From Gammaproteobacteria bacterium (GTDB taxonomy: Bacteria; Pseudomonadota; Gammaproteobacteria; HyVt-429): a DNA stretch of 64,000 nt. Below the pieces are notes generated by a model, which saw only the letters and a list, made by a program, of their open reading frames with translations, had not been told where the DNA came from and searched no databases. The stretch is from NCBI GenBank assembly GCA_013152415.1, contig JAADGI010000018.1, positions 13,046 through 77,045 of the forward strand, given 5' to 3'. The position numbers and the translations under genes were made by a program. This document shows positions 1-64,000 of the stretch, piece after piece. The number at the start of each line of letters is the position of its first letter. Position 1 is the first letter of the stretch.

Positions 1-2
1 TA

Positions 3-458
3 ACACGCATCCTCTGTCTGCCCGGCCGCTTCATGGAGATTGGCCGCACCTGTATCGATAGTGCGTACCGCAGCAGTTCCGCCCTGGCCGTACTGTGGCG
101 TGGTCTGGCACACATCATGGTGGCGCAGGACATTGACTATCTTATTGGCTGCGCCAGCATCCCGGCAGACCCAGGTCTTAGCTACGTAGCAACGGTGATG
201 ACCGAGCTTCGGCGGCGCTGCTACGCACCGGAGCACCTGCGAGTCTATCCCAGGGTGCCCATGGTATGCCGCAAGACCACGGCCAGCGAGTCTATTTCTC
301 TGCCACCCTTGCTCAAGGGCTACGTACACTCCGGGGCCATGGTCTGTGGTGAACCCGCCTGGGACGAGGCATTCAATGTGGCGGATGTCTTCATTCTGCT
401 GGAACGCGACCGCCTGGACCGGCGCTACGCCCGGCGCTTCGTACGCCGTGTTAACTGA
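3..458 (+). CDS. GNAT-family N-acyltransferase, OlsB-like (5'-truncated by the window edge)
   Basis: Frame is open from base 3. Motifs EIGRTC, LAVLWRGL, YLIGCASI and PPLLKGY...CGEPAWDEAFNVADVFILL are typical of OlsB-like acyltransferases. Directly followed by a PlsC-type gene. Confidence 0.8.
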   Translation, partial: TRILCLPGRFMEIGRTCIDSAYRSSSALAVLWRGLAHIMVAQDIDYLIGCASIPADPGLSYVATVMTELRRRCYAPEHLRVYPRVPMVCRKTTASESISLPPLLKGYVHSGAMVCGEPAWDEAFNVADVFILLERDRLDRRYARRFVRRVN

Positions 459-460
459 CT

Positions 461-1285
461 TTGCTCACTCCTACCCTTAGACGGACCCTGCGCCTGCCGG
501 TTCTGGGGGCCTTGCTACTGGGTGGTGTACTGACAGCATCGCTGGCCCGGATATTCTTGGGATCTTTGTGGTATCAGCAATCCATCGGCAGCAAGCTGGT
601 TACCGCCTGGATGCAGCAAATATGCTGGACACTGGGAATCCAGGTACAGACACACGGTATACCCATACTGAAAACTGCTCTGCTGGTGGCCAATCATATC
701 TCCTGGCTCGATATCATCGCCCTACGCTCGGTGCACAACACGGTGTTCCTGGCCAAATCAGAAATCAGGGACTGGCCAGTATTAGGTTTCCTCGCTGCCC
801 TTAGCGGTACCCAATTCATCTGTCGCAACAGGCCACGCGCTACTCGCCGGGCCATGGCCAAGCTAACAAATCTGCTAAGAGACGGGCGCAACGTTACGCT
901 GTTTCCAGAAGGCACTACCCTGGATGGCCACACCGTGGGCCCCTTTCATTCTGCCCTCTTTCAGTCTGCCATTGATAGCAAATGTCCAATACAGCCACTG
1001 GGACTATGCTATACGCACCAGGGCAGGATTGACCCGCTCGTGCCCTTCATTGGTGACGACCCCTTTCTGAGCCACCTGTGGCGTATCCTGGGGCGCAAAC
1101 ACATACAGCTCGATATTTATTCAACACCACCCATAAGCCCGACGGCCACCAGCCGAATAGAACTCGCACAATCCGCCCGGCAATGCCTGTTACGGGTGAT
1201 CCCACCCACGGATACGACAACAACGGACTGGCGCCGGCCAAACTTGAGACAGATGAGAATCGGGCAAACCGATGTCATAAAATAG
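461..1285 (+). CDS. Lysophospholipid acyltransferase (PlsC/OlsA-like)
   Basis: Catalytic NHISWLD (HxxxxD), FLAKSEI and LFPEGTT motifs. TTG start 2 nt after the upstream stop. Confidence 0.85.
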   Translation: MLTPTLRRTLRLPVLGALLLGGVLTASLARIFLGSLWYQQSIGSKLVTAWMQQICWTLGIQVQTHGIPILKTALLVANHISWLDIIALRSVHNTVFLAKSEIRDWPVLGFLAALSGTQFICRNRPRATRRAMAKLTNLLRDGRNVTLFPEGTTLDGHTVGPFHSALFQSAIDSKCPIQPLGLCYTHQGRIDPLVPFIGDDPFLSHLWRILGRKHIQLDIYSTPPISPTATSRIELAQSARQCLLRVIPPTDTTTTDWRRPNLRQMRIGQTDVIK

Positions 1286-1322
1286 TCCTATTTACCGATG
1301 GCCGTCGTGGGGGGACTACAAA

Positions 1323-1356
1323 TTGTCACACTACTGTCATAAATCGGGGCTATTCT
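1323..1356 (+). promoter_or_regulatory. Pho box (PhoB site) with a -10 element
   Basis: TTGTCAC-ACTA-CTGTCAT (1323-1340) has the 11-bp direct-repeat spacing of the CTGTCAT consensus. TATTCT lies 10 nt downstream (1351-1356), just before pstC. A weaker copy, ATGTCAT-AAAA-TAGTCCT, is at 1272-1289. Confidence 0.8.
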
Positions 1357-1366
1357 CACCGGCTCC

Positions 1367-3640
1367 ATGACTATCCCTGCCCAAGACACCTCCGAGGCCC
1401 TGCAAAAGGCCCTGCACAACACCCGCCACAGGCGATTGCGTGCACTGAAAGATCGCTTTGCGCAGTGGAGTATTGCCGCTGGGGGAGTAGGGGTCATCAT
1501 CGCCATTGTGCTGATCTTCTTCTATCTGGTGTGGGTGACCCTGCCCCTGTTTCAGCCCGCATCCCTGCATAAAACCGCTCAATACCCAGCCCCAGGGGAT
1601 GCCGATGCAGTCACACGGTATCTGGCCATGGAGGAACAGCACGAGATTGGTGTGCGCTTTACCGACCGTGGTCAGGTGGTGTTTTTTGCCGCCAACAACG
1701 GAAAAATTATCTCCCAGGTCAATAGCAAACTGCCCAAGAATATTGGCATCACCAGCTTTACCGCCGGTGCCCCTAACAAGGCCACCGTGGCCTACGGCCT
1801 GGATGATGGCCGTGCCCAGGTCTTGCGCCATGTTTATGATGTGACCTTTCCTGGTGACCACAGACTGATTACACCCCGGCTGGAAAACCCACTGGGAGAC
1901 GCCCCCCTGGTGGTGGACCCCAAGAAACACCCCCTGGTACAACTCGCCGTTCAGGTCGGTGAGGATACCGCCACCCTGGTGGCGGCCACCGATGACCACC
2001 GGCTGCTGCTGCTGGGATTGGAAAAATCAGAGTCTTTACTCGATGATGGGGAGTGGACCACGACCCGTACCGAACTCCAGGCCCCAGCTGCCCCCATTAC
2101 ACACATCATCCTCAATCTGGACCAACGGGAACTCTACGCCGCCGACCAGGAAGGGCGTATCAGTTTTTATGACATCCGCGACAAATCCGCACCTCGCCTG
2201 GTGCACACGGTTGCCGCAGTCCGTGACGGCGTACAAATCAGTGCCTTACAATTCCTGTCCGGGGGAATCTCTATCATGGTAGGGGGATCCGATGGCAGCC
2301 TGAGCCAATGGTTTCCGGTACGTGATTCGCACAACAACTACACCTTGTCCGCCATTCGCCGTTTTGACCCCCTCACCGGTCCGGTCACGAGCATTACCCC
2401 GGAGTTTAGCCGTAAGGGTTTTATGGCGGCTGGCCAACGGGGCCAATTCAATATCTACCACAGCACCGCGCACAGCACCGTGCTGCGTAAAACACTGTCA
2501 AAATACAGTGTAAACCAATTGGCGATTGCACCCAGGGCCAATGCCTTGCTGCTGGAAGACGCCAGCCAACAGATACAGTTTTACCTCGTCGACAACGAGC
2601 ACCCTGAAATTTCATGGTCCTCACTTTGGAGCAAGGTGTGGTACGAGGGTTATGACGCACCGCAATATCTGTGGCAATCGTCTTCTGCCTCTAATGATTA
2701 CGAACCCAAATTCAGTCTGACGCCCATCACCTTCGGTACCCTCAAGGCGGCCTTCTACGCCATGTTGTTCGCCATACCCCTGGCCATCCTGGGTGCCATC
2801 TACACCTCCTATTTTATGGCGCCGCGCATGCGCAGACTGGTCAAGCCGAGCATCGAGATCATGGAGGCCCTGCCCACCGTAATCCTCGGTTTTCTGGCCG
2901 GACTATGGTTGGCGCCCTTTCTGGAGAAACACCTGCCGGGGGTATTTTCCCTGCTCATTATTCTGCCCGTGGGGGTGCTGTTATTTGCCTACCTTTGGCA
3001 GTGCGCACCCAAATTACTACGTGATTGTGTCCCCGAGGGTTGGGAGGGGGCGCTCCTCATCCCTGTCATTATCCTGATCAGTTGGGCGGCCATTTCCATC
3101 AGCCAACCCATGGAACAATGGTTCTTCCAGGGTGATATTCGCAAGTGGCTATCCAATGATATGGGCATCCAGTTTGACCAACGGAATTCCCTGGTGGTGG
3201 GGCTGGCGATGGGTTTTGCGGTCATCCCCACGATCTTTTCCATTGCCGAAGACGCCATATTTGGGGTGCCCAAGCACCTCACCCAAGGCTCCCTTGCCCT
3301 GGGGGCCACCCCCTGGCAAACCCTCAGCCGGGTTGTCATCCTCACCGCCAGCCCAGGTATCTTTTCCGCCATCATGATTGGGCTGGGTCGTGCGGTGGGC
3401 GAAACCATGATTGTGCTGATGGCCACCGGTAACACCCCGGTCATGGACTTCAGCATCTTCCAGGGCATGCGCACCCTGTCTGCCAATGTCGCCGTGGAAA
3501 TGCCTGAGGCCGAAGTGGGCAGCACCCACTACCGGGTGCTGTTTCTGGCGGCAACGGTGTTGTTTGCCGCCACATTTCTGTTCAACACCGCCGCAGAAGT
3601 CGTCAGACAACGGCTGCGTAAAAAATACAGCAACCTGTAG
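1367..3640 (+). CDS. pstC: Phosphate ABC transporter permease PstC, long form with a periplasmic beta-propeller-like domain
   Basis: C-terminal permease motifs GTLKAAFYAMLFAIP, EIMEALPTVILG, GSLALGATPWQT, GRAVGETM. First gene of the pstC-pstA-pstB-phoU run. Confidence 0.93.
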   Translation: MTIPAQDTSEALQKALHNTRHRRLRALKDRFAQWSIAAGGVGVIIAIVLIFFYLVWVTLPLFQPASLHKTAQYPAPGDADAVTRYLAMEEQHEIGVRFTDRGQVVFFAANNGKIISQVNSKLPKNIGITSFTAGAPNKATVAYGLDDGRAQVLRHVYDVTFPGDHRLITPRLENPLGDAPLVVDPKKHPLVQLAVQVGEDTATLVAATDDHRLLLLGLEKSESLLDDGEWTTTRTELQAPAAPITHIILNLDQRELYAADQEGRISFYDIRDKSAPRLVHTVAAVRDGVQISALQFLSGGISIMVGGSDGSLSQWFPVRDSHNNYTLSAIRRFDPLTGPVTSITPEFSRKGFMAAGQRGQFNIYHSTAHSTVLRKTLSKYSVNQLAIAPRANALLLEDASQQIQFYLVDNEHPEISWSSLWSKVWYEGYDAPQYLWQSSSASNDYEPKFSLTPITFGTLKAAFYAMLFAIPLAILGAIYTSYFMAPRMRRLVKPSIEIMEALPTVILGFLAGLWLAPFLEKHLPGVFSLLIILPVGVLLFAYLWQCAPKLLRDCVPEGWEGALLIPVIILISWAAISISQPMEQWFFQGDIRKWLSNDMGIQFDQRNSLVVGLAMGFAVIPTIFSIAEDAIFGVPKHLTQGSLALGATPWQTLSRVVILTASPGIFSAIMIGLGRAVGETMIVLMATGNTPVMDFSIFQGMRTLSANVAVEMPEAEVGSTHYRVLFLAATVLFAATFLFNTAAEVVRQRLRKKYSNL

Positions 3641-3648
3641 CCAGAAAA

Positions 3649-5343
3649 ATGAACAGCAACAAACAAGACCATCGGGATATGAATCATTCAGCCAAAAACT
3701 GGTTCAAGAGCGGTTCACCCTGGGTGTGGCTTACCGCAGCAGCGGTCAGTGCCAGCATCATCATGGTCGCTGGCCTGCTTGCCCTGATTGCTGTCCGTGG
3801 ACTGAGTCACTTTTGGCCCACTCCGGTAATGGTGGCGGATTATCATGAGTCCGACACGCGCACTGTGCACATCATCGGTGAAATACGGGATAGCGAGTCG
3901 GTGCCCCTGGCGCGTCTACATGCCAACGGTGAGACCATCAAAAGCGACAGTGAATCCATCACCCGCTACCTGCTGCGTGTCGGCAATCGGGATATACAGG
4001 GCCTGGATTTCCGTTGGGTACTGAAACCCAAACTCAGCCAGCAACACTACCCCGACGCTGTCATGGTCATTGAGCGTCGTGAGTGGGGAAATTTTTACGG
4101 TCATCTCCAGGCCATTAAGGAAGATGGAAAGGTCGTTAAAGAAGGCGACAGGGCCTGGGACGCATTACAACAACGTATCGCCCGCACACAAAAGATATTC
4201 AGTGAGATCAGGGAGATTGAGAAAGACGACATCGGTGCCATCAACTATCGGTTGGAACGCCTGCGCCTGGATGAGCGCCACATGGAAATCGCCAATAATA
4301 ACGATGCCGATGATCGGGCATCCATTAGCCGCGAGAGGGCCGTACTGCAGGCCCGTTACAAGGGCCTGCAACAAAAGCTGGTCCAATTGTATGCCGACAT
4401 CGGCCGAGATGTATTGGTCGCGAAAACAGGTGAGGGGCGAGTGGTGGATATCCCCCTGAGCAAGGTTGTGCGCGCCTATCGGCCCAACGCCATGAGTTTT
4501 TTAAAAAAATGCCTGTTCTACGCTGAAAAGCTGTGGGAGTTTGTCAGCGATGAACCACGCGAGGCCAACACCGAAGGGGGCATATTGCCCGCCATCTTTG
4601 GTACGGTGATGATGGTCATCCTCATGTCAATATTCGTCACCCCCTTTGGGGTTGTTGCCGCCGTGTATTTGCGTGAATATGCCAAACAAGGTCCACTGAC
4701 CCGCACAATCCGTATTGCGGTAAATAATCTCGCCGGTGTGCCCTCCATCGTCTACGGTGTGTTCGGCCTTGGATTTTTTGTCTACTTTCTGGGAGGCTCT
4801 CTGGACCAATTATTTTACCCGGAAGCCCTGCCGGCACCGACCTTTGGAACACCTGGCATCCTGTGGTCCTCGCTTACCCTGGCATTACTCACTCTGCCGG
4901 TGGTGATCGTCGCCACCGAGGAAGGCTTGAGCCGTATACCCAAATCGATCCGCGAGGGTAGCCTGGCGCTCGGCGCGACCAAGGCGGAGACATTGTGGCG
5001 AACAGTATTGCCTATGGCCAGCCCGGCCATGATGACCGGGCTGATCCTGGCCATCGCCCGTGCTGCGGGTGAAGTCGCACCACTGATGCTGGTCGGTGTG
5101 GTAAAACTTGCGCCTTCTCTGCCGTTAGACACCAACGCCCCCTTTCTACACCTTGAACGTAAATTTATGCATCTCGGGTTTCACATTTATGATGTGGGTT
5201 TCCAGAGTCCCAATGTCGAGGCTGCACGCCCGTTGGTCTATGCTACCTCCTTGTTGCTGGTCCTGGTCATCATTGCCCTCAACCTGACGGCCATTGCGGT
5301 GCGCAACCACCTGCGTGAAAAATACCGCGCACTTGAGTCATAA
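3649..5343 (+). CDS. pstA: Phosphate ABC transporter permease PstA, long form
   Basis: PREANTEGGILPAIFGT, NNLAGVPSIVYG, REGSLALGATK, ARAAGEVAPL. Confidence 0.95.
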   Translation: MNSNKQDHRDMNHSAKNWFKSGSPWVWLTAAAVSASIIMVAGLLALIAVRGLSHFWPTPVMVADYHESDTRTVHIIGEIRDSESVPLARLHANGETIKSDSESITRYLLRVGNRDIQGLDFRWVLKPKLSQQHYPDAVMVIERREWGNFYGHLQAIKEDGKVVKEGDRAWDALQQRIARTQKIFSEIREIEKDDIGAINYRLERLRLDERHMEIANNNDADDRASISRERAVLQARYKGLQQKLVQLYADIGRDVLVAKTGEGRVVDIPLSKVVRAYRPNAMSFLKKCLFYAEKLWEFVSDEPREANTEGGILPAIFGTVMMVILMSIFVTPFGVVAAVYLREYAKQGPLTRTIRIAVNNLAGVPSIVYGVFGLGFFVYFLGGSLDQLFYPEALPAPTFGTPGILWSSLTLALLTLPVVIVATEEGLSRIPKSIREGSLALGATKAETLWRTVLPMASPAMMTGLILAIARAAGEVAPLMLVGVVKLAPSLPLDTNAPFLHLERKFMHLGFHIYDVGFQSPNVEAARPLVYATSLLLVLVIIALNLTAIAVRNHLREKYRALES

Positions 5344-5355
5344 CCGGTAATCAAC

Positions 5356-6195
5356 ATGAGCAAACCGACTACACCCACCCATGCCATTGATGTCAGCGCC
5401 CTGACCCACCGGGCCTCTGGTCAGATTGATTTCGAACAGGAAGATATCTGTCTTGAAGTGCAGGATCTCAACCTCTATTACGGGCAGAAACAGGCGCTCA
5501 AAGACATCAATCTGCACATACCTGCAAAACGCGTGACGGCCTATATTGGGCCCAGCGGTTGCGGTAAATCGACCCTGTTACGCTGCTTTAATCGCATGAA
5601 CGATTTAATCGATGTCGTGCGTATCGAAGGTCGCATTCTGCTCGATGAACAGAACATTCATGATTCCTCGATCAATGTTGCCGATCTGCGCAGGCGGGTG
5701 GGCATGGTCTTCCAGAAGCCCAACCCCTTTCCAAAATCGATCTATGAAAATGTCGCCTACGGCTTACGCCTACAGGGTGTCAATGACCGCAGGACCCTGG
5801 ACGAGGCGATAGAAAAGGCATTACGACGCGCCGCACTCTGGGACGAGGTAAAAGACCGTCTAACGGAAAATGCCTTGGGTCTGTCTGGCGGCCAACAACA
5901 ACGTTTGGTTATTGCACGCGCTATTGCCATCGAGCCAGAGGTATTATTGCTTGACGAGCCGGCCTCAGCACTTGATCCTATCTCGACCCTAAAGATCGAA
6001 GAACTCATCTATGAATTAAAAAATAATTACACTATCGTCATCGTTACACATAATATGCAGCAGGCAGCGCGGGTCTCGGACTACACCGCCTTTATGTATC
6101 TCGGTGAGGTCATCGAGTTTGGTGACACCAACACATTGTTCACCAATCCGCAGGAAAAACGCACGGAAGATTATATTACCGGCCGCTACGGCTAA
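5356..6195 (+). CDS. pstB: Phosphate ABC transporter ATP-binding protein
   Basis: Walker [28 protein letters not shown] signature, LLLDEP, C-terminal YITGRYG. Confidence 0.97.
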
Positions 6196-6234
6196 CACCC
6201 CAGGCAAACTTATTGGTACAGAGGTTTATCGACA

Positions 6235-6951
6235 ATGGAAAAGGGCGACATCGGACACCACATATCACAACAATTCAACGCCGAACTGGAAGATATTCGT
6301 AACCGTGTTCTTGGCATGGGTGGATTGGTTGAACAACAACTGGCTGAGGCAATACTGTCTCTGATTGAGGCAGATCGCGATATAGCCGAACGCGTCATCA
6401 CAACCGACTACCAGGTCAACGCCCTTGAGGTCTCTATTGACGAGGAATGCACAAAGATTCTTGCCCGTCGGCAACCGGCAGCCAGTGATCTGCGACTTGT
6501 CATCGCCGTTATCAAGACTATCACTGATCTGGAACGTATCGGCGATGAGGCGGAACGTATCAGCCGCATGACCCTGTATTTAAGCGATGACGCAAAACTC
6601 AATAAGGCACTGTATGTGGAAATTGAACATATGGGTAATCATGTTCGCAAAATGCTGCATGATGCCCTGGATGCCTTTGCCCGAATGGATGTGGAAGTTG
6701 CGCTCAATACCGCCCGTGAAGATGAAAAAGTTGACCGTGAGTATGAGAGCATCATGCGCCAACTCATGACATATATGATGGAAGACCCTCGATCAATTCC
6801 ACACGTTCTTAATGTAATGTGGTCGGCCCGTGCACTGGAGCGTATTGGTGACCGCTCCTGTAATATCTGTGAATATGTAATCTATCTGGTCAAGGGAAAG
6901 GATGTTCGTCACGTCAGCATGGAACAAATGGAAAAAGACGCCCAGCCCTAA
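6235..6951 (+). CDS. phoU: Phosphate signalling protein PhoU
   Basis: HISQQFNAELE, RQPAASDLR, DLERIGDEA, ALERIGDRSCNICEYVIY. Confidence 0.96.
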   Translation: MEKGDIGHHISQQFNAELEDIRNRVLGMGGLVEQQLAEAILSLIEADRDIAERVITTDYQVNALEVSIDEECTKILARRQPAASDLRLVIAVIKTITDLERIGDEAERISRMTLYLSDDAKLNKALYVEIEHMGNHVRKMLHDALDAFARMDVEVALNTAREDEKVDREYESIMRQLMTYMMEDPRSIPHVLNVMWSARALERIGDRSCNICEYVIYLVKGKDVRHVSMEQMEKDAQP

Positions 6952-6997
6952 AAAAAGCAGCCGGTAAGCCCGTGACAAACAACCAGGGGACTTATTT

Positions 6998-8263
6998 CTA
7001 GGTCAGAAATATCCCTTTAAACATAAAGAAAAACATGATGGACAGACCGGCGCCCGCAGGTAGGGTAATGGCCCAGGACATAAAGATACTGCCGACAACG
7101 CGCAGGTTCAAGGCCGCTATACCTCGTGCGAAACCCACACCCAACACTGCACCCACCAGGGTGTGGGTGGTGGAAATAGGCATACCGGTATAGGAGGCCA
7201 TCACCACGGTCCCGGCCGCTGCAATCTCCGCAGCAAACCCACGGCTGGGTGTCAATTCTGTAATTTGACGCCCCACCGTGCGCATGACCCGGTAACCAAA
7301 GGTTGCCAGCCCCAGCACAATGCCTGCACCCCCCAACAGTAATACCCAGGGAGGTAAAACGGACTGCTGCAACACTTCACCCGTCGTGGCCACACTTACT
7401 ATCGCCGCCACTGGACCCACCGCATTGGCCACATCATTTGAACCATGGGCAAAGGCCATGGCCGATGCGGTAAAGATCATCATCAAACCGAAGACCTTCT
7501 CTACATTGGTATAGTGGAATTTACGGTCTGCCTTGGGGTCCATTTTGATGCGCCGAATCATAAGTCCACCAATAAAAGCAATGCCCAAACCCAGGCTGAC
7601 GGCCACCAAGAAGGCTTCACCATTACCAATATCCAGGCCCACATGCTTCAGCCCCTTCTTGATGGTAACCATGGCGATAAGAAAACCTACGGCAAATAAA
7701 TATAGGGGACCGTATCGCTTGGCATTTTCAAAGGGACGCTCGGTATTAAGTATCAATTTTTGAACACTGGTAAAGATCATGTAAGACAAGATACCGGCAA
7801 ACAGCGGCGACGCCACCCAACTCAGGACAATGGTCCCGACCTTGCCCCACTGCACCGCATCGACGTCCACACCAACAGCGGCAAAACCCACTACCGCACC
7901 CACGATAGTGTGGGTGGTGGATACGGGCCAACCGTTTCGCGACGCAATGAGCAGCCAGGTCGCCGCCGCCAGTAAAGCGGCGAGCATGCCATACACCAAT
8001 ATATCGGGTGATGCCTGGCAGCCCACACAAAAAACATCCGAATCAATGATGCCCTTACGTATGGTCTTCGTCACCTGCCCCCCGGCCAGATAGGCACCGG
8101 CAAATTCGAAGATTGCGGCAATAATGATGGCCTTTTTTACAGTTAAGGCCCGAGAACCTACCGACGTTGCCATGGCATTGGCGACGTCATTGGCGCCGAT
8201 ACCCCAAGCCATAAACAAACCAAATACACCGGCCAGAATGATATAAATTGTCATCTGATCCAC
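6998..8263 (-). CDS. PiT-family inorganic phosphate transporter
   Basis: Two signature repeats, GANDVANAM and HGSNDVANAVG, plus PVSTTH and PISTTH. Multi-TM. Confidence 0.95.
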   Translation of the reverse strand: MDQMTIYIILAGVFGLFMAWGIGANDVANAMATSVGSRALTVKKAIIIAAIFEFAGAYLAGGQVTKTIRKGIIDSDVFCVGCQASPDILVYGMLAALLAAATWLLIASRNGWPVSTTHTIVGAVVGFAAVGVDVDAVQWGKVGTIVLSWVASPLFAGILSYMIFTSVQKLILNTERPFENAKRYGPLYLFAVGFLIAMVTIKKGLKHVGLDIGNGEAFLVAVSLGLGIAFIGGLMIRRIKMDPKADRKFHYTNVEKVFGLMMIFTASAMAFAHGSNDVANAVGPVAAIVSVATTGEVLQQSVLPPWVLLLGGAGIVLGLATFGYRVMRTVGRQITELTPSRGFAAEIAAAGTVVMASYTGMPISTTHTLVGAVLGVGFARGIAALNLRVVGSIFMSWAITLPAGAGLSIMFFFMFKGIFLT

Positions 8264-8278
8264 TGTTGTCTCCCCCCC

Positions 8279-8956
8279 CTATTTGGCCAACAACAATTGC
8301 AAACGACTGCCCACTTTTTCAGCGTAGTCGCCCACATTACCAATCCATTCCAGGAGCCTATAGGTGAACATAACATCTGTGGGTCTTAGGTCGTCTTCCA
8401 TAGCAAATAGCATATCGCGTAGCTCGACTTGATTTTTATCGGTCTCACTTTCGATGGTATTAATCTCTGTTATCATCTCTTCCACGCGTTCTACTTCGAG
8501 ACCGCGAAAACCAGTCTCCAACAATTCATCCAACTCATTAATCACATCCAGAGCCTTAGCCACGGCATTGATACTGCAATCACCATATTGCAGAAACAGT
8601 GTGTGCATGGCCTTGGGAACAGTCATCTTTCGACCCACAATCAGACCAGCGATATCTTTTGCCCGATTGGCGATATTGTCTTGCATCAACAACAATTCGA
8701 GCAGGTCGCGGCGATCAATAGGCATAAACAGCCCTTTGGGCAGGTGATTGCGCAACTCTTTTTTCATTGAATCGGCATCGTTCTCCAGCTGGCTGATAAT
8801 GCGCTGGATTCTTCTCACCTCATCTTGATCATCGTCCACCATGGCCTGCAACAGAGGCTTTAACTGGGAAACACACCCAAACACCTTGCTCATGTGCTCT
8901 TGCAAGGGACGTATAGGTGAACGACCAAAGAGGTTTGTCAGATAACTATTGGCCAC
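8279..8956 (-). CDS. DUF47/TIGR00153 family Pit accessory protein
   Basis: FGRSPIRPLQEHM, LENDADSMKKELR, PIDRRDLL, IGNVGDYAEKVG. GTG start at 8956 follows GGAGG. Directly upstream of the Pit gene. Confidence 0.9.
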   Translation of the reverse strand: MANSYLTNLFGRSPIRPLQEHMSKVFGCVSQLKPLLQAMVDDDQDEVRRIQRIISQLENDADSMKKELRNHLPKGLFMPIDRRDLLELLLMQDNIANRAKDIAGLIVGRKMTVPKAMHTLFLQYGDCSINAVAKALDVINELDELLETGFRGLEVERVEEMITEINTIESETDKNQVELRDMLFAMEDDLRPTDVMFTYRLLEWIGNVGDYAEKVGSRLQLLLAK

Positions 8957-9345
8957 CGTAGTGTCCTCCAAATATTTTGGAATGAAGGGCGCACCCCGCT
9001 ATAGCAGCCACATTCTTAGGTGCTTGAAGCGCCCAATCTGGATCATGGGGTACGGTGAGTCTCGTCTTCTGTCGACGCGTAACATGGATGGGCCATAAGG
9101 TCACACAAGATAAAGACCGACAACAAAGTTGTTTTGAAGAAAAGGAAGAAAACTGCCGACTGACAACATCTACGCCAGCTTGATTTCCAGAAAGTATAAA
9201 ATATTTTTTTATCATGTCTTTTACAAGTACCGCCCCCAGTGCCCCGTGATGCTGCCTACCGGCACTCTGACCTGCTTTTAGCCCCTGCAATTGGCGCGCA
9301 GTATACATTCACACCAACCGAACACAAACCCTGGCTAAGTAGAAA

Positions 9346-10380
<1,035 letters not shown>

Positions 10381-10454
10381 TCAACCTGGAGAGCACATCA
10401 TGGCCTGGCCCCGGAGCAAAAATCAAAGAGGACGCCATCAACCCAGCCCAATGG

Positions 10455-11522
10455 CTACCTCCGCTTCTTTTTCTTAGCCTTCTTTTTCTTAACCTTCTTT
10501 TTCTTGGCGGCCTTCTTTTTAGTCGCCTTTTTCTTGGTCTTCTTTTTCTTGGCTACTTTTTTCTTAGCCTTCTTTTTGACCTTCTTTTTAGTCTTCTTTT
10601 TCTTAACAGCCTTTTTCCGGGTTGCCTTTTTCTTAACCTTCTTTTTCTTGGCGGCCTTCTTTTTAGTCGCCTTTTTCTTGGTCACTTTCTTCTTGGCAGC
10701 CTTCTTCTTGGCAGCCTTCTTCTTGGCCTTCTTTTTTGCGGCCTTTTTAGGTTTCTTTTTAGTTGTCTTGGTAGCCTTCTTCTTCTTTTTCTTAGCAGTC
10801 TTGGCCGTTGCAGTGGGTGATGTCACCGCTGCCACCACCGGCTGTGCCTCGACGCCCTTTACCTGTAGTGGCCGAATCTCGGCATCCACCATGTCACAAA
10901 TGTGGGAAAAAATCTCATCCACCTCGTCCATACCATGGACCCGGCGTAGCTTTCCCTGGGCCTTGTAATAGGCGACCAAGGGGGCGGTCTCGCTTTCATA
11001 GACCTCCAGCCGTTTTCGGATGGTGGATTCATTATCATCCGAACGTTGCATGAGTGATCCACCACATTTGTCACAGCGACCCTGAATCTTGGGCGTGGCA
11101 AAATGAATGTTGTACATCTGGCCACAGCTGCTGCAGGTGCGTCGACCGGTCAGCCGTTTGATCAGGATATCGTTGTCCACTGCTACCAATAGGGCAATTT
11201 GCAGGGGCCGACCCAACCAGGCGAGCTTGGCATCCAGTTCCTGGGCCTGGGGGATATTGCGGGGAAAGCCATCAAGGATAAAGCCACTCTTGGCATCAGG
11301 CTGGGTCAAACGCTCTTCGATCATACCCAAAACTACGTCGTCTGATACCAACTGGCCTGCATCCATAGCCGCCTTGGCCTGCTTGCCGAGAGCCGTTCCT
11401 GCCTTGACTGCAGCACGCAGCAGGTCCCCGGTGGACACCTGCGGTACCTTGTATCTCTCAACTAGTAATTTGGCCTGGGTTCCCTTCCCGGATCCTGGTG
11501 CACCCAACAGTATTATTCTCAT
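10455..11522 (-). CDS. adk: Adenylate kinase with Zn-binding LID and a long C-terminal Lys/Ala-rich tail
   Basis: GAPGSGKGTQA P-loop, STGDLLR, GFILDGFPR, LID CSSC...CDKC, QRSDD. The last 116 aa contain 75 Lys and 3 Arg. Confidence 0.95.
   Translation of the reverse strand: MRIILLGAPGSGKGTQAKLLVERYKVPQVSTGDLLRAAVKAGTALGKQAKAAMDAGQLVSDDVVLGMIEERLTQPDAKSGFILDGFPRNIPQAQELDAKLAWLGRPLQIALLVAVDNDILIKRLTGRRTCSSCGQMYNIHFATPKIQGRCDKCGGSLMQRSDDNESTIRKRLEVYESETAPLVAYYKAQGKLRRVHGMDEVDEIFSHICDMVDAEIRPLQVKGVEAQPVVAAVTSPTATAKTAKKKKKKATKTTKKKPKKAAKKKAKKKAAKKKAAKKKVTKKKATKKKAAKKKKVKKKATRKKAVKKKKTKKKVKKKAKKKVAKKKKTKKKATKKKAAKKKKVKKKKAKKKKRR
10482..10683. repeat. 58-bp exact direct repeat within the adk tail
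   Basis: CTTTTTCTTAACCTTCTTTTTCTTGGCGGCCTTCTTTTTAGTCGCCTTTTTCTTGGTC occurs at 10482-10539 and 10626-10683. Confidence 0.9.
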
Positions 11523-11792
11523 GATTTTCTCGCTCTTGGATTTTTCTTGCCCCAGACCTTCACTTGGCCCAGGTCTATGTAAGGCCGCTAAACTACCGCC
11601 TTGACGGCCCTGACGTCAATGGTGAAAGCCAATTATGCGTGATCTCAGCACCCTGAAATTTCAAGGCTAACCCCTTAACCCCGTGACCCTGGACACGAAA
11701 AAATCCCGATTTCTCTGCTGATGGGGCAAAAAACCGGGCTGCGGCCTTGCCATGACACGTCGTTGTGGGACAATCCCCCTCCGGAGAATCCC

Positions 11793-12182
11793 ATGCCAGA
11801 TATCAACGACTTTAGCGACACCGAAATGTGGACCATCCAGACCACGTTGAAGGAACGCTATGGCAAGGACGTGGAGGTGCAGCTGGCGGATGTTGATCTA
11901 CGCCTAAGCCCCGCTGACCGCGAAACCACCTCTTGCCCAGCCCTGTACTGGTCTGAACGCGATGCCAACTTTGTGGTCGCCAAACTCGGCGATGAACGCT
12001 TTTATTGTCAGTTTTATTATCGCGGCCACGAGCAGTTTGGCGTTGGCCGTGATGAGTGGGACAACCTGGCGGAGTGTGTCACCACCTTATTGCAAGTTCA
12101 GGCTGATCACGAGGCCAAACGGGCCACGGAACCCGAAGACAGCACCGGGGACACCAAGAGAGCAACGCCTGATTCGCCCTGA
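11793..12182 (+). CDS. Hypothetical protein (129 aa)
   Basis: ATG at 11793 after GGAG. Globular composition (TTLKERYG...CPALYW...CQFYY...LLQVQADHE). Co-oriented with the PFK gene. Confidence 0.8.
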   Translation: MPDINDFSDTEMWTIQTTLKERYGKDVEVQLADVDLRLSPADRETTSCPALYWSERDANFVVAKLGDERFYCQFYYRGHEQFGVGRDEWDNLAECVTTLLQVQADHEAKRATEPEDSTGDTKRATPDSP

Positions 12183-12255
12183 TCGGCCAAGCAATTCACC
12201 CGATTTCTTTTAACCCTATCCAATATAAATAGCAGCAGCGAGGTAGTAACATCCA

Positions 12256-13593
12256 ATGGCAGCCCGAAAGAAGAAGACTAAATCCAAGAAAAAAACCGTG
12301 AAACGCGCTAAGTCACGGGTCACCCCCAAGCCCAAGGCCCAAAATGCCTTTTACGCCCAATCCGGCGGTGTCACCGCAGTCATCAATGCGTCCGCTTGTG
12401 GCATCATCGAAACCGCGCGTAAACATAAAAAACATATTGCCAAGGTCTATGCGGGCCGTAATGGCATCATCGGCGCGCTCACCGAAGACCTGATTGATAC
12501 CAGCAAGGAATCTGCGGCCACCATCCGCGCCCTGCGCCATACTCCCAGTGGGGCCTTTGGCTCATGCCGCTACAAGCTCAAAAGCCTGGAACACAACCGC
12601 CGTGAGTACGAACGCCTCATCGAGGTCTTCAAGGCCCACAATATCGGTTATTTCTTCTACAATGGTGGCGGTGATTCTGCCGATACCTGTCTCAAGATTT
12701 CCCAGCTATCCGAGACCATGGGCTATCCCATCAAGGCCATCCATGTGCCCAAGACCGTGGACAATGATCTGCCCATTACCGACAACTGCCCCGGCTTCGG
12801 TTCGGTAGCCAAATACATTGCAATCTCCACCCGAGAGGCCAGCTTCGACGTGGCCTCCATGTGCAAGACCTCTACCAAGGTCTTTGTGCTGGAAGTGATG
12901 GGTCGCCATGCCGGCTGGATTGCCGCCGCCGGTGGCCTGGCCTCGAACAAGGATTGCGAAATTCCGGTAATTATCCTGTTCCCGGAAGTGGCCTTCGATA
13001 AGGAAAAATTCCTCAAGCGGGTGGATGAACTGGTCAAGAAACACGGCTACTGCTCAGTAGTGGTGTCTGAAGGTGTTAAAGGTGCCGACGGCAAGTTTCT
13101 TGCCGACCAGGGCCTGGTGGATGCCTTCGGTCATGCCCAACTGGGGGGGGCCGCACCGGTGGTCGCCAACATGATCAAGGATGGCCTGGGCCTGAAATAC
13201 CATTGGGGCGTGGCCGATTATCTACAGCGGGCGGCGCGCCATGTGGCCTCCAAGACCGATGTGGATATGGCCTACGCCATGGGTAAGGCCGCAGTGCAGT
13301 ATGCCGTCAAGGGTCACAACTCGGTAATGCCCACCGTAGTCCGCACCTCCAACAAACCCTTCAAGTGGAAAGTGGGCATGGCCCCCTTGAGTAAGGTGGC
13401 CAATGTGGAAAAAATGATGCCGAAAAACTTTATCAGTAAAGATGGTTTTGGTATCACCCAGGCCTGCCGCAATTATCTGACCCCCCTCATCAAGGGTGAA
13501 GACTACCCGCCTTATAAGGATGGCATGCCGAAATACGTACGACCCAAGAGTGTGGCCGTACCAAAAAAGCTCAAAAACAAGTTCGAGCTGTAA
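12256..13593 (+). CDS. pfp: 6-phosphofructokinase, probably pyrophosphate-dependent, with a basic N-terminal extension
   Basis: YAQSGG, NGGGDS (Asp at the phosphoryl-donor position), PKTVDND (Lys), EVMGRHAGW. Linked to hppA. Confidence 0.88.
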   Translation: MAARKKKTKSKKKTVKRAKSRVTPKPKAQNAFYAQSGGVTAVINASACGIIETARKHKKHIAKVYAGRNGIIGALTEDLIDTSKESAATIRALRHTPSGAFGSCRYKLKSLEHNRREYERLIEVFKAHNIGYFFYNGGGDSADTCLKISQLSETMGYPIKAIHVPKTVDNDLPITDNCPGFGSVAKYIAISTREASFDVASMCKTSTKVFVLEVMGRHAGWIAAAGGLASNKDCEIPVIILFPEVAFDKEKFLKRVDELVKKHGYCSVVVSEGVKGADGKFLADQGLVDAFGHAQLGGAAPVVANMIKDGLGLKYHWGVADYLQRAARHVASKTDVDMAYAMGKAAVQYAVKGHNSVMPTVVRTSNKPFKWKVGMAPLSKVANVEKMMPKNFISKDGFGITQACRNYLTPLIKGEDYPPYKDGMPKYVRPKSVAVPKKLKNKFEL

Positions 13594-13596
13594 TCT

Positions 13597-13640
13597 GAAC
13601 GCCACCGCCGCTATTGATAGCAATATCGGTGGTGGCGTTC
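13597..13640 (+). terminator. Long stem-loop immediately after the PFK stop
   Basis: GAACGCCACC...GGTGGCGTTC outer arms with further internal pairing (TATTG/CAATA). No clear U-tract, so it could be an mRNA-stabilising hairpin instead. Confidence 0.5.
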
Positions 13641-13677
13641 CCACCTGCAACACAGCAAGTGTACGTTCCCATTTATA

Positions 13678-13690
13678 AATCAATGAGTTA
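13678..13690 (+). promoter_or_regulatory. IHF-like site
   Basis: AATCAATGAGTTA matches WATCAANNNNTTR, in an AT-rich intergenic region. Confidence 0.45.
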
Positions 13691-13827
13691 TCCGATTTTT
13701 TTACAAAACTATTGATGAAATTTCGTGCTAGAAAGATTCCAATTTAATGGCCGCATAAAAATATTTACCTTGCCTATTTATACCTTTGCTGCAAGCTTGC
13801 AGGCTGTTTTTCCGACCCCGGAAACTA

Positions 13828-14040
13828 ATGACAATTGATAAGGCACACGAGTTACTAGAGGTTCAGGCCGGCTTCGGTGGTTTCTATAATGGCAATTCGG
13901 CCAAACTGATCCTGTCTGAGGTAAGCCGTGAACATGGACAGGCCGCTGTGGACCAACTCATTCGTGAATTGGAACTGGAACACATCTTTGGTTTTAAACC
14001 GGGTACGGAATTTAAGGGTGGCTTGGCCATAGATGACTAA
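13828..14040 (+). CDS. Small hypothetical protein (70 aa)
   Basis: MTIDKAHELLEVQAGFGGFYNGNSAKLIL... has natural amphipathic composition. Lies between pfp and hppA on the same strand. Confidence 0.7.
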   Translation: MTIDKAHELLEVQAGFGGFYNGNSAKLILSEVSREHGQAAVDQLIRELELEHIFGFKPGTEFKGGLAIDD

Positions 14041-14114
14041 GGCAACGTTCATCTAGCTTTAAGTGACTAAAACTATAATCTCGAACCTAACCCTATAATT
14101 TAGGAGGAGTACCC

Positions 14115-16154
14115 ATGGCGACCGGATTAATCATCGCATTAGTGTGCGCAGCTGCGGCATTGTTATACGGCGCGTTCTCAATCAAGTGGATTCTAGCCAA
14201 GCCAGCCGGCAACGAACGCATGCAAGAAATTGCAGCGGCCATTCAAGAAGGGGCCATGGCTTATCTTAACCGTCAATATTCCACCATCGCCGTAGTCGGC
14301 GTTGTCCTCATGGTCGCCATCGCCTATTTTGTCGACACCATGACCGCAGTGGGGTTTGTCATTGGCGCCGTACTTTCAGGCCTGACCGGCTATATTGGTA
14401 TGCATATCTCAGTGCGCTCCAACGTACGCACCGCTGAGGCCGCCAACAATGGCCTTAACGCCGCCATGCAAGTGGCCTTTCGCGGTGGTGCCATCACCGG
14501 CATGCTGGTGGTGGGTTTGGGGCTACTGGGTGTGGCCGGCTTCTACGGGGTCCTGGCAGCCATGGCGCCCAGCGGCGAGACCGTCAACCTGACACCCCTG
14601 ATAGGCTTGGCCTTTGGTGGTTCCCTGATCTCCATTTTTGCACGACTCGGTGGCGGTATCTTCACCAAGGGTGCCGATGTAGGTGCCGATATCGTAGGCA
14701 AGGTCGAGGCCGGTATCCCCGAAGATGACCCCCGTAACCCCGCAGTAATCGCTGATAACGTGGGGGATAATGTAGGGGATTGCGCCGGTATGGCCGCTGA
14801 TCTGTTTGAAACCTATGCCGTCACCATCGTCGCCACCATGCTGTTGGGAGGATTACTTATCAGCGGGGCAGGAACCACTTCGGCAATCTATCCCCTGGTC
14901 CTGGGGGGTGTCTCCATCATTGCCTGTATCGTTGGAACCTTCTTCGTCAAGGCACGAGAAGGTGGCAAGATCATGAATGCCTTGTATCGTGGGCTCATCG
15001 TCACCGGGATCCTTGCCGCAGCAGGCTTTTATCCGGCCACCATGTGGATGATGGGTGACGGCGTCAGCATAGACGGCAACACCATCTCGTCATTAAACTT
15101 GTATTACGCCACCTTGATCGGACTGGCACTCACTGCAGCCATGGTGGTCATCACTGAGTACTACACCGGTACGGAATACAAGCCGGTACGGCATATTGCT
15201 GAAGCCTCTACTACCGGCGACGGCACCAACGTCATCGCCGGCCTGGGTGTGTCCATGAAATCCACCGCCCTGCCCGTATTGGCCGTCTGTGCCAGTATTT
15301 GGGGGGCCCATGAATTGGCGGGACTGTACGGTATCGCCATCGCCGCGACCTCTATGTTGTCCCTAACCGGTATCATTGTCGCCCTGGACGCCTATGGCCC
15401 CATCACCGATAACGCCGGTGGTATTGCTGAAATGGCCGAACTGGACGAGAAAATTCGCAACATCACCGACCCCCTGGATGCGGTGGGCAACACCACCAAG
15501 GCGGTCACCAAGGGTTATGCCATCGGCTCCGCCGGGCTTGCTGCCCTGGTGTTATTTGCCGATTTCACCCACTCGTTGGACGCCCATGGTGGACAGCCTC
15601 TCAACTTCTCCCTGGACAACCACATGGTGCTCATCGGTCTGTTTATCGGTGGTCTGGTGCCCTACCTGTTCGGTGCCATGGCCATGGAGGCCGTAGGTCG
15701 GGCCGCTGGGGGCATCGTCAACGAGGTACGTCGGCAGTTCAAAGAAATCCCTGGCATCATGAAGGGCACGGCCAAACCGGACTACACCCGGGCCGTAGAT
15801 ATGCTGACCAAGGCCGCCATCAAAGAAATGATAATACCGTCCCTATTACCGATAGCGGTGCCCATTCTGGTGGGCCTGCTGCTGGGCAAAGAGGCCTTGG
15901 GTGGCCTGCTGATTGGCACTATCGTCACCGGCCTGTTTGTGGCCATCTCCATGACCACCGGTGGTGGTGCCTGGGATAATGCCAAAAAGTACATCGAGGA
16001 TGGTAACCATGGCGGTAAGGGTTCCGACGCCCACAAGGCCGCTGTGACCGGTGATACCGTAGGTGACCCCTACAAGGACACCGCCGGTCCCGCCATTAAC
16101 CCATTGATCAAAATTATCAATATTGTCGCTCTGCTGATGGTGCCGTTGTTATAA
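14115..16154 (+). CDS. hppA: Membrane-bound H+-translocating pyrophosphatase, K+-independent type
   Basis: [43 protein letters not shown] (Lys indicates K+-independence), [20 protein letters not shown]. Confidence 0.96.
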
Positions 16155-16250
16155 AAACAGGCGAAAGGAACGAGGGGAAGGGATGCCCCATACACCTGTT
16201 TCTCTGGATTTTGGCTTCCACCAGAACCTTACGCAACTGAGGAAAAAATC

Positions 16251-16460
16251 ATGCAAAAGTGGATCGACAAGTTGGTTGGCAAGGAAGTCAAAGTCATTAC
16301 CCGCAATGACGAGACCGAACACGAAGGTACCTTGCTCGCAATCAATATGGAGCCCCTGAAACATGGTATGGGCCCGTCGGTGGCCATCGAGAATGATGAC
16401 CGCACCCACACCCTGGCCTTTGACGTAGAGTACATCGACGAACTACACGAAGACGACTAA
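16251..16460 (+). CDS. Small acidic hypothetical protein, possible Sm/LSm-like fold
   Basis: GAGG RBS. IDKLVGKEVKVITRND..HEGTLLAI resembles an Sm1-type pattern. Confidence 0.6.
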   Translation: MQKWIDKLVGKEVKVITRNDETEHEGTLLAINMEPLKHGMGPSVAIENDDRTHTLAFDVEYIDELHEDD

Positions 16461-16473
16461 GAGAGCCCTTAAT

Positions 16474-17385
16474 TCAGTCCCCGTTGCCCTTTCTTCGGGC
16501 TCGGGGGTGGGTCTGATCATAGACCTTGGCCAAATGTTGAAAGTTGAGGTGAGTGTAAACCTGGGTGGTGGCAATATCTGCATGCCCGAGTAATTCCTGG
16601 ACCGCACGCAGGTCACCACTGGACTCCAACAGGTGGCTGGCAAAAGAATGGCGCAACATGTGTGGGTGCACCGGCACCCCCACCCCTTGGCGGCGAGCCC
16701 AATATTGAATACGGCCCTGCACCCCACGCCCACTGATACGTTGGCCACGACTATTAACAAACAAGGCCGATTCAGCTTGTTTTGCGACTTCCCCACGACA
16801 GACCAGCCATTCTTGAGTAGCCTCGCGGGCAAAACGGCCCACCGGCACGATACGCGTCTTACCACCCTTACCGGTCACCCGTACCGTCGCGTCCACCAGA
16901 TCGATATCCGCCACATCCAATGACACCAACTCAGCAAGGCGCAATCCAGAGGAATACAACAATTCCATAATAGCCCGGTCACGCAAGGCCAAAGGCTGTC
17001 GACTATTTACTGCCACCAACAAGCCGACCTGCTCGATATCCAGAGTCTTGGGCAACAACTTGGGTGACTTGGGAGCAGCCACCCCTTCCAGGGGGTTATA
17101 GCTGACCGTGTTCTGCTTGATAAGGTATCGATAAAACGAGCGGGCTGCAGAGAGCAACCGCGCAATACTGCGACCCGAGAGATTATTGTGATGCAGATGA
17201 GCTACATAGTTGCGGCTATCGTGAACAGTGAGCATGTCCCACGACAATATATGCTGCTGGTCACAAAATTTTTCCAATCGGCCAAGGTCACGACCATAGT
17301 TACTTAGGGTATGGGGCGACAAACGCCGCTCAACCCTTAGCGAGTCTAAATAGCCGGAGATTTGCTTTTGGGCCGACGTATTCAC
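16474..17385 (-). CDS. xerC: Tyrosine recombinase XerC
   Basis: RDRAIMELLYSSGLRLAEL, GKGGKTR, HPHMLRHSFASH, QELLGHA, TTQVYTH. Canonical dapF-DUF484-xerC order. Confidence 0.95.
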   Translation of the reverse strand: MNTSAQKQISGYLDSLRVERRLSPHTLSNYGRDLGRLEKFCDQQHILSWDMLTVHDSRNYVAHLHHNNLSGRSIARLLSAARSFYRYLIKQNTVSYNPLEGVAAPKSPKLLPKTLDIEQVGLLVAVNSRQPLALRDRAIMELLYSSGLRLAELVSLDVADIDLVDATVRVTGKGGKTRIVPVGRFAREATQEWLVCRGEVAKQAESALFVNSRGQRISGRGVQGRIQYWARRQGVGVPVHPHMLRHSFASHLLESSGDLRAVQELLGHADIATTQVYTHLNFQHLAKVYDQTHPRARRKGNGD

Positions 17386-17408
17386 AAATTCATGGCCCTA
17401 CCCTCACA

Positions 17409-18113
17409 CTAAGAGCGGAATCTCTGAAAGGCGCTACTCATTACCTCACCCAAACGCCCCAAATAAACGGTACCGATGTCAGGGTGAAAGCGGCGTTTAT
17501 CCGATGAGGTCAACACCAACACACCCCATGGGGCACCCGTCCCCAAGGCAACAAAGGCAACTGAGGCAATAACTTTCGCACTGCCCAAAAACAGGGCTTC
17601 CATGATCGTGGCATCGGGTTGATCGTCACACCGCACTCGGGCATCACCCATCCAATTTAACAAATGATGAGCCAATTCAGACTCTGGGTAGATGATCTCG
17701 GCACCCATCTTGGCCAGTGCCTCATTATCATCGGCACACACCAACCGAGTCGTCTCAAGCTTAAAGTTATCGCGTAACCGATCACTGATGACACGCAATA
17801 ATTTTTTAGCACTGCTCGCCTCATTCAAAGCCAAACAAAACCGATGTAGACGCTCACCCGCGACATTATTTTCGCGTGCGATGGCCATCAAATCCTGTAA
17901 CTGTCTTTGCATAGCACAATTCTTAGTGCGCAACACATCGACCTGTTTCTCAATCAGCGATATTGTGACGCCGCGACCCTCATGGGGGATACGCAAATGC
18001 ATTAGTATTTCTGGATGACTCTCAAAATAGTCCAGGTGTTCACCCAAATAGCGAGTCACAGTTTCCTCCCACTGTAGTTCCGGGGACACCTCAGTGTTTT
18101 GTTCTTCTCTCAT
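17409..18113 (-). CDS. DUF484 (YigA-like) protein
   Basis: YLGEHLDYFESHPEIL, ISLIEKQVDVLR, S.D..RFHPDIGT.YL. Between dapF and xerC. Start placed at ATG 18113 to avoid overlap with dapF. Confidence 0.9.
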   Translation of the reverse strand: MREEQNTEVSPELQWEETVTRYLGEHLDYFESHPEILMHLRIPHEGRGVTISLIEKQVDVLRTKNCAMQRQLQDLMAIARENNVAGERLHRFCLALNEASSAKKLLRVISDRLRDNFKLETTRLVCADDNEALAKMGAEIIYPESELAHHLLNWMGDARVRCDDQPDATIMEALFLGSAKVIASVAFVALGTGAPWGVLVLTSSDKRRFHPDIGTVYLGRLGEVMSSAFQRFRS

Positions 18114-18120
18114 TCGCTTA

Positions 18121-18969
18121 TTAACCCCGCAATGCATCCATATCAACTTGACCATCAAATACATGGTGGGCGGGTCCGGTCATCTCAACACCGTGACCTT
18201 CACCTGCCCAACGCACATCCAACCATCCACCACGCAATTGCACCTGAACCCGTTCACCCAACACGCCTCTAATACGACCCGTAACCACTGCAGCACAGGC
18301 CCCCGATCCACAGGCCAGAGTTTCACCCACACCACGCTCATACACGCGCAACCGAATCTCGACGTCACTGACGATCTCCATGTACCCCGCATTCACCCGT
18401 TGGGGAAATCTTGAGTGCTGCTCTATCAAAGGTCCCTGTGTTGTTACGGGTGCCCGGTCAATGGCATCAACAATCTGTACCGCATGAGGATTGCCCATGG
18501 ACAACACCGTTACTTCCACAATATTACCCTCTACGTCCAGATCATACCTGTCTTGCCGGCCATCGGCCACAAACGGGATACGGGTGGGTTCAAACTGGGG
18601 AGCGCCCATATCCAGGCTAACACGCCCGTCCTGCTCTACCTTGGCCTCGATCACACCGGCTCCGGTGGACACAATGATCTGACGTTTATCGGTCAAACCC
18701 TGGTGACGGACGAACAGAGCAAAACAACGCGCACCATTACCACACTGATCGACCTCACCCCCATCAGCGTTAAATATCCGGTAATTAAAATCGATCCCCA
18801 CCTGATTCGCCGGCTCCACCAACAGCAACTGATCGCAGCCCACACCGAAATGCCGATCCGCCAGTCGTCGAATCTGGTCACGTTCCAGCCGTATTTTCTG
18901 GCGCACTGCGTCGATGACTATGAAATCATTTCCCAGGGCCTGCATCTTAGAAAACTTTAGTATCATCAC
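18121..18969 (-). CDS. dapF: Diaminopimelate epimerase
   Basis: [39 protein letters not shown]. Confidence 0.97.
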
Positions 18970-19086
18970 TCGTCTTAGCCTCTGCGTCTTTGCAAGAATA
19001 TCATTGCATCAAACGCTTGGCACTATTACTTACAACCTCTCAATAAGTCCGTGCAACCTCAATCTAACGAACTTATCGAAAAGTTA

Positions 19087-19908
19087 CTATTGATTGCCTT
19101 CACCAAGATAAGCGGTCCAATCGTGGTTACCGCTACCACCAGCAAAAAACCACGGATTGAGTATGGAAGGCTTGTTATAGGTCAAGGGAGAATTTTTAGA
19201 ATCCACCACCCTCCCCCCGGCTGCCTCGACCACACATTGGGCCGCAGCCGTATCCCATTCCGAGGTGGGCCCCAGGCGCGGATAGACATCGGCACGACCC
19301 TCTGCCACCAGGCACAGCTTGATGGAGCTGCCCATCGCCAAGGCCTGAAAAGAACCTTGGCATTGCTCGAATCGCGCCAGATAGTCGGCCAGATCCTTGC
19401 CTGGGTGGGACCGGCTGGTGACGATTGTGGCCGCGCCACCGTGATACGAACGTGCATGAATTGCCCGCTCGGCACCCTCTGGGTCACAGCGGAATGCACC
19501 TTCACCCTCACAGGCAAAGTAACTGACCCCCGATACCGGTAGGTGCACCACGCCCAGCACCGGCCTGTGACCGTCAATCAGGGCAATGTTCACCGTAAAC
19601 TCATCATTGCGCTTAACAAACTCCCGCGTGCCATCAAGGGGGTCGACCAACCAGAATTTCTCCCAGTCTTGACGCATGGCCAAGACACGACTGTCCGACT
19701 CCTCGGATAACGTAGGAATATCTGGCGTAAGTTTGGCCAACCCGGTAACAATAACCTGATGGGCGGCCCGATCTGCGTCCGTGAGGGGGGACCCGTCACA
19801 CTTTGTGTCCACATCAAATCCCCGTTGATAAATATCCAGGATACGGTCTGCCGCCTGGGCCGCCAGTTCCCGTATCCGAGACAAATAATGACTATACCGG
19901 GCTGACAC
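19087..19908 (-). CDS. cysQ: 3'(2'),5'-bisphosphate nucleotidase
   Basis: SPLTDAD, LSEE, WLVDPLDGTREF, GSSIKLCLVAEG, EWDTAAAQ. Confidence 0.94.
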   Translation of the reverse strand: MSARYSHYLSRIRELAAQAADRILDIYQRGFDVDTKCDGSPLTDADRAAHQVIVTGLAKLTPDIPTLSEESDSRVLAMRQDWEKFWLVDPLDGTREFVKRNDEFTVNIALIDGHRPVLGVVHLPVSGVSYFACEGEGAFRCDPEGAERAIHARSYHGGAATIVTSRSHPGKDLADYLARFEQCQGSFQALAMGSSIKLCLVAEGRADVYPRLGPTSEWDTAAAQCVVEAAGGRVVDSKNSPLTYNKPSILNPWFFAGGSGNHDWTAYLGEGNQ

Positions 19909-19913
19909 TGGCC

Positions 19914-20465
19914 TTAAGTACCGGCCGCGGCCAGATAGTCGCGCAAAAGGAATAGGGCAAGGAGGCTCCTTGCCTCAGTAAAATCTGGCTGATCCAGTAA
20001 GGATTTAATATCGTCAACGGGCCAGGTCAGCGTCTCGATAGGCTCAGGTTCATCACCCTCGAGCTGTTGCGGATAAAGATCTTGAGCCAACAGAACATGG
20101 CAATGGTGGTCACTGTAACCCGGCGCCAGATACACCTTCCGAAGGGGCTCTATACGTCGAGCACCCAACCCTATCTCCTCCATAAGCTCCCGTTGCCCCG
20201 CCTGTTCCGGCGTTTCGCCTGCCTCTATCCGCCCCTTCGGAAAAGTGAGCTCATAGTCCTCAACCCCGGCAGCATATTCTCGAATGAGGATAATATTATG
20301 GGCATCGGCCATGGGCACCACCATTACCGCACTGGCCGCAGCCCCACATAATCGTTCATATTGTGCCTTGATCCCATTTGAAAACACCAAGTTCAATTGC
20401 TCAATTTGAAACAACCTCGATTGGGCGATGACTTGGCGAGACTCGATACTCGGTTTCTTTTTCAT
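19914..20465 (-). CDS. nudE: ADP-compounds hydrolase NudE
   Basis: SRLFQIEQL.L.FSNG, Nudix box PKGRIEAGE...RELMEEIG, EGDEPEP, FTEARS. Upstream of cysQ. Confidence 0.92.
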   Translation of the reverse strand: MKKKPSIESRQVIAQSRLFQIEQLNLVFSNGIKAQYERLCGAAASAVMVVPMADAHNIILIREYAAGVEDYELTFPKGRIEAGETPEQAGQRELMEEIGLGARRIEPLRKVYLAPGYSDHHCHVLLAQDLYPQQLEGDEPEPIETLTWPVDDIKSLLDQPDFTEARSLLALFLLRDYLAAAGT

Positions 20466-20528
20466 AACACCGAGCGTAAAACAAATATTACAGCTAAACT
20501 ATGGGATATAACGTCAGAGGGCATCATA

Positions 20529-20873
20529 GTGATTACGACACAAGAAGATAAAAACCTGATAGGAATAAAAGTGTTTGGGGAGCTGACTATAGCAGATTTT
20601 CGAGAATTCGAGGACGCGGTCACCGACGAACTGGAACGTTATCAGAAGATTGACCTACTCGTGGACCTGAGTGAAATGACCGGCTTTACCCTGGACGCCG
20701 CACTCGAAGATATTCAGTTTAATCGCCAACACGCTCATGACTTTAAACGCATTGCCATAGTCACTGATAGTCAGTGGTTGACGTGGTTATCCTGGCTGTC
20801 AGGAACATTCACCCAGGCTGAGGTCCAAACCTTTCCCGATATTGCCAGTGCCAATGATTGGCTGGCAGGCTAA
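20529..20873 (+). CDS. SpoIIAA-like (STAS/SEC14) protein
   Basis: GTG start at 20529 after GAGG. VFGELTIADF, LLVDLSEMTGFT, RIAIVTD.QW, A.DWL. Confidence 0.8.
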   Translation: MITTQEDKNLIGIKVFGELTIADFREFEDAVTDELERYQKIDLLVDLSEMTGFTLDAALEDIQFNRQHAHDFKRIAIVTDSQWLTWLSWLSGTFTQAEVQTFPDIASANDWLAG

Positions 20874-20914
20874 GCCTTGAGGTCCTCTAGTCCTCTGAGG
20901 AACAAAAGCCTGGC

Positions 20915-21337
20915 TTAGTGGGCCAGGGGCGTAAAACCAAAGTCACCCCGCCACGTCCCCCGGGAATAATCCAGGCTCAACCACCGTGGAGCAATCCGAG
21001 AATCATGTTGCAAGGGAAAATCAATCACGTCGGGTTCATCCACTATGTCACTGACCCGGCAGCGCCGGGTCATAACGGGGCGAAAACTGATGGACACCCG
21101 ACTATTCAAATTAACCAGGCTGTGTTCCTTGCGAGGCGTGGACAGCACATTTACCCGCTTTCGAATCAGGCAGCTAAAGTAAAGCTCCATCTCAAAATGG
21201 ACCGGCTGATTGACACGCTCTAGGGCAGACTGTGCCCGTTTGGTGAGCACCACCTGCAGTAACCGCTCACCCATTTTGATCTGACGTATCGCATTGGTAT
21301 CCACATGAGTATCCTCTAGGTCAGGCTGATAGTGCAT
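20915..21337 (-). CDS. Hypothetical protein
   Basis: EMELYFSCLIRKRV, FRPVMT..C and WL.LDY..G.W.GDFG give a globular, conserved-looking pattern. Start uncertain. Confidence 0.7.
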   Translation of the reverse strand: MHYQPDLEDTHVDTNAIRQIKMGERLLQVVLTKRAQSALERVNQPVHFEMELYFSCLIRKRVNVLSTPRKEHSLVNLNSRVSISFRPVMTRRCRVSDIVDEPDVIDFPLQHDSRIAPRWLSLDYSRGTWRGDFGFTPLAH

Positions 21338-21534
21338 CGCGCACGTGTTTGAATATTTACTAAGGAAAACGGAAGTTGCCCGACATCGCTATCGGTAAGA
21401 CTATCATCAGACAAAAAAATTCCCCTCGCACCAGGACCATAGCCAGGCTGTCCGGGGAATCACTGGCCAAACGATCTGCTACAATCTGCCTGATGCACCG
21501 CAACACAAGCAACCCCTATCGGACCTGATGTACC

Positions 21535-22197
21535 ATGACCATACCCTATTTTGACTGGGACCAACTCGACACCCTATTCCTGGACATGGACGGGACCCTG
21601 CTCGATCTCAATTTTGACAATCATTTCTGGCAAATACACGTACCCAAGCGTTACGGCGAAAAACACGGCATCAGTACCGACCAGGCTTTGGCCCAGCTCA
21701 TCCCCCGTTTTCGTGCCGCCGAAGGTCGCCTGGATTGGTACTGTGTGGATTATTGGAGCAATGAACTGGATATGGACATCGCTCTGCTCAAAGAAGAAGT
21801 GGACCACCTCATTGCCGTCCACCCCGATGTCCTCGAGTTTCTCACCACCATGCGACAGATGGAGAAACGACTGACCCTGGTAACCAATGCCCACGGCAAA
21901 AGCATTGACATCAAAATGCGCAAGACCGTCCTGGGACAACACCTGGACCGGATCATCAGCTCCCATGACATCGGCACTGCCAAAGAACAAGACGGATTTT
22001 GGGTGCAGTTACAACAAAAAGAGGCCTTTGATCCAGCACGTACCCTACTGGTGGACGACAGCCTGCCGGTACTGCGTGCCGCACGCCGCTTCGGCATGAC
22101 GCATTTACTGGCCATCCATAAACCCGATTCAAAACAACCGATAAAAGACGTGGAAGAATTCAGCGCCATCCACAGCTTCGCGGAAATAATGCCATAA
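21535..22197 (+). CDS. yrfG: GMP/IMP nucleotidase (HAD family)
   Basis: LDMDGTLLDL.FD..FW, L.WYC.DYWS, LVTNAH, LLVDDSLPVL. Near nudE. Confidence 0.92.
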   Translation: MTIPYFDWDQLDTLFLDMDGTLLDLNFDNHFWQIHVPKRYGEKHGISTDQALAQLIPRFRAAEGRLDWYCVDYWSNELDMDIALLKEEVDHLIAVHPDVLEFLTTMRQMEKRLTLVTNAHGKSIDIKMRKTVLGQHLDRIISSHDIGTAKEQDGFWVQLQQKEAFDPARTLLVDDSLPVLRAARRFGMTHLLAIHKPDSKQPIKDVEEFSAIHSFAEIMP

Positions 22198-22296
22198 AGA
22201 ATCGGGGACAGGTGACAAAAAGAATACCCAGCAAGTACTTACAAGCAAACGCACTGAAACAACGAAGCCTTTGAATCAAACAATGGCAGAATCAAC

Positions 22297-22722
22297 ATGG
22301 TAAGTGTATTTCTAATCAACAGCATGGTCGTCGCGATTGCCGTAATCATTCACTACGAATTCCTGATTCAGCTTTCCGCCCTTATGCCAAAGATGAAAAT
22401 CAGGCATCGTTTTAGAATAGTGCTTGGGGTCTTCGGGGCACTCATCGCCCATGCGGTCGAAATATGGATATTTGCATTCGCTTACTATTTCATGCACCAG
22501 GCAGAAAAATGGGGGACTTTGGTGGGAAACTTTTCTGGCAGCTTGGTGGATTGTGCCTATTTTTCGTTTACAACATTTACCACCCTGGGCTTCGGTGATA
22601 TTGAACCCCTGGGTGATCTGAGGTATTTGACGGGCATCGAATCACTCACTGGCCTGGTCCTGATTACCTGGACAGCTTCTTTCTTGTATTATGAAATGCA
22701 ACGCTTCTGGGGTTCGAAATAA
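22297..22722 (+). CDS. Small potassium-channel-family pore protein
   Basis: YFSFTTFTTLGFGDI.P pore helix and filter, flanked by TM helices. Confidence 0.85.
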   Translation: MVSVFLINSMVVAIAVIIHYEFLIQLSALMPKMKIRHRFRIVLGVFGALIAHAVEIWIFAFAYYFMHQAEKWGTLVGNFSGSLVDCAYFSFTTFTTLGFGDIEPLGDLRYLTGIESLTGLVLITWTASFLYYEMQRFWGSK

Positions 22723-22813
22723 ACACCTGCGAACAAATCAAGAAAAAGATACCTGCTCTGCTTAGGGCTCCCTTTACCACCCCTGGGACACTCTTCCCCA
22801 CAGACCCTATCCA

Positions 22814-23242
22814 TCACTTATCTTTTTCTTTCGCCCACTTCTTAAAACGATTGTCCCATTTTTTATAACGTTTCTTGCAATACGTCACCAGAGAATCGTA
22901 GTCCTTAAAATACAAATCAAAATCATCGGCACCGGCAAGGCCGTCAAATTCGCAACCGTCATTGGTATGCTCACGACACACCTGGGGGCGTTCCTCGTAA
23001 ATGCCACAGCGCCCATCGGCTTCAAGATGCATACACCGGGTGGGAAGCAGCAAGAACCATCCATCGTCATCTTTGTAGGCTTCCGTATCCTTATGAGACA
23101 CCTGCCACAACAACGTATCAAAGTCCTCCATGGAGCGAGGAGTATCGATCTGTTGAGTGATGTAGGTACAACAGTTAGAGCCCTTACAAAAACTGCATTT
23201 ATTTTCCGATGTAATCTCTACATCAACGGGAATTTGCTTCAT
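22814..23242 (-). CDS. YkgJ-family (CxxCxxCC) cysteine-cluster protein
   Basis: CSFCKGSNCC...CMHL...CGIYEERPQVCREH...CEF. ATG at 23242. Confidence 0.88.
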   Translation of the reverse strand: MKQIPVDVEITSENKCSFCKGSNCCTYITQQIDTPRSMEDFDTLLWQVSHKDTEAYKDDDGWFLLLPTRCMHLEADGRCGIYEERPQVCREHTNDGCEFDGLAGADDFDLYFKDYDSLVTYCKKRYKKWDNRFKKWAKEKDK

Positions 23243-23329
23243 TGAAAACCTTTCTATTGTGGCGTAGCGAAAATCTGGGGCGCAGTGTAACAGACCCGGT
23301 TCGGGCAATAAAAGAACGCCTAAACTGGG

Positions 23330-24133
23330 TTAAAAGCCCCAACCCAAACCCACATAACCCAGCTTTTGATAGCGATCAGTCACGATCGGGCTGTTGGCAG
23401 CATCATCACCCAGACGACGCAGGGAAACTCCCGAAATCAATCGCCAATGCTCATCAAACCGGTACTCCGAAATAAAGGCCAGGGTATAGTTCAAGGTACC
23501 GCTCGGGCTATAGACCGAGCGGAATATAGTGGCTTCTGAAGGCGTCACACCGTAGTAGTAATTCACTACGTTGCGACTTAACCACTCGACAGCAGCAGAG
23601 CCTGCGAGTGTAAGCCCCTGGTTTTGGTAAAAAGGGACGCTAACTTTGAGGTTGGCAGAATTACCGTCGGCGGTACTGCTGATATCCGTATCATAAGACG
23701 CCTCTAGCAAAACACCTATAGGTGTCCGCCAATACAGGGCCACACCCGCTTCCAGGGATGTCTCGCGACCCCCCATCCCAGACAGCACATCGCCATCCCC
23801 GGCACCATAACCACCACGAGGCTCAACCGCCAGACCCAATTTCAGGCTACGATCATCCGTATGATATAGCCATACACCCGCTCGCTTGACCTTAAAATAA
23901 TATTTATCCTTGTAGCTTGCTATCAACACGGGAAGCAGGCTTAGTTTATTACTTGCCGAACCGGAATAGTCTGGTGAAGAAATCACCGCCACACCTACCG
24001 CGCCCTTTAGCTCCGTGCCCAGCTCATCCAGAGATGGGATATAGTCACCGATCTTGCTGACCAGGCTACCCGCAAGCACTGGGGGTGTTGTCAGCAACCC
24101 CAGCAGTATTCCCGTTATGATTCTTATGTCCAT
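23330..24133 (-). CDS. MipA/OmpV-family outer-membrane protein
   Basis: Signal peptide, PDYSGS, YYYGV...EA, L.D.A.NSPIV, C-terminal aromatic (WGF). Confidence 0.85.
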   Translation of the reverse strand: MDIRIITGILLGLLTTPPVLAGSLVSKIGDYIPSLDELGTELKGAVGVAVISSPDYSGSASNKLSLLPVLIASYKDKYYFKVKRAGVWLYHTDDRSLKLGLAVEPRGGYGAGDGDVLSGMGGRETSLEAGVALYWRTPIGVLLEASYDTDISSTADGNSANLKVSVPFYQNQGLTLAGSAAVEWLSRNVVNYYYGVTPSEATIFRSVYSPSGTLNYTLAFISEYRFDEHWRLISGVSLRRLGDDAANSPIVTDRYQKLGYVGLGWGF

Positions 24134-24252
24134 ATCCTCTTTTCAAGAATGACGTAAATTGAATTTTGCCAGCTACTATGCTGTGTAGGCAAGTAGCAGT
24201 GATAAATAGACCCCACTCTAGGGGACTCTCGCATACCCATCAAGCACCCAAT

Positions 24253-25383
24253 TTAGGCCACCTGCTTTCTAAAAATTCGCCGTCTCTTGTGCAGCACCGG
24301 ATTGAAATGCTTCCATTGCGCTTGCACCTTCTTGTTTGACTCCAACTCCGGATTGGACTCTGCCGCACTAAAACCCAGATCCAAAGCCACTTCAATCATC
24401 TGCAATTGCATAAGCAGATCTACACCTTTACCTCGATATTGAGCCCTAATCCCGGCCAGGTAAAAATCCAAAATATCGTAGCTGTGCAAGGATTTGAGGA
24501 TATGCCACCACCCCAGGGGCAAGAGCCGTCCTCTGGCTTTTTGAAACCCCCGTGACAAGCTGGGCATAGCCAGCATAAAACCAACCATCTCATCGCGCTC
24601 GTTAACGGCAATCTTGACCGTACGGTAGTTCACAAAAGAAATATATTTCTTGATATAGTAGCGCATCTGATCCTTGCTCAAGGGTACGCTACCGTAAATT
24701 TCTTCAAAAGTTTCATCCACCAACCGAAAGAGCTCCGGAGCCCGCCTTAAAAGCTGACGCTTATTTTCGAAATTGACTACCCTCAACTTCGACCGCTGGC
24801 GCACACGTTCGGCAATACGCGTCAATTTTGATGGAATACCTGTCTCGGTGGGTGCCGGGGTAAGAAACTCCACATAGTCGACCTCTTTTTCAAAACCACA
24901 ACGCTCTGTCAGTTCCACGTAATAGGGATAATTGTAGTAAGTCGCTATCGTAGGCAACTGATCATAGCCCTGCGTCAACATACCTTGGGGATCGAAATCG
25001 CAAAATCCATGGGGACCCGTCAATGTTTCCATGCCCAACTCTCGAGCCCATGCCTCCACCGCTACAAACAAACTACGGGCAACCTCCAACTCATTGATGG
25101 TATCGAACCAACCAAAGCGAAGATTCTTGGTTTGATACTTTTTGTTAGCGGCATGATTCAAAATAGCGGCAATACGCCCCACCGGCACACCATCTCGATA
25201 GGCCACAAACAATCTCGTCTGAGCCGTCTCGTAGGCCGGATTCTTCTTGGGATTAAAGGTCGCCAGATCATCACTAATCAGTGGGGGCACCCAGTAAGGA
25301 CTGTCCCGATACAGGGCGAAAGGTACACCAATAAATGTCTTGAGTTCACGGCGACAGGATACTGTTTTAATGGTTATAGACAT
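24253..25383 (-). CDS. GNAT-fold acyltransferase-like protein (YghO-like)
   Basis: LY.DSPYWVPPL, VGRIAA, RFGWFD, YNYPYY, PELESN, HKRRRIF. Confidence 0.75.
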   Translation of the reverse strand: MSITIKTVSCRRELKTFIGVPFALYRDSPYWVPPLISDDLATFNPKKNPAYETAQTRLFVAYRDGVPVGRIAAILNHAANKKYQTKNLRFGWFDTINELEVARSLFVAVEAWARELGMETLTGPHGFCDFDPQGMLTQGYDQLPTIATYYNYPYYVELTERCGFEKEVDYVEFLTPAPTETGIPSKLTRIAERVRQRSKLRVVNFENKRQLLRRAPELFRLVDETFEEIYGSVPLSKDQMRYYIKKYISFVNYRTVKIAVNERDEMVGFMLAMPSLSRGFQKARGRLLPLGWWHILKSLHSYDILDFYLAGIRAQYRGKGVDLLMQLQMIEVALDLGFSAAESNPELESNKKVQAQWKHFNPVLHKRRRIFRKQVA

Positions 25384-25531
25384 GGCTGACTATTTAAAGG
25401 CCTCTTAATGGACGCAATAGAACCATCAATCTAAACAGGACCGACCCAGCATGCAAGCTCGCCATACTGGGCCAGGAGCTTGTCCCAGCACCAGGGGCAA
25501 TCAATTGCTTCATAACTAAGGAAAACGAAAG

Positions 25532-25633
25532 TTACCCGACATCCTTTATCAGCGGGACACGGTGAATACGTCCCTGTACGCTTGATGGCAGCGTCCATGC
25601 TGCCAACACCCGCTGATAAAGGATGTCGGGTAA
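25532..25633. repeat. 102-bp palindromic intergenic element (MITE/REP-like) with perfect 25-bp inverted arms
   Basis: TTACCCGACATCCTTTATCAGCGGG (25532-25556) and its exact reverse complement (25609-25633) flank a 52-bp core that has its own GGCAGC/GCTGCC hairpin. Confidence 0.8.
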
Positions 25634-25737
25634 GCAATGAACTCATTAGTAGATGTAGTTTCAGGATTTGCCTTGATCTAGGGTTGAGATAATTATTAAA
25701 TACCGGACCCTGACCTGATTATGGCCAAAGAGATAAT

Positions 25738-26154
25738 GTGAGACACTATATCCGTCATCCCGCCGATATTCCGATTGAAATCACCACAACCGAAGACGGC
25801 AATAAAACGAGTGAACCTCTGTCCAATATTAGCCCCGGGGGAGTGGCCTTCCGATCTAAAACAAAACTCGATATTGGCACCTCACTCAATATCCGAATCG
25901 ACCTGGTTAACCCACCCTTTGAGACCCGTGCACGCGTAGTATGGTGCCAACCCAAAGCCCCATACTACGAAGTGGGGGCTGAGTTGCTTGATAAAGAGGC
26001 CGTATTCCAGGCGAGAATGGTCGAGCAAATTTGCCACATTGAGCACTATCGGAAAGAAGTACAGCGGGCGGAAGGTCGATCATTAAGTGGTCGAGAGGCG
26101 GCACTGGAATGGATAGAAAAATACGCCGACCGCTTTCCCAGTCTGGATGACTGA
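25738..26154 (+). CDS. PilZ-domain protein
   Basis: RHYIR (RxxxR) and NISPGG (D/NxSxxG) c-di-GMP-binding motifs, ARVVWC. Confidence 0.9.
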   Translation: MRHYIRHPADIPIEITTTEDGNKTSEPLSNISPGGVAFRSKTKLDIGTSLNIRIDLVNPPFETRARVVWCQPKAPYYEVGAELLDKEAVFQARMVEQICHIEHYRKEVQRAEGRSLSGREAALEWIEKYADRFPSLDD

Positions 26155-26260
26155 TTCGACCCGATAGGCCTTGAACATACCGAGACGATCCCAACCTACA
26201 ATTGCCTTAATAAATAAAGGTATCAGGATACTGATAACTCAAGGCTCACCCACACCCAGC

Positions 26261-27484
26261 TTAGCTCGCCACCGCAGCAAAGAACCTAAAACAATTTCCT
26301 GATCCCTTGGCATTGTACATGGCACTATCCGCGTGACGGATCAGCACCTGCGGTGTAATGGCAGAATGGCCAACATCGAACATAGCGATGCCTATACTGG
26401 GTGTCACTGAGACATCGAAACCATCGACACAATAGGGGGGCTTCATCACTTGTATGATTTTTCGCGCCACACCGATAGCATCGTCCTTTGAACGCACCGC
26501 TTCCATGATATAGGCGAACTCATCGCCCCCATACCTCGCCACTGTATCGCTGCGCCGGGCACATCGCTTCAATCGCTTGGCCACAGCCTTCAACAGCTCA
26601 TCGCCAACATGGTGCCCCAGGTTGTCATTGATCAGCTTAAAACCATCCAGATCTATAAATAACAAAGCCAACTGCCGCTTGTTCCGTTGCGCCCGGGCCA
26701 AACCCGTGTCTAAACGATCCCAAAGTAATGCACGATTGGGTAAGCCGGTAAGTTCATCATGGTGGGCACGGTGCGCGAGCTGACGCTCGTGCTTCTTGCG
26801 CTCTGTAATATCAACAAAAGAAAGTTGCAGGTTCATCGTGGGACTGGAGATCACGCTTATCAACACCTCAAGGCGTCGACCCTGTTGGCTGCGGCAAACG
26901 ACTTCATGCTCCAGGACCCCCTGATGCCCCAACAACAACTTGAGCACCAACACCACGGCCTCATCGGCACCCCCGCACCAATTTGTGAGAGGACCCTGCA
27001 GACTTGATTTGTGATCCACCCCAAAGAGTGTACAGGCGGCTACATTGGCGTCACGCACTCTTAGTTTCTTGGCCGCCTGGGCCCGCCATTTTGGGTGTTT
27101 AAGCAGGAAGGCCTTCAGTTCAGTGCTATCCCGAATCGGGAGTTTGTCTAATTGGGACTGCAACCGACTTAAATCAAGTTCCACCAAACAAGCGGGGGCA
27201 TGCTCAAACAACTGTTGGTAACGTTTCTTTTCCAGGCGCAGACGCTCTGTCGCCCGGCGTTGACGACTGACCTCACCCTGGGCAACCTGGTAGCCCCGTA
27301 GCGCGGCATGACCCAATGTGCTCAGACCTCGATCCTTTCTCAGCCAACCGTGTTGCTCGGCCAATATAAGCAGGGGCCTGTTTTTGGATGCACAGGGGAC
27401 ACTGCGATGCTGGCCCGCATCCAACCACGCCAGAACGGCCGCCTCCAGGCTCGACCCTCCCCTGAAATCACTGATGATCTCCAC
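26261..27484 (-). CDS. PAS-GGDEF diguanylate cyclase
   Basis: RYQQLFEHAP...DITERK PAS boundaries, HDELTGLPNR, IDLDGFK, I-site RRSD, intact GGDEF. Confidence 0.92.
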   Translation of the reverse strand: MEIISDFRGGSSLEAAVLAWLDAGQHRSVPCASKNRPLLILAEQHGWLRKDRGLSTLGHAALRGYQVAQGEVSRQRRATERLRLEKKRYQQLFEHAPACLVELDLSRLQSQLDKLPIRDSTELKAFLLKHPKWRAQAAKKLRVRDANVAACTLFGVDHKSSLQGPLTNWCGGADEAVVLVLKLLLGHQGVLEHEVVCRSQQGRRLEVLISVISSPTMNLQLSFVDITERKKHERQLAHRAHHDELTGLPNRALLWDRLDTGLARAQRNKRQLALLFIDLDGFKLINDNLGHHVGDELLKAVAKRLKRCARRSDTVARYGGDEFAYIMEAVRSKDDAIGVARKIIQVMKPPYCVDGFDVSVTPSIGIAMFDVGHSAITPQVLIRHADSAMYNAKGSGNCFRFFAAVAS

Positions 27485-27543
27485 GTTTCAATCCTCTGCC
27501 ACGCAGGTAATTACTTGGACTTAATTTCAAGTGTAGACGATAA

Positions 27544-27674
27544 AATCAATAAGTTAAGTAAATTAGTTAAGAGTCTAAGTTAATTAGACCCTGTAACTTG
27601 CAAAAAGAATCGCCCTAATTTTACCCTGCCTACAGCACCCACAAAAATATTATTACTTTAAAATCATATAGTTA
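27544..27674. promoter_or_regulatory. AT-rich control region upstream of the DGC with IHF-like sites and phased repeats
   Basis: AATCAATAAGTTA (27544-27556) and AATCATATAGTTA (27662-27674). AGTTAA at 27552, 27565 and 27578. GTCTAA-N5-TTAGAC at 27573-27589. Confidence 0.45.
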
Positions 27675-27818
27675 TAGTATTTCTAGGGGATGTCATATGG
27701 AATTTCAGAGGATGCGACAGCGGTCCCCAGGCATTAATTGCCTCAAGAAGGGGAAAAGGTGGGTGATCGTAGACAAACCGCCGTGGCACCAACACCCAAA
27801 CCAAGCCCACTTTCGGCC

Positions 27819-28049
27819 TTAGGCCGCCTGGGGTGGAGGCCTTAGGAACAGGGCTTCGGGTTGACTCATCAGATCTTCCGGTACCACGGCAATCCGGAAA
27901 CCCAACTCAATGCTAGGATCAGCCTGAAACAGGCCGGGATAGTTGTGCCGCAGCACCCGATAGTGCCGACGATTGATGAATACCACATTTGGGCGGTATC
28001 CGTGCCGACGCTCAAACCCCTGAACTTGACGTAATATGTGATCAAGCAT
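27819..28049 (-). CDS. Small hypothetical protein (76 aa)
   Basis: ATG after GGGGGTAGG. F..RHGY.PNVVFIN looks natural. Fills an otherwise empty gap. Confidence 0.65.
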   Translation of the reverse strand: MLDHILRQVQGFERRHGYRPNVVFINRRHYRVLRHNYPGLFQADPSIELGFRIAVVPEDLMSQPEALFLRPPPQAA

Positions 28050-28269
28050 CAGTGCCTACCCCCACACAGTCATTCACTACAGAGTATAGACCACACTGCC
28101 CCCCCAATAGTTGCAGGGGGGAAATCCAATAATGGCCGACGAAAGATGCGACGAATGGCTGGAAATAGAGGGTGATTGCACTGTCATTTTAAGTTAACCT
28201 ACTCGCCGGAAACCGTCACAACAAAATACGTTGAGCGGTAGGCACAAAGACGGTTGGAGGAATCGAGAC

Positions 28270-28665
28270 ATGTTAGGCAACAAAAAAAGTGACCAAAAAC
28301 CAGCCGCCATCAACACTATGATCGGTGCCAAAACCGAGGCCATTGGTAATATCTCTTTCCAGGGGGGTATGCGCATAGATGGCAAAGTACACGGTAATGT
28401 CACGGCTGCAGATGACAAGGCTATCTTGATTTTAAGCGGTTCCGCCACGGTCGAAGGGACCGTGGATGCCCCCACGGTCATCGTCAGTGGCTCAATCAAT
28501 GGAAATTTGATTGCCAGAAAGCGGGTGGAACTCCACGCTGATGCCCATGTAGAGGGTGATGTGCATTACTCCTCCCTGGCCATGGACCCCGGGGCCGTCG
28601 TCAATGGTAATCTGTATCACGAACAGGATTACCCAAATAAAGCAGGCACCGTCAAAAACGCCTAG
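28270..28665 (+). CDS. Bactofilin (polymer-forming cytoskeletal protein)
   Basis: TMIG...GNISFQGGMRIDGKVHGNV, V.G.V.A..VIVSG.I.GN, V.GDV.Y..LAMDPGAVVNG. ATG at 28270. Confidence 0.92.
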   Translation: MLGNKKSDQKPAAINTMIGAKTEAIGNISFQGGMRIDGKVHGNVTAADDKAILILSGSATVEGTVDAPTVIVSGSINGNLIARKRVELHADAHVEGDVHYSSLAMDPGAVVNGNLYHEQDYPNKAGTVKNA

Positions 28666-28683
28666 CCCAAGCCCACTCAGCGA

Positions 28684-30198
28684 CTATTTGACCCCGTGCA
28701 TGAGGCGCCTAATCAAGGGTGCCAACAATAACAACAACAGTCCGGCCCCCGTCGAGCTCCCCACCAAGAACCAATACAGGGGCAGACCGGATTCCACCAA
28801 CAAAGATTCCAGCATTCCGGCCAAATAATTGGCTGCAGCTACCGCTGTAAACCAAAACCCCAACATCATCGATACCAACTGGGCCGGTGCCAATTTAGTC
28901 ACCATAGAAAGCCCAATGGGAGACAGGCACAACTCACCTATGGTATGGAGCAAGTACACCCCTAATAGCCATTGCGGACCCACTGTGCCGTACAAATCCG
29001 CTTGCTCCTGGGCTAGCGCCAGTAACACAAAGCCCAAACCCAGAATCAACATACCGATAGCCTGCTTGGTCACCGAAGACAGGGCAAACCGGGAACGGTC
29101 CACGCGTACCCATAATAGTGAAAACAGGGGTGCCAGTACCAATATGAACAGGGGGTTGACCGATTGGAAGTAACTCGCCGGCATAAGCCAGTCACCGATT
29201 TGACGATGGGTCAGCTTGTCGGCAAACAAATTCATGGTGCCACCAGCCTGTTCAAAACCCATCCAAAAGAAGATAACGAACTGACTCATAATGGCGATGG
29301 CGAAAATACGATGCATTTCCACTCGACTCAACCGCCGTCGACCTTGGTTGGCACCGTCAGTGGATTTTTTGCTTAACCCCCACACTCCGGCACGATACAA
29401 GCTGGGGAACCACCACAACAGGGCTACCACAGACAAACCAATCCCCCCCTGCCACAAACCACTCAATCCACTCCACCACCCACTAAAAGTTGCCCACAGG
29501 CCAACAATGCTTAGCACCGTAATGAGCGTCACCATGCTGGTGAATACCACAACCAAGCCATCCCTTGCCGTTAGAGGCCCTTGTTTCAGGTTTCGCTGCC
29601 CGGTTGCAAAAACCCACAACCCGATCACCATGCCGACCCCGGCGGCGGCAAAACCATAGTGCCAACCGTATCGCTCGCCCAAAGTACCGCAGACCAATGG
29701 CGACATGAATGCACCCAAGTTGATGCCCATGTAGAAAATAGTGAAGCCACTGTCGCGTCGGGTATCGTTATCACCATACAGGCTACCCACAATGGTGGAG
29801 ATATTGGGCTTGAAGAACCCATTACCGACCACTAAAAAACCGAGTGCCACGTACAATAGATCCGGCACGGCCATGGTGAAGTGGCCCATGGCCATGACCG
29901 CTGCACCCACCAGTACCGCTCGACGCGCACCCAGGTAACGATCGGCAATATAGCCACCGATGATTGGCGTCAAATACACCAAAGCAGTGTAAGTGGCATA
30001 CAGTTTCAGGGCCTGATCCCGGGGGTACTCCAAGGCATTGACCAGGTACAACACCAACAGGGCGCGCATACCATAGTAACTAAAACGCTCCCACATTTCG
30101 GTGAAGAACAAGGTAGACAAACCCGCTGGATGACGAGGAAATGGGGCTGAATGAATCAGCTTATTAACCCTCCTGGAGCTAAGTTTGAACTCAGGCAT
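28684..30198 (-). CDS. POT/PTR-family peptide:H+ symporter
   Basis: EMWERFSYYGMR (ExxERFxYY), GNGFFKPNIS, FYMGINLG, GELCLSPIGLS. Confidence 0.95.
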   Translation of the reverse strand: MPEFKLSSRRVNKLIHSAPFPRHPAGLSTLFFTEMWERFSYYGMRALLVLYLVNALEYPRDQALKLYATYTALVYLTPIIGGYIADRYLGARRAVLVGAAVMAMGHFTMAVPDLLYVALGFLVVGNGFFKPNISTIVGSLYGDNDTRRDSGFTIFYMGINLGAFMSPLVCGTLGERYGWHYGFAAAGVGMVIGLWVFATGQRNLKQGPLTARDGLVVVFTSMVTLITVLSIVGLWATFSGWWSGLSGLWQGGIGLSVVALLWWFPSLYRAGVWGLSKKSTDGANQGRRRLSRVEMHRIFAIAIMSQFVIFFWMGFEQAGGTMNLFADKLTHRQIGDWLMPASYFQSVNPLFILVLAPLFSLLWVRVDRSRFALSSVTKQAIGMLILGLGFVLLALAQEQADLYGTVGPQWLLGVYLLHTIGELCLSPIGLSMVTKLAPAQLVSMMLGFWFTAVAAANYLAGMLESLLVESGLPLYWFLVGSSTGAGLLLLLLAPLIRRLMHGVK

Positions 30199-30503
30199 GA
30201 ACCGCTTTAATAGTGACTAGGCCCAATACCGGACTGAAAATAATCCCGCTGATGCCGCCGCCTGTGAGGGTATTTATCCCCGCCTTCTTTATATCACGCC
30301 GGGGAGATACGCTATACTGAACCCCATCCTGCTCGAACACGGCTGATTACGACCAGGCCCCCGCTTTAAAAACCCGACCCCTTCACTACCACTTCACCTC
30401 GGACACGATAAAGTGTAACGTCTCAGATTGTAGACTTTGATATGGAATTCACCTCACTATTAAATAATGACCCCACCTCCCAGCTAATCTAATATTTACA
30501 AAC

Positions 30504-31067
30504 ATGAACTATTGCAGCGAATGTGGTGCCCGTGTATCTACACGAATCCCAGAAGGAGACCATCTGCCCAGATTTATATGCGACCAATGCAACACCATCC
30601 ATTATCAAAATCCAAAAATTGTTGCAGGCTGCATCCCAACCTGGAATAACAAAATTTTATTTTGTAAACGAGCCATCGAACCACGGCGGGGGCTTTGGAC
30701 CCTGCCTGCAGGATTTATGGAAAACGAAGAGACCACTGCGGAAGCGGCGGCCAGAGAAACCCAGGAAGAGGCCAATGCAATAATCGAAAACATAACCCTG
30801 TATAGCGTCTTTAGCCTACCCCATATCAGCCAGGTCTACATGATGTATCGCGGGCAGCTTAAAGATGGAATAGCGAGTCCTGGGGAGGAAAGTTTAGAGG
30901 TGGCGCTGTTAGATGAAGACGCGATTCCCTGGGATCGGCTTGCCTTTCCTGTTGTTGAGAAAACTCTGCGTCTATTTCTTGAGGACCGCCGCCAAGACCA
31001 ATACCGGGTCCACAACGTGACCATTCTGAAACATTCCACAGGATTTGAATTTGAAGAGCTTCCTTAA
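30504..31067 (+). CDS. Nudix hydrolase with N-terminal zinc ribbon
   Basis: YCSECG...C..C..IHYQNPK, RAIEPR.G.WTLPAGFME, Nudix box AARETQEEA. Confidence 0.92.
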   Translation: MNYCSECGARVSTRIPEGDHLPRFICDQCNTIHYQNPKIVAGCIPTWNNKILFCKRAIEPRRGLWTLPAGFMENEETTAEAAARETQEEANAIIENITLYSVFSLPHISQVYMMYRGQLKDGIASPGEESLEVALLDEDAIPWDRLAFPVVEKTLRLFLEDRRQDQYRVHNVTILKHSTGFEFEELP

Positions 31068-31145
31068 GGATCAGCCCTGACATACCAAACTGTCACCGGA
31101 TCTCAACGGCACCCTTTGTTGCCTTTTAAAAAACAGCACCACTTT

Positions 31146-32582
31146 ATGAATAAAATACACTGCAAACATCATCCTACTGCACCCGCAAGTTGGACGTGCG
31201 ACCAATGCGGCACAGATCTTTGTTCATCGTGCATCAAGCATGACTATTTGCCTGATAAAGTTGCCGTATGCCCAGTCTGCGACCAGAATTTACGTTCGCT
31301 TGGATCCGAAAATTTGATCCAGCCATTTTGGCTCCGAATACCAAGATTTTTTCTATTCCCCTTAAACATATCTTCCCTCTTGTACATTGGGGCATTGTCG
31401 CTAGTTAGCATTATTACATTTCAACCATCGCTTATCGGCTTGCTTTTTCAGTTAGCCATCTTTCTGGTTTTCCTAAAATATGCCTATGCTGTCCTGGCCC
31501 AACGAGCGGCCGGTTATGAAAGCCCACCCGAAATAAACGCAGATATGATCAACCAGGGATTAGATTTGCCCTTCAAACAGCTCGGCATATTTCTTCTTAT
31601 TGGGTTTATCGGTGGAGCTGTATACCGGAATACTGGACCAGTAGCGGCATACGTTTACGACATAATCATTAATCTCTTTATCCCTGCAACAGTTATGGTA
31701 TTAGCGATTGACAACAGTTTCTTTCGCGCAATAAACCCCATACTGCTGTTTTCCATTATTAGGCGAATGGGTTTGCCGTATCTAATACTCTGTATATTTC
31801 TTTTAATTTTACAGGGTGGGGGAGGATTAGTGATGAGTTTATTCGGTCGTCCTGAATCTTTCTTGGCAGCACTGTTTATCTTCAATATTTTTTCAATGTA
31901 TTTTTTACTCATTATGTTCAACATGATGGGATATGCGATATACCAACACCACGAAGCTCTGGGTTATCCAATTGAAATCGAACCTGATGAGCAAACGAGA
32001 AAAACCAATCAGGAATCAACAAAACAATATGTGGGCATGCCAAATGATATCGAAGTTCTCATTAAAGAAGGCCAAATAGCCAAAGTAGTTGGCCGTCTAA
32101 AAGCACTGATAAAAACACAGCCTGGCGAAATTTCAACTCATCGCCTACTCCATAAACTGGCTATGATGGCAAATGATACTGTTGCAGTGCTTGATAACGG
32201 AGAGAGCCTAATCTCTAAACTCATAGAACGCAATTACACCGGAGAAGCAGCGAGTGTTATTGTAGACATCATGACACTACAATCTTCATTTCAGATTGGA
32301 AATGCAGATCTAATATATCCACTTGCCAGACAGCTGGTTTCCACGGGAAAAGGGCAACATGCACTCGATATAATAAATGGATATGCTCAACGCTTCCCAC
32401 AACATCCTGATATCCCACGGCTGTATCTACTGGCCGCCAAGATACTTTGTGAAACATTAAAAAAGGACAATAGAGCCAAAGGACTACTGGTCAACCTACT
32501 AAAAACGTACCCGAAACACGAACTGGCACCTGAGATTGCATCATATCTAGAGGTGGTTAATAGGCTATCAACTTCGCACTAA
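31146..32582 (+). CDS. Membrane protein with N-terminal B-box-like Zn finger, multi-TM core and C-terminal TPR-like region
   Basis: CKHHP...C..C...LC..C...CPVC, about six hydrophobic segments, then helical repeats (FPQHPDIPRLYLLAAKIL...YPKH). AT-rich. Confidence 0.8.
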   Translation: MNKIHCKHHPTAPASWTCDQCGTDLCSSCIKHDYLPDKVAVCPVCDQNLRSLGSENLIQPFWLRIPRFFLFPLNISSLLYIGALSLVSIITFQPSLIGLLFQLAIFLVFLKYAYAVLAQRAAGYESPPEINADMINQGLDLPFKQLGIFLLIGFIGGAVYRNTGPVAAYVYDIIINLFIPATVMVLAIDNSFFRAINPILLFSIIRRMGLPYLILCIFLLILQGGGGLVMSLFGRPESFLAALFIFNIFSMYFLLIMFNMMGYAIYQHHEALGYPIEIEPDEQTRKTNQESTKQYVGMPNDIEVLIKEGQIAKVVGRLKALIKTQPGEISTHRLLHKLAMMANDTVAVLDNGESLISKLIERNYTGEAASVIVDIMTLQSSFQIGNADLIYPLARQLVSTGKGQHALDIINGYAQRFPQHPDIPRLYLLAAKILCETLKKDNRAKGLLVNLLKTYPKHELAPEIASYLEVVNRLSTSH

Positions 32583-32599
32583 CATACTGGCCCCAATCG

Positions 32600-34060
32600 C
32601 TAACAACGTTGACGTTTTGCAAGCTTGGCAGCATGGCTGCCTGAATATATATCAGAGAGTAATTTCAGATAATGCCTGTGCTTGTTTTCCTTGCCTTCAC
32701 GACAAAATGCGGTTGCTAGCATTAAGAGTCCATCTGGCAAGCCAGCCAAATCCTTATCTTTCTTAAGAAGATAGGTGAAGATTTGTTCGGCATTATTAGT
32801 GTAACCACCTTTGGCAAAACAAACCCCCAGTTCGCAAAACTCTTTTGATGACATTCTCATGGTGGGTCTGGCGTGCTTACTATAGTCCGAAAATATCTCG
32901 TTGGCTGTCATCAAATAATGTTGGTCACCCATGCCCATTTTGAGTAATTTAAGAGCGATGCTATGGTAGCCGTCAGACAACGGGTGCATCTTATTGATGC
33001 GATAGAGTTTCACCAACACTTCTTGATCATCGGGGTCGCGTTGTAACATCTCTTTAAACACTCGTTTGGCCTTCTCGAATTCCAATTCCGCCATAAAGTT
33101 CAAACCTCGTTCAAGATCACTTATGCGCCGTTGCTTCTCAGATGACTCATTAATGTAGTCAAAATCTACAGTCCGAAATACCTTCGCTTGCAGCAAACCG
33201 ATTGCTGCACCGCCTAAATACCCCCCAATATGCACGACATAAGCAATCCTCTGGTAGCCATTAAAAACACCATACCACTCGTTCAGCAGCCATAAGGGTA
33301 TAAGAATAATGGCTGGCGCTTTTACAAAATCAAAATAAAAGACTATCCAATAAAAAAATCTTATTTTACGCACACCAAAAAGTACTGAGTAGAGACCCAT
33401 TACTGCACTAATAGCGCCCGAGGCTCCAAGAACCGAACGGTCTGGATACACTAGAGCCCAAAGTCCTATTGACAACAACCCACCCAAAATATAAGAAAAA
33501 AAGAACTGGGTATGTCCTAATATTCGCTCTACTGCAAAACCGACAATGAATAGAAATAGCATGTTGCCCACAAGGTGGCCTAGGCTACCGTGTAGAAATG
33601 CAGATGTTATATATGTAATGGCATCGTTACGATGGAAGGAATAATTATTTGTTACCAAGCGGCCATACATTCGGTCGAATTTAATTCGAGAAAGTTTCCA
33701 TTTAATAAATTTGGGATGCGCGATAGTTATGATTTCATTGCGATGGAGTTTTTCCATAAACTCGCCAGTATATTGAATATCATAGAATATCCACATTGCC
33801 TGTTTATTTTGACTTACTGATTCCCTCACAGAGGCTGAATGTTCATACTCACCAACGCTACTTAGATAATCAGCAAATAGCGGAAACTCTATGACATGCA
33901 ATTTAGCTGCAAAGTAATAGTTTGATGCTTGTGCTAGCCTTTTAGCATCGCCCCCTTGAATAACAAAAAAAACAAATATGTTAATCAGCACTAAAGCGAT
34001 GGTGACAAATGGAGGATTTTTCCAATTAATATTCTTTTCTAGAGGTATGAGTAACAACAC
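32600..34060 (-). CDS. Rhomboid intramembrane serine protease with C-terminal TPR-like region
   Basis: FLHGSLGHLVGNM (HxxxxHxxxN), GASGA (catalytic Ser), AYVVHIGG (catalytic His). AT-rich. GTG start. Confidence 0.9.
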   Translation of the reverse strand: MLLLIPLEKNINWKNPPFVTIALVLINIFVFFVIQGGDAKRLAQASNYYFAAKLHVIEFPLFADYLSSVGEYEHSASVRESVSQNKQAMWIFYDIQYTGEFMEKLHRNEIITIAHPKFIKWKLSRIKFDRMYGRLVTNNYSFHRNDAITYITSAFLHGSLGHLVGNMLFLFIVGFAVERILGHTQFFFSYILGGLLSIGLWALVYPDRSVLGASGAISAVMGLYSVLFGVRKIRFFYWIVFYFDFVKAPAIILIPLWLLNEWYGVFNGYQRIAYVVHIGGYLGGAAIGLLQAKVFRTVDFDYINESSEKQRRISDLERGLNFMAELEFEKAKRVFKEMLQRDPDDQEVLVKLYRINKMHPLSDGYHSIALKLLKMGMGDQHYLMTANEIFSDYSKHARPTMRMSSKEFCELGVCFAKGGYTNNAEQIFTYLLKKDKDLAGLPDGLLMLATAFCREGKENKHRHYLKLLSDIYSGSHAAKLAKRQRC

Positions 34061-34295
34061 GGCGCTATGAGTTCAACATTGAAGGGCTTGAGCTCTTTAT
34101 AGGGAATTTCAAAATATCATGAAGGAAGTGGCCAAACAACGTTCCACGTTCCTATTTGACAGAGCGCTAAATACAACACAGGGCGTAGCCACAGAGAAAA
34201 GCAATCCACCTCATCGCCCAAACCACTCAATCTCGGTAAGTTTTGAACCCTGCTGGCCCACGCGACCCGGCACCCATCCCATTAAATCGGGGCTA

Positions 34296-34325
34296 AAAAC
34301 CCTAATGCGTTGGGATTAGGGTTTT
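34296..34325. repeat. 11-bp inverted repeat in a long divergent intergenic region
   Basis: AAAACCCTAAT-GCGTTGGG-ATTAGGGTTTT. Confidence 0.6.
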
Positions 34326-34706
34326 CTGTAGAGTCCAGACGACCAGTCAGTCTATGGTATGCGCCATCAAGGTATAGAACATATCGCCGTGCCAGGTTTG
34401 ACATGGACGAAGGATGGCAGTCCGCCAAGGAACAGGCACCGGGAGAGTAGCCTGTTGCATAAGGCCCCATGGACGGGGCCTTACTCTCCCACCAAAAATA
34501 ACAAGCCCCGAATGATGCGCACGGGCAACTCAGTCAGCCCCTTACACATACAAATTAACGCCCCAGGGCACTCAAATCGGCCTGATTATTCCGTCACAGG
34601 CGCTATAATATTAGCAATTCCCCTTATACTGAGCTCGTAGCCATGGCATGATCATTTTCTGGTCACCCACAGCGGATTGAAACGACACAGTGGACACGGG
34701 CGCACA

Positions 34707-36011
34707 ATGAATAAAGTCATTAAGAACGTCCCATATGAAGATGAAGTACACGTTGTCAAGCCAGCGACGACACAATCGCTGGCGCACAATTCTGACCTGA
34801 TTTACAACGTCCTCACCGCAGTTTCCAAGGCCCACGCCGAGGGCAAAGCCGCCCTGGTCGAACGTTATGGCTTTACCCGTACCCAGGCAGAAACCATCGC
34901 CCGTCTTTCTGCCCACGAACTCCATCGTCTTAGTGATCCCAAGCTCAAATTATTTAACATGCATATGGACACGGATGCACTGGATCACATGCTCGTACAT
35001 ATGCAAAAAGAGGAACGGCACCGGGCGCTTCAAGATCGACTGCTTTCTCTGGGTGCCCCTGCACCACTGATGCAAGAACTCTTTGGCTGGAGCGCCCAGG
35101 ACTGCGCTGACCGCCGCAAGGCCTTAGACATTTCCGGAGCCGATACGGGACGCCCCCGGCGCACCACTGAAGAGGAAGACCAAGCCATCTGGAAATCGTG
35201 GAATGGAAGCCTGGGAATGACCAAGGCTGAACGCTATGAGACAGTGGCCAGCGAGACCGGGATGCGACTCAATTTGATCTGGGCCCAGGTCAAAGGCTGG
35301 ACCAATGAAGGAGTACCCCTGTCTGAAAATGATTCTTTTATTGAGGACTCACAAAACACGCCCATTTCAGAACGGGTACCCCCGATCATTTCTAAAAGCA
35401 AAACCTCCCTGCGGCGCAGACTGTGGCATCGCTTCACACACCGCCCGGACTCCGAGCACGATCAGGCACTAATACGCCTGTTCGCTGCACCCTGCCTGAT
35501 AGCCTATGGTTATTTTGTGGCACCCTACGATCAATATGCCGCACTACAGCTAGCAGAAACCCAACGTATGCTGCTATTGGTAGGGGCAGTCTTCTTCACT
35601 GTCACCGTCCTGCTTACCCTGTCTATCTTAATCTGGCCAAAGACTGTTGAATCGAGACGTTACGCCTCTATCTGCCTGGATGTCGTGGGGTGTACCATTT
35701 TTATTGGCTACCTGGGTGACTTTGGCGTCCTATTCTACGTCATGTATCTATGGGCCATTGTCGGTGGTGGTTTTCGTTATGGCGTCAACTACTTGATTGT
35801 CGCCACCGTGGTCTCCATGACAGGGTTTAGTATTGTATTCTCCATCCACCCCTACTGGCAGTCCCTTGGGGCCATACCCTACTGCTTACTCGCTGGTCTG
35901 TTTGTCGTCCCGGCCTGGACACTGGCCTGGATGCACAGCAAAACACGGGCCCAGCGGCGCGCTCAACAGGTGCGTATTGGTGTACATACCATATTGCCCT
36001 ATCTGGAATAG
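34707..36011 (+). CDS. Fusion of a DUF2857 (STY4526/YPO1902, BisC-like) domain and an RpfC/RpfH-like membrane sensor domain
   Basis: N-half: DRLLSLGAP..LMQELFG.S....A.RR..L...GRP....EEED..IW..W...L.LIW. C-half: RPDSEHDQALIR...SRR....LD...YLW...G.GFRYG..YL...PYW...LL.GL...P. One uninterrupted frame with no HisKA domain. Confidence 0.8.
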   Translation: MNKVIKNVPYEDEVHVVKPATTQSLAHNSDLIYNVLTAVSKAHAEGKAALVERYGFTRTQAETIARLSAHELHRLSDPKLKLFNMHMDTDALDHMLVHMQKEERHRALQDRLLSLGAPAPLMQELFGWSAQDCADRRKALDISGADTGRPRRTTEEEDQAIWKSWNGSLGMTKAERYETVASETGMRLNLIWAQVKGWTNEGVPLSENDSFIEDSQNTPISERVPPIISKSKTSLRRRLWHRFTHRPDSEHDQALIRLFAAPCLIAYGYFVAPYDQYAALQLAETQRMLLLVGAVFFTVTVLLTLSILIWPKTVESRRYASICLDVVGCTIFIGYLGDFGVLFYVMYLWAIVGGGFRYGVNYLIVATVVSMTGFSIVFSIHPYWQSLGAIPYCLLAGLFVVPAWTLAWMHSKTRAQRRAQQVRIGVHTILPYLE

Positions 36012-36052
36012 GCCTGGCTCCATATGTGGGATATTGAAATACGGTGACGCCC

Positions 36053-37120
36053 CTACCCAGGGGGGTGATAGTTAAGGGCGGTCAGTACGGTCCAAGTGGG
36101 ATGAAATTGATCATAGGCATCCCCACTTTGATAGTAGGAAGATGTCCAGGACCCCTGCCTATCCTGAAGGCCAAGAAGGTACCGTTCAGCATCCCGCAAC
36201 TTGGGTAACTCACTATACCCAAGAATCTTTAGGCAATGGACAAACTCGGCAAGAAGATCCCTATCGTTCACAATATCACGCACGGTGTCGAAATGCGCAA
36301 GAAGATAGCCTTCCAACCTTTGTCTAAGCTTGTTTTTTACTGGAGCATGCCGCCCAAAATCAGACATCACAAAGATTAAATGGGTGACATAATAATTCTG
36401 TAAGGAATACTTATCGGCAACGGTATACTCGTACACGAGATCCAAATCCACCAGCTTGGCAAGATACCGATCAAGTACCCCCTGGGGCAGGGCCAAATCA
36501 ATCTTGGGAAATCGCCTTTGCAAACGATCTGGGTAATAAGCGTTGATAACAAGGTCTGTCAATTTTGAGTAGTCTTTCGATATAACGGCGTTATCAAAGA
36601 TGGATTCTTGTTCTGCCCACGGTAACTGATCAAAACCCAAGCGATAGTAGTCCGCAAACTTGTTCACCTCGACACCATATTTGTACACATAAGGCAAAAT
36701 GGCGATAAATTGCTGCCTGGCTGAATCGGTGATAGGGAAGACGGCAGACAAACGCCCCGCCAACCGGCCTAGGGCCTGGCGTGACAGTGCCTCGACATAT
36801 CCCTCCATGGCGGAACCCTGGCTGCCTGTCGCCAGTTCCTCCAGCATAAGCAGATAGTCGGGGGCGATATATTCAAATCGGTTGTCGTCATCTACAAGCG
36901 CCAACACCCACTGCAAACCCCCCAATATGGCATACTCACGGGAGTCGGCTTTGAGCTGATTTTTATCTCGATCAATGGCCCAACAGACTGGGGTGTGGTG
37001 TGTCAGTTGGCAGCGGGGCGAAACCGAATCTACAAGAGCACCCTGTGCCAGGGCAATAGACCCCACACCTAAAAGCCACAGCAGTAATCTCAGTCTCTTG
37101 TATTTCACCACCACCTCCAA
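36053..37120 (-). CDS. Exported hypothetical protein with an alpha/alpha-barrel-like C-terminus (DUF6895-like)
   Basis: Signal peptide (ALA/Q). YYVTHLIFVMSDFG, DLLAEF, YLLGLQDRQGSW (QxxxGxW), FHPTW. Confidence 0.65.
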   Translation of the reverse strand: MEVVVKYKRLRLLLWLLGVGSIALAQGALVDSVSPRCQLTHHTPVCWAIDRDKNQLKADSREYAILGGLQWVLALVDDDNRFEYIAPDYLLMLEELATGSQGSAMEGYVEALSRQALGRLAGRLSAVFPITDSARQQFIAILPYVYKYGVEVNKFADYYRLGFDQLPWAEQESIFDNAVISKDYSKLTDLVINAYYPDRLQRRFPKIDLALPQGVLDRYLAKLVDLDLVYEYTVADKYSLQNYYVTHLIFVMSDFGRHAPVKNKLRQRLEGYLLAHFDTVRDIVNDRDLLAEFVHCLKILGYSELPKLRDAERYLLGLQDRQGSWTSSYYQSGDAYDQFHPTWTVLTALNYHPPG

Positions 37121-37325
37121 AAACCACCACCGCCAACCACAACATGGTGGCTTCGAGCTGATGCTGGTACATGCTAATGAGTTCGTTAGTTACCCTGTCT
37201 TCTTACTAACGTACTCATTAGTAAAACGTGATAGATTGAGATGGGAACCCGTTATGGGTTAAAACTGTCAATCATACTGCTCTATCTAATTTACTTTATC
37301 TATTTTACTGGGGAACCGGACGGCC

Positions 37326-38414
37326 ATGACACCCATGGAACGATATCAACAAGACCTCCGTAGAAAAAACTACCATAAAGATGCTCGCCAACTGATCGCT
37401 GTCAGTCACACTCAGGACCTATATGATGCAATATTAAGACAACAGAATCATAAAAACTCTTTAACCCACCTGTTCCGCAAACCACCACCCGTTCGTGGAC
37501 TCTATTTATGGGGCGGCACAGGTCGTGGCAAAACCTACCTGGTGGATAGTTTCTATCAGTGCCTGCCCACAGACAAGAAACACCGGATTCATTTTCATCG
37601 ATTTATGAGGGACATCCACAGTCGCCTTAAACGGCTACCCAAATCCCCCAACCCTCTGGTGATCATCGCCAAAGATCTGGCAACCAAGATCCAAATTTTA
37701 TGTGTGGATGAATTTCATGTCCATGATATTGCCGACGCCATGATCATGGCAGGATTGCTCAAGGCCCTCTTCGATAAAGAGGTCACACTTGTGGCCACAT
37801 CCAATATAGCCATTGAAGACCTTTATAAAAATGGATTACAAAGAGACCGATTCATGTATGCCATCGGCTTGCTCAAGAAGCATACCCTGGAGGTCGACCT
37901 CGGTACCGGCACGGACTACCGCTATCATGTCCTGGAAGAAAATGGCACCTACTTCGCAGGTAACGCTGACAGCAGCAAAAAATTCCTGGAGCGCCAACTT
38001 GGCGCTCTGGTACCGTGCACACCCAAGCGCAACCACCAACTAGAGATCAACCATCGCCAAATCGACTACGTGGCCCTGGCAGATGATGTTGTCTGGTTCA
38101 ATTTTGACGCCCTGTGTGATTCACCACGCTCTGCCAGTGACTACATTGAAATCGCACGAATGTATCATACCGTCATCTTGAGTGATGTACCCATCCTTAA
38201 GCCATCACAAGATGCGGCTGCAAAACGTTTTATTCATCTAATCGATGCGCTCTATGACAACAATGTGAAATTGATTATCAGCGCCCAAACTGAGCCGACA
38301 CAACTTTACCAGGGATCAAGCCTGGAATTTGCTTTTCAGCGCACCGCCAGTCGACTCATGGAAATGCGCAGCAAAACCTACCTAAGTGCACCGCATCGCA
38401 CCACGATAGATTAA
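37326..38414 (+). CDS. zapE: Cell division ATPase ZapE (AFG1 family)
   Basis: GLYLWGGTGRGKT, HFHRFM, CVDEFHV.DIADAMI, ATSN, LY.NGLQR, RTASRL.EM. Confidence 0.93.
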   Translation: MTPMERYQQDLRRKNYHKDARQLIAVSHTQDLYDAILRQQNHKNSLTHLFRKPPPVRGLYLWGGTGRGKTYLVDSFYQCLPTDKKHRIHFHRFMRDIHSRLKRLPKSPNPLVIIAKDLATKIQILCVDEFHVHDIADAMIMAGLLKALFDKEVTLVATSNIAIEDLYKNGLQRDRFMYAIGLLKKHTLEVDLGTGTDYRYHVLEENGTYFAGNADSSKKFLERQLGALVPCTPKRNHQLEINHRQIDYVALADDVVWFNFDALCDSPRSASDYIEIARMYHTVILSDVPILKPSQDAAAKRFIHLIDALYDNNVKLIISAQTEPTQLYQGSSLEFAFQRTASRLMEMRSKTYLSAPHRTTID

Positions 38415-38448
38415 GCCCGGTTTTCAGACAATCAAGGGAGGCCCAAAA

Positions 38449-39096
38449 CTATGACGCCGCTGATATCGTCTCGGCTTCCCACTCGGGTGTGGTCTCTGAC
38501 CAGGCCGGTGTTTGGGCAACACGCTGATACCAGGCCTGAACATTGTCATAACTTGACCATGGCATCTTGGCGGGTTCGGCATAGGCAAAACAAGAGGCGA
38601 TGGAAAAATCTGCCAGGGTCAGCTCATCACCACAAATAAATTTATTCGTCTGTAGATGACGATCCAGGACCACGGCACAGTCTTTGAAGCTTTCTGCGGC
38701 CTCTTCCAGCTTGGCTGGATCCGGGGCACCCATATCCAGTATAGGTTTGAGCATATTCTGGAACAAAAATGTATTGGTAGGCAGCGCCAGATGACACATC
38801 TGCCAGGCCAACCATCGATTAACATCGGCCCGCTTTTGGGTGTCCTCGGGGTAGAGTGAGCTGGGTCCAAAACGATCTGCCAAATACTGCATAATGGCAT
38901 TGGACTCCCATAGACTAAAATCACCGTCCACCAGGATGGGTAGCCGCCCGGTGATATTGTGCTGCTGAATCTCTGCTACCTTGTGCTCACCTTTGAGTAA
39001 GTTGGCCACTTCCACATCCACGTCGGCCTTGAGATGGGCCACGGTGGCCAGGACCCGCCACGAATGGTGGGAAGGGGGGAAACAGTAAAGTCGCAT
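38449..39096 (-). CDS. Glutathione S-transferase
   Basis: ATG at 39096 after GGAGG. GRLPILVDGDFSLWESNAIMQYLA, GDELTLADF. Confidence 0.93.
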   Translation of the reverse strand: MRLYCFPPSHHSWRVLATVAHLKADVDVEVANLLKGEHKVAEIQQHNITGRLPILVDGDFSLWESNAIMQYLADRFGPSSLYPEDTQKRADVNRWLAWQMCHLALPTNTFLFQNMLKPILDMGAPDPAKLEEAAESFKDCAVVLDRHLQTNKFICGDELTLADFSIASCFAYAEPAKMPWSSYDNVQAWYQRVAQTPAWSETTPEWEAETISAAS

Positions 39097-39129
39097 ATCC
39101 AAATCCTCCATATTGATGCCAGGCTGGCG

Positions 39130-39163
39130 GACCAATACTGTACCTACAGGTACAGTATTGGTC
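39130..39163. promoter_or_regulatory. Perfect 16-bp inverted repeat, candidate TetR operator or mRNA hairpin upstream of GST
   Basis: GACCAATACTGTACCT-AC-AGGTACAGTATTGGTC. Its core recurs at the tetR start. Confidence 0.65.
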
Positions 39164-39773
39164 AAGCCGCCCCGCCCGACTGTCTCAGGGATTTTAAATA
39201 AATCAGGGCATTTTTGACTGCGGCCTCCAGGGCCTGAGGATGACGTTGTACCTTTGACACCAGCAAACCACCCTGCAAAGTAGCAAAACAAAACTGCGCC
39301 AGCTCCTGGGGGTCTGCGCCAACCTTAAGCCTTTTTTGCTCCTTTTGGTTATCAAAAAACCGCTCCAAATTGGCCATCGCCTTGGTAAATACGGCGTTGA
39401 CATCCTGACGGATCAATTCCTGAGCAGGATCAAGCTCATTACCAATTGTGCCGATGGGGCAGCCTCTTTGGCAGTCATACTGCTTGCTGACGGTGACGAA
39501 AAACCCAAACCAGGCCTCCAGACCCTTCCAGGTCCTGATGGGTTGGTTGTTGAATTGACCCTCACACATCTGGGCATAAAAATATTGCAGGGTCTCGTGG
39601 ACCAGGCCTTCTTTGCTGCCAAAGTGATGGTAAAACTGGCTCTTGCCGGTAGCGGTACGATCCATCACGTCCTGGGGACTGGTGGCGCGCACCCCCTGGG
39701 CATGAAACAGATCCATGGCCGCCAGGATCATCCTGTGTTTGGTCTTTTTGGGACGTGCCGATGGGGCTGACAT
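39162..39773 (-). CDS. TetR/AcrR-family regulator
   Basis: ATG at 39773 after GGAGG. ILAAMDLFHAQG..ATS...KSQFYHHFGSKEGL helix-turn-helix, RGCPIG. Confidence 0.93.
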   Translation of the reverse strand: MSAPSARPKKTKHRMILAAMDLFHAQGVRATSPQDVMDRTATGKSQFYHHFGSKEGLVHETLQYFYAQMCEGQFNNQPIRTWKGLEAWFGFFVTVSKQYDCQRGCPIGTIGNELDPAQELIRQDVNAVFTKAMANLERFFDNQKEQKRLKVGADPQELAQFCFATLQGGLLVSKVQRHPQALEAAVKNALIYLKSLRQSGGAA

Positions 39774-39776
39774 AAC

Positions 39777-39797
39777 TGTACCTCCAGGTCTATTATA
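39777..39797 (-). promoter_or_regulatory. Candidate autoregulatory operator abutting the tetR -10 element and covering its RBS
   Basis: TGTACCTCCAGGTCTA (39777-39792) matches 39139-39154 at 13/16 positions. Minus-strand TATAAT at 39792-39797. Confidence 0.65.
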
Positions 39798-39946
39798 ATC
39801 CTTCGCCCCGTCCACACAAAAACCCTTTCTTGGTGCTGGGTACCGGCCCGTAGGTCAACTGCCTGCCTCCCTGGCGTTGGTCATGGAAGCAAAAGGCACT
39901 ACACTCAAAGGCTCCACTGCCGGAACTGGATTCGAGGGACGATGTT

Positions 39947-42900
39947 ATGGATCACGACCCCCTAAGGCGCGTTCTTTTTGTACTGTGGTTGTTGGTGCCA
40001 ACCACACTCTACGCCGCCCCCCTGAAACCCGACCGGGTCCCCGAACCCCTCAAACCCTGGGTCGAATGGGCCCTCCACGGTGAAGAACAAAAGACCTGTC
40101 CCTTCACCTACAACAACGAAAAACAACACTATTGCGCCTGGCCCAGCGAACTGCAACTGGAGCTGGATACACGTCAGGGCCAATTTGAACAACGCTGGCA
40201 AGTGCATAGTGAATCCTGGGCGGCACTGCCGGGCAGCCCCAAACACTGGCCCCAGTCGGTGAAGGTCGATGGCCAACCGGCGGTGGTACTCAACCGTGGC
40301 GGTCGACCCACCCTCAAACTGGCAGCCGGCACACATACCGTTGAGGGCAGGTTCACCTGGGACCGCCTCCCCGAATCCCTGTCCATCCCCAGGACCACGG
40401 GTCTGGTGGGTCTCAAGATCAAAAATCGCACAGTCCCTTTCCCAAATTTGGACACAGGGGGTCGCCTGTGGCTGCGGGAGCGGGATACCGACGCTAACAA
40501 AACCAAGCTAGGGGACCGCGTAGAGGTACAAGTCTATCGACGTATTGGGGACTCGATCCCCATGCAGATCACCACCCGCCTGGACCTCACCGTCTCCGGC
40601 ACCCAGCGGGAGATCGTGTTGGGTCCGGTCCTGCTCACTGAGGCCATTCCCCTGAAACTGAAAAGCACCCTGCCCGTGCGCCTGGAGGCAGACGGTCGCC
40701 TGCGTATACAAGTGCGTCCGGGGCGCTGGCAGATCGACTTGGTGGTGCGGTTCCCCGACCCACGCACCCAGTTGTCGGCCCCCGAGACGGGACCGCCCTG
40801 GCCTAAAGACGAGGTCTGGGTACTCGATGCCCGTAACGCGTTGCGCCTGGTGGAGGTCCAGGGGGTCACTCCTATAGACCCCCGCCAGACCAACCTGCCC
40901 AAGGACTGGAAAGACCTTCCCGCCTATCGCATGGGCAAAGGGGAGGTGTTCTCCCTCAAGATATTGCGTCGCGGTGACCCGTCCCCGGAACCCAATGCCC
41001 TCAAATTGCAGCGTACCCTGTGGCTGGATTTTGACGGCGGCGGTTACACCATCAAGGACAATATCAGTGGCCGCATGACCCAGGGTTGGCGCTTGGCCAT
41101 GTCAAACCCCACCCACCTGGGCCGTGTCACCGTCGACGGCAAACCCCAATTCATCACCCGGCTACAAGGTGAGGCCGAGGACGGCATAGAGGTTCGCCGG
41201 GGCGCCATCAGGCTGGAAGCCGACAGCCGCCTGGATAAAGCTGATCGTCGCCTACCGGTAGTGGGCTGGAACCAGGATTTTCAATCTGTCAGCGGCGAAC
41301 TCAACCTGCCCCCAGGCTGGCGCCTGCTCGCTGCCAACGGTGTGGACAAGGTCCCCGGCACTTGGCTGCAACGCTGGACCCTGCTCGACCTGTTCCTGGT
41401 GTTGATCGCCGCCGTCACCACCCTGCGCCTGTGGGACTGGCGAGGTGGGCTGCTGGCCCTGGTCACCCTGGGCCTGGTCTGGCACGAACCGGGGGCACCA
41501 CAAAATGTCTGGCTCAACATCCTCGCCGCCATCGCGCTGCTGCGGGTGCTGCCCGCCAATCGTTTGCGCACTGCGGTGACGTGGTATCGCAACGCCAGCC
41601 TCCTGGCCCTGGTGTTGATCGCCATCCCCTTCATGATCGATCAGGTACGCACCGGCCTGTACCCGCAACTGGAACGGCCCGGGCAACTTCGGCTCCTCGA
41701 CACACGCACGGATGACCGCCTTGAGATCACAGAACTCGCCGCACCCTTGGTGCAAAAACAGTTACTTGGTGCAATGAAGGCACAGACGGCCAAGCCAAAA
41801 CCCGCCTACAAGGATAAACACACTCGCAAGTTGCGATCAAAAATGCTCTATTCCCCGCAACAACAGGCCATTGACATCAATCAGCAAATCGACCCCAAGG
41901 CCCATATCCAAACCGGACCGGGCATCCCCAACTGGCGTTGGACCCGCATCCCCCTGAGTTGGAGTGGGCCGGTCAAAAAAGATCAAACCATGTCCCTGGT
42001 ATTGCTGTCCCCAGCATCCAATATGATCTTACAGTTTATTCAAATCCTGTTGCTGTTGGCCCTGGCCCTGTTCTTATCAGGGGTGATGCGAATCACAAAC
42101 AAAGGTATCCGCCTGGGCGCCCCCGTTCTGATGGCCGCATTGCTGGCAGGCAACCTGTTGGCACTGACACCCTCACCGGCACAGGCCGACATACCCACAC
42201 CAGAAATATTGAAGACTCTTAAGGAACGTTTGTTGGCACCCCCCGAGTGCCTGCCTCAATGCGCCCAGATTCCACGGCTGCAGTTGCAGCTGTCGCCCCA
42301 CACCTTGAGCGCCCGCATGGAGATACACACCCAGGAGGCCGTGGCGGTACCCCTGCCCGGTCACGCCAAACATTGGTTGCCCACTGAGGTCTTGGTCGAC
42401 GGCAAAATGGCCCAGGGCCTGTTCCGTAAAAATGGTGGGCTGTGGCTACAGCTTGCCCCCGGCAGACACCAAATCCTCATGGCCGGGCCTCTGCCCCAAC
42501 GCAACAATCTGGAATTGCCCCTGCCCCTGCGGCCCCATCATGTGCGCATCACCACCAAGGGGTGGTCCGTGGACGGCGTCCATGAAAACGGGCTTGTCGA
42601 TCAACAACTGCAACTTACCCGCAGTCGCGGCAGCGCCCCCCGCTTGCAGACACTTCAGTCCGACACCCTGCCACCCTTTGTCCGCGTGGTACGCACCCTG
42701 CACCTGGGACTCGACTGGCGGCTCGAGACCCGCGTGGTACGTGCCTCACCCAAGGGTGCGGCAATCTTGCTGGAAGTCCCCCTGCTCGGCAAAGAATCGG
42801 TGACCACCGATGGGGTGCGCATCAAGGATGGCAAAGTCCTGGTCAACATGTCCGCCGGTCAAACACGGATGGTCTGGCATTCAACCCTGGAGAAACAGGA

Positions 42901-44047
42901 CAGTCTCACCCTCACCGCCGCAGACACCTCCCGGTGGGTGGAGCAATGGCGTCTCGATGTGAGTCCCATCTGGCATCCCACCTTCTCCGGCATCCCGGTG
43001 GTACACCACCAAAACCGGGGCCAATGGTTACCCACCTGGCAACCCTGGCCCGGCGAATCCATCACCCTGAAAATACACCGCCCACAAGGCGTGGACGGAC
43101 GGACCCTTACTATTGATAGCAGTCAACTCAGTGTAGAACCCGGTCTACGGGCCACGGACCTGACTCTGAATTTCTCACTGCGCAGCAGTCAGGGCGGACA
43201 ACACACAATTACGATTCCCGAGGGGACACAATTACAATCGGTGACCATCAACAGCCGCCCCCAACCCATACGCCAGGACGGCAACAAGATCACCTTGCCC
43301 GTTGTCCCCGGCAGCCAGCGTGTCGTGCTTAAACTACGCAGCGACCAGGGCATCAAGACCGGGTTGACCACCCCGGCCATCCACCTGGGTGCGGCCAGCG
43401 TGAACCATCGACTGCACCTGACCCTGCCCCGGGATCGCTGGGTCTTGTTTGTAGGCGGACCAGACCTGGGACCGGCGGTGTTATTTTGGGGGGTACTCAT
43501 CGTGTTGGTCCTGTTGGCCTGGGGACTTGGCCGGATACCGTTGACGCCCCTGAAACATTGGCACTGGTTATTGTTGTTGATCGGCCTGAGCCAAGTCCCA
43601 GTATGGACGGGAGCCACCGTCGTGGCCTGGTTACTGGTACTGGGGATGCGGGCACGACTGGACGCAAACATCGGTCAACAACGTTTTGATCTCATGCAGA
43701 TCACCATTGTCCTACTGACCGTGCTCGCACTGTTGTTGTTATTCAACGCCGTGAAACAGGGCTTGCTGGGTACACCGGACATGCAGATTGCCGGTAACGG
43801 CTCCCACGCCTTCCGCCTCAACTGGTACCAGGACCGCAGCGGTGAAACCCTGCCCACCGCTTGGGTCGCATCGGTGCCGCTGTTTATCTACCGGTTTCTT
43901 ATGCTGGCCTGGGCACTATGGTTGGCCTTCGCCCTGCTACGCTGGTTGCGTTGGGGCTGGGAGTGCTTTGCCACCAATGGGCTGTGGCGTAAAGTGGCGG
44001 AAAAGAAAACGACAAAGAAAACAAAAAAGGGCGTCAAGAAAAAGTGA
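39947..44047 (+). CDS. Large hypothetical integral membrane protein (1366 aa) made of two homologous halves
   Basis: Long ORF with host-like composition, a signal peptide, and two beta-rich extracytoplasmic modules each followed by a TM bundle. Confidence 0.85.
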   Translation: MDHDPLRRVLFVLWLLVPTTLYAAPLKPDRVPEPLKPWVEWALHGEEQKTCPFTYNNEKQHYCAWPSELQLELDTRQGQFEQRWQVHSESWAALPGSPKHWPQSVKVDGQPAVVLNRGGRPTLKLAAGTHTVEGRFTWDRLPESLSIPRTTGLVGLKIKNRTVPFPNLDTGGRLWLRERDTDANKTKLGDRVEVQVYRRIGDSIPMQITTRLDLTVSGTQREIVLGPVLLTEAIPLKLKSTLPVRLEADGRLRIQVRPGRWQIDLVVRFPDPRTQLSAPETGPPWPKDEVWVLDARNALRLVEVQGVTPIDPRQTNLPKDWKDLPAYRMGKGEVFSLKILRRGDPSPEPNALKLQRTLWLDFDGGGYTIKDNISGRMTQGWRLAMSNPTHLGRVTVDGKPQFITRLQGEAEDGIEVRRGAIRLEADSRLDKADRRLPVVGWNQDFQSVSGELNLPPGWRLLAANGVDKVPGTWLQRWTLLDLFLVLIAAVTTLRLWDWRGGLLALVTLGLVWHEPGAPQNVWLNILAAIALLRVLPANRLRTAVTWYRNASLLALVLIAIPFMIDQVRTGLYPQLERPGQLRLLDTRTDDRLEITELAAPLVQKQLLGAMKAQTAKPKPAYKDKHTRKLRSKMLYSPQQQAIDINQQIDPKAHIQTGPGIPNWRWTRIPLSWSGPVKKDQTMSLVLLSPASNMILQFIQILLLLALALFLSGVMRITNKGIRLGAPVLMAALLAGNLLALTPSPAQADIPTPEILKTLKERLLAPPECLPQCAQIPRLQLQLSPHTLSARMEIHTQEAVAVPLPGHAKHWLPTEVLVDGKMAQGLFRKNGGLWLQLAPGRHQILMAGPLPQRNNLELPLPLRPHHVRITTKGWSVDGVHENGLVDQQLQLTRSRGSAPRLQTLQSDTLPPFVRVVRTLHLGLDWRLETRVVRASPKGAAILLEVPLLGKESVTTDGVRIKDGKVLVNMSAGQTRMVWHSTLEKQDSLTLTAADTSRWVEQWRLDVSPIWHPTFSGIPVVHHQNRGQWLPTWQPWPGESITLKIHRPQGVDGRTLTIDSSQLSVEPGLRATDLTLNFSLRSSQGGQHTITIPEGTQLQSVTINSRPQPIRQDGNKITLPVVPGSQRVVLKLRSDQGIKTGLTTPAIHLGAASVNHRLHLTLPRDRWVLFVGGPDLGPAVLFWGVLIVLVLLAWGLGRIPLTPLKHWHWLLLLIGLSQVPVWTGATVVAWLLVLGMRARLDANIGQQRFDLMQITIVLLTVLALLLLFNAVKQGLLGTPDMQIAGNGSHAFRLNWYQDRSGETLPTAWVASVPLFIYRFLMLAWALWLAFALLRWLRWGWECFATNGLWRKVAEKKTTKKTKKGVKKK

Positions 44048-44051
44048 ATAT

Positions 44052-44203
44052 CCTCTCCCTCCAGGAGAGGGAATGAAGTCATTCTGGCAAAAGCCAGAAT
44101 CCAGTAATTATTTAATTCTTTGTCGCTGAGGCACAAAGAAAGACCCGTACTTCTTGGCTCTGGGATAAAACGCAAAGGTCGCGGAGGCGCCAAGGACGCA
44201 GAG
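44052..44203. repeat. Cluster of different short REP-like hairpins and repeats
   Basis: CCTCTCC-N5-GGAGAGG (44052-44070); GTC-ATTCTGGC-AAAA-GCCAGAAT-CCAG (44078-44104); degenerate CGCAAAGG/CGCGGAGG/CGCCAAGG/CGCAGAG run (44171-44203). Confidence 0.6.
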
Positions 44204-44344
44204 ATATAAAACAATCCAAACCGGACTATCCAAACATGGAAAGATACACCTCTATCTGGAACAATATATCCATAATATGGAAAGTGAATTTAATAACACT
44301 ATTATCTGTATAAATAAAATCGCGCCACGTATATGAATTAGAGA

Positions 44345-45211
44345 ATGGAAGAAATACATAACATAATAAAAAAATACAATAAAGGTCATGTTGATGATAG
44401 CCTGAATTCCTTAGAGGATATCAAAGCCTTTTCGCTGGTGTTTTTTAAAGATGTTTCAGAAGTATATGATTGCATAACGAGATTAAAAAACACAAAAAGG
44501 AACCCCACTGGGTATTCATTAGATGATGCGCCTATAATTGCGTTATTAGTTAAAATATGGAAACTTCTTAAAGAAATAATTGTGTATTATGAAAAAGACA
44601 ATGCTGAAATAATTAGTTTATTTGAACGCCCGCTAATCGAATCTTCAGTGACGGCTAGTTATTTATTAAAATCAAACAGCCAAGCAATAGAAGACTATAG
44701 AAAAATATCTTACAAAGATCGCTTGAGGATATTACGAGAACTAAAAGAAGGATCTGCTTTCTACGAGACAAAAGCCGGAAAAAGATTATTGAAATCTGTT
44801 CAAGAAAAAATGAATTTTGAAAAGTTGACAATTGATGACTTTCAAGAACAAAAACGAAATAGATGGCGGTTACAAAACAAGTCTTTTTTCGATATTTTCA
44901 AGGAGATTGAAGGGAAAGATCTTTACGCTTGTACATACGGCATGATGTCTGAAGCTGTACATTGCTCTTGGAATGACTCTTTAGATTGGTGTCTAAGTAA
45001 AAACGATGATGATACTTTTGATGTTTATCCTTTCTACCAAACCGCTGACATTCGTCACATATCGCCAACTTTAGTATTTTGCAATCGACCATATAAACTT
45101 TGGCTGCAACACATAGATATAACAGATACATATATAAATGATGTGTTGCAGTGGATTGAAAATATAAACTCTATGATATATGTTGCCTTCGATGAATTAT
45201 ATGATGAGTAA
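44345..45211 (+). CDS. DUF5677-like protein, very AT-rich and probably acquired horizontally
   Basis: ERPLIESSV.ASYL and YGMMSEAVHCSW patterns. Two sampled 60-nt lines had 15 and 19 G+C. Confidence 0.7.
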   Translation: MEEIHNIIKKYNKGHVDDSLNSLEDIKAFSLVFFKDVSEVYDCITRLKNTKRNPTGYSLDDAPIIALLVKIWKLLKEIIVYYEKDNAEIISLFERPLIESSVTASYLLKSNSQAIEDYRKISYKDRLRILRELKEGSAFYETKAGKRLLKSVQEKMNFEKLTIDDFQEQKRNRWRLQNKSFFDIFKEIEGKDLYACTYGMMSEAVHCSWNDSLDWCLSKNDDDTFDVYPFYQTADIRHISPTLVFCNRPYKLWLQHIDITDTYINDVLQWIENINSMIYVAFDELYDE

Positions 45212-45482
45212 AAATACGGCTAACAAACTCAAGAGGACAAAGAAGAAAGGGGGCAGATCACTTGCTTCATAACACATGCACCTTGCTCAGGCCGCCACAC
45301 ATTGAATACAAAAATCAGACACCTGGGACACGCATAAATTACTTGGCCTCACTAAATTAGTGAGGAAATTTTAACGGTACGTTTTGCATATCGCCATAAC
45401 GTGATCCGAAAAACAATCGAGGTCAGACACCGTAGAATAGCCATAAAGTCCTTGAAGAAAATATTTTAGGTAAAAACGAGAG

Positions 45483-46130
45483 ATGCTTAGCTACTGTGAA
45501 GTCATAAAATTTTATGACGCGTTCGGCAAGAGACAGGACAAACAATTCTACGAGAAAGCGGCAATTAACGATCTGATTGAACAGGGTCAATTTGACGAGG
45601 CAAAAAATATAATAGAATTTGGTTGTGGCACCGGGAAGCTGGCATCTCGTTTATTGGCCTGTATCACGCCTGACAGTTGCCATTATTTAGGGGTCGATAT
45701 CAGCCAAACCATGGTCTCTCTTTGCCGAAAAAATATTGGGTCCTTTTCAGAACGTGCAACATGCTATAAAACTGAAGGGGAATCGAGAATAGATGCCCCA
45801 GATCAAACTGCCGACCGATTTATTTCCACCTATGTGCTCGACTTGCTGACCGAAGAAGACGCCATAAGCCTGCTAAACGAGGCACATCGAGTACTCCTGC
45901 CAGGGGGGTATTTGTGCCTCGCCAGTTTAACCCATGGCATTTCGTTCGTTTCACGTATTGTAGAGATTTTATGGCGCAGGCTGTACCAATTAAAACCCTT
46001 TATTGTAGGCGGCTGCCGCCCAATAAATTTAAAAAAATACCTGCAAAATGATCAATGGCATGTTGTTCATGACCCGGTCATTGTGTCTTACGGTGTTCCA
46101 TCGGAAGTGGTAATCGCAAAAAGGCTATAA
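45483..46130 (+). CDS. Class I SAM-dependent methyltransferase
   Basis: IIEFGCGTG, GVDISQTM, DRFISTYVLDLL, HRVLLPGG. Confidence 0.9.
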   Translation: MLSYCEVIKFYDAFGKRQDKQFYEKAAINDLIEQGQFDEAKNIIEFGCGTGKLASRLLACITPDSCHYLGVDISQTMVSLCRKNIGSFSERATCYKTEGESRIDAPDQTADRFISTYVLDLLTEEDAISLLNEAHRVLLPGGYLCLASLTHGISFVSRIVEILWRRLYQLKPFIVGGCRPINLKKYLQNDQWHVVHDPVIVSYGVPSEVVIAKRL

Positions 46131-46275
46131 ACCGTAGAATCGGGGGCAATTCACTTGAAATGGGATAAATCCGTGGGTTAAGGTGTGCCACGCATACCTG
46201 ACCCTTGGGCTGGTCCTTGGGGGTTTAATACCGTCACCCACAGCAAACAAACCTTCTAACCGGAGATCCTGTTAC

Positions 46276-46689
46276 ATGAATCATAGATGGCTATGGCTGC
46301 TTTTAGCAATTTTTAGTGGAAATGCACAATCGTTTCAACCATCAATAGAAATTATTGAACAATTTGATGATGTTAAGCTGGTTGCATTTATAAATGAAAC
46401 CGATATTGAAAATTATCCCCTGTGGCACCCATTAACAGAAGCGCCGCCTTTGTCCGTAAGCAAGGCAATTCAAGCCATCAAAGATCTGTACAAGACAAAC
46501 CGTGATCAGTTGCTTCCAAAGTCGGTCAAGGAAATAGAACTAAGAGAGCTGTCACGGCATGAATATTACTGGCACTATCTGGTTAAGGTAAAGACCAATG
46601 ACGACAAAAAACCTAAATATCAAATTTACGTGGTTTTAATGAACGGAAAAGTAATCCCTGCATTGATTGAATCAGAGTCATACAAATAA
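46276..46689 (+). CDS. Exported hypothetical protein
   Basis: ATG after GGAG. Signal peptide ending AQS. P.W.P...PPLS...A and W.YLV...VVLMNGKVI. Confidence 0.7.
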   Translation: MNHRWLWLLLAIFSGNAQSFQPSIEIIEQFDDVKLVAFINETDIENYPLWHPLTEAPPLSVSKAIQAIKDLYKTNRDQLLPKSVKEIELRELSRHEYYWHYLVKVKTNDDKKPKYQIYVVLMNGKVIPALIESESYK

Positions 46690-47118
46690 CACGCAAGCTC
46701 ACAAAGACACCCCATAGCCACCCAAAATGATAACCCACACCTCGTACACTTGCGGGGAAATGAGCAGATTCTCTCAAATCCTGATGTTTTAACGAGGCAC
46801 TCTGGGTTTGTGTTCTGACCTCATACAATTTACCAAGTAAAAATGCAGTCTTGCCGCGTAGGATATATTTTTTTACCTTTCTCGTCGCATGATGTTGGGT
46901 TGTCTTACTTAGCTTGGTGAGACTTGGAATTGGGGACAGGAAATCTGTAAGTGTTATCCCAAAATGGAATAGGGCCTTGATCTTTTGCTTTAAAAAGACC
47001 AGTCGGGAATAGGCCAGGATATGAGCTCCTTGAAGAGCGATAGTGAAGCCCCCATATAGACTATACTAAACAGTGAACCCTGATCTTTTATCCACCACTA
47101 TTTCGTAATGGAGGACTT

Positions 47119-47394
47119 ATGAGAATCAACATTATGGCTCTATCTGTTACCGCCGCATTGTTTTGGGGTATAGCAATCTTTATCACTGCCTCCGCGAACC
47201 TGGTCTGGCCGGGTTACGGCAGTGCCTTCCTTGAGCTTGCGGCCTCCATATACCCAGGATTCAACCCTGGCACCGGCATGGGATCTGTCATTACAGGAAC
47301 ACTTTATGGATTAGTGGACGGGGCAATATGCGGTGCCATATTCGGCTGGCTCTACAATCTTCTGGCACGCAAGTTTCCGGGTACGGCCACCTAA
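47119..47394 (+). CDS. Small membrane protein
   Basis: GGAGG RBS. Hydrophobic. SIYPG...G...GTLYGLVDG.I.G..F.WLYN. Confidence 0.8.
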   Translation: MRINIMALSVTAALFWGIAIFITASANLVWPGYGSAFLELAASIYPGFNPGTGMGSVITGTLYGLVDGAICGAIFGWLYNLLARKFPGTAT

Positions 47395-47428
47395 CCCAAA
47401 CAAAAAGGGGAAGAATTTGAGCAAAAAG

Positions 47429-47464
47429 AAATGACTGTCCTTGTTTTGTCAGGGACAGTCATTT
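47429..47464. terminator. Candidate bidirectional terminator
   Basis: AAATGACTGTCC(TTG)...(CAG)GGACAGTCATTT between two convergent genes. Confidence 0.65.
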
Positions 47465-47618
47465 AGAAATACAAGCTGACAATCGCTTTGGCCAGTTTGT
47501 GACAAACATCCCCACCCTCTCCCCACAAAAATCCTTGGCGTGGGAAGGAGGGCTACGCCGGGTTTGGTGTTTATACTGAACCAGACCCACTCATTGTCTC
47601 AACTCTAAACAGCCCTTT

Positions 47619-48284
47619 TTAACTGTTGCTGTTTCCACCGTTGTCATTTTTATTGTCGTCTTCATTTTCGTTACCATTATCGTTCCCATGTCCCTCGGAA
47701 CCGTTGTCATTGCCACTATTGTCATTGGCACCATCATCATGATTGTCATTGCCATCATTATCGGAACCGTTGCCATTGCCACCATTGTCATCATGGGGTG
47801 CACTGGTGACACTGCCGACACTGGCCTGACCACTATTGGTGTTCAGGCTAACGTTGCTCATCGTCGTCGTAGCACTTGCCTGTGCGTTCACTGAAACTGA
47901 TGCTGTACCACCGGTCTGGGTTTGGAATGTGACAGTCTGCGCACCGGGGGTGGTGCTCATGGAAAAATTACCCGCATCGTCAGTTGTGGTAGAGGACCCG
48001 GATGAAGAGGTTACCGTAATACCCCCCACGCCACCGGTCTGCGCAAGTACCGGTGCAATCACCCAATCCAGCACCCGAACCAACGTATGCTGACGTATAA
48101 CAGGGGCCAACTCGGGTCCAAATACCTTATTCAAGGCGACTACGGTCACAACGTTACCATTAAGTATGGCAGAACCACTGCCGCCACCTGTACTGGTGCC
48201 ACCACCCCCGCAGCTTACCAGTACAATTGTTAATATCCCGATGATCAAATGACGAAAAGCTACAGGGCGGGTTTTTGGGGTCAT
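47619..48284 (-). CDS. Lipoprotein with a beta-rich domain and an Asn/Asp/Gly-rich C-terminal tail
   Basis: Lipobox LVSC followed by a Gly/Ser linker, TTTDDAGNF motif, low-complexity N/D/G tail. Confidence 0.7.
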   Translation of the reverse strand: MTPKTRPVAFRHLIIGILTIVLVSCGGGGTSTGGGSGSAILNGNVVTVVALNKVFGPELAPVIRQHTLVRVLDWVIAPVLAQTGGVGGITVTSSSGSSTTTDDAGNFSMSTTPGAQTVTFQTQTGGTASVSVNAQASATTTMSNVSLNTNSGQASVGSVTSAPHDDNGGNGNGSDNDGNDNHDDGANDNSGNDNGSEGHGNDNGNENEDDNKNDNGGNSNS

Positions 48285-48583
48285 GGCAAATTCCTCTTGG
48301 TCTAACGGTTAACTTCCTGCCGAACCGGACCCTCTCATTGGGCAATAAATCAGGATATTGACCTATTCTAGAGTCACCACGCCAAACACGGGCAACTGCT
48401 CAATGATAAAGGCAGGCGCTTACGGCATAAGTGTAGGCACTGATCTCAGTTATTTCATGGGGCATCCGTACTATACGGTACCATTCTGGTACATATGTCC
48501 GATCAGGCCCCCTTTGAAATGGTGTACCTGCAGACAGAACCCATGGCCCTGGTATCAAAAAAAAGAGGGGAGGCGTGCCGGAC

Positions 48584-49522
48584 CTAGTCTTTATCCTGAA
48601 CCAATTCCACCCGTCGGTTCAATGTGCGGCCTGCATCAGTCAGGTTTGTCGCAGCCGGTGCCAAATAACCCACGCCATCACTCTTAAGACGCGTCGCAGC
48701 GATCTTATAATCGGAAACCAGGGCGTTCATTACCGCCTTGGCACGGCGCTTCGAGAGGCTCATATTGTAGTCATAACCACCCACATAATCGGTATGGCCA
48801 ACAACGATGATCTTAAGGCTCGGCTGACTCTTAAGTAGTTTCGCAATTTCTCCCAAAGTAGGCTTTGAGTTGGGCTTGATGGTCGCGCTGTTGTAGTCAA
48901 AATATATACCGTACAAGGCAACACGACCGGTTTCCGCCATACTCATTTGCATTTTTTTGGCATCCACCATCTGCATTTCCATGGCCTTGGTTTCGGCGGC
49001 AATCAAACCAACCCGCATCCCGTTACCCCCACCGTGGGGGGCCACCAACACAGAGATATAATTCTTTGCCCCGGAAACATCTTTAGCCGCGACGAAATAA
49101 TGGAAGCCACTCCCCAGGGCCGCTTCTTTTACAATATCAACTGGGTGTTTATACTTAAACACATAATCATTGATTTTATCCGGGCCACCGGAAAAAATCA
49201 TTTCGTAGTTTGCCTCTTTGATACGTACTTCAAAATTACGAAACACCTCCAGAGCTGAGATACCCTTGGGCACACGATAGAAGATCCTTGTAATTTTACC
49301 CTCTACAGTTAATGCGGTCTTTTCGGCATCGCTGTCCTTTTTTACAGGCCCGGTGGCAAATACTGTCTTGCCATAATTCTCGACTTTATAGTCAACAATT
49401 TCAGAGCCCTTAAAACGGCCGATATTGGGGTAATCTTCACTACCTTGCACATCCGCTGCCAAAACCACGGCTTGCAGGGCGATTAGACTGATTCCTGCCA
49501 CAGTAGCAACTATATATTTCAT
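48584..49522 (-). CDS. OmpA-family peptidoglycan-binding protein (DUF4892-like N-terminus)
   Basis: ATG at 49522 after GAGGTG. Signal peptide. YGIYFD, VVGHTD, N..LS.RRA.AV, GR..NRRVEL. Confidence 0.9.
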   Translation of the reverse strand: MKYIVATVAGISLIALQAVVLAADVQGSEDYPNIGRFKGSEIVDYKVENYGKTVFATGPVKKDSDAEKTALTVEGKITRIFYRVPKGISALEVFRNFEVRIKEANYEMIFSGGPDKINDYVFKYKHPVDIVKEAALGSGFHYFVAAKDVSGAKNYISVLVAPHGGGNGMRVGLIAAETKAMEMQMVDAKKMQMSMAETGRVALYGIYFDYNSATIKPNSKPTLGEIAKLLKSQPSLKIIVVGHTDYVGGYDYNMSLSKRRAKAVMNALVSDYKIAATRLKSDGVGYLAPAATNLTDAGRTLNRRVELVQDKD

Positions 49523-49595
49523 CTTTGTCACCTCGTATGGATACCCAATATCCGTTGGATAAGCCCTGACCCCAGCTTTTATGAATGAACTGAAG

Positions 49596-50954
49596 CTAGC
49601 CTTCGGCGATCTTTGGAATATTTTGCATCGATTTTTTGATCGCCTCTTCAGGGTAATCAAAATCTTCAAGCTCACCACTGAAGTAACGGTCATAGGCTGC
49701 CATATCAAAATGCCCGTGGCCCGATAGATTAAAGAGCAGTGTCTTTGCCTCACCCGATCTTTTGCAAGCCAAGGCCTCGTCAATACAGGCACGAATGGCA
49801 TGATTAGACTCAGGTGCGGGGATAATGCCCTCGGCCTTGGAGAACATGACGCCCGCTTCGAAGGTGGCAATCTGTGGCACAGCAATCGCCTCGATCAAAC
49901 CCTCGTTGTAGAGTTGTGAGACCAATGCGGAGTCACCGTGGTAGCGTAGCCCCCCTGCGTGGATGCCCGGTGGCATGAAGTCATGCCCCAGGGTGTACAT
50001 CTTCATCAACGGCGTCATGCCTATGGCATCACCAAAGTCATAGGCATATTTTCCCTTGGTCAGGGTAGGACAGGATGTCGGCTCGACCGCAACCAGGCGC
50101 ACATTTTTACCCGCCGCGTTATCGGCAAAGAAGGGAAAGGCAATGCCGCCAAAATTCGAACCGCCGCCACAGGGGGCAAACACCATGTCCGGATAATCTC
50201 CGGCCACCTCAAATTGTTTCTTTGCCTCCAGACCGATGATGGTCTGGTGCAGCAAGACATGATTGAGCACCGAACCCAGTGAATAGTTGGTGTCATCACG
50301 ACCGGCGGCCTCTTCAACGGCCTCGGAGATGGCAATCCCCAAAGAACCTTCCGAGTCCGGGTCTTGTGCCAGAATATTGCGCCCTGCCTCGGTCTGGTCG
50401 GTGGGGCTGGCCAAGACCTCGGCACCCCATGCCTGCATCATGGAACGGCGAAAGGGTTTTTGCCCATAGCTCACCTTGACCATGTAGACATGCACATCGA
50501 TACCAAACATCTGCCCCGCCAGGGCCAGCGCACAACCCCATTGCCCGGCACCCGTCTCTGTCGACAGGCGCTTTATGCCCGCCTCCTTGTTGTAATACGC
50601 CTGTGGGGTGGCGGTATTGGGCTTGTGTGAACCGGCAGGGCTAACACCTTCGTATTTGTAATAAATCTTTGCCGGTGTCCCCAACATCTGCTCTAAACGA
50701 TGCGCCCGGTACAGCGGACTGGGCCGCCACAGGCGGTAAATCTCACGCACCGGTTCCGGGATATCGATCCAACGTTGTGCGGAGACCTCCTGCTCGATCA
50801 GTGCCATGGGGAAAATGGCCGCCAGGGCCTCCGGACCAATGGGCTGGCCATCCGGACCCAGCGGAGGGGTCGGGGGGTTCGGCATATCGGCCACCACGTT
50901 GTACCACTGTTTCGGGATATCGGACTCATCAAGAAAAATTTTTGTATTTGACAC
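49596..50954 (-). CDS. trpB2: TrpB2-type tryptophan synthase beta-like PLP enzyme
   Basis: [15 protein letters not shown] (PLP Lys), [35 protein letters not shown]. Confidence 0.93.
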
Positions 50955-51110
50955 AATTTTCTCCCCTGTACATTTTTAAGAATGTAGACATGCTATCACT
51001 AATGCCCTCTAAACCGACAAATGAAGGTCCTCACGACTGTAATCTACTTTAGATCGCGCTCGACTCTAAAAAACCTATGCGCTATGTATTAAACAAAACC
51101 ACAGAAGTTC

Positions 51111-52556
51111 TCAACCAGGATGCGCCAAAGAACCTGCATAGAATACATTACAACGCTTACCACTAAGCAATTTAAGTGGCGCGGTGAGTGCGCCACTCAC
51201 CGGTGCAGTAATAGCCTTAAAAAAGCTGGGTTTCTCAATGGTAGGGTTGTCCAGAGCACCGTGGATCTTCTGGCTAAACGTCGCACAACCCTTTTTGTTG
51301 AGCACGGCAACAGTCATTCCATCAATATATCTGCTCACCAGATTGATGCGGCCACGCAAGGCAACACGGTTTTTGATTGTGGTGAAGGCGACGTCCTCCG
51401 CACGGGCAATGCCGTCTTTGATCGACCAACGTGAAACAAATTGATCCAGAGTCCCGGTGGCACCGGATGTGGCCTTGGCCACATTAGACAACTCCCGCCC
51501 CTTGACCATGGCCGTACCCCATGGCCCCATGAACATGAATGCGCCCAGATCCACTAGATTGATACGCTGTACCTTTTTGATTCGATCGAGCAGTTTATCG
51601 ACATTCACCCCATGCAAGGTGATCCCCTCTCCATTGACCAGGGTTTCGCCACCAAGGGTGGCCAGCATATTCTGCAGCGTCATGCCCTCCCAATGTAGAT
51701 TAACACTGGCACGGGCCGGCCCAGACATCACCGCTTGCTCGGACACGGTCTCCAACAATCTGGCGATATCGAAACCTTCCAGCTCAAATTGAAAATCCAT
51801 TTTGGCTATGGTCTTTGATTGATCAACGATGAGTTGCCCCTGGCCATGACCTTCAAATAGATTTGCACTCAGATTATTAAAACGTACCACCGGCCCAGAT
51901 TTTATTACCGACGATTTTATCTTGTTTATAGACGTATAAGGTGTTTGCAGCGATCTGATAGACAGTTTGCCGCTGGCCGACACACTGGAACCGTCATGCC
52001 TGCCTATGGATTTCAATTCGGAGCTATGGAGATGGAATTGGGCATCAACAAACCGTAAGGGCTGTCTCCAATTGGCCCGGCTAAAACTAATATCGGCATT
52101 TTGGATGCTCACATCACCGCTGTCCGCGATCTTTATCCTGAAACCATAGGGAATTGATGTCTCAGAACCATGACCTATACCCGAGGTGACCAGGCCCAGT
52201 TTGGATTCTGAAGTCAGGGAGATCTGCGGTGATATTAGATTGATGCGTTCAAATTGCAGCACTCGATCAAACAACGGTTTAATAGCGAGGTCCAACCGAA
52301 CTTTTTTCAGTGCGACAACTTGCCGACCGTCCTTGATAATGCGCGGCTTGCTGAGGACGAGCCCAAGGGTGGGAAACACCGTAAAGCTCAAGGGCCCATC
52401 CAGAATAACCTGGGCATCCAAGGCCTTGGAAGCCATGGCAGCGAGCTGTGGCCGATAGGCATTGAGGTCCACATAGCGGGCGATTAAAAAAGGTGCCGAA
52501 CCGATCAGAACAGCGAAGAAAATGAATAACAGGATCAGTCGTTTTATAAATTTCAA
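51111..52556 (-). CDS. AsmA-family protein
   Basis: N-terminal TM, D.N.YR..L, I.G.LSF..FP.LG, C-terminal I.G.LDNP. Confidence 0.85.
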   Translation of the reverse strand: MKFIKRLILLFIFFAVLIGSAPFLIARYVDLNAYRPQLAAMASKALDAQVILDGPLSFTVFPTLGLVLSKPRIIKDGRQVVALKKVRLDLAIKPLFDRVLQFERINLISPQISLTSESKLGLVTSGIGHGSETSIPYGFRIKIADSGDVSIQNADISFSRANWRQPLRFVDAQFHLHSSELKSIGRHDGSSVSASGKLSIRSLQTPYTSINKIKSSVIKSGPVVRFNNLSANLFEGHGQGQLIVDQSKTIAKMDFQFELEGFDIARLLETVSEQAVMSGPARASVNLHWEGMTLQNMLATLGGETLVNGEGITLHGVNVDKLLDRIKKVQRINLVDLGAFMFMGPWGTAMVKGRELSNVAKATSGATGTLDQFVSRWSIKDGIARAEDVAFTTIKNRVALRGRINLVSRYIDGMTVAVLNKKGCATFSQKIHGALDNPTIEKPSFFKAITAPVSGALTAPLKLLSGKRCNVFYAGSLAHPG

Positions 52557-52589
52557 CGCCAGGCCGCCTCCATCGACACGCCTCTCACC

Positions 52590-54506
<1,917 letters not shown>

Positions 54507-54507
54507 T

Positions 54508-54582
54508 CAGCTTTCCTACGCCGGGATCAGTCGGATCAGGTTATAAGGGTATAGTCTCAGCCTTGTTGGGCACCCCTAGCTG
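54508..54582 (-). ncRNA. TPP riboswitch (THI element)
   Basis: Minus strand reads CAGCU-AGGGGUGC...CUGAGA...AUACCC...AACCUGAUC...GGCGUAGGAA-AGCUG, about 60 nt upstream of thiC. Confidence 0.93.
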
Positions 54583-54770
54583 TATCAGGCCAGCCAACCT
54601 AAACAATTGCGCCGCCCAATGCAAGAAGGCCCATGAGATACAAAGGTTTTGGCGGCATCCTGTCTGCCCCGAGCCCGTTCGGCACCTGCTTGCACATCCC
54701 CCGTAAACCGCTTACCCTTAGCCGTTCTTATACCAAATATATCAGCCAGATTCAGACACAAGAGATAGCG

Positions 54771-55424
54771 ATGGATTTCGAGCAGGCACGTTTTAACATG
54801 GTGGAACAACAGATCCGCCCCTGGGCAGTGTTGGACCCACGCGTACTGGATCTGATTGGCCAGCTATACCGGGAAGATTTTGTCCCCAAGCAATATCGCA
54901 AATTGGCTTACGCCGATATGCGTATTCCCTTAGGTCATGACCAGGTCATGATGGCCCCCAAGACTGAAGCAAGATTACTCCAGGAATTGGAAATCAATCC
55001 TCAAGATCGGATGCTGGAAGTCGGCACCGGCAGTGGTTACCTAACCGCACTGTTGGCACGCTCTGGTGCGGAGCTTGTCAGCCTGGAAATTTATTCAGAC
55101 CTCGCCAATGAGGCAGAAAAAAGACTCGCGGCCCACAGTATCTCCAATGTCACCGTCGTCACTGGCGACGCGGCCGACACATATGGTAAATACGGTTTAT
55201 TCGATGTCATCGTGTTAACAGGTTCAGTACCACACATGCCGAATCACTATAGAAAAATACTGAACAAGGGAGGTCGTTTAGCCGCCATCGTTGGTCAGTC
55301 CCCCGCCATGGAAGCCATTGTCAGCACCCGGATGAGTGAACACAATTGGGTGGAACGTAGTGTGTTTGATACCGACCTGCCACGACTGATCGGGGTAGAT
55401 GAAGCACCCAAGTTTGTCTTTTAA
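54771..55424 (+). CDS. pcm: Protein-L-isoaspartate O-methyltransferase family protein
   Basis: EQARFNMVEQQIRPW.VLD, REDFVP, AYAD, LEVGTGSGY, GGRL. Confidence 0.88.
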   Translation: MDFEQARFNMVEQQIRPWAVLDPRVLDLIGQLYREDFVPKQYRKLAYADMRIPLGHDQVMMAPKTEARLLQELEINPQDRMLEVGTGSGYLTALLARSGAELVSLEIYSDLANEAEKRLAAHSISNVTVVTGDAADTYGKYGLFDVIVLTGSVPHMPNHYRKILNKGGRLAAIVGQSPAMEAIVSTRMSEHNWVERSVFDTDLPRLIGVDEAPKFVF

Positions 55425-55464
55425 TAGCCCACAAAACTCGTTCTTTACGGCACAAAGTGCCTCT

Positions 55465-56730
55465 TCAGGCTAACAGCTCATCTACAAGTGCCAGGGTCCT
55501 GGCCAGGGCACCCTTGTTTTCTTCGATAAGTTTTTTACCTGCCTCACCGGCATCAAAACGTCGGCTGGGATCTTCCAAATAGCCAACAACGGCCATGATT
55601 AACTCACCAGTATTTTTGACCTGCGTCCCTGCCGACCTATCAATTACCATCTGGCTGACCTCGGAAAAATTAAACATGCTTGGGCCAAATATTACCGGCG
55701 TACCCACCGCACAGGCTTCAAGAATATTGTGCCCACCAGTACCCACCAGACTACCGCCAACAAAAGCCACATCGGCAGCAGTGTAGAACAACAACAGCTC
55801 CCCCATGGTGTCACCGATGAGGATATCGACAGATTCATCCAGGGCTTGGCTCTTAAAATCACTACGTCGTGCGACCTTATAACCCGCTTTGCGACACAAC
55901 TGTTCCACCGTTGAGAATCGTTCTGGATGACGCGGCACCAATACCAATAACAGATTGGTAAATCGCTTTTTGATGTCAGGCAAGGCCTTGAGTATCTGCT
56001 CCTCCTCACCGTCCCGAGTGCTGGCAGCCAGCAACACATTGCGACTGGTGCCCCAATCTCGTCGTAATGCTTCACCAACCTCAAACAGACTGGCAGTCAA
56101 TTGTAATTCAAATTTGATATTACCGGTGATGCGAACCGTCATCAGGGGTGCGCCAATACGTCGCAGGCGTTGGGCATCCACCTCACTTTGCACACCAAAC
56201 AGGCCGACTTGCTCTAAGGTACTTCGGCTCAAACGGGAAAATCGTTCGTACCCTCGTGCAGATTTTTCCGACAAGCGCACGTTAGCCACCAGTAATGGGA
56301 TAGACCGCGCACGACAGGCATGAAATAGATTTGGCCACAATTCAGTTTCCATGATCACCACCAATCGTGGCTGACAATGCTCCAGGAAGCGAGTCACGGC
56401 ACCCGGAAAATCGTAGGGCACATAGCTATGCACCACCCGGTCGGCCAACAGTTGGCTGACCTGATCTGATCCGGTAGGCGTCATGGTCGTTACCAATACA
56501 CGGCAATCAGGATAACGCTCCAATAAACGATTGATCAGGGGAACAGCGGCACGCACTTCCCCCACGGATACCGCATGCACCCAATACACATCACGGGCAT
56601 CGGGGAACCGATAACCAAAGCGTTCCCCCCACCGCCGCCAATAGGCCGGGTTGCGCAGCCCACGCCACAACAGGCGCACCAGCAACCAAGGCGATAACAG
56701 ATAAAGCATTAGGGAATAGAATCGAATCAC
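55465..56730 (-). CDS. waaA: Kdo transferase
   Basis: WVHAVSVGE, TTMTPTG, METELWPN, GNIKF, VPRHPERF, DTMGEL, GGHNILE. Confidence 0.96.
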   Translation of the reverse strand: MIRFYSLMLYLLSPWLLVRLLWRGLRNPAYWRRWGERFGYRFPDARDVYWVHAVSVGEVRAAVPLINRLLERYPDCRVLVTTMTPTGSDQVSQLLADRVVHSYVPYDFPGAVTRFLEHCQPRLVVIMETELWPNLFHACRARSIPLLVANVRLSEKSARGYERFSRLSRSTLEQVGLFGVQSEVDAQRLRRIGAPLMTVRITGNIKFELQLTASLFEVGEALRRDWGTSRNVLLAASTRDGEEEQILKALPDIKKRFTNLLLVLVPRHPERFSTVEQLCRKAGYKVARRSDFKSQALDESVDILIGDTMGELLLFYTAADVAFVGGSLVGTGGHNILEACAVGTPVIFGPSMFNFSEVSQMVIDRSAGTQVKNTGELIMAVVGYLEDPSRRFDAGEAGKKLIEENKGALARTLALVDELLA

Positions 56731-56851
56731 ATGCAGCGAACTTAAATAATATTAAGGGCGGATACTGTTAATAGGTTCAACCATAACATAGATATGACCT
56801 GTGATTCAGGCCAACCAAAAGACGTCTTCTAATAAGATAACATAAAGACCC

Positions 56852-58423
56852 TTACTGCTTTCTGTTGGTATAAGGCAACAATTGCTCGCTCAAGTAACCT
56901 ACCAATTCTGGATCACACCATCGATTCCCAAGAAACCTTCTCACGTCCCGACTAAAATGCCAACGCCAAACCCAATCACTGCGATGTTGTCGTACCGCCT
57001 CCAAATCCAGCAAAACGGGACGGTTGTTCCGCAGTATGATGTTGGTGTCCTTCATATCACCGTGGCTGAGCCTTGCCACACACAAGCGCCTAAACAACCC
57101 GATAAGATTTTCCACCACCACGGCTCGTGATGCCATACGATGTATCGGCTGCTCAAAATACTCCCGGCAACGCTCACCGTCTACATATTCACTGATAAAG
57201 TACGAGACACCACGACACCATGAAATCTTTTTGTCCATGGCCGCAATTGGACGCGGCGTCTCTACCCCGCTACACAATAGTCGATGGGCATTACACCAGG
57301 CACGCTGGCTACGGCTGTTTCGAAAAACCGCTTTAAAAGCAGACCATCCGCCGCACCAGGTATATCGCTTGATCACCCATTGCTGTTTGTTGATTTCAAC
57401 ACGCACCACAGTGGTGGCTGGGCCCATCTTTAGCACTTTACCCCGACCCATAGCCGCATCCGGTGATCGTAACAGCTTGCGCAAACCAAAGGACTGTCGG
57501 AACGAAGAGTCGATGCATAGCCGACCCTGGCGACCTGAGCAACAAGCAGATTCTGCCGGAAGCAAATTATTCAACCATAGCAAGGCATGGTGCCCTGACT
57601 CCAATTTACCGAATGGATGGCGTCGCAACATACGCGAGGTTCGACTTACAACTTTACGCCACAGCGCAGCCTCTTCGACCAGTGCACGCGACCATGGCCT
57701 ATTTGTATAGGCCTGGATAAATCGCAGGCCATCTCGCCGGGCAAAGGGGACAGCCGACGGGCTCAACAACAATGAATACAACAACGCGGATAAATCTTTG
57801 ACAATCCAACGCCGGGGGGTGTGCCGTCTAAGCTGGGCCCGGTGCAGATCCATCACATAGAGTTTGATGGGATCATTTACAGCGGCGGGGCCATACCGAT
57901 CCACACGCAGGTGGCACAAATAAAAATCCCGGTGGTTGATACCGTGGGCATGAAGTTTATGGGCCAATGTCGCGACCGCACTTATGAGTCGGCGTTTTTG
58001 AACAACCCGGTTGGGGCCATACCGATCCAGGACATCTAACAAACCATGCTCCAGATCGATAGTGTGCTCCAGGGCCCGGGTGATAATGAAAGATCGACGT
58101 CGAGCAGGGTTCCAACCCTGCTCCCCCCAGGCCACCACCGACATCGTGGCAACACCCAAGGCCTCCAGGCGACGAATGGCCATACATTCAATCCGCGCAC
58201 TGACCACGGGTAGGCGCAGGTTAAAAAGATTCTTGAATATCTCCTTCCAGCCTACACCCTCATGTATCTTGATGAAAAAGGTCTGGCCACCACACTTGAT
58301 TTGGAGCACACGACGACGTGGACTGGACTTAATAATTTTGCCCTTAATGGACAGAAAATCGATGATGGAGGAATACTCCGAAAAAATATTTTGCACCTCT
58401 GGATGCACATAAAGCACCGTCAT
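56852..58423 (-). CDS. waaP: LPS heptose kinase WaaP fused to a second LPS-kinase domain
   Basis: N-half: K.H.GVGWKEI.KNL..LRLPV, GINHRDFYLCH, DLHRAQ, RW..KDL. C-half: VIKRY, SR..RAW.NA.RL, HGDMK.TN, LDL. Confidence 0.85.
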   Translation of the reverse strand: MTVLYVHPEVQNIFSEYSSIIDFLSIKGKIIKSSPRRRVLQIKCGGQTFFIKIHEGVGWKEIFKNLFNLRLPVVSARIECMAIRRLEALGVATMSVVAWGEQGWNPARRRSFIITRALEHTIDLEHGLLDVLDRYGPNRVVQKRRLISAVATLAHKLHAHGINHRDFYLCHLRVDRYGPAAVNDPIKLYVMDLHRAQLRRHTPRRWIVKDLSALLYSLLLSPSAVPFARRDGLRFIQAYTNRPWSRALVEEAALWRKVVSRTSRMLRRHPFGKLESGHHALLWLNNLLPAESACCSGRQGRLCIDSSFRQSFGLRKLLRSPDAAMGRGKVLKMGPATTVVRVEINKQQWVIKRYTWCGGWSAFKAVFRNSRSQRAWCNAHRLLCSGVETPRPIAAMDKKISWCRGVSYFISEYVDGERCREYFEQPIHRMASRAVVVENLIGLFRRLCVARLSHGDMKDTNIILRNNRPVLLDLEAVRQHRSDWVWRWHFSRDVRRFLGNRWCDPELVGYLSEQLLPYTNRKQ

Positions 58424-59658
58424 AATCCTGCCTTCCGGTTAAGCTGCGCCCGCATCATAATAATATCGGCGCTCCGATCTACCAGACTGCACAAATCCTG
58501 GCTTTTGGTGTAGGCGATGGCATTTTGTCGCCAGCTTTTAAGCGCGCTGTGACTCATCATTTCAACCAAACGCTGATTTAATTGTGACTGTTGAAACGGC
58601 AGGGGACAGATCAAACCCGCCCGTGCTTTATCAATATGGTGAGCATAACCGCAGGCCTCACTGGCCAATACTGGCAAGCCACAAAATAAGGCCTCAATGA
58701 GCACACCACCGGTATTTTCACGACGCGCTGGATGTAACAACAAATCGGCAGCAGCATAGTAGGCTGCCACTTGCTGTTGTGGACCGGCGAAATGTATTTG
58801 ATTTCGTACCCCCAAACGCCACGCCAGGCGCTGGTAACGGTTAACATCACCCGCGCCTACCACCACCATCTTGGTCCGTTTGCGTTGCGGCCTGTCTAGG
58901 CTGGCAATGGCGTGAATCCCCCGGTCCACACCCTTGGTGTGAAACGAAGACCCCATCATCAATATCACGAATACACCCTCACCAAAGTTCAGCACCTTGC
59001 GGGTCTTGATACGCAATTTGGGGTCATCAAAACAAGGCGTCAATCTCGAACTATCCATTCCTGGGGGCAGGCAATGGAAACGATGGGCTTCGGTACCGTA
59101 GTATTGCTCAAACCATTTTTGCTGGTCATGGGCGATGAGCAAGATATCGGTACTCGCACCTTTTTTAAACACCGTGGACTCTTGTTCGTGGTATTGACGA
59201 AAACGTGGCGTATGGGTATACCAGCCATTTTTGTGTTGAGTCCCTGCCACAAAACAAGGATTACCGGCATAGTAAACATCCAGGCCCTGCATGGGCGTAG
59301 AACTCACCACACAATCAAAACCCTTTTGCTTTTGCCAAACTTGTACACAATGGGCAAATTTGGCGTTAAAACCATGATTGGTCCAGGACCGTACCGGCAA
59401 AACCTCCATAGCTAAACCCGTAGGCCGGTCCCCTCTCACCCGTGCAACCAACACAACTACTTGTGCGCCCAGCTGTTGGCAACGCCTGGCGATCCGCAGA
59501 ACATTACGCGACAAGCCACTAGAAGGTGAGAGTGTCGCCACCGCAAAGATCACTCGTAGATGCGATGATGTCTGCGCAGCGACCTCTTCCGTTTCCAGAT
59601 TTAGCCGGGCGTTCTCTGCCAGAACAGGGCACGCAGGTATTTTCTCAGGTGTGGCCAT
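58420..59658 (-). CDS. GT4 glycosyltransferase, WaaG-like
   Basis: GSSFHTKGVDR, AADLLLHPA..ENTG.VL.EA, CGYAHHI. Directly upstream of waaP. Confidence 0.85.
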   Translation of the reverse strand: MATPEKIPACPVLAENARLNLETEEVAAQTSSHLRVIFAVATLSPSSGLSRNVLRIARRCQQLGAQVVVLVARVRGDRPTGLAMEVLPVRSWTNHGFNAKFAHCVQVWQKQKGFDCVVSSTPMQGLDVYYAGNPCFVAGTQHKNGWYTHTPRFRQYHEQESTVFKKGASTDILLIAHDQQKWFEQYYGTEAHRFHCLPPGMDSSRLTPCFDDPKLRIKTRKVLNFGEGVFVILMMGSSFHTKGVDRGIHAIASLDRPQRKRTKMVVVGAGDVNRYQRLAWRLGVRNQIHFAGPQQQVAAYYAAADLLLHPARRENTGGVLIEALFCGLPVLASEACGYAHHIDKARAGLICPLPFQQSQLNQRLVEMMSHSALKSWRQNAIAYTKSQDLCSLVDRSADIIMMRAQLNRKAGL

Positions 59659-60494
59659 TTGAGGATATTGATCGGTCTGGCTGCCAATGCCCGATGGTAA
59701 AGAGCAATCGTCTGTGCATAATCCTTGGCATAGTAGTGGGCTCGCGCCAGATTAAGCAAATGATTTGATTCAAATTGTTTTTGTCTGCCCATAAATCGAG
59801 GTGGAAGCAAAACCGGGTCAAATACCTGAGTCACAACCTGGTCCCCGGATTCACGGATACCGGAGATATTATCCCGCTTTCGCCCTGGGTGGTCATGCAC
59901 CTCCACCACCGGATTGGGAAAACCAATACAATAAAAACAGGCCAAGGCCTGGGCCTCAACAACGGTATCCTCATAATTTTGCAGCGCCTCCGGAAAATGC
60001 AAACGGTGGAACACCTGTCGCCGCCACAAAGCCGCCCCTGTGGGAATGCGCAGCTTGCCCTCAATATAGGCGATAAAATTGGCCAGGCGATCCTCATCAA
60101 GTCGTGGCCCTGGGTGCCTTCGCTGCCGACCCCGTGCATTTGTCGAAACATAGCCGCCAATCAAGACATCAACTCCAACATGGGCCTGCAACACCTGACG
60201 GAAATAACCCAAAGCACCAGGCAACAAACAATCGTCGGCGTCCAGAAAAATAAGATAATCGCCCCTGGCCATGTCAACACCACGGTTTCGTGCCGCTGCG
60301 GTACCTTGATTGGCTTGTCGAAAATAATACAGCTGTTTCCTGTAGGCTTGAATCCGCTCTTGGGTATCATCGGTAGAGCCATCGTCCACCAAAATCACCT
60401 CGTAATCATCGCCCTCCTGACTCAGTACGGAATCAAGTGCCCGTGGCAGAAATTCACCGTAGTTATAACTGGGGATGACTATCGAAAAACGCAT
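59601..60494 (-). CDS. GT2 glycosyltransferase
   Basis: SIVIPSYN, VDDGSTD, N.G.AAARN.G, FLDADD. Confidence 0.9.
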   Translation of the reverse strand: MRFSIVIPSYNYGEFLPRALDSVLSQEGDDYEVILVDDGSTDDTQERIQAYRKQLYYFRQANQGTAAARNRGVDMARGDYLIFLDADDCLLPGALGYFRQVLQAHVGVDVLIGGYVSTNARGRQRRHPGPRLDEDRLANFIAYIEGKLRIPTGAALWRRQVFHRLHFPEALQNYEDTVVEAQALACFYCIGFPNPVVEVHDHPGRKRDNISGIRESGDQVVTQVFDPVLLPPRFMGRQKQFESNHLLNLARAHYYAKDYAQTIALYHRALAARPINILKWPHLRKYLRALFWQRTPG

Positions 60495-60557
60495 TGCATT
60501 GCATGAGACCAAGCTGCCCACTCAATATCATGTGGCAGGGATAACGACTAACAGGCC

Positions 60558-61607
60558 CTAAGCCGCCGACGGTGCTTCAGCCTCAGCCCGGCTCGCCATA
60601 CCATCCCGTTCCCAGGTGTAGGCGGTACGACAAATCACGGCCAGATCCTGGTGTTGCGGTGTCCAATCCAGCACCTCATGAATACGTGTGGCATCGGCAA
60701 CCAGGGCGGGGGGGTCGCCGGCACGACGGGGGCCTATGGTCACTGGAAGATCTATACCACTGACCTGGCGCACCTGATTTAACACCTCACTGACACTGAA
60801 TCCACGACCATAGCCGCAGTTGAGTATTTCAGACTTGCCATCTACCGCAAGATAATCCAGCGCCGCAAGATGGGCGCTGGCAAGATCCTCGACATGGATG
60901 TAGTCACGTACACAGGTGCCATCAACAGTGTCGTAGTCATCGCCAAATACAGTGACGCCCTGGCGTTTGCCACAAACGGCCTCACAGGCCACCTTGATCA
61001 AATGGGTGGCCTCGGGCGTGGCTTGGCCGAGAGTACCATCTAGGCTGGCACCGGCAACATTAAAATAGCGCAGGGCCACGTAGCGAAAATCACCCTGGCC
61101 ATCAGAAGGTACAGAACCCAACTGGCGACTGACGGCCAGATCGTGCAACATCCACTCGGTCATCAGCTTGGACCGACCGTAGGGATTGATCGGTGCGGTG
61201 GGCGCGTCTTCACGGGCTGGTAAGACCTCCGGAATCCCATAGACCGCAGCACTGGAAGAAAAGATAAATTTATCGACTCCCGTCTCCATACAGGCCTGCA
61301 TCAAGCTCAAAGATCCGACGGTATTATTCAGGTAATACTTCTGTGGATTTTCCACCGACTCCGGGACCACGATATAACCGGCAAAGTGAATGACAGCCTG
61401 GATATCGTGGTCACGCAGCAAGCGCTCTACCAGCTCGCTGTTGGCCACATCACCTTCTACCAAAGTCGCATCGGCCGGTACCGCCCAACGATGACCTGAA
61501 TAAAAATTATCCAGCACCACCACCTGATGCCCTGCTGCTACCAGTTGCCGGGCAGTATGCGAACCGATATAACCAGCACCGCCGGTTACCAACACACTCA
61601 ATGCCAT
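60558..61607 (-). CDS. galE: UDP-glucose 4-epimerase
   Basis: VTGGAGYIGSH, HFAG...VPESV, FSSSAAVYG, YGRSK, LRYFNVAG, RDYIHV. Confidence 0.95.
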   Translation of the reverse strand: MALSVLVTGGAGYIGSHTARQLVAAGHQVVVLDNFYSGHRWAVPADATLVEGDVANSELVERLLRDHDIQAVIHFAGYIVVPESVENPQKYYLNNTVGSLSLMQACMETGVDKFIFSSSAAVYGIPEVLPAREDAPTAPINPYGRSKLMTEWMLHDLAVSRQLGSVPSDGQGDFRYVALRYFNVAGASLDGTLGQATPEATHLIKVACEAVCGKRQGVTVFGDDYDTVDGTCVRDYIHVEDLASAHLAALDYLAVDGKSEILNCGYGRGFSVSEVLNQVRQVSGIDLPVTIGPRRAGDPPALVADATRIHEVLDWTPQHQDLAVICRTAYTWERDGMASRAEAEAPSAA

Positions 61608-62653
61608 TATTCGTTCACCACCATTTTAGGCCTTAACATATTGTCCTCTACCGTCCGCCAAACCCTATCAGGCGTCAGACTGGCGTAACATGCCCCATAC
61701 CCAATCTGTTGCACAGAAGCTTGCCGACAAGATCGTTGCAGACAAGGGGCACAGGGGTAGTCCACGCTGAGCTGTATCTGGCCCGCTCCACGGGTACCGG
61801 TCAACGCCGGGTCACTGGCCCCATACAAACTCACCGACGGCACACCCAAGGCTGTGGCAAGATGCACCAAACCGGTATCCACCGCAACTGCCGCCTGGGC
61901 ACCGGCCAACAACTGGGCAAGATCAGCCAGTGATGCCCGGGGCACAACCTGGGCATCTTTGCTGCTTGCCGCTATGGAATGGGCGCGTTCCTGTTCGGCC
62001 CGATTACCCCAAGGGAGATAAACTCTATAACCCTCGTTATTGGCTCGTTGGGCCAACACTTGCCAGTACGAGTCCGGCCAATGCTTGCTGGCCCAATGGG
62101 TACCGTGAAAGAAAATGACATACGGCTCAGCTAATGTAGCCTTCTCTGACACTGAAAGGTCCAACCCAAATTGTGGCTCTGACTGTGGCAGCACGTAATC
62201 CAGCGCCTGGGAAAACAAGTGGCGCACACGATCGACGGCGTGCATGGCCTTGGGTACATTAAATCGCTGCTGGTAGGCGAAGCCCAAGAATCGCTCCCGT
62301 GCAGATTGACGGTCCAGACCGCATCGCCGACCCCGGGCCATGCGCGTCATGACGGCGCTCTTTAGCAAACCCTGGGCATCAATAATGTAATCATAGGACC
62401 GTGCCCTTAGCATGGTGCGAAAACAACCTAACTCACTACCGATACGCACACGACCTATCTGCCTGCGCCAACGTCGCGTCGCCACCGGGACCACACGATC
62501 CACCGCCGGGTGCCACCCTGGAATTTCCGCAAATGCCTCCTCCACCACCCAGTCGAAACGGATACCTGAAATGGCTGCACTCGCATCCGAGACTGCGGGC
62601 AGCGTGTGCAACACATCCCCGAGAGAAGAGGTTTTAACGATCAATACGCGCAT
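61607..62653 (-). CDS. waaC: LPS heptosyltransferase I
   Basis: VLIVKTSSLGDVLHTLPA, WVVEE.F, DAQGLLKSA, HAVDR.R.LF, VDTGL.HLA. Confidence 0.93.
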   Translation of the reverse strand: MRVLIVKTSSLGDVLHTLPAVSDASAAISGIRFDWVVEEAFAEIPGWHPAVDRVVPVATRRWRRQIGRVRIGSELGCFRTMLRARSYDYIIDAQGLLKSAVMTRMARGRRCGLDRQSARERFLGFAYQQRFNVPKAMHAVDRVRHLFSQALDYVLPQSEPQFGLDLSVSEKATLAEPYVIFFHGTHWASKHWPDSYWQVLAQRANNEGYRVYLPWGNRAEQERAHSIAASSKDAQVVPRASLADLAQLLAGAQAAVAVDTGLVHLATALGVPSVSLYGASDPALTGTRGAGQIQLSVDYPCAPCLQRSCRQASVQQIGYGACYASLTPDRVWRTVEDNMLRPKMVVNE

Positions 62654-62782
62654 GGGCCACAGACTAAAACAAATACCAGATCATTGCAGCTCCCAATACT
62701 CATCGGCCAGCACCAAGGGTGCCCATGGCGTCTTCAGATGAACCACAAGACCCAGCACCCACTAAGTAGCTGCGGCGCATGA

Positions 62783-62809
62783 CCCCGGATCAGGTTCGGG
62801 CAGGCTCTG
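62783..62809. repeat. Short REP-like hairpin
   Basis: CCCCGGA-TCAGG-TTCGGGG followed by CAGGCTCT, in the waaC / radical SAM intergenic gap. Confidence 0.4.
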
Positions 62810-63154
62810 GGGCCAGCGACTCAATCCGCCTGACCGTGCTGACTGTCGCCGGGCGTTTTATCGATGGCATCAGCCCCATAAACTGACGACTGCACCTTAT
62901 CGCTGGTAGATGTAATATCTACGTCTGGATCTTTGCAATAGGCCTGCTAATAATCAGGTGGCGGCACCCAAGCCTATGGGGCCATTTGCCTTTGGGCAGC
63001 GGCCACAGCAGTGATCCATAGCTTGCCTGCGACAATGATTGTGCTGGACTATCGACAAACCGCCATGGAAAAATGCTAATGTTTCGAGAGAGGCTAAGGC
63101 CAAACGCTGCATACGACCCGTATCTGATCCAATAAGCACGCGATCGCTGTGACG

Positions 63155-64000
63155 ATGAAAACCAAAAAATCCCTGATCTTTAAAGGAGATGCGGCCCGGC
63201 TCTTTGATTCCAGGCCCTGGATCGCCCATTTGTATGTCACCGACCAATGCAATCTGGACTGCCACTATTGCAATGAGTACGACAACAACATACCCCACCC
63301 ACCCCTGGATGACCTCAAGACCTGGCTGGACAAAATTCGCAGCCTGGGTGTGACCCGGTTAGGGCTCCAGGGGGGTGAACCCCTGCTACACCCCAATATT
63401 GTGGCGGTGGTACATCATGCCAAGAATATCCTGGGCTTTTCCAAGGTGGGGCTCACCACCAATGCCTTTCGCCTGACCCAACCTATGCTCCAGGCATTGG
63501 GGGAGGCCGGCCTCGATTCCATGCAGATCTCGGTGGACCGCATGACCCCCATCCCCAGTACGCGTAAGTCACTGAAGAGCGTGGCCCATAAGATTGATTG
63601 GTTTGCCGATTCCCCCATCCGGGTCCAGGTGTCTGGAGTGCTGTCCCACGAGACCGTAGAGGAGGCGTACCAGGTCATGGATACCGTCCTCGCCAAGGGT
63701 GAGCGCGTCCGTGCCCACCTCATACACGATGACCTGGTCAACAAACGTACACTGCGTCTGGATTTAGCCCAAGATGAGCTGCTGGCATTCATGGACCACC
63801 AGCTGGAAAGAAAACGCCGCGGTGACGCCGTACAATCATCCAGGACATTGTTGGGTTATCAGCGCGGCCTGATTTTGGGCGATCAGGCCGAGTGGGAGTG
63901 CGTGGCAGGATACAAATACTTTTTTGTCTCCGCCCAGGGCAAATTCTGGTTGTGCAGCCAACGCCGCACCGATCGAAACATCATGGACATGGAGGTTGCG
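63155..64000 (+). CDS. Radical SAM protein (3'-truncated; absent from the supplied ORF track)
   Basis: Translated by hand from ATG 63155: YVTDQCNLDCHYC (CxxxCxxC), QGGEPLLHP, LTTNA, QISVD, later CVAG...G...LC. No stop before 64000. Confidence 0.9.
   Translation, partial: MKTKKSLIFKGDAARLFDSRPWIAHLYVTDQCNLDCHYCNEYDNNIPHPPLDDLKTWLDKIRSLGVTRLGLQGGEPLLHPNIVAVVHHAKNILGFSKVGLTTNAFRLTQPMLQALGEAGLDSMQISVDRMTPIPSTRKSLKSVAHKIDWFADSPIRVQVSGVLSHETVEEAYQVMDTVLAKGERVRAHLIHDDLVNKRTLRLDLAQDELLAFMDHQLERKRRGDAVQSSRTLLGYQRGLILGDQAEWECVAGYKYFFVSAQGKFWLCSQRRTDRNIMDMEVA

Follow-up and report, generated by a model that had tools for sequence, protein, structure and literature searches.

BisC of ICEclc gives sharp ChIP peaks at promoters that carry a weak palindrome, and BisC alone does not activate the ICEclc promoters, for which the C-terminal domain of BisD is needed (PMC12409273). 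RpfC of Xanthomonas campestris (Xcc) is described with five membrane helices and a periplasmic sensor of 22 aa, and its residues R15, D17, S18, E19 and Q22 are required for DSF sensing (PMC5391125) and also for BDSF sensing (10.1101/2022.01.03.474871). For PA1396, five helices with the N-terminus outside were deduced from reporter fusions (PMC6536496), and a kinase-less RpfC input domain is described for RpfH (PMC4517397).

Here we describe a gene (P0001; 34707-36011, + strand) in a stretch of 64,000 nucleotides from a gammaproteobacterial genome (hereafter the window), which encodes in 434 aa a DUF2857/BisC-type domain, a linker and an RpfC-type membrane input domain. With ICEclc BisC it shares a full DUF2857 domain, the GRP motif and conserved Trp residues, whereas it differs in having a membrane domain, in forming a clade of its own with its relatives, and in being chromosomal and syntenic in its genus; unlike the BisDC activator, it stands in no bisD, parA, AcaB/inrR or relaxase context. 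With RpfC and PA1396 it has in common a homologous input domain, including equivalents of R15, D17, S18, E19 and Q22, but it lacks HisKA, HATPase, REC and Hpt, its predicted output is N-terminal, its C-terminal helix is remodelled, and six helices with the N-terminus inside are predicted here against the five, N-out, that are published; unlike rpfC, the gene is linked to neither rpfF nor rpfG. It can be likened by description to RpfH, which however lies in the rpf cluster and has no DNA-binding domain, while the fusion is on contig C6 and rpfC-rpfF on contig C23.

Having a domain predicted to bind DNA and a membrane sensor domain in one chain, the protein is built like transmembrane transcription regulators. 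ToxR and CadC have a single membrane helix, a winged helix and, in the periplasm, their sensor; the fusion departs from this by pairing DUF2857 with a six-helix bundle whose outer loops are nearly absent. As a precedent, Neisseria Rsp comes nearest, a protein in which a kinase sensor (the PilS membrane receptor) is joined to the PilR DNA-binding domain and which represses pilA (PMC10269533). The fusion is no member of the BisDC, RpfC, RpfH or ToxR families by the features that define them, and it would work like a transmembrane transcription regulator. The term "DUF" is absent from the main text of the survey of transmembrane regulators in PMC10269533, the available text on DUF2857 in PMC7423338 and PMC13637380 makes no mention of a membrane fusion, and a search of titles and abstract openings, covering few subscription papers, brought up neither this architecture nor a six-helix RpfC.

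Domain architecture and assembly

Position 34707-36011 (+) is a single open frame, as proposed in a sequence-only reading of the window, and the assignment of its N-terminal half to DUF2857 is borne out over nearly the whole Pfam model (PF11198 model positions 3-173 of 174, scoring 124.4 bits where the cut-off is 36.8; aa 34-200, 34806-35306, +). Conservation along the fusion is lowest in the linker that follows (aa 201-232; 35307-35402, +; pLDDT <50). An amphipathic helix and the RxDSExxQ motif occupy 35403-35465, ahead of the first membrane helix, the motif itself (RPDSEHDQ, aa 246-253; 35442-35465, +) being the counterpart of Xcc RpfC R15-Q22. Six membrane helices are predicted for aa 254-409 (35466-35933, +; N-in/C-in), so that the multi-helix C-half foreseen earlier stands while the first helix begins near 35466 and not at 35409. 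The chain ends in a predicted cytoplasmic helix (aa 410-434; 35934-36008, +), a remodelled kinase juxtamembrane helix with no HisKA behind it.

Protein searches with the membrane half (aa 237-423) lead at E about 1e-13 to entries whose name is "sensor histidine kinase RpfC", with the RR..D, WxxxGxGxRYG and PYW motifs kept, and at E 2e-23 to the rpfF-adjacent kinase of its own genome, which agrees with its earlier identification as the RpfC input domain. At E<=0.001 this half has matches in 1670 cluster representatives, and the 150 top-ranking ones are mostly 700-1000 aa long and aligned at their N-terminus; relatives with a Pfam check include histidine kinases and one GGDEF protein. Pfam assigns no family to the C-half above its cut-off (DUF4118 reaches 19 bits). 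Matches of Atlas features to 6TM_PilS, MASE2 and MASE8 clusters all score <0.9 and are leads only. Homology to RpfC extends to about residue 423-426, and the protein terminates where the kinase His box would start, so the claimed stop before HisKA was correct (homology ends near residue 425). No Pfam match to a HisKA-HATPase-REC-Hpt output was found in the fusion protein, nor one to Trans_reg_C among Pfam matches to E 1. The full-length structure model is poor (pLDDT 60, pTM 0.39) and uninformative on domain contacts, and Foldseek with either model gave zero matches at E<=0.001.

The fusion is not a misassembly at the linker, a possibility raised earlier, because contigs of other runs span it: 34615-36138 is contained in a single X2 contig (record 10), which shows 74 differences and no gap within the open reading frame, and X4 and X5 contigs bridge 35003-35581 with a linker diverged but equal in length (X2 and X5 are hydrothermal vent metagenomes by listing).

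Distribution, selection and origin

The architecture was found in ten clusters at 90% identity (P0001-6, P0171-3 and P0175), DUF2857 having been assigned by Pfam scan in seven and by precomputed annotation in the other three. Nine full-length clusters came from protein searches and the tenth, P0175, via the cluster of a fragment. Compared with the query, their N-domains are 40-95% and their membrane domains 29-91% identical, and the closest named relative, from an Acidiferrobacteraceae bin, is 88% identical. Of 400 class-level genomes, with up to four candidates scored in each, two have a full-length match, namely the source genome (G000) and a sister genome (G001); among 401 phylum-level genomes only the own genome has one. 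In a distant-relative locus (L004) two fusion copies form a tandem, of which the second is truncated at the end of the contig. P0172 and P0173, which both list an 11839-base contig, are probably a second tandem pair; each groups with one L004 copy in both domain trees, and the duplication is therefore older than those two lineages.

Against the nearest-relative locus (L003), dN/dS is 0.095 overall (Nei-Gojobori, one pair), with 0.027 in the DUF2857 part (aa 24-200), 0.096 in the membrane part, 0.36 in the linker (aa 201-236) and 0.05 in the tail. The dS of the fusion (0.70) is close to that of six neighbouring genes (0.71-0.98), which fits vertical inheritance at a chromosomal site, and the DUF2857 part is more strongly selected than these six genes. 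A fusion unique to this genome and evolving neutrally, which would have spoken against the earlier reading, is not what we find: both domains are under purifying selection, and the architecture is shared.

The ten fusion N-domains form one clade (95/97) against 13 ICE-type rows, in a tree with a midpoint root only and long branches among the ICE rows. In the membrane-domain tree (37 rows) nine fusions form one clade (98/97), and the membrane domain of P0175 groups with two kinases (92/79); constraining all ten membrane halves together was not rejected (p-AU 0.40; 67 rows, two long rows left out). From these trees a single origin of the fusion is likely, and a second capture of a sensor in P0175 could be the alternative. 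BisC is widespread in ICEs and the fusion is rare, so the direction is taken to be from ICE BisC to fusion. A recent copy of the host's own rpfC can be ruled out as the source of the membrane domain, since the two are 31% identical and sit on separate branches of the tree, not as sisters. No relative of the fusion was found in viral contigs, plasmid searches gave matches to one half at a time only (C-half 17 records, N-half 12), and the 64-kb window holds no tRNA.

Membrane topology

With five helices and the N-terminus outside, as published, the DUF2857 half would be in the periplasm. Mean numbers of K+R per flank and loop are 4.3/0.6/2.5/0.06/1.8/0.5/3.6 in 140 sequences and 5.9/1.0/2.6/0/1.6/0.3/4.9 in the 10 fusion rows (segment borders set by hand from the hydrophobicity profile), an alternation that indicates six crossings with both ends inside. 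Tandem copies of the membrane domain, with a kinase after the last copy, were found in nine proteins in seven clusters, and in 4 of the 7 the last helix passes to the next sensor motif via 5-8 residues, which puts both domain ends on one side. S. maltophilia RpfC-1 is described with 5+5 helices (PMC4517397); with its first copy N-out, this would leave the kinase outside.

A model of aa 232-434, built from 140 sequences, reaches pLDDT 95.4, although DSSP joins helices 3 and 4 in it. Its fold resembles ImcA (8wcn; VIA Z 14.2, rmsd 3.5, 177 aligned), adenylyl cyclase 5 (8sl3; Z 13.4, rmsd 4.0, 178 aligned), adenylyl cyclase 9 (6r3q; Z 11.9, rmsd 4.0, 173 aligned) and Cya (7yzi; Z 9.1, rmsd 5.4, 153 aligned); the top five matches include four membrane signalling proteins, and Z near 13 is borderline for helical bundles. 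A literature search on ImcA found no paper. The domain is thus like the class III cyclase anchors (Cya/Rv1625c, AC5, AC9), ImcA and CqsS in its predicted six-helix fold, and unlike them in sequence (about 10% identity) and in output, since their signal passes via helix 6 to a catalytic domain that is missing here. Cya has six helices and a cytosolic N-terminus (PMC9433096), and cyclase-type anchors can be receptors for lipophilic ligands (PMC4821796). The K+R alternation, the tandem-domain joins and the six-helix cyclase-like fold together argue strongly that both ends of the membrane domain, and hence the DUF2857 half, face the cytoplasm, in conflict with the PA1396 reporter fusions.

Sensor motif and C-terminal helix

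All five positions essential for DSF sensing are kept in the fusion, as R246, D248, S249, E250 and Q253 (numbering matched by motif). R, D, E and Q are present in 10/10 fusion clusters and S/T in 8/10, two paralogues being without Ser/Thr. The same residues occur in 70-99% of 139 non-fusion relatives, and a motif so nearly universal in the domain family marks an intact domain and does not specify the ligand. At the position of RpfC A21 the fusion has D252, where 85% of the relatives carry Glu; Asp at A21 cut the response of RpfC to 52% (PMC5391125).

The C-terminal helix is peculiar to the fusions. R417 and R423 are found in all ten clusters, while among the 139 non-fusion relatives R accounts for 15% at 417 and is outside the top three residues at 423, and the Leu at 412 (88% of relatives) is mostly replaced (K in 5/10 fusions, Q in 2/10). 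A tail remodelled in this way around invariant Arg residues suggests a new, fusion-specific job.

DNA-binding half and upstream palindrome

The DUF2857 half, in which the GRP motif, HTH-like positions and conserved Trp residues are kept, is predicted to bind DNA by analogy with the ChIP results for its homologue BisC. Several weak, concordant matches liken aa about 22-108 (34770-35030, +) to FlhD: Pfam FlhD at E 0.003-0.008 (below cut-off), FlhD 8j56 in the PDB at E 0.009, and a match of the model to 8j56_A (Z 7.3, rmsd 2.8, 64/65 residues) as well as to 1g8e_B (Foldseek prob 0.92 but E 2.8). A helix-turn-helix-like stretch ending in GRPRR (aa 107-154; 35025-35168, +) has a faint likeness to the FlhC N-terminus, a lead only (hhalign against four FlhC-like proteins, one of them Pfam-checked: P 0.005, probability only 7%). 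For BisC, the available text of PMC7423338 reports similarity to FlhC only. DUF2857 may therefore be a single-chain FlhD/FlhC-like protein, which would set it apart from FlhDC; no FlhC was found in the source genome. FlhC has a Cys4 zinc site, and the DUF2857 domain, with only one Cys, has no site of this type.

An inverted repeat, AAAANCCT-N14-AGGNTTTT (34296-34325), lies 411 bp upstream of the fusion start and is a candidate autoregulatory operator. This is its only exact copy in the source genome; it occurs once in the sister genome, at the same place, and no exact site was found in two genomes without the fusion (G002 and G003). In L004 the tandem pair, whose leader has 69% GC, is preceded by identical arms at identical spacing, about 520 bp upstream. 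Shuffling that leader gave 0/3000 exact matches; the pattern was, however, derived from the compared sequences, and the independent part is the left arm at the same spacing, with a chance of about 1.5e-4 over 11 spacings. The palindrome could alternatively be a terminator-like hairpin, but a protein site is favoured because the 14-bp spacing is fixed while the inner sequence differs. At spacing 14 the source genome has one exact site, 2 sites with one mismatch and 21 with two, whereas four other spacings give 13-19 two-mismatch sites; without a second exact copy, and with two-mismatch copies at background, no regulon is visible. One two-mismatch site lies 373 bp upstream of rpfC (5/3000 shuffles), a lead only since pattern and threshold were chosen post hoc. 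The leader region also contains a conserved hairpin (34441-34490, +; z -3.3) that is kept in L003; no credible Rfam match was found in the leader, nor a sigma-70-like site on the + strand.

Proposed function and alternatives

The reading we favour, with a probability of roughly 0.55, is that a domesticated ICE activator, now encoded on the chromosome, has become a membrane-bound one-component regulator of transcription that is gated by a lipid-like signal. The ToxR-like membrane regulator of the sequence-only reading gains support here from the conservation, the predicted cytoplasmic DUF2857 half and the conserved upstream palindrome. In this mechanism the DNA-binding domain, of ICE BisC type, and the six-helix receptor, of RpfC type, would have been joined in one old fusion. 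The protein would dimerise and bind palindromes of fixed spacing, among them the copy upstream of its gene. A lipid-like ligand, which may come from neighbouring cells and for which a DSF-family fatty acid is the first candidate, would bind the inner-leaflet RxDSExxQ motif and the helix bundle, and would shift the amphipathic helix and the freed basic C-terminal helix; this shift would stand in for the BisD input by altering how the protein binds DNA or contacts polymerase, the output being either activation or repression. That the ligand belongs specifically to the DSF family is a tentative proposal, with the odds somewhat against it.

Alternatively, the membrane domain might keep the DNA-binding half from its targets until proteolytic cleavage of the linker, perhaps once ligand has bound, sets it free. 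In favour are the length, disorder and variability of the linker and a rhomboid-family protease gene next door, in divergent orientation (32600-34060), a DUF6895-like gene being the other neighbour noted. Rhomboids, however, cut within or beside membrane helices, the rhomboid gene is not at the corresponding place in L003, and the sensor motif and C-terminal Arg residues are conserved beyond the needs of an anchor, which makes release by proteolysis unlikely.

The earlier suggestion of a decoy for resident ICEs finds little support. In such a scheme a BisC look-alike kept by the host would bind the BisD or the promoters of an incoming ICE, damping or triggering transfer by cell density. A bisD-like gene lies directly upstream in 12 of 13 stand-alone DUF2857 loci (13 of 25 such places were fetched; the 13th starts at a contig end), and the sister assembly (94% complete, 180 contigs) includes PFGI-1-type transfer genes, so such elements may visit this genus, although these fragments are short contigs of a binned genome. 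The source genome, by contrast, has a single DUF2857 and no detected ICE core or transfer gene: searches for the downstream ICE orf, AcaB/inrR, and TraC or relaxase found none, the BisD ParB domain (TIGR03764) had no match there or in the sister genome with the control genome G202 positive, and a profile of 12 BisD C-termini gave a best E of 0.9 over 24901 frames. We speak of BisD as not found rather than absent because the genome is 92.9% complete. The closest ICE DUF2857 found (G202, L129), which belongs to a complete ICE core of FlhC-like, ParA, ParB-like, DUF2857 and AcaB genes, is only about 31% identical to the fusion domain, and no exact or one-mismatch copy of the palindrome was found in the ICE loci scanned. 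Selection stronger than on six neighbouring genes does not fit the chasing of changing ICE partners either, and interference with ICEs seems to us decidedly unlikely.

As for rpf genes, the window holds no rpfF, as had been noted, and the genome-wide search suggested earlier located one on contig C23 even as BisD and an ICE core were not found. There an RpfC-type hybrid kinase gene faces an enoyl-CoA-hydratase gene, which is the rpfC-rpfF layout, and close homologues of the hydratase occur in many fetched loci carrying RpfC-type genes. The best REC+HD-GYP match (167 bits) is on contig C16, unlinked, and does not establish RpfG orthology. An accessory role like that of RpfH is conceivable, with the membrane half pairing with the host RpfC or titrating DSF and DUF2857 serving as a protein-interaction module, the more so as input domains occur kinase-less or doubled in rpf systems (PMC4517397). 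The fusion gene is however unlinked to rpfC and its membrane domain no sister of that of RpfC, GRP motif and HTH-like positions are conserved, and the fusion persists in the sister genome, where the 3' end of rpfC remains as a 128-aa Hpt frame directly beside a LysR gene. The same LysR gene appears to follow rpfF in the source genome across a microsatellite contig break; the sister genome has no rpfF match, at the syntenic site or elsewhere, and appears to have lost the gene while keeping the fusion, which counts against simple self-signalling. In G003, which belongs to the same family, rpfC and rpfF are present and the fusion was not found. An RpfH-like role is on balance improbable. Finally, a chance splice of gene remnants or an assembly error, for which the rarity of the fusion might speak, is ruled out for practical purposes by the ten clusters, the purifying selection on both domains and the spanning contigs.

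The one-component regulator has difficulties of its own, chief among them the missing BisD partner, a loose linker attached at the sensor's non-canonical side and rpfF apparently lost from the sister genome. BisC needs BisD in ICEclc, and no BisD-like domain was found in the source genome. Kinases and cyclases signal out via the last helix, whereas here the output is at the opposite end, via a variable linker of ~30 aa, which argues against tight mechanical coupling. The reporter fusions place PA1396 N-out, and the RpfC sensor is called periplasmic in PMC5391125; the Asp at the A21 position, the retention of the fusion where rpfF is missing and a palindrome with no visible regulon also count against it.

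If the regulator is real, its interest lies in the route from signal to gene. In the papers considered here RpfC-type membrane sensing of DSF runs via a kinase, a step that the fusion would skip by leading to DNA within a single chain. As an example of a host taking over a mobile element's master activator and rewiring it to a signal it would be a clear one; it could also show how BisC functions without BisD, and it provides a compact design on which a fatty-acid biosensor could be built. Whatever its function, the fusion, together with the tandem-domain relatives, calls into question the five-helix, N-out topology published for RpfC and PA1396, and a revised topology, which is cheap to test, bears on the DSF binding site and on inhibitor design. 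It is tempting to go further and see a domesticated, BisD-independent receptor and transcription factor for DSF fatty acids in vent gammaproteobacteria, needing neither phosphorelay nor c-di-GMP, its tandem paralogues differing in the ligand to which they are tuned, and to place the DSF motif of every RpfC-type receptor at the cytoplasmic face of a six-helix bundle like that of the cyclase anchors, but this larger picture is doubtful as a whole. Were it true, vent gammaproteobacteria would respond to, or eavesdrop on, a DSF-family signal.

DSF genes in the source and sister genomes

The source genome carries a gene for an RpfC-type hybrid kinase of 887 aa (HisKA, HATPase, REC and Hpt domains; L084 7905-10568, + strand), convergent with one for an RpfF-like enoyl-CoA hydratase (L084 10575-11465, - strand). 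This pair, which spans G000:C23 27907-31469 and has no adjoining rpfG, is probably a DSF system of this vent gammaproteobacterium. Divergent from rpfC lies a gene for a 152-aa protein (L084 6962-7420, - strand) without a match in a Pfam search, whose homologues in two genomes lacking the fusion (G002 and G003, 42-46% identity) sit beside the same MFS gene. A copy of the palindrome found upstream of the fusion gene occurs, with two mismatches, at G000:C23:27627, 373 bp upstream of the rpfC start (5/3000 shuffles in a post hoc comparison).

In the sister genome, G001, what remains of rpfC is a frame of 128 aa (G001:C172; L163 5454-5810; L154) that has an ATG of its own and encodes Hpt alone. This frame directly adjoins a LysR gene, rpfF is missing from between the two, and the DSF system of this genome has apparently decayed. 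The same assembly holds pieces of PFGI-1-type ICE transfer genes (G001:C5, L162, and G001:C42:5342-5524), namely a TraC end, further conserved ICE-like genes and a relaxase piece; neither a stand-alone DUF2857 gene nor bisD was found in it.

Genomic neighborhood of the fusion gene

Upstream of the fusion gene, a B-box/TPR-like membrane protein (window 31116-32582, + strand) and a rhomboid protease that carries TPR repeats (32600-34060, - strand) are encoded by a convergent pair of low GC (40-42%; 31116-34060), missing at the corresponding site of the nearest relative's locus (L003), where a different gene is found. Synteny with L003 is kept for the 355-aa protein gene convergent with the fusion (36053-37120, - strand; partial DUF6895 match, 38.9 bits). 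Further along, the gene of a 1366-aa membrane-type protein (39947-44047, + strand, 60% GC), without a match in a Pfam search, is followed by a stretch of 35% GC (44001-45000). The leader of the fusion gene contains a conserved stable hairpin (34441-34490, z -3.3), which matched no Rfam family.

Domain organization

RpfC-type input domains occur at least twice in tandem per protein in clusters P0022, P0024, P0027, P0039, P0090, P0122 and P0139 (kinase-like in all four of the sequences read), and also precede GGDEF in P0007, P0008, P0021 and P0100. At L004, two diverged fusion paralogues lie in tandem (940-2280 and about 2281-3105), with 47% identity to each other in the N-domain and 39% in the membrane domain; their sensor motifs are not alike, which suggests that the two would have different ligands. 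The domain of the DUF2857 family (window 34770-35168) itself looks like a single chain in which an FlhD-like part is followed by an FlhC-like helix-turn-helix, a build that may extend to all BisC proteins.
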